NCBI RefSeq assembly: GCF_006345805.1
Contig: NW_021824004.1
Span: 1-20,369 of the forward strand
Direction of reading: 5' to 3'
From: Octopus sinensis
Taxonomy: Eukaryota
Length of the DNA: 20,369 nt
The translations under genes and the position numbers were made by a program. The notes beneath the pieces were generated by a model. That model saw only the letters and a program-made list of their open reading frames with translations, was not told the origin of the DNA and searched no databases. Each line of letters begins with the position of its first letter. The first letter of the stretch is position 1. Of the stretch, positions 1 to 20,369 are shown piece after piece.

Positions 1-39
1 TATTAGGCCCTCCTCCAGTCTGTCACAAAGTATCCTAGG

Positions 40-41
<2 letters not shown>

Positions 42-101
<60 letters not shown>
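42..101. repeat. (TA)n microsatellite
   Basis: Pure AT dinucleotide run. Many similar imperfect TA/CA tracts follow (e.g. ~810-1380, 7455-7760, 9160-9360, 9699-10670, 15730-15990, 17739-17890). Confidence 0.97.
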
Positions 102-104
<3 letters not shown>

Positions 105-535
105 ACATACACACACGCACAACATTGCATCTCTCCCTAACCACATACCTAAGCACGTACACAACTATTTACTAACAAACCTTTATATCTACAAGTTTAT
201 ATATCTAGCAGTGTGCCTTCTCTCTATATGTCTACACATATACATTCCTCCGTTCTTCTGTACGTACATGCGTACACAAATATATCCTTGTATTTATGCA
301 TACACATATGTTTGTATATATGTACTCGTACATATGTGCGTGCATACCTTATAATATATATATATATATATATATGTATATATGCCGCTTCACTGGTTTC
401 TACAATCAATCACGTTCCCTCCCCATTGCTCCTCTTCCTCCTCTTCCCCCTCTTCCCATGCTAATATATTTCCTCTCTTATCATTCTCCATCTTTCTGTA
501 CCTTCTTTACCACCGATTGCCTTCCAACACGACCC

Positions 536-724
536 TAAATTATGGACGATTTCAAATATCTCTACAGCTCCCCGCCGCTGCCGCTTCATTGGACGTCACT
601 GACCAATTCTACACCCGCCCACCCGTTAGTGCCATGTCCCCGGTGCCGCCACAAATACCCGCAATATCAATGCCGCATAAATTCCTTCTGTTATGCTGTG
701 GACCGTAAAATAGCCGCCATTTTG
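536..724. promoter_or_regulatory. CpG-containing unique island with promoter-like motifs
   Basis: ATTGG 588-592 and CCAAT 603-607 flank a CRE-like GGACGTCA 591-598. GC box CCCGCCC 614-620. Full YY1/PHO-type site GCCGCCATTTTG 713-724. Motif evidence only. Confidence 0.4.
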
Positions 725-849
725 CAACTTTTGTCGAATGGTAGAGGTGAGAGGGTTCAGTGGTATACAATAGCATTATAAACTTCAACTACACCATCAT
801 GTTTATGCATATACATATATACTCGTTCACATACGTATATAAGTATATG

Positions 850-886
<37 letters not shown>

Positions 887-972
887 CATACATATATATA
901 AATATATATGCACACATGTAATGAACATATACATACATTTATACATAATTCATATCCATGTGCATATATGCC

Positions 973-1018
<46 letters not shown>

Positions 1019-1687
1019 CATACATACATACATATATATATATTTATATACATATATACATATATTATATGTATATATACATATGCGTATATATATATAC
1101 ATTATATATAGACTTAGATAGATTAACACATAGATGTACACACACATGTATATATACATACATATATTATATATATATGTATATATATATTTGTATATAT
1201 ATATATATATATATATATATACGTATATATATATACATATATATATATAAATATATATATACAAACATATATATATATATTACATATATGTGTATATATG
1301 TGTGTGTGTGTGTGTGCGAACGCGTATGTGCATATATATATATACACGCACACACAAATATATACGTATATAAATCTGTAAACATATTTCATTTATATTT
1401 ATACATACAGGGTATGGATATATATAGAGAGACACACTTACATACAACGTACAAGTGTAGAAGAGTGAGGCCAAAATGAATATCATTACAGTTATGGAGT
1501 TTGTAACATTGTAACATTACTTTGTTCGTCTCCATATTTCAGAATTATAAAACTCTGTGAAATCTGACAGCAAATGTAAATACAGCAACATTGCCTATTC
1601 AGCGGTACTTACAAAAGAAACCAATAATATAATATATATATATGTGTGTGTGTGTGTATATATATAGCAAGAACAGTAGGAATAAAA

Positions 1688-1717
1688 ATAATAATAATAA
1701 TAATGATGATAATAATA

Positions 1718-1778
<61 letters not shown>
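1688..1778. repeat. (AAT)n microsatellite
   Basis: Direct read. Confidence 0.97.
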
Positions 1779-1779
<1 letters not shown>

Positions 1780-2150
1780 GCCGGCAATGATAATGGAAAC
1801 GGAGTGAAGTGCCGTCGGCAAGGATAATAAAATCGAGAGGCAGGTTTGGAAATTTTGGTAGGCGCTTTGCTCTTTCTTACAGAAACCATATTCTTCAATA
1901 AAAGAGAACTGCATATAAAAGCTTGATGTTTTTCGATTTTTGTGTATGTTCCTTCAAATAAAAGACTTTCTTTCTTTAGTAATAGATCAACGACCGGTTC
2001 TAATGTTTGGTGAGCGAGTGATGTCGGTTTTGTTGTTGGCGTTGTTTATTGTGAAAGGAAATAACGGGAAGAACGAAGAAGGTTGAACTGTGACATATTT
2101 TATTGTGCGGAATAAATAATAAGGAGGAGGACATTGACAACAAGACCAAG

Positions 2151-2385
<235 letters not shown>

Positions 2386-2492
2386 AATGGTTATTTGAGA
2401 GAAGGGCGCCTGGTGTCAGATATATCACAAAGATGGAAGACGGAACGGAACTCAAAAACACAAAATTTAAGTGATTAAACATCAAGAGGAAT

Positions 2493-2535
<43 letters not shown>

Positions 2536-2539
2536 GAGA

Positions 2540-2570
<31 letters not shown>

Positions 2571-2780
2571 GGTGATACCTATATATATACCTGTACATAA
2601 CTGGATATATATATGTGTATATATATATATACACATACACACTCATACGCTCACACATATATATAAAACACAAACAGTTGTGATTACAGCTGTTTCATAA
2701 TTTAGTCCTACTTACTTTTTTTAAGTCTGAAGCAGATAACATATATATATCCTCTTTAACAATTATATATATATATATAT

Positions 2781-3414
2781 ATAATTAATCAATATAGGGT
2801 GGCAAAAAAAATTTTGTAGAATTTTTTTGCCACCAGCGGCCTAGTGGGAAAAAATTAAATATTCATAGACCATTTTTAAGTTCAACATCACAATCATTAT
2901 TATGGCCGTTCCTTGATTGTGATGTTGAACTTAAAATGGTCTATGACTATTTAATTTTTTCCCACTAGGCCGCTGGTGGCAAAAAAATTCTACAAAAATT
3001 TTTGCCACCCTATATTGATTAATTATGAATTTTCTGGTTAATTCCGTAATGGAATCGGCGGCTTATATTTATTTGCTGCCGATAATTTGGCGCGAGTGCG
3101 ATGATTTGAAAATTTTAGGTCAGATATTGCCGAGGCAGGGACGGGAATGCCTCGTGAAAAATATCTGTTCCGACTTGGCTATTTCTTACTGATGAATCTA
3201 AGGGACTATGGTAGATTGGCTTGATTTAATTTAATCAGGTTAGTTTACCATTAAACAGTAGACGAAACGGTGCATCGTATAAGAAATTACAGGGTAAATG
3301 TTTTTAATTTTCTCCTGGTTTACGGAATTGATGTTATTTTGCGGTTAAAGCTTTTGGCTGTTATTTCTAGTGGGTGAATGGCCTATTATGGCCGTTCCTT
3401 GATTGTGATGTTGA
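2781..3414 (+). mobile_element. Non-coding hammerhead-bearing retroelement (Penelope-like pLTR / non-LTR retrozyme) inserted in (TA)n
   Basis: Inverted arms 2781-2896 and 2914-3026. Identical 31-bp direct repeat TATTATGGCCGTTCCTTGATTGTGATGTTGA at 2898-2928 and 3384-3414 (period 486). Internal hammerhead. (TA)n on both sides. No ORF. Confidence 0.85.
3181..3287 (+). ncRNA. Type I hammerhead ribozyme with extended stem II
   Basis: Stem I ATTTCTTA 3181-3188 / TAAGAAAT 3280-3287. CTGATGA 3189-3195. Stem II TCTA 3197-3200 / TAGA 3259-3262 enclosing a 19-bp hairpin 3208-3226 / 3233-3251. GAAA 3264-3267. Stem III ACG/CGT. GUA triplet, predicted cut after 3279. The first stem II pair is A.C instead of the usual G-C. 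Confidence 0.88.
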
Positions 3415-3582
3415 TATATATATATATAATATATATATATATATTATATATATTATATATATATATAATATGTTATATGTATGTATATTATTGTAATTAT
3501 CAGTTAGTAAATAAATAAGTTAACATAATATAATGTCTAAAAGTTGATGAACCACCTATTGATCCCCTCCATTTTCTTATTG

Positions 3583-3629
<47 letters not shown>

Positions 3630-3751
3630 CTTTATTTAAAAGCAGCAGAAAATTGAACAAAACCTTAGCATTCAGAATATTCTCTCAAATGTATTCACAT
3701 TGTTTTGAGTTAATCATGTAGCTTTCAGATTTTGATGATGTGATTATTTAG

Positions 3752-3885
3752 TTTCACCTCCTCTTTGTTGTTCATTTTTTTCCTCCTGGGGCCGATAAAA
3801 TAAATACCAGTTACCTGCTGGTGCTTATTCAACGTTCTGTATTTACCCGTCACATTCATGGTTCTCTGCCGTTGTTAGAAATCAA
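3752..3885 (+). repeat. Degenerate SINE 3' part, copy 1 of a local direct duplication
   Basis: Close match to 4088-4232. Contains the GGGGCCGATAAAATAAATACCAG variant of the SINE body seen at 5765-5790. Confidence 0.75.
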
Positions 3886-4087
3886 GTCCAACATTCCCTT
3901 TCGGTGATCGATATAATAAAGTACCAATTAAATACTGTGATCGATACAATCAATACAATATATTCTCTAGCTTCATCCACCCCACCCCCGCCACCACCGC
4001 CATATTTAGAATAATTATTCTGTTTCCTTTGATAGCAAAATCGGTGGAGCACCAAAAGAAATATTTTACTGTCACAAACCTTCTCGA

Positions 4088-4232
4088 TTTCACCTCCCCG
4101 ACAGTCTACTTCGTTGTTCATTTTTTTCCTCCTGGGGCCGATAAAATAAATACCAGTTATCTGCTGGTGTTTATTCAACCTTCTGTACTTACCCGTCACA
4201 TTTATGGTTTTTCTGCCGATGTTAGAAATCAA
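4088..4232 (+). repeat. Degenerate SINE 3' part, copy 2 of a local direct duplication
   Basis: Shares TTGTTCATTTTTTTCCTCCTGGGGCCGATAAAATAAATACCAGTTA...GTTAGAAATCAA with 3752-3885. Confidence 0.75.
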
Positions 4233-4762
4233 TAATATTCAGCATTCTTTTGAAATTAATGGAATATTAGTCGACTCAAGATTCACACTTGCTTTTCACC
4301 CACCACAGTGAACACAGAACAACAACTACCATCACAACAACAACACCAGAATGCAGACAGAATTGCCAGAATATGGAAAAATTGCTATCATAAACGTAGT
4401 TTGACTATAAGAATTTCAGAATATTGATCCACTTAGAGACTTGCATAATAAATAATGATTTGTTATGGAGTTCTAATAAACGAACAAGTGGCGAATTACA
4501 TAATGCATGAAGTGAAAACGGCAAGTGTTAAAGATTAGTCTAAGGACTGCTTCAGAAAGAATAATTCGTTACAGTGCAATCAAAGGCGCTCAAGAGAATA
4601 TCTAAAAAGGCGTAAGGTGAAAAAAGATCAGAAATTTATTCAGAAACCAATGAAAATTGCGCTTTACTAAGAAATCGATATTATGGATATTACATGGCCG
4701 ATGGAGATGGTTGGTTCAGAAGAGAAACGGACTAAACTGCATTGTAATATGTTAGTCTCGTT

Positions 4763-4980
4763 AAGGCGGTGAGATGGCTGGCGCGTAAAGAGCGTCGGGG
4801 AAAAAAATGACTTGCGGTATTTCTTCCGAGTCTTTACGTTCTGCGTTTAAATCCCGCCGAGGTGAACTATTCTTTTCATCTTCTATGAAGTCAATAAAAT
4901 AAAGTACCGGCAGGGGGCGATGTAACTGAGCAACCCACCTACTCTTAAGACTGCTGGCCTTGTGCTAAAATTTGAAACAA
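4763..4980 (+). mobile_element. tRNA-derived SINE, family A (diverged copy)
   Basis: Collinear with 5648-5815: AAGGCGGTGAG head, B-box-like GTTTAAATCCC, TTTCATC..GTCAATAAAATAAAGTACC body, GGCCTTGTGC tail. Confidence 0.8.
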
Positions 4981-4994
4981 AGAAATATCCAGTC

Positions 4995-5533
4995 TCGTTC
5001 AGACAACGATGTGGTAGAATCGTTGGAGCATCGGGAATAAATGCCTTGTGGTGTTTCCTCCGTCTCTTTATGTTCGTGTTCAAATCTCTCTCATCTCTGT
5101 TATGCTGATAAAATACTGGTACTCCGTCGGTTACGACGAGGAAGACTCCAGTGTATCAGAGCAACGGAACAGCCTGCTCGCGAAATGAACTTGCAAGTGG
5201 CTGAATAACACGAATAACCCTTAACGTAGTTCTCAGGAAGATTCAGCGTGACGCAAAAATGTGAGAAGCCTGGCCCCTTGAAATATAGTTACTACTCATT
5301 TTTGCCAGGTGGGTGGACTGGAGCAACGTGAAATAAAGTGTCTTGCTCAAGGATACAACGAACAACCAGGAATCGAACTCACAATCTTGCGATCGTGAGT
5401 TGAATATCTTAATAAGTCAAGAGCCTTCACAGGTTGATACAAATTAAGTACCAGTCAGGAACTGGGGCGGGGTCATTGCAATCGACTAATCCCCTTCACT
5501 CAAAATGGTTGGTCTTATGTCGAAATTAAGAAC
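4995..5533 (+). mobile_element. Family A SINE split by a nested minus-strand SINE
   Basis: Head GGTAGAATCGTTGGAGCATCGGG...GTTCAAATC before 5118. Body and tail AAATTAAGTACCAG...CTGGGG...AATCGACT resume after 5431. Confidence 0.6.
5118..5431 (-). mobile_element. tRNA-derived SINE, family C (CORE-like segment)
   Basis: Minus strand has B box GAGTTCGATTCC (~5369-5380), then CCTTGAGCAAGACACTTTATTTCACGTTGCTCCAGTCCAC. Resembles mollusc SINE bodies from memory. Confidence 0.75.
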
Positions 5534-5647
5534 TAACATTTAATGAGGTGCCTAAGGAGCGTACTAGGGTCGATCTAACTCGATTGACCTCCTCCCCCAA
5601 AATTTCGGGCCTTGTGCCTAGAGTAGAAAAGAATATTCTCCGTTCAT

Positions 5648-6051
5648 AAGGCGGCGAGCTGGCAGAATCGTTAGCACGCCGGGCGAAATGCTTTGCGGTA
5701 TTTCGTCTGCCGCTACGTTCTGAGTTCAAATTCCGCCGAGGTTGACTTTGCCTTTCATCCTTTTGGGGTCGAGAAATTAAGTACAAGTTACGCACTGGGG
5801 TCGATGTAATCGACTTAATCCGTTTGTCTGTCCTCGTTTGTCCTCTCTGTGTTTAGCCCCTTGTGGGTAGTAAAGAAATATGTATTTCGCCTGTCTTTAT
5901 ATTCTGAGTTCAAATTCTGCCGAGGTCGACTTTGCCTTTCATCCTTTCGGGGTAGATAAAGTAAGTACCAGTTGTGTACCGGGGTCGATCTTGATGACTG
6001 GCCTCCTTCCCCAAAGTTTCGGGCCTTGTGCCTAGAGTAGAAAAGAATATT
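5648..6051 (+). mobile_element. Young dimeric tRNA-derived SINE, family A
   Basis: A-box-like TGGCAGAATCGTT and B box GAGTTCAAATTCC. The block GTATTTCG...TTCTGAGTTCAAATTC..CCGAGGT.GACTTTGCCTTTCATCCTTT.GGGGT occurs twice (~5698-5810, ~5882-5990). Matches an abundant octopus SINE as I recall it. Confidence 0.88.
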
Positions 6052-6069
6052 TAATCAGGTTTCTTTTAG

Positions 6070-6300
6070 ATCGGTGTTCAAATCCTGCCAAATCTATTCC
6101 TACCCTTCGTCGATAGCATACTATGCAATATTCATTCCGATTCTCTGCATTCGGAGTTCAAATCCCGCCGAAGTTAGAGTTACTTTTCTTTTTTTCAAGG
6201 TCAATAAGAAATTCCAATCCAGAATGGTAAATTGACGGAGCTGTAAGAGCTTGTGATTGAGCTGTTTGCGTTAAGTTCAAATCTTACTACGACCTCCTTT
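6070..6300 (+). mobile_element. Highly degraded family A SINE fragments
   Basis: Three GTTCAAATC B-box remnants (~6076, ~6156, ~6275); one is followed by CCGCCGAAGT and GGTCAATAA. Confidence 0.5.
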
Positions 6301-6615
6301 AGCGGACGGCTTAATCCTTTCTCTACTTTGAGGCTAACACCGAGCCCATGGGTGACTTTAGTGGACTCCACTCTGTTTTAAGCATCTTGGCCAAGTACTT
6401 GGACTTGAGGATATCTTCCTCTCTATTTCCCACCAGTTTCGGAGGCCTTATGAATAGTCATAAGCACTTTAATTGCGGTAGTACTAATGCCAGTCCTATC
6501 CGTCACTTCGTTAAGCTACCGGGGAAAATACTACCACTAAAACCAACATTAATAACAAATCTAGAACATCAACACTATCAACAACAATAACAATGTAAAC
6601 ACACAAATCTTACAC

Positions 6616-6654
<39 letters not shown>

Positions 6655-6721
6655 TTCTCCCTATATATATGAGCATATATATATATATATACACGCATGT
6701 ATGCATGAATTATAAGTTTAT

Positions 6722-7179
6722 TTCTATAGATTTATTTCTATAGGATTCAGAGACATCTTTGCAAGTTAGATTTAGTAAACAAATGCGTCTATGTGAGACA
6801 GAAAAATAGGTCATAGGTGTATATGCATATTTCTTGGATTTTTAACATCTCATCAGTACATCTAATTCATTTAACATACGTAGTAGTGTATTATGGAAAC
6901 AAAAATGAAATAGTGTTTCCTTGCCAACAATTATATAGGCGTACAGTTGCTAGGAATGTGCTTAATATGCAAATCGTTCCTTCCAATTTTCCTACACTAT
7001 TAAATGGATAGCAAATGGGTTGGATGAGGTGCAGATGAGACGTCAATAATTCTCGAAATATGCATGTATAACCACTACCTGTTTTTCTATTTTGGATCTC
7101 ATTGCTTACATAGACGTATTTGTTTATGAAACGTCATAATTTACAGTGAAGTACCTGAATACTATAGAAAGTCTGTAGA
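6722..7179. repeat. Old diverged inverted repeat, each arm with a decayed minimal hammerhead
   Basis: The reverse complement of 6722-6864 aligns with ~7025-7179 (ACATAGACG.ATTTGTTTA, CTGAAT.CTATAGAAA, GAAATATGCAT). Centre near 6938. Confidence 0.7.
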
Positions 7180-7553
7180 TACAGCCTTAAATATGAAATT
7201 ATAGCACTGTCAACAGTACGACACAACGTTGAGTTAAAAAACCTGTAACGAACTCAGAAGTGTACGAAATATTGTTGCCTCACCAGCAATTAAGTATTCA
7301 TGTATGTACGAATATATGTCCTTGGACTTTAAATTCCCAGAAGCTATTTTGAATCTGGTCTTCAACGCTGTGGAGAAGGTTTATTTCTGCCTTCCAATGC
7401 GTTTCAATATAGCATTTCGAATTTAACTATACATACATGTGTGTGTGTTGATTATGCATATATATGTATGTATGAATAATGTATATGTACGTATATATAT
7501 ATATGCAATATATATATATATTTATATGTATTTACGTATATATATACGTATAT

Positions 7554-7620
<67 letters not shown>

Positions 7621-7794
7621 GATATATATATATATATATACATATATATTTATATATAGAGGAAACAAAAATACACACATAAACATACATGCATATATAT
7701 TATGTATATATCAAATATATAATTATATATATATTATATATTATGTATATATGTATATGCGCGCGCTCACGGTTAGTTTTTTTCTTTTCAATTA

Positions 7795-7922
7795 GTTTCG
7801 GTTCACCAAATCCATTTTAACCCTTTGATCGTCCTGAGGCTATAGTAGAAGACACTTTTCCAAGGTGCCACGAGACTGAACCTAGAACCATGTGATTGGA
7901 AAACTTCTTACCACACAGCCAC
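7795..7922 (-). mobile_element. tRNA-derived SINE, family B (CORE-like)
   Basis: Collinear with 13608-13766 (GAGGCTATAGTAGAAGAC...CAAGGTGC...GAACCATGTG...TTACCACACAGCCAC). Confidence 0.85.
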
Positions 7923-8049
7923 GTTCATGATGGTGAGTTGAAGATGTTTACACTTGTAAAAGTGGAAGCAGATTGAGTGAGGTAGCCATGTTGTTGTTAT
8001 ACCTAGTTAGCAGTAAAGGTATTGACTCGAGGCTGTTGACTGTTCATGG

Positions 8050-8760
8050 TCCGACAGAAACTTTACAAACTTTTTCAAGTGCATGGAAACATCCCTAGAA
8101 ATAATGCATCCATTTGCTTTCATGGATATTTAGTACGGTAAGCCAAACGCTGAAATTCTGTGTCAGCTAGATGTTTCCAACATGTGAGTAATTTCCAACA
8201 TGGGGATATGTCCGAGTAGATTTCCAAAATACTCCGATACGGATGACGGTTTGCTTAAAAAAAATGTGCGTATTGTGATCTGTGAAAATTATTGCTTGAC
8301 TGTCCACGATCTCTCTGAAGAAGACGTCATGTGTAACAGTTGGCGCCACAAGATTCTAAAAGAGTTGAAGACGCATCGAATTGGCACATATTTTGTGCCA
8401 CTTCTGCAGAGAGATGAAGAAAAAGAATCGGGTTTCATTCAGTCATAAGTCCTGATGATCGCTCGAATATTGACAGAAACGCCGACAAATGTCATAATCA
8501 GTGACGAGACACTGGCGTACAGCTACCATGCTTAGGGAAAAACGGCATTTGTTTTGGATTCTGGTGAACGTGACCAAATGAAGGAACGGCGAGATGCTCA
8601 GATATGAAGGTAAATATTGATCAACTTTTCAGAGTCATTTATTCTATGAGTTGGTCTAATGGTCTAATGGTCAATCAATAAAGAGTTCTACTTAGATGAC
8701 TTGAAACATTTGAGAAGATCCGAGGGTAAGAAGTGGCTTCAGAAATAAAACCTGGATGCG
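8050..8760 (+). pseudogene. Mariner (Tc1/mariner) transposase remnant, 5' part
   Basis: ORF 8200-8448 reads VRIVICENYCLTVHDLSE...HKILKELKTHRIGTYFVPLL (HTH plus WVP-like linker). VIISDETLAYSY at ~8491 matches the IITGDETWVY motif. NKEFYLDDLKHLR at ~8677. Stops and frameshifts throughout. Confidence 0.8.
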
Positions 8761-8783
8761 ACAACATGGAAACGCACATAAAT

Positions 8784-8944
8784 GCAGGAGCAGCTGTGTG
8801 GAAAGAAGCTTATTGTCCAATCAAATGCTACCGGGTTAAATCCCATAGCGTGGCACCTTCGGCAAATATCTACTACTACAGTCTCGGGCCAACGAAAGCC
8901 TTGTGAGCAGATTTGGTAGACGGAAACTGAAAGAAGCCCATGAC
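8784..8944 (+). mobile_element. tRNA-derived SINE, family B, inserted in the mariner
   Basis: GCTGTGTGGAAAGAAGCTT...GTGGCACCTTCGGCAA...GATTTGGTAGACGGAAACTGAAAGAAGCCC followed by (TA)n. A probable distal part lies at ~9395-9437. Confidence 0.85.
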
Positions 8945-8956
8945 ATATATATATGT

Positions 8957-9005
<49 letters not shown>

Positions 9006-9007
<2 letters not shown>

Positions 9008-9158
9008 CAAAATAAGCAACAACGATATCCAGAGGTATCCCCTGGATATCCTTGTTGCTTATTTTGATTATAATCACCCCATTTTGAATTATATGGATAA
9101 TACCATACCAAATTCTGGTGCCTTAACCATATTCAACTGAATCTAAATTTTACTGAAC
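9006..9158 (+). mobile_element. (TA)n-embedded fragment starting with a fold-back; related to the 17615-17742 hammerhead element
   Basis: Inverted arms ATCAAAATAAGCAACAA.GATATCCAG 9006-9032 / CTGGATATC.TTGTTGCTTATTTTGAT 9042-9068. 9051-9072 is identical to 17721-17742. Confidence 0.65.
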
Positions 9159-9199
<41 letters not shown>

Positions 9200-9439
9200 C
9201 ATACTTATATATTTAAATGTATATACAAACTTATGTATATATATATATTATACACCCACACAAACATATCTATATATATACATACATGTATATATATACA
9301 CAAACTTATTTATGTATGTATTTATGTATGTATGTATGTATGTATGCATGCATGCATGCGTACATGTGTACATTGTGCCTCTGTCTTTTAGTATGTGTTT
9401 GTCCTCCACCACTGTCTGATAACCGGTGTTGGAGTATTC

Positions 9440-9683
9440 TCTGCTTATCGCCATTGCAAAGTCGAGGGTTCCAAATGATTGAAGCGATCCAACAAAAAGC
9501 CTTAGAAGAACTGCAATCGTAACACAGGTTCCAAAACTTGATAAAAAGAAAAAAAGGGGTTGGTAACGGTGTTTGGATAAAGGAGGAATATAGTTTGAAA
9601 GGCGTAAGTTCCATTAAATTGTAATCAAAGCATTGTATGGATTTTACAAAAATAACCTCTGCTTATTTTTGATCACACCTCGT
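9440..9683 (+). pseudogene. Mariner transposase remnant, 3' part with right terminal inverted repeat
   Basis: PLQSRGFQMIEAIQQKALEELQS from 9451 resembles the mariner C-terminal LKGRRF..IEEIQ...L motif. A decayed RW..C....G.YFEG-like stretch lies at ~9560-9603. TTTTTGATCACACCTCGT 9666-9683 resembles a mariner TIR. Confidence 0.7.
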
Positions 9684-9808
9684 CCATTTATGGATGAGTA
9701 TATATATATATATATATAGACATGCATAAATACATATATATACATGTGTATATCTATATAGACATATACATATATATATACATATATGCATATATATATA
9801 TACAAATA

Positions 9809-9849
<41 letters not shown>

Positions 9850-10078
9850 ATATATAGTACCTGTATACATATAAACTTTTATTGAAGCTGAATAACTTCA
9901 CCTTCAATAAATTTGTATTTCACTCTATGGGTTGGCATTGAATAATTTTTCACCATTTGATGTGCCTGCATATACATACATGCAAACACCACACAAACAC
10001 ACACACACACATGGTTACATTTAGACATACATACATATATATACGTATATAGAGAAGCACATACATAGAAACAAATAT

Positions 10079-10120
<42 letters not shown>

Positions 10121-11480
10121 TATATACCCACACACACACATATATGTATAGATACATATATATATATATATAATATAAGAACATGCTGTATGTTTGTCTC
10201 TTTATGTATAGGTGTCTCTGTGTAAAACATTCAAGTCCTAGAAAAGATATTTAAAAACCCAAGCGTATTGAATCAAAATTGACATATATACACAATACAC
10301 GCAAACAGAAATAATATATATATATATATATATATGATACATATATATAATATATATACATATATCTATATATAAATGCATATATATGAATAAAATGTAA
10401 ACATACATATTGTAATGTAGCAATATATTTATATAAATGTGTATGTATTGATATATATGATATAGGTAGAGATGCATATATATGTGTATGTGAACGAGCA
10501 TTATATACGATTATGTGTATGTATGTGTGTGTGTGTGTGCGTGTGTTAATAGCGTATATATCTGTGTATATGTATGAATGAATTTTTATATATCACCCTA
10601 TATATATGCATACAGATATACATACATTCACTCATATATACATACATATATACACACATATATACACATACACCCGCTCTTCATCCCTATTATCATTCTG
10701 ACAAGAATATAGAAACCTTTTGAAATAAAACTCAAGAAAGAAACAAAGCAAAATTAAAGAAAAAACAAAAACAACGCACCAACCCTTCTTCCTAGGATAT
10801 CATAAACCACTCCCCCAGCGCCCCCACCCATCCACCCATTATTCTTGCCTAATTCTGCATATTATTTCGTCTTCAAAACCTGTATTTGTTTATACATTCA
10901 TGGAATTCACAATATCCTGTTCGGAATACAAAATACTACTTGATCCAATGTTTGTCAATGAGATATGTCAGCGAGAAACAAGAAAAACCGCCATTTTTAA
11001 GGCTGAGAATCATGCTTTTCGCTTCAAGATTTTAACTCATTATTTATTTATTATCATTTTTTTTATTTACTTTTAGGTTTATTTATTTTTATATTTATAT
11101 ATTCATTTGTTTATTTGCAATTGTTTATATTTTTTTTATAAAGTTAGTTATTAGTTTTGTAGATTCACTGACGTTCGCGTTGGTTTTTGTGTATTTTTTG
11201 CCTCATATCTGTACGAATTTCATTTATATAATATATATATATATATATATTGTATTTTTGCTTCGGCGTGTGTGGGTGTGAGTGTATGCATCTACGTACG
11301 TGTGCGTGTGTGTATAAATGCGTTTGTGGGGAAGATGGGTGTAAGGGGAGCTTGACAAGGCTTAATTTTTCGGGAAAAAATGTGTGTGCGAATATATTAC
11401 ATTTTCATTGAACAGAGAATAACAATATATGTTAACTTCAACGTTTGCAAGTATAATATATCGTCTATACATACATACAT

Positions 11481-11526
<46 letters not shown>

Positions 11527-11659
11527 TTATATATATATATATATTATATTATACACCTACACAATACGAATCCAGCCATTCATCCATCAACATATATATC
11601 TATGTATGATAAATAAAGTTTCCAGTACGTTTCGTCTTCCGTATCATCATTTTGGAAGG

Positions 11660-11695
<36 letters not shown>

Positions 11696-11849
11696 ATATA
11701 TACGCGTATATATATGATACTTACCAGAGCATGACAGCCATGAACTTTGTCTATATAGACGTATACATACTCAAGCATATATATTTGGATCAATATTTAT
11801 GGATAAATATATATGAGAGACTCATATATATATATACATATATACATAT

Positions 11850-12350
11850 GCAGTCAGTCACTCTTCCTAGTTATCCTAGTGATACAAAAGTAGTACAGTC
11901 GGTCAAGGACCCTGATGACATACTAAAACTGCAAAATGCCCTGAATGCAATATACAAATTGTCTGATGAACATGAGATGTAGTCCTATGCCGAGAAGTTT
12001 CGAGCACTCCACTATCGGCCCACGAACACTGCAATCGGGATGCACAGGACGAGAGTGTAGGTCCACATGAGTAATGATGTTTCATTCCATGGTGGCAGCA
12101 CTGTACAGGCGAGTCGCTGGATGGGTTCATAGATCATTCAGAAGCAGAAATAAAGATACATGTTGCTCCTATGGAGAAGTTTCGTTCTCACTCATCTGGA
12201 TTGCTGCTCCCGACTGTGGTCGCCGCAGAGCGCCAAACTGGGGGCAGTACAAGACCACTACACAAAGAGGATGGACTCCATGAAAGAGATGAGCAACTGG
12301 GAGAGGCTAAAGGAACGGAAACTCTACTGTCTAGTGAGAAAGTATAAAAG
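11850..12350 (+). pseudogene. LINE (CR1/L2-group) reverse transcriptase remnant
   Basis: SYPSDTK (decayed YADDTK)...LQNALNAIYKLSDEHEM, then MLLLWRSFVLTHLDCCSRLWSP...VQDHYTKRM..MSNWERLKERKLYCLVRKYKRY, typical of CR1-type RT C-termini. Broken by stops and deletions. Confidence 0.85.
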
Positions 12351-12352
12351 AT

Positions 12353-12405
12353 ATTTGGTGGACGGAAACTGAAAGAAACCAGTCGCATATGTGTATGTGT
12401 GTTTG

Positions 12406-12441
<36 letters not shown>

Positions 12442-12446
12442 TGTGC

Positions 12447-12496
<50 letters not shown>
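12353..12496 (+). mobile_element. Family B SINE 3' end plus (TG)n
   Basis: ATTTGGTGGACGGAAACTGAAAGAAACC matches ~8911-8939 and is followed by a (TG)n tract. Confidence 0.75.
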
Positions 12497-12498
<2 letters not shown>

Positions 12499-12782
12499 TG
12501 TTGTTCGCTTTCGTTCCATGCTAACACTTGACAAAGGGTTCGAGTACATTTTGTTTACTTTTAAAGTGCCTGTTCCATCGGTCATTTTCGCTCAACTACA
12601 AGATTACAGGGAAGTAAACAAACCAGAACCGGTTATCAAACTGTGTGGCGGACGAACACAGATACAATGACACACCCGTGCGCGTGCACACACACACACA
12701 CACACATATATATTATCTGTGTGAGTGAGAGAGAGAGAGAGTGTGTGTATGTTTGTGTGTGATTGTGCATGTGTGTGTATAT

Positions 12783-12924
12783 GACGGGATTCTTTCAGTT
12801 TCCATCTACCAAATCTACTCACAAGACTTCTAGTCGGACGGAAGACATTCGCTGAAGGTGCCATGCAGTGGAACGGAACCCGGAACCATGTGGTTGGAAA
12901 GCAAACTTCTTACCAGACAGCCAC
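12783..12924 (-). mobile_element. tRNA-derived SINE, family B
   Basis: GACGGGATTCTTTCAGTTTCCATCTACCAAATC...GAACCCGGAACCATGTGGTTGG...CAGCCAC, collinear with the other copies. Confidence 0.87.
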
Positions 12925-13304
12925 ATGTGTATATATACACACATACACAAACATACACATGACCATAGCGACTGCCGACCTTAGCGATTGAGTTTTGCCC
13001 TTTGTAAACATCAAAGCAGCAATACACACACACAATTCCCTTCCACCACCACCACCTCCACTGATATATAATAACAAACACAGGGTAAGTCAATGCCCTG
13101 GCGGTCTCTTTACACTTGCCGTTTGATTACATTCGAACTATCGGTTCCTGCTGAGATTCGAATGGATATCAATAATGCTCAGCAGATATGAAAATAGTGT
13201 GAGAGGGAAGTCAGTGCAAAAACTGCGTCACATTTGTAGAGGACATACTGCAATGGCTGACCTGAAACCAGAACAAGACTCTGGTACGATTTAATTCAAT
13301 ACAG

Positions 13305-13339
13305 ATATCTATCTATCTTTCTATCTATCTATCTGTTAC

Positions 13340-13404
<65 letters not shown>

Positions 13405-13431
13405 AATCTATCTATCTATCTGTCTATCTAT

Positions 13432-13500
<69 letters not shown>
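13305..13500. repeat. (ATCT)n / GATA tetranucleotide microsatellite
   Basis: Direct read. Confidence 0.97.
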
Positions 13501-13528
<28 letters not shown>

Positions 13529-13567
13529 TGTTGGGGGACAAACACAGACACACACACACACACACAT

Positions 13568-13604
<37 letters not shown>

Positions 13605-13607
13605 TAC

Positions 13608-13766
13608 GACGGGCTTCTTTCAGTTTCCGTCTGCTAAATCCACTCACAAGGCTTTGGTCGGCCCGAGGCTATAGTAGAAGACGCTTGCCCAAGGTGCTAC
13701 GAAGTAGGATTGAACCTGGAACCATGTGATTCATAAGCAAGCTACTTACTACACAGTCAATCCTAC
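13608..13766 (-). mobile_element. tRNA-derived SINE, family B
   Basis: Best preserved copy; includes CORE-like CTTGCCCAAGGT. Confidence 0.88.
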
Positions 13767-13886
13767 ACCTATATATATATATATAGCATTTAAATAATGA
13801 GGGAGATAAATTGAATATAATATAATTAATATCAATTTAAAACCAGTAGCCTTGCAAATAAAAAATCTGAAAAATTTGATTTTCTG

Positions 13887-13977
<91 letters not shown>

Positions 13978-14135
13978 ATATATCCACACACATATACACC
14001 AAAAGAGGAAAAGGTGAGCGAAAGAAAAAGGAAGAGAGAGCAAGTGGGTGAGTAGGAGAAGAGTCTTATCTATTACGGAAATAGCCTCACTCCAGTGATT
14101 ATAGAGAAAAGATTGAGAAATATAGATATATGAGC

Positions 14136-14166
<31 letters not shown>

Positions 14167-14435
14167 CCGGTATGTATGTGCTATATGTGTATGTATATAT
14201 GTGAGCCTATATGTATATGCACCCATATATATGTATGTATATAATTACACACACACACATGTATATATAGCTATGTATACACATGTATGTATATATATCG
14301 TCATCATCATCATCATCTAGGCAAACAGACAAACAGATCTCTGTAAATAAAGCTAACAGCCATCACCCAAGTTCCATTGTATGCAAGACTTAATTTCCAC
14401 AAAGTAATTATTTCCCCCGCAAACAACAAGTCCAA

Positions 14436-14436
14436 C

Positions 14437-14525
<89 letters not shown>

Positions 14526-14568
14526 TATTATTATTATTATTATTATTACTATTATTATTATTATTATT
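14436..14568. repeat. compound (ATT)(ACT)(ATT) microsatellite
   Basis: Direct read. Confidence 0.97.
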
Positions 14569-14759
14569 AAAAAGCTGTATGAGACTCAGCGATCTGTGAC
14601 TCGCTAAACTCTTCATTTATCCATTGCTGTCGACTCTTCGTTTCATAAAAAGAAGTTCGCTCCACACGTCGTTTATCTATTATTTTCTGGGGTTTTTTTT
14701 GTACTTTTTATTCGCGCTGAATACTTTCTCTAAAAGCTATTTGATTTATCTCCCTTTTT

Positions 14760-14795
<36 letters not shown>

Positions 14796-15050
14796 TTAAA
14801 CACAAAAGTATATTAAATATTATATTCTATGGTTTTATATTTTTTGTTGTTTTTTTTTGTTTTACATTCTGCCTGATTCTGTGTTTGGCTTTGTTGCATC
14901 CTACGTATGGAATGCAGAAAACTGCTCTGCCATAAAAATATTCCATTTTGCCTATGCGCAGGCGTAAAATACACACCACCAAACATGCGCTAATAGATAT
15001 TATATATACATATATGTTTGTGAGTGTGTGTGTTTGTATGTATGTATATG

Positions 15051-15064
15051 TAATAATAATAATA

Positions 15065-15127
<63 letters not shown>

Positions 15128-15139
15128 TTGATGATGATG

Positions 15140-15191
<52 letters not shown>
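15051..15191. repeat. compound (AAT)(GAT)(AAT) microsatellite
   Basis: Direct read. Confidence 0.97.
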
Positions 15192-15192
<1 letters not shown>

Positions 15193-15502
15193 TCAAAAGC
15201 ACAGAGTCAGTTGGTATTTTACAAAAAAAAATTAAGTAAAATCCAGAAGACAGAAGAGCTGTAAAAACAGATTAAAAATTTGAGTAAATAATTTTAGAAG
15301 ACGGGGAAGAAAGCGACCAGCAAGACCCTACGGAAAAATGTACCCTGTACAACTGAAATTCTGGCTGAGCGTTCTGTACCATGAAGGTAAGGGATCCCTT
15401 TTATAATGCTAAATAATAACTTTTGGAATGTGACATAAGGGGATATTCAGCACTTTGCAAATTTCCCACAAAATCCATTTAATATTCCAAGGAATATTGA
15501 TT

Positions 15503-15597
15503 TATTGGTTTCAAATTTTGGCACAATGCCAGCAATTTCGGGGTTGGATGTAAGTCAATAACATCGACCCCAGTGTTCAAATTGTACTTACATTATC
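15503..15597 (-). mobile_element. Family A SINE 3' fragment
   Basis: Reverse complement reads ...ACTGGGGTCGATGT...TTGCTGGCATTGTGCCAAAATTTGAAACC, matching ~4950-4980 and ~5795-5808. Confidence 0.75.
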
Positions 15598-15834
15598 CAT
15601 TGTAGTCTAGGAGCGAGGTGGGAATCGATTACCACCAGGCGAATTGATGAGAATACCCTCTCTTACGCCAATAAGCGCAACCTACACACGAACAAGCAAA
15701 CTTCATACCTCGTGAATGTGTTCGATATTGTATATCTGCATGTATGCATGTATGTATGTATGCATATATGTATTTATGTATGCATGTATATATGTATGTA
15801 TGTATGTATATACATATATATCTATATACATTTA

Positions 15835-15901
<67 letters not shown>

Positions 15902-16262
15902 TACACCCTGCCCACATATATATATATATAGAGAGAGAGAGGGATAGATAGATATAGATATATTTATATATATGTATGTGTATATGTACATGTGTGGATG
16001 TGTGTGTAGATGTTCGTGTGCATGTATGTAAGGGCATATTTCTATGTATATTCACACTTTCTTCCCCCACACCTTGCCCCCACGCCTTTCCCGTCATCAT
16101 AATCCTGACCAAACTCCCTCCCACCCCCTCCGAACCCCTTCCCCCTTCCAATACGAAATCCAACACAGGGGAATGAACAGTTATTGCCTTCACTAATCTC
16201 CTTCATATGTTTCTGGCAAAATATATTAGCTCGGGCTTAACTGTGTCAACCATGGAGCCGCT

Positions 16263-16680
16263 TGTGGTGACGACGGTGATAAGGGCGGCGGTGGCCGGGT
16301 GGCGGCGACGGTAGTGGTGGTATTGCTGGTGGTGGTGGTGGTGGTGGTGGTGGCATTGCTGGTGGCCTCAATGGGGCTGGAAATGTTGATGGTGGCTATG
16401 TCGATAGTTTATGATGGTGGTAGTGGTCAGTGGTTGTGGTGGTGGTGGTAATTTTGATAGAGGTGATGGTGTTAGTGGTGGTGGTAGAGGTGATGCTGGT
16501 GGTGTTAGTGGTGGTGGTGGTGGAGGCATTGATAATTTGGGTAGTGGTGGTTGTCGCAGCGATGATTGTTGCTAGTATTGTTGTTGTTGAGGAGGGGGTG
16601 GTGGTGGTGGTTCTAATAGTTGTGGCGTAGATGATGACGATGATGATGCTTTTGTTGTTTTTGCTGGTATTTGTAGATGG
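16263..16680. repeat. degenerate (GGT)n low-complexity tract
   Basis: Direct read. A similar tract lies at 18794-18895. Confidence 0.9.
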
Positions 16681-17614
16681 ACGTAATGGTTGAAATGCAT
16701 GTGTTGCTGACCATAAGGCTAATCCGTATCCCTTAACCATTTCAATCAATACCTTTCTTCCAGCCGTGACAATCCTGTCTTACTTCTACGCTGAATTAGT
16801 TCCAAGACCACGCCGTTTCACTAAGGTATTTTAAGGGTGATATAGCTACTACTTCTAGCAAATCACACGCCTCGATCGAGGCTCATGTAATATTCCAATT
16901 ATTTCAGATAAATTAGCAACAACAGGTGTTGTAGTGAATGAAGCAAGACTATGTCGAAAGGCAGTCCAATCGTGACCATCCAGTCCTTATGTATTGAATC
17001 GTAATATAAATATATACAGCAAGCATTTATATAAATATCCAAAACATACGATTATATTGTTATATCCGTCTATCAGTCTGTCTGCCTATCTATTGATCTA
17101 TCTATTTATCTATATATCTGTCTATCATAGATGACTAAAAACACTTCACTGCAAACTTGAAATTGGAATTTTTGTCTAAAATTAATCTAGCTTTAAAATT
17201 AATAAGGCTTTCCCCCAGTTAAAAAATACTATGTCTACTCATAATAATAAGTGATAGGTTTTTTTTCTCTAAATTACACTCTCTTTGAATGGGATTAGGA
17301 CCATTTGACATTGACCTAGTTTCTCTCATCAAATAGCAGTAATTGGCATTTATTAGTGGCAATTGCTGTCTTCAACATGAATTCCTTTTACGGAGTTCTG
17401 AAACCTCCTTTACCCCCATTTCTACAATTAAAAAAATCTTTATTGCTTCTAACCTTACAGCAGTTAGGAACAACCATATCTTAGTCAGTCAGTGGAAGGA
17501 CTTCACTACTTCATATGTTCTTAAAATTTAAATCCACATCTTTGTCTGTATATCTACCTTCTCTATAATGTTGCCACTTGATTTGAAAATTTCTGTATTA
17601 ATGGAAAACCTCTA

Positions 17615-17710
17615 TAATTGGCTGATGAGTACTCAGCATCTTAAATCTGTTGTTGCAATACTTACAACATTTAATAAAATGATGTAGTACGAAACGATCG
17701 TACCAAATTA
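17615..17710 (+). ncRNA. Type I hammerhead ribozyme with extended stem II
   Basis: Stem I TAATTGG 17615-17621 / CCAAATTA 17703-17710 (one bulge). CTGATGA 17622-17628. Stem II GTACT 17629-17633 / AGTAC 17686-17690 with further pairing inside. GAAA 17691-17694. Palindromic stem III ACGATCGT. GUA triplet, predicted cut after 17702. Confidence 0.87.
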
Positions 17711-18189
17711 CCGAGTCATTCTTGTTGCTTATTTTGATTATATATATATATGTACATGTATATATATGTATGTGTGTATAAATATATATATATATATAAT
17801 ATATATTATATATATATAATATATATATATATATACATACACACAAACACACACAAATATATATGCGTGTGTGTATAGCTATACATACATGTTTATCTGT
17901 GAGTGTGGTGGGGTGGGGGTTTTGTGTGCTTAAATGTTCGTTATCCAATTCGAGTTTCCTTCTTTTAGAAACATTGTACTCTGAGAGACATTTGGCTGTT
18001 ACTTTTTGCGGCTGCGGCAGCCATGTCGAAGGTCGTTCTTTGACTAAATGGTCGTGCCTTATTGTTGTATTGATGGTGGTGATGATGAGGAAGGAAGGGA
18101 ATAAGAATGATGGGGATGAAGGTAATGGGGCTGATGATGATGTCGACAACGATTGTGGTTGTGGTGAATGTGTAGGTGGTAAAAAGCAT

Positions 18190-18386
18190 GGAAGAGGAGG
18201 AGGCAGAAGTGTGTAAGGAATAGGAGGAGAGGTGTAAGGAAGAGGAAGAGAAAAAGGAGGAAGAAGAAGAAGAGGAGGAGGAAAAGAGAAGGAAAAGAAG
18301 AAAACGAGTAAATGGAGAAAATGAGAAAAATGAAGAAAAAGAAAAAAAGAAAATGAAGAAGAAGAAGAAGAAGAAGAAGAAGAAGA
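18190..18386. repeat. purine-rich (GAA/GGA)n tract
   Basis: Direct read. Confidence 0.92.
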
Positions 18387-19241
18387 GTGTGAATTATTGA
18401 GGGTGGCTACTTTAATAGATTTTCCTCTCACCCCTCCCTCCTACCACTCTCCTTATACACAACACTCGCACAGTCATACACACATACACACACACAGAGG
18501 TCAGATTAACTCAGTCGATTTCGTGACGTTATCATAATCTCAAATAAGAGGAGGTTTCTGAGACAATCTAGCCGTGTCTGTTGGGGTGGACGTGGAGTGG
18601 GGACAGAGGGAGGGATGGAGGGACGGGTGTGGTGTGACGGAGTGTAGTGATGGGGATGAGATGGGCCCGAAGAAGAACAAATAGATGTAAATTGTAGAAG
18701 AGCAGATCAGAGTGGATTAACGTGTCTGTTTCTTTATAAATGTTGAGATTAAGTAAAAAGAAAACGGAAGAAAAACAGGAAAAATAAATGTAGATGGTGG
18801 CAACGGCGGCGGCGGCGGTGGTGGTGATGGTGGTAGTGGTGGTGGGGTTGTGGTTGTGGTGGTAGTGGTGGTGGTGGTGGTGGTTGTGGTGGTGGCATTA
18901 TAATTATTATCATCGTCGTCATCATCATCATCATCATCAAGAGTAACAACATAAACACGACCATTAGCATCATATCTTCATCACTTTCTTTACCACCACC
19001 CACACCACCACTACTACTATCACCATCATCATTACGATCATCATCATCATTCACTATCATCATCACCGTAGTCGACATCGTCGTCGTCGTCATCTTTATC
19101 GTTTTATCCTCCACAGCCACCAACAGCATCATTAACTTCATTTTTGTATTGAGAACGATAACTGGAATAACAACAATATTAATTTGAACTTTATCACATT
19201 CTCACCTTTTCTATTTCTTTTTACATATTTTACACAATTTG

Positions 19242-19421
19242 ATAACAACAACAACAACAACAACAATAACAACAACAACAGCAATAATAATAATAATAAT
19301 AATGATAATAATAATAATAATAATAACAGCAAAAGAAATAATAATAACAACAACAACAGAAATAATAATAATAATAATAATAATAATGACAGCAACAACA
19401 ACAACAACAACAACAACAATA
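19242..19421. repeat. compound (AAC)/(AAT) microsatellite
   Basis: Direct read. Confidence 0.96.
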
Positions 19422-20369
19422 ATATACTGTATTTTATATAATATATTGCATTTTATATTTCATTATATTACTTGGTATTATGTTATCTAATATTATTATT
19501 ATATATATATTTATATATGTATATTTGAATATATATATATATATATATATATATTGCAATATGTGTGTGTTCTATGGCGTATTCCATTATTCGTAATATT
19601 TTTATATTACTTGTTTAGTTGAAGTCGCTAAACCTGACTTCTATCTCTTCCAATCATATTTTTAATGAACGCCTTACTGCCACTTGTGCGATAATTCTTC
19701 ATTTTCGGACATCGGACATCGTTAGAATCACCCACCCAAACCGCCCACTGCACCAAACACACCCACACTCACCCAAGCACCCCCTCACACACAACATATA
19801 CACACGCACGCTACCACGCACGCTCTTGGACTCGGTACACCTTCCCCCTTTCGAACGTGCTCGTCATACAAAATGGTGACCAACGGATGACCGATTGAAA
19901 TCACATGAGTGTTGCAAGTCCGCTCCGAACAATTGTGGCTGAATGAATATAAATAAGCGATTATCAAATTCCTTTTGTTGTAATACAGACAGACAAACAG
20001 AGAAAGAAGCGAAACAGAGAGAGAGGGGTTTGGGCAGAAATATATAAACATATTAAGAGAGAATACAGACGAGAAAATAGTGGATGGGGAGATTGAAAAC
20101 GAGGCTGTTAAAGGAAAGGAAGGGTGGATTAGAGCCACAGTGACAAAATGGTACCGTGGTTCAGAATACGTGAAGAGAATAATTTCCCCGCTGGAATCGT
20201 CGCAGACTCAGCACGTTAGGTTGTTGACCACAAAACTAGGATTATATCCAACATGGTTAGAGTCGCTAAAATTCATTGTCCAATGAAATATGGCAGTTAC
20301 AAATTATATCGTTGATATATCGACCGGCACGCCATTTTCTCGTCAGTTCTTTTTCCGTCATCTTATCTC

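What the first reader, a model, noticed from the sequence alone, without database searches (positions are those of the whole stretch)
2898..3414. 486-nt terminally redundant, ribozyme-bearing non-coding unit: candidate cephalopod retrozyme / circular RNA
Seen: an identical 31-bp repeat at both ends (2898-2928, 3384-3414), one hammerhead inside, no ORF, and (TA)n flanks. Known: Penelope-like elements (PLEs) have hammerhead-containing pLTRs with short terminal extensions, and metazoan non-LTR retrozymes are small type I hammerhead repeats that yield circRNAs. Inference: this is slightly more than one turn of a 486-nt circular or tandem RNA template, copied in trans by a PLE reverse transcriptase. 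I cannot tell from here whether the family has been described.
Basis: partly seen in the sequence, partly recalled or inferred. Interest (0 to 1): 0.9.

Follow-up and report, generated by a model that had tools for sequence, protein, structure and literature searches.

The report
Ribozyme repeat copied from both ends
This is one of over a thousand insertions of a ~490-base non-coding repeat that carries a hammerhead ribozyme motif and lands in TA runs; its two arms almost always start at two different fixed points, which likely records a Penelope-type reverse transcriptase copying one predicted RNA circle from both ends of a DNA break.

Summary
The 31-bp repeat, type I hammerhead, lack of ORF and TA flanks are real.

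The genome holds 2,680 exact copies of a hammerhead 20-mer, in arrays of 1-17 turns, plus sister subfamilies (70-85% identical) with compensatory stem changes.

All arms start in (TA)n at one of two fixed sites about 100 nt apart (A, B). Of 84 insertions with both ends at fixed sites, 80 pair A with B. All turns and both arms of a locus share one haplotype (0.7-0.9% within, 5.1% between unbiased loci), and arms run unscarred through the cleavage site.

Best reading: a metazoan non-LTR retrozyme, likely copied by a Penelope-like dimer from one RNA circle. The genome's autonomous Neptune-like element shows the same end rule (4 of 4), but no sampled element shares sequence, so the partner is unknown. 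Cleavage, transcription and circularity were not shown. Some arrays show period-2/3 patterns a monomer circle does not explain.

The parts
2766..2780 (.). left half of the (TA)n target
   Evidence: sequence; 137 of 144 outer ends lie within 25 nt of a TA run
   Evidence: reverse complement of 2914-3026; same arm type in other loci
2898..3414 (+). forward arm starting at fixed site A: one 486-nt turn plus 31 nt, 5'-truncated
2929..3026 (+). A-to-B interval, the ~100-nt equivalent of the Penelope 'tail'; contains helix strand 2961-2968 (pairs with 3367-3374) and hairpin 2975-3009
   Evidence: ends of 127 insertion clusters; consensus fold of 17 junctions from three subfamilies, 45 pairs, 7 with two-sided change
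3023..3030 (+). start site B (inferred reverse-transcription start; single-stranded in the consensus fold)
   Evidence: end distribution; 584 forward-strand B|TA junctions genome-wide, control 0
3182..3286 (+). type I hammerhead: stem I 3182-3188/3280-3286, CUGAUGA 3189-3195, 68-nt stem II 3196-3263 (A-C mismatch at its base in this copy), GAAA 3264-3267, near-palindromic stem III 3267-3278, predicted cut 3279|3280
   Evidence: compensatory pairs across subfamilies; column counts
3409..3414 (+). start site A (same as 2923-2928 one turn earlier)
   Evidence: end distribution; 629 forward-strand A|TA junctions genome-wide, control 1
3414..3488 (.). right half of the (TA)n target
   Evidence: TRF row 3414-3488

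Best explanation
This is a non-coding hammerhead repeat family that inserts into (TA)n, and it is likely copied by a Penelope-like reverse transcriptase/GIY-YIG enzyme from one predicted ~490-nt RNA circle, each end of the cut target starting DNA synthesis at a different fixed site. Shown: tandem ~489-nt units, one hammerhead motif each, (TA)n targets, two fixed 3' ends about 100 nt apart, an A end opposite a B end, one haplotype per insertion, no scar at the cleavage site. Inferred: (1) tandem arrays are transcribed, neighbouring hammerheads cut out monomers, and a host ligase closes them (as shown for other animals in PMC7229834). (2) A Penelope-like enzyme, probably a dimer, binds the folded domain around A and B and cuts both strands of (TA)n. 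(3) One 3' end primes at A and the other at B, with 1-3 nt of AT pairing. (4) Both copy round the circle, displacing each other's product, for a fraction of a turn to many turns. (5) The two 5'-truncated cDNAs are joined head to head, or one is lost, giving single-arm copies. My odds by step: Penelope-type enzyme 0.9; circular template for most insertions 0.7; both arms from one RNA molecule in one complex 0.6.
For: End rule: 80 A+B against 2 A+A and 2 B+B among 127 clusters, the other 43 having one or no fixed end; binomial p 2e-19. It holds in the position-chosen sample (23 A+B, 1 A+A of 35) and in sister subfamilies (30, 1, 1 of 54). Genome-wide A and B junction counts are near 1:1, 629 and 584 on the forward strand. 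An intact RT+GIY-YIG element of this genome (781 aa) also ends in (TA)n, has a short end and a 33-nt tail end, and pairs them in 4 of 4 clean two-armed loci. Single template: substitutions per site 0.71% within an arm, 0.86% between arms, 5.05% between loci in the position-chosen sample; 42 haplotypes in 52 loci, 24 of which carry a variant fixed in all or nearly all turns and seen in no other of them. Not a cleaved linear monomer: at most 4 of 280 turns have an indel at any position of the cut site; 17 of 17 A arms run past it; 5' ends at the cut site abutting TA number 3 genome-wide, against 3 at a control site. B arms pass through site A in 17 of 17 and 23 of 24 loci. Ribozyme under constraint: two-sided changes in stems I, II and III; core positions near-invariant while N7 varies. 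Two RT start sites, cutting and extension of both strands and a predicted dimer are reported for a lizard PLE (PMC11167929).
Against: No transcription, cleavage or circle was shown here. No autonomous element sharing sequence was found among about 95 PLE loci. The tail is ~100 nt, against 30-40 nt in described PLEs and 33 nt in this genome's main PLE. 13 of 22 long arrays have variants shared by some turns only, with a clean period-3 pattern in L033 and a period-2 stretch in L034; L016 repeats a deleted unit twice. These need multimeric templates, later duplication or assembly error. The opposite arm was the single closest match in only 12 of 44 loci, though usually among the closest. The lack of locus-level variants in six core positions is not significant alone (P 0.35). 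The window's subfamily has A-U or A-C rather than G-C at the base of stem II, which may lower activity; 8 of 9 frog retrozyme dimers did not cleave in vitro (10.64898/2026.07.22.740005), and the lizard PLE used uncleaved RNA in vitro (PMC11167929).
Confidence: 0.65

Rival explanations
1. The template is an uncleaved linear multimer transcribed from existing arrays, and arrays are lengthened and homogenised later by unequal crossover. The Penelope-type enzyme is the same, but no circle is needed.
For: Period-3 (L033, one unit with a G8-to-A core change) and period-2 (L034) patterns; 13 of 22 long arrays with partly shared variants; duplicated deleted unit in L016. Uncleaved RNA was the main substrate in vitro (PMC11167929). 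Local amplification by unequal crossover is the model in 10.64898/2026.07.22.740005.
Against: A mutation arises in one turn; to be fixed in every turn and in both inverted arms it must pass a monomer bottleneck. That is seen in 24 of 52 loci, including ones of only 2-4 turns. Crossover cannot make inverted arms with fixed ends. 9 of 22 long arrays show no partly shared variants.
Confidence: 0.2
2. These are solo and tandem pseudo-LTRs of an autonomous Penelope-like element that I did not sample and that may already be catalogued.
For: Frog retrozymes match PLE pLTRs in 21 cases (10.64898/2026.07.22.740005). Only 150 of 5,029 GIY-YIG candidates and 111 of 19,204 RT candidates were scored. Repbase and Dfam could not be searched.
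Against: No fetched retrozyme locus tested carried a joined PLE coding region: 1 of 54 (L188) and 1 of 14 (L259) had a neighbouring PLE fragment, apparently a separate insertion. The PLEs seen carry short minimal hammerheads unlike this one. Subfamilies have diverged to 70% while keeping a ~473-490-nt monomer.
Confidence: 0.1
3. The inverted arm arises by fold-back self-priming of the first cDNA or of an antisense RNA, not by a second target-primed start.
For: Proposed for rotifer Penelope elements (PMC3846280). A few loci have near-symmetric breakpoints (L040 27/27, L045 126/126).
Against: In short loci such as L093, L098, L100, L109 and L111 the B arm holds unit positions 1-98, which the A arm lacks altogether. 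Most breakpoints differ between arms. Fold-back gives no reason for the second arm to end at the other fixed site in 80 of 84 cases.
Confidence: 0.05

Closest known systems
Metazoan non-LTR retrozymes (Cervera and de la Pena 2020, PMC7229834; Li et al. 2026, 10.64898/2026.07.22.740005)
   Same: [quoted passage not shown]
   Different: Unit of ~489 nt (their invertebrate range ~170-400; Li et al. 51-972). 68-nt stem II that Rfam misses. Strict (TA)n target. Fixed A/B ends, inverted arms and per-locus haplotypes are not described in the parts I read. No pLTR match found. Circles were shown there and not here.
EN+ Penelope-like elements, Neptune/Naiad types (Craig et al. 2021, PMC8557442; Arkhipova et al. 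2013, PMC3846280)
   Same: 5' truncation, head-to-head inverted 5' copy, a tail at only one end, (TA)n preference, hammerhead in the repeat.
   Different: No RT or GIY-YIG ORF. Tail ~100 nt instead of 30-40. About two thirds of clusters have both ends at fixed sites (84 of 127), against 4 of 40 for the genome's 4.8-kb PLE, a sample chosen for long arms.
Poseidon PLE of Anolis in vitro (Frangieh et al. 2024, PMC11167929)
   Same: Two internal RT start sites that define the tail, AT-rich target cut and extended on both strands, predicted dimer.
   Different: That work did not show that the two sites are used together, one per target end, and found no role for hammerhead cleavage or a circle.
Non-autonomous Chlamys elements such as MRC1 (passage in PMC8557442)
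   Same: Non-autonomous PLE passengers giving multicopy head-to-tail insertions.
   Different: They share 3' sequence with their autonomous partner and belong to a clade without canonical hammerheads.

Membership tests
non-LTR retrozyme | [quoted passage not shown] | tested here: met
   arrays of 1-17 turns of ~489 nt on many contigs
non-LTR retrozyme | type I hammerhead in each unit | tested here: met
   motif and stems; core kept in about 260-279 turns per position; compensatory pairs
non-LTR retrozyme | no protein-coding capacity, GC below 50% | tested here: met
   longest ATG frame 55 aa; 177 G+C of 476 columns
non-LTR retrozyme | no LTR, primer-binding site or polypurine tract | tested here: inconclusive
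   no true LTRs, ends are circular permutations; PBS and PPT not searched
non-LTR retrozyme | target-site duplication longer than 4 bp when present | tested here: inconclusive
   the target is (TA)n, so a duplication cannot be read
non-LTR retrozyme | self-cleavage of the transcript | not testable with these tools
   needs an in vitro assay
non-LTR retrozyme | accumulation of monomeric circular RNA | not testable with these tools
   only contigs were available; indirect genomic support
Penelope-like element (autonomous) | ORF with RT and GIY-YIG endonuclease | tested here: not met
   no PLE protein hit in the window; none joined to the retrozyme loci tested
PLE-mobilised element | inverted 5'-truncated copy and tail at one end only | tested here: met
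   80 of 84; tail ~100 nt rather than 30-40
PLE-mobilised element | microsatellite/AT-rich target | tested here: met
   137 of 144 ends within 25 nt of (TA)n
pLTR-derived retrozyme (Li et al. 2026) | sequence similarity to the pLTR of a PLE in the same genome | tested here: not met
   no significant match in about 95 PLE loci; sampling incomplete
PLE minimal hammerhead (PMC4209133) | 7-8 bp helix II, G10.1-C11.1 pair, little or no helix III | tested here: not met
   68-nt stem II region, A-U or A-C at 10.1/11.1 in the window's subfamily, 4-bp palindromic helix III

The most novel reading that the evidence does not exclude
These insertions are direct genomic records of rolling-circle reverse transcription in an animal: one Penelope-like enzyme dimer holds one ribozyme-made RNA circle, primes both ends of a (TA)n break at two assigned sites, and copies round the circle in both arms at once. 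The circle recruits the enzyme by its fold rather than by shared sequence, evolves as a viroid-like lineage through single-molecule bottlenecks (one subfamily has even absorbed a piece of its TA target at site A), and may pick up A-to-G edits as RNA.
Probability: 0.4. Interest if true: 0.8.

Novelty: new variant of a known kind. Interest (0 to 1): 0.62.

Why it matters
How animal retrozymes move, and why Penelope insertions have an inverted arm with a tail on one side only, are both open; the papers read say so (PMC7229834, PMC8557442, 10.64898/2026.07.22.740005). The link between the two has rested on co-occurrence and pLTR similarity. This young family, with over a thousand short insertions, carries the integration marks directly and in countable numbers. 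It gives a defined ~490-nt RNA, two mapped start sites and intact candidate enzymes in the same genome for an in vitro test. A long-stem-II hammerhead that Rfam misses also suggests such families are undercounted.

Tried and rejected
Rfam found no hammerhead in the window or the element; its miRNA hits reflect TA repeats and the inverted arm.

Expression: no RNA holder listed. Four contig sets from four studies (X1, X5, X7 guessed RNA; X15 unknown) cover all 29 bins of the unit, but they cannot show strand, ends, level or circularity, so I draw nothing on expression from them.

Partner search: a Pfam accession I recalled is not in the library. 30 GIY-YIG loci, 7 ORF loci (partly overlapping), 40 PLE-1 loci and 20 PLE-2/PLE-3 loci gave no significant DNA match. 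14 further loci picked by the site-B motif, 11 of them absent from the hammerhead lists, were all retrozyme fragments.

Cleaved linear monomer as template: rejected. There is a weak excess of 5' breakpoints near the cut (10 against 5.1 expected, p 0.03 uncorrected), but the genome-wide junction count equals the control.

RNA editing of the template: A>G is 16 of 87 locus-fixed variants against 15 of 243 turn-private ones (p 0.002), but A>G against T>C per base is not significant (p 0.11). Left as a lead.

My first subfamily-wide end classifier mis-called A ends as B and was replaced. An earlier one on the main subfamily gave 46 A+B, 0 A+A, 1 B+B of 72.

Earlier scan notes: nothing by sequence or place. 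The supplement of PMC7229834 was too large to read and may list further species.

Full report
Observation. The direct repeat 2898-2928/3384-3414 is exact, with spacing 486. The hammerhead is type I, with CUGAUGA at 3189, GAAA at 3264 and GUA at 3277-3279, and is the only one my motif scan found in the window. Rfam misses it. The longest ATG frame is 55 aa.

The family. The window is contig C475 of a 2.72-Gb assembly. A DNA search scored 39 of 1,316 candidates and returned 234 matches, the 150 listed at 94-100% identity, mostly ~489-nt tandem arrays. An exact 20-mer of the hammerhead occurs 2,680 times, reversed control 0; its first 100 places group into 35 loci in 81.5 Mb, which extrapolates to about 1,200. 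A degenerate hammerhead pattern (3,052 matches, control 0) and a motif from read ends (42 matches) revealed sister subfamilies at about 70-85% identity with the same architecture.

The ribozyme. On 16 copies from two subfamilies, 5 of 33 pairs show two-sided change, in stems I, II and III; 87.7% of cells pair, against 28-46% when partners are slid. These are few events on a tree, the shuffle control for number of such pairs was not exceeded (296 of 500), and stem II is partly misaligned. Core positions are near-invariant while N7 varies (189 T, 53 A, 21 C). The 3' half is biased by how 33 loci were chosen, and the locus-level test on the 5' half is not significant. Stem III is a near-palindrome in every subfamily seen, which fits dimer cleavage (PMC4209133, passages). 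Activity is untested.

Anatomy of insertions. I examined three sets: 37 top-scoring loci, 33 chosen by position on C1, and 54 chosen by sister-subfamily motifs. In the first two, 137 of 144 outer ends lie within 25 nt of (TA)n. 3' ends fall at site A (window 3409-3414) or site B (3023-3030), about 100 nt apart. 5' ends of 121 arms are spread almost evenly, so the 31-nt redundancy is incidental. Of 127 clusters of at least 200 nt, 80 are A+B, 2 A+A, 2 B+B, 41 have one fixed end (23 A, 18 B) and 2 none, one of these spurious. By eye one B+B call (L169) is a truncation and one A+A (L103) has an end 12 nt short. Genome-wide forward-strand junction counts are 629 A and 584 B (reverse counts are inflated by overlapping matches). 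A and B lie in unpaired segments of a fold conserved across three subfamilies.

This is the Penelope signature. An inverted 5' copy and a 30-40-bp tail often at only one end are described for PLEs (PMC8557442 and PMC3846280, passages), and the tail was mapped to two RT start sites in vitro (PMC11167929, parts 1-2 of 4). This genome has young intact RT+GIY-YIG elements. I call them Neptune-like from a cysteine motif before the endonuclease, matching the description in PMC8557442; no tree was built. The commonest ends in (TA)n, has a short and a 33-nt-tailed end, and pairs them in 4 of 4 clean two-armed loci out of 40; 31 had a single short end, 2 a single tailed end and 3 were complex. None of about 95 PLE loci shares sequence with the unit, so the partner is unknown.

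The template. In the position-chosen set, substitutions per site are 0.71% within an arm, 0.86% between arms and 5.05% between loci. 52 loci with two or more long turns hold 42 haplotypes, and 24 carry a variant fixed in all or nearly all turns and absent from the others, for example 16 of 16 turns in L031 and 12 of 12 in L113. Fixing single-turn mutations across an array needs a monomer-to-multimer step at each generation. A cleaved linear monomer would stop cDNA about 130 (A) or 230 (B) nt from its start. Instead 17 of 17 A arms and 15 of 17 B arms pass that point (7 complex loci and 1 unclassed were left out), 280 turns cross it with baseline indel rates, and TA junctions at the cut site equal a control, 3 against 3. 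B arms run through site A in 40 of 41 loci by script, the window itself being the undercounted one, which implies strand displacement if one RNA serves both. A circle explains all of this.

Against. 13 of 22 long arrays have variants shared by only some turns. L033 repeats a three-turn pattern over eight turns, one turn carrying a core G8-to-A change, and L034 alternates. These fit multimeric circles, later duplication or polishing error; the assembly's many homopolymer indels suggest noisy reads. The opposite arm was the nearest match in only 12 of 44 loci. No RNA evidence was obtained.

Novelty. The class is known: Cervera 2020 (parts 2-4 of 6 read; supplement unreadable) showed circles in coral, mussel and axolotl and proposed PLE mobilisation; Li 2026 (parts 1-3 of 5 read) links retrozymes to pLTRs, sampled no mollusc, and favours local expansion by unequal crossover; the 2020 review PMC7761336 (passages) says the repeats give no clue to their enzyme. 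Nine searches of the open library listed no description of this family, of a cephalopod retrozyme or of a counted A/B rule. Repbase, Dfam and subscription papers were out of reach, so the family may be catalogued.

Verdict. A real, young, non-LTR retrozyme family, a new variant by its long-stem hammerhead, TA target and 100-nt tail. Its value is as evidence on mechanism. Interest 0.62.

Noticed in passing
L174:2715-3190 and related loci (L151, L157, L163, L167): A ~473-nt sister subfamily carries a (TA)5-6 tract inside the monomer exactly at site A, as if it had captured target DNA; it could give the primer more to pair with.
   Followed up: partly
L033 (G000:C14:22995900-23001500): Period-3 variant pattern over eight turns, with one unit of the three carrying G8-to-A in the hammerhead core: a possible record of a trimeric circle.
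   Followed up: partly
L136-L149: Another, older-looking type I hammerhead family with a short canonical stem II; two copies 362 nt apart in L138/L139; some copies end in TA runs.
   Followed up: no
L117:1-566 and 5936-6501; L118 downstream of 5300: Two further unrelated hammerhead-like motifs with extended stem II and palindromic loop III near PLE loci, read by eye. The genome seems to hold many such families.
   Followed up: no
L116, L241-L249: Second young PLE family (775-aa ORF, many copies at 99%) with a minimal hammerhead in its 3' repeat, read by eye, and a TA tract at its own tandem junction.
   Followed up: partly
L230-L240: Third PLE family; its short end is preceded by the same 9 bases, at about the same distance from the TA run, as site A of the second retrozyme subfamily. 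Post hoc and AT-rich, so only a lead to the partner.
   Followed up: no
retrozyme loci L001-L113: A-to-G makes up 16 of 87 locus-fixed variants but 15 of 243 turn-private ones; strand asymmetry is not significant. Possible editing of the RNA template.
   Followed up: partly
window 3763-3885 and 4109-4232: A 124-nt direct repeat at 93% identity, 346 nt apart, just right of a TA run; no hammerhead found in it.
   Followed up: no
L010:1304-1400: A retrozyme insertion sits in the TA run at the 3' end of the main PLE family, showing that the two share targets.
   Followed up: yes

What the first reader, a model, noticed from the sequence alone, without database searches (positions are those of the whole stretch)
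17615..17742. Second, sequence-distinct hammerhead with the same long-stem-II design, ~30 bp before (TA)n
Seen: intact core with a canonical G-C first pair in stem II. The 62-nt stem II region has GTACT/AGTAC, CATC/GATG, TTAAA/TTTAA and TGTTGT/ACAACA pairings. Stem III is the perfect palindrome ACGATCGT, too tight to close as a monomer. GUA site. The stems share no sequence with the 3181 ribozyme, yet the topology is the same. Inference: at least two families of one structural class, and this one is probably an obligate dimer. The 5' boundary of the element is not evident.
Basis: partly seen in the sequence, partly recalled or inferred. Interest (0 to 1): 0.8.

Follow-up and report, generated by a model that had tools for sequence, protein, structure and literature searches.

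The report
Long-armed hammerhead in Hydra-type retrotransposon
This is the leftover tail end of a common Penelope-like jumping gene, carrying the predicted self-cutting "hammerhead" RNA such elements are known to have; its one unusual feature is a folded side arm of about 60 bases, two to five times longer than in described relatives, whose job is untested.

Summary
The hammerhead is real: type I core, cut predicted after A17702, 62-nt stem II, palindromic stem III. It ends a 5'-truncated, non-coding ~615-nt copy (17125 to ~17740) of a Hydra-clade Penelope-like retroelement. Longer copies lead into an RT + GIY-YIG ORF with the Hydra motifs. Stem II is 51-100 nt in 6 of 7 Hydra lineages sampled in this genome, against 10-25 nt in all 51 distinct motifs from metagenome Hydra elements and 12-26 nt in published ones. 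The arms of different lineages share no detectable motif and one lineage has a 16-nt arm, so "one structural class" is not shown. Dimer pairing of stem III is supported and already known; "obligate" is not, since a published ribozyme of similar stem III geometry cuts as a monomer. The 3181 motif sits in a ~489-nt tandem non-coding repeat. No cleavage or RNA-end evidence was obtained. The scan noted long-stem hammerheads before on other DNA of this genome. Verdict: new variant of a known kind.

The parts
17125..17742 (+). 5'-truncated, non-coding 3' end (3' UTR / pseudo-LTR) of a Hydra-clade Penelope-like retroelement
   Evidence: blastn to 30 own-genome loci: matches run 17125-17742 at 86-95%; relatives extend upstream to staggered ends; in L033 the ORF stops about 90 nt before the point matching 17125
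17618..17621 (+). Stem I, 5' strand (TTGG), pairs with 17703-17706; 3 further pairs possible past one bulge
   Evidence: 3 of 4 pairs show changes on both sides, 96.7% of cells paired
17622..17628 (+). Catalytic core CUGAUGA
   Evidence: sequence; invariant except the N position in 45 aligned copies chosen for an intact core
17629..17690 (+). Extended stem II, 62 nt (59 in most copies): basal 5-bp helix, sliding middle region, distal hairpin 17648-17669
   Evidence: basal helix 4 of 5 and distal helix 2 of 5 pairs with double changes; middle helices no covariation; 40 of 45 copies fold as a rod closed by the basal helix, median z -2.8
17673..17678 (+). AATAAA in the 3' strand of the arm, ending 24 nt before the predicted cut
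   Evidence: AATAAA or ATTAAA in 42 of 45 lineage copies; in range in 3 of 19 long-arm types vs 0.78 expected; function untested
17691..17702 (+). GAA, palindromic stem III ACGATCGT (17694-17701), A17702; cut predicted between 17702 and 17703
   Evidence: sequence; G-C/A-U swap keeps the palindrome (33 AU, 9 GC, 2 GU, 1 other of 45)
17703..17742 (+). Stem I 3' strand and short 3' end; last 5 nt shared with the (TA)n target
   Evidence: 20 of 33 hammerhead copies in L001-L030 end here (~+36), 13 of 33 at about +135; junctions
17739..17839 (.). (TA)n microsatellite, insertion target
   Evidence: Tandem Repeats Finder; copies ending in (TA)n

Best explanation
This is the 3' stub of a Hydra-clade Penelope-like retroelement inserted into a (TA)n repeat, and the motif is its pseudo-LTR type I hammerhead, predicted to cut RNA after A17702 and likely to work best as a pair. 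Shown: complete relatives carry the same hammerhead both after the ORF and 187-210 nt before the start codon; copies end at two fixed points after the cut site (~+36, ~+135) and are truncated at variable 5' points. Inferred: in tandem elements two hammerheads swap strands through the 8-nt palindrome and trim or release the element RNA; reverse transcription starts just downstream of the hammerhead on an uncut or re-joined RNA, since copies span the cut site. The long arm is most likely an insertion-tolerant extension of stem II, kept base-paired so that it does not disturb the core, not a needed new module. This solo copy has no ORF and no same-family partner in the window, so it is probably inert.
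For: ORF with RWK, DKT, YRDD, CxCX5C linker, CxxC/CxH around E and N, C-terminal endonuclease, matching the Hydra definition and sequences in PMC8557442. 63 of 70 endonuclease loci carry this hammerhead, whole or partial, downstream. Hammerhead at both ends of complete relatives. Covariation: 95.8% paired, 10 of 18 pairs with double changes, score 0.363 vs 0.202 shuffled and at most 0.117 slid. Central two letters of 8-nt stem III self-complementary in 14 of 16 hammerhead types, chance 1 in 4; neighbouring letters cannot pair within one molecule. Swapped dimer -39.6 vs two monomers at MFE -34.2 kcal/mol. Arm not essential: a nested lineage (L254) has 16 nt; middle register slides.
Against: No cleavage data. 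The hammerhead fold is not the MFE of the monomer (-12.4 vs -17.1) and an unconstrained dimer finds a different fold at -43.9. Pfam gave no RT or GIY-YIG hit, so the clade call rests on motifs, by-eye comparison with published proteins and Atlas look-alikes with HTH_animal and RVT_1 families. The RT of this exact subfamily was seen only in pieces; complete ORFs come from related subfamilies. Arm length is stable (57-62 nt in most copies) across endonucleases only 60% identical, and AATAAA is kept in 42 of 45 copies, which is more than a neutral extension needs. The 45 aligned rows were chosen for an intact core and are related, which inflates pair counts.
Confidence: 0.8

Rival explanations
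1. The long arm is a selected functional module of this Hydra sub-clade: a docking site for the element protein, a tertiary contact to stem I, or a carrier of a poly(A) signal placed just before the ribozyme cut so that 3'-end formation and self-cleavage compete.
For: Long arm in 6 of 7 sampled lineages of one clade; distal hairpin covaries; AATAAA/ATTAAA ends 24, 24 and 17 nt before the cut in this family, the 3181 family and the L207 family, with U-rich sequence after the cut; the lineage of L210 has a compact ORF and ~240-nt 3' UTR yet a 55-nt arm; an anole PLE hammerhead needs the element protein to cut (PMC11167929).
Against: Hexamer in range in only 3 of 19 long-arm types (0.78 expected), noticed after the fact, two of the three in sister lineages; no shared motif between arms; lengths 43-100 nt; a 16-nt lineage exists.
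Confidence: 0.15
2. The motif is an obligate dimer that cannot cut as a monomer at all.
For: 8-bp duplex -10.0 vs 2-bp hairpin +2.4 kcal/mol for the palindrome alone; central-letter self-complementarity; a Schistosoma minimal PLE hammerhead shows no monomer activity (PMC4209133).
Against: In context closing the 2-bp stem costs only 0.3 kcal/mol; a 2-bp + tetraloop hammerhead cuts 22%/h as a monomer, and a coral retrozyme monomer cuts at ~0.8/min (PMC7229834); Rfam's Hammerhead_1 consensus has a stem III of the same length.
Confidence: 0.25
3. The copy is a non-autonomous retrozyme or SINE-like unit, like the 3181 repeat, not a piece of an autonomous element.
For: The window copy has no ORF; in a likely DNA run (kind not on record) the last ~230 nt are far deeper than the rest.
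Against: Copies run on co-linearly for over 2.4 kb into RT and endonuclease coding sequence; 5' ends are staggered; no head-to-tail short units among L001-L030 apart from inverted partial copies and a 2.4-kb duplication.
Confidence: 0.05
4. Chance match of two short core boxes in AT-rich repetitive DNA.
For: Below Rfam's gathering score; not in the displayed top 150 of 206 window-wide Rfam rows.
Against: 0 of 100 window shuffles; covariation; position in the pseudo-LTR where PLE hammerheads are known.
Confidence: 0.01

Closest known systems
Hydra clade of Penelope-like elements and their pseudo-LTR hammerheads (Craig et al. 2021, PMC8557442; passages, section 11, supplement part 2 of 59 and search passages read)
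   Same: C-terminal endonuclease, RWK, DKT, CxCX5C, CxxC/CxH, (TA)n target, type I hammerhead near the 3' end with near-palindromic stem III; an octopus family (Hydra-1_Obim) is listed.
   Different: Published Hydra stem II regions are 12-26 nt by my count of File S2 (Hydra-1_Obim 23 nt); here 59-62 nt. Elements here are larger (ORFs 778-1124 aa with Asn-rich inserts; published consensus DNA mostly under 3 kb). By eye this is a different family from Hydra-1_Obim. The second 3' end lies ~100 nt past the first, against the 30-40-nt tail described.
PLE minimal hammerheads acting as dimers (Cervera and De la Pena 2014, PMC4209133; parts 1-2 of 4 read; review PMC6765202, passages)
   Same: Type I, in pseudo-LTRs, small palindromic helix III, G10.1-C11.1 pair, dimer model.
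   Different: Their 'larger than usual' helix II is 6-8 bp; here about 21-23 bp with internal loops. Stem III here is 8 nt, not absent.
PLE-X1 hammerheads of spike mosses (File S2 of PMC8557442)
   Same: A PLE hammerhead with a stem II region of about 50 nt, marked as deviating from the canonical structure: long arms are not without precedent.
   Different: Plant, endonuclease-less, rDNA-targeting elements; two families; not analysed as a structure in the passages I read.
Metazoan non-LTR retrozymes (PMC7229834, passages; bioRxiv 10.64898/2026.07.22.740005, part 1 of 5)
   Same: Type I hammerhead; fits the 3181 repeat of this window (~489-nt tandem non-coding units).
   Different: The 17622 motif belongs to a protein-coding element and this copy is single.
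Anole Poseidon PAc (Frangieh et al. 2024, PMC11167929; parts 1-2 of 4 read)
   Same: Two fixed 3' ends downstream of the hammerhead, explained there as two internal RT start sites; AT-rich targets.
   Different: Other clade; ORF starts inside the hammerhead there, about 190 nt after the cut here; ends 30-40 nt apart there, ~100 nt here.

Membership tests
Type I hammerhead ribozyme | Core CUGANGA, GAAA, UH with stems I-III, stem I open | tested here: met
   covariation
Type I hammerhead ribozyme | Rfam Hammerhead_1 gathering score (34 bits) | tested here: not met
   19.4 bits, E 0.021, 54 nt taken as insert; a limit of the model's short stem II
Type I hammerhead ribozyme | Site-specific self-cleavage | not testable with these tools
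   only assembled contigs were served
Type I hammerhead ribozyme | Loop I - loop II tertiary contact | tested here: inconclusive
   no conserved internal loop at a fixed distance from the core across subfamilies; no 3D modelling done
Penelope-like element, endonuclease-bearing | Single ORF with RT and C-terminal GIY-YIG-type endonuclease | tested here: met
   in relatives, not in the window copy; Atlas look-alikes; Pfam silent
Penelope-like element, endonuclease-bearing | Pseudo-LTRs, 5' truncation, inverted partial copies, optional tail | tested here: met
   hammerhead at both ends in L204, L207, L209, L229, L240; staggered 5' ends and inverted copies; two 3' ends
Hydra clade | RWK and DKT motifs | tested here: met
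   IRWK in L102/L178, ADKTG in L202-L205; RW with another third letter in some copies
Hydra clade | CxCX5C linker; CxxC and CxH beside the E and N; no CCHH | tested here: met
   CNCRIRSKC, CQLC..E, N..CxH in L033; absence of CCHH judged by eye
Hydra clade | Insertion into (TA)n | tested here: met
Hydra clade | Placement with reference Hydra RTs against Neptune, Nematis, Poseidon, Naiad | not tested
   reference proteins were readable in the supplement but not loadable; my trees hold only Hydra-type sequences
Naiad clade | N-terminal endonuclease, no canonical hammerhead | tested here: not met
   endonuclease is C-terminal and the hammerhead canonical
Non-LTR retrozyme | Short non-coding tandem units, each with a hammerhead | tested here: not met
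   not met for 17622; met for the 3181 repeat

The most novel reading that the evidence does not exclude
One sub-clade of Hydra elements, seen here with argonaut relatives, evolved a long structured stem II that does a job no described hammerhead arm does, for example presenting a poly(A) signal 17-24 nt before the cut or binding the element's own protein to switch cleavage on. Thousands of such ribozymes in about 15 sequence types would then be an overlooked natural library that fixed-length searches miss.
Probability: 0.15. Interest if true: 0.62.

Novelty: new variant of a known kind. Interest (0 to 1): 0.36.

Why it matters
What PLE hammerheads do is still open: one tested case needs the element protein and is dispensable for insertion in vitro (PMC11167929). 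A clade in which stem II ranges from 16 to 100 nt, with young intact ORFs on both sides of the contrast, is a ready natural series for asking whether stem II matters. It also shows that Rfam thresholds and short-spacer descriptors under-count hammerheads in such genomes. The copy in this window is an ordinary dead stub.

Tried and rejected
Window-wide Rfam: the 150 rows shown of 206 were nearly all microsatellite-driven miRNA matches, no hammerhead. One search used a structure string shifted by one column; discarded and redone. Pfam scans: nothing useful. Homolog search with the endonuclease alone: none at E<=0.001. Viral contigs: none. Structure prediction: machine busy, not run. RNA runs: no RNA holder listed on record; the 7 runs laid (6 guessed RNA, 1 of unknown kind) were contigs, some bridge the predicted cut, none can show ends; no weight given. 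Poly(A)-signal idea: kept only as a rival. General 'bloating' of the element as the sole cause of the arm: fits the long UTRs of most lineages but not L210. Naiad or Nematis membership: considered from recalled motifs, rejected on domain order and the CxCX5C linker. Of 19 long-arm clusters, 4 fold no better than shuffles (L142|2532, L244, L129, L144) and are treated as false hits. Lunse et al. 2017 (PMC5785218) was not held; known only from its citation in PMC6765202; it may list long-stem variants. Supplements of PMC4209133 and PMC7229834 were not read and may also bear on the claim. Six literature searches showed no description of 50-100-nt stem II in animal PLEs; 'long helix II' in PMC13725137 means 6-8 bp.

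Full report
Observation. The motif is as described: core CTGATGA at 17622-17628, a 62-nt stem II region (17629-17690), GAA, the palindrome ACGATCGT (17694-17701), A17702, and stem I TTGG/CCAA. A descriptor allowing stem II up to 200 nt finds two motifs in the window (3189, 17622) and none in 100 block shuffles; on 1.23 Mb of fetched loci it finds 307 hits (window included) against 2 in reversed and 1-3 in shuffled sequence. Rfam Hammerhead_1 matches at 19.4 bits, under its threshold, treating 54 nt as an insert.

The element. A DNA search of the own genome gave 2370 candidates, 40 scored, 94-97% identical; one 24-nt piece occurs exactly 223 times, control 0. The window copy runs 17125-17742. 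Relatives extend further 5' to staggered ends and into an ORF whose stop lies about 90 nt before the point matching 17125. Of 70 loci fetched through the endonuclease (60-100% identical), 63 carry this hammerhead downstream, whole or partial, 45 with a strict core match. Complete ORFs of related subfamilies show RWK, DKT, YRDD, a CxCX5C linker and CxxC/CxH around the conserved E and N. These define the Hydra clade in PMC8557442, and the motif order matches its listed proteins by eye. Pfam did not recognise the protein; Atlas neighbours carry HTH_animal and RVT_1. The only named proteins among the 10 relatives looked up are from Argonauta hians, so the host is probably an octopod (inference). 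Complete relatives carry the hammerhead after the ORF and again before it, 187-210 nt ahead of the ATG in this lineage and its sister, up to 505 nt in others. Of 33 hammerhead copies in L001-L030, 20 end ~36 nt and 13 end ~135 nt after the cut, typically in (TA)n.

Structure. Alignment A1 holds the window copy and 44 of the 45 strict matches (L072 left out; the 25 loci with degenerate, partial or no motif were not aligned, so rows are chosen for an intact core and are related). Stems I, basal II, distal II and III: 95.8% of 805 cells paired, 10 of 18 pairs changed on both sides (2 of 500 shuffles as high), covariation 0.363 vs 0.202, slid controls at most 0.117. Folded singly, 40 of 45 arms form a rod closed by the basal helix, 35 of 45 with z below -2. 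So the arm is kept as an imperfect hairpin whose middle register slides. RNAalifold prefers a competing 6-bp hairpin joining the 3' side of basal stem II to the cut site, with no double changes.

How unusual is the arm. Published Hydra hammerheads have 12-26 nt between the core boxes (my count of File S2). A metagenome scan gave 78 Hydra-type loci; 54 had a hammerhead, 51 distinct, all 10-25 nt; 24 had none, mostly for lack of flank, though three had over 1 kb of 3' flank. In this genome I sampled seven Hydra lineages: 57-62 (this one), 51, 53-55, 55, 85-100, 53 and 16 nt. In a quick ML tree the own-genome rows and the argonaut proteins form one clade (SH-aLRT 100, midpoint root), apart from all 34 metagenome rows (2 of 36 lacked a long enough match); the 16-nt lineage is nested inside. 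The metagenome query was led by a protein of the other clade, so this cannot tell a clade effect from a host effect. Beyond Hydra ORFs, 27 hammerhead clusters turned up in the loci; 19 have 40 nt or more, 4 of those look false, and 8 are short, 10-27 nt. The family's covariance model finds no shared arm motif: short-arm outsiders score 24.5-33.4 bits, long-arm motifs of other lineages 18.5-34.7, the 3181 motif nothing. A ~50-nt arm has a precedent in spike-moss PLE-X1. Six searches found no account of such arms in animal PLEs; one key paper was not held.

Dimer. The central two letters of 8-nt stems III are self-complementary in 14 of 16 types (types not fully independent), which fits pairing between molecules. 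Nearest-neighbour energies favour the swapped dimer (-39.6) over two monomers (-34.2), though a non-hammerhead dimer is lower still (-43.9) and the monomer hammerhead fold is 4.7 kcal/mol above the MFE. Dimer action is the standard model for PLE hammerheads. A 2-bp + tetraloop hammerhead still cuts 22%/h as a monomer, so 'dimer-favoured' is supported and 'obligate' is open.

Mechanism. Shown: location, copy structure, covariation. Inferred: cleavage after A17702; pairing of two motifs in tandem transcripts; RT starting at two sites after the hammerhead, as shown for the anole element. Because copies span the cut site, their template was uncut or re-joined there. The arm is most likely tolerated and kept paired. 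The rival is a functional arm: AATAAA/ATTAAA persists in 42 of 45 lineage copies and ends 24 nt before the cut in both window motifs, but lies in range in only 3 of 19 long-arm types against 0.78 expected. RNA runs were contigs only and say nothing on cleavage.

The 3181 motif lies in a different repeat: ~489-nt tandem units, 98-99% identical, no ORF, with inverted partial copies, that is a retrozyme-type repeat.

Verdict. Known element class, known ribozyme, known dimer logic; a real, clade-wide lengthening of stem II that I did not find described. The scan reported long-arm hammerheads in this genome before; this report adds the Hydra assignment and the 6 of 7 versus 0 of 51 contrast, both reached from my own calls. 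New variant of a known kind, interest 0.36.

Noticed in passing
window 2781-3414: The 3181 hammerhead (68-nt arm, 12-nt stem III) sits in a young ~489-nt tandem non-coding repeat with an inverted partial copy at 2781-2896; retrozyme-like, over 2200 search candidates. Older relatives at ~70% in L117 and L142.
   Followed up: partly
L012, L033, L045, L079, L102, L122, L142, L204, L208, L221, L230, L238 (flanks): Many further hammerhead types turn up by chance in flanking DNA, stem II 10-76 nt; the genome seems very rich in them.
   Followed up: partly
3181 family, L142, L079, L238, L204: A recurring TAAATGTTTT-like motif about 15-25 nt after the predicted cut in sequence-distinct hammerheads; a possible protein-recognition or RT-start signal.
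   Followed up: no
L210, L211: Elements with long open ORFs whose hammerhead core reads CCGAAGA instead of CTGAAGA, a U4C variant, with a 55-nt arm.
   Followed up: no
L099-L101, L202, L204: Hydra ORFs carry long Asn-rich in-frame inserts on both sides of the thumb region, up to 1124 aa in all.
   Followed up: no
L211, L212, L251: A short-arm (12 nt) hammerhead with a 15-16-nt stem III in small fold-back insertions; could work as a monomer.
   Followed up: no
window 17686-17703: A competing hairpin GUACGA/UCGUAC joins basal stem II to the cut site and is predicted across the lineage; may damp monomer activity.
   Followed up: partly
window 17503-17733: Summed contig depth in run X19 is tens of times higher than upstream, fitting many very short 3' stubs.
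   Followed up: no
window 8315 and 8452: Core-like boxes without supporting stems; fail the descriptor and are taken as chance.
   Followed up: yes
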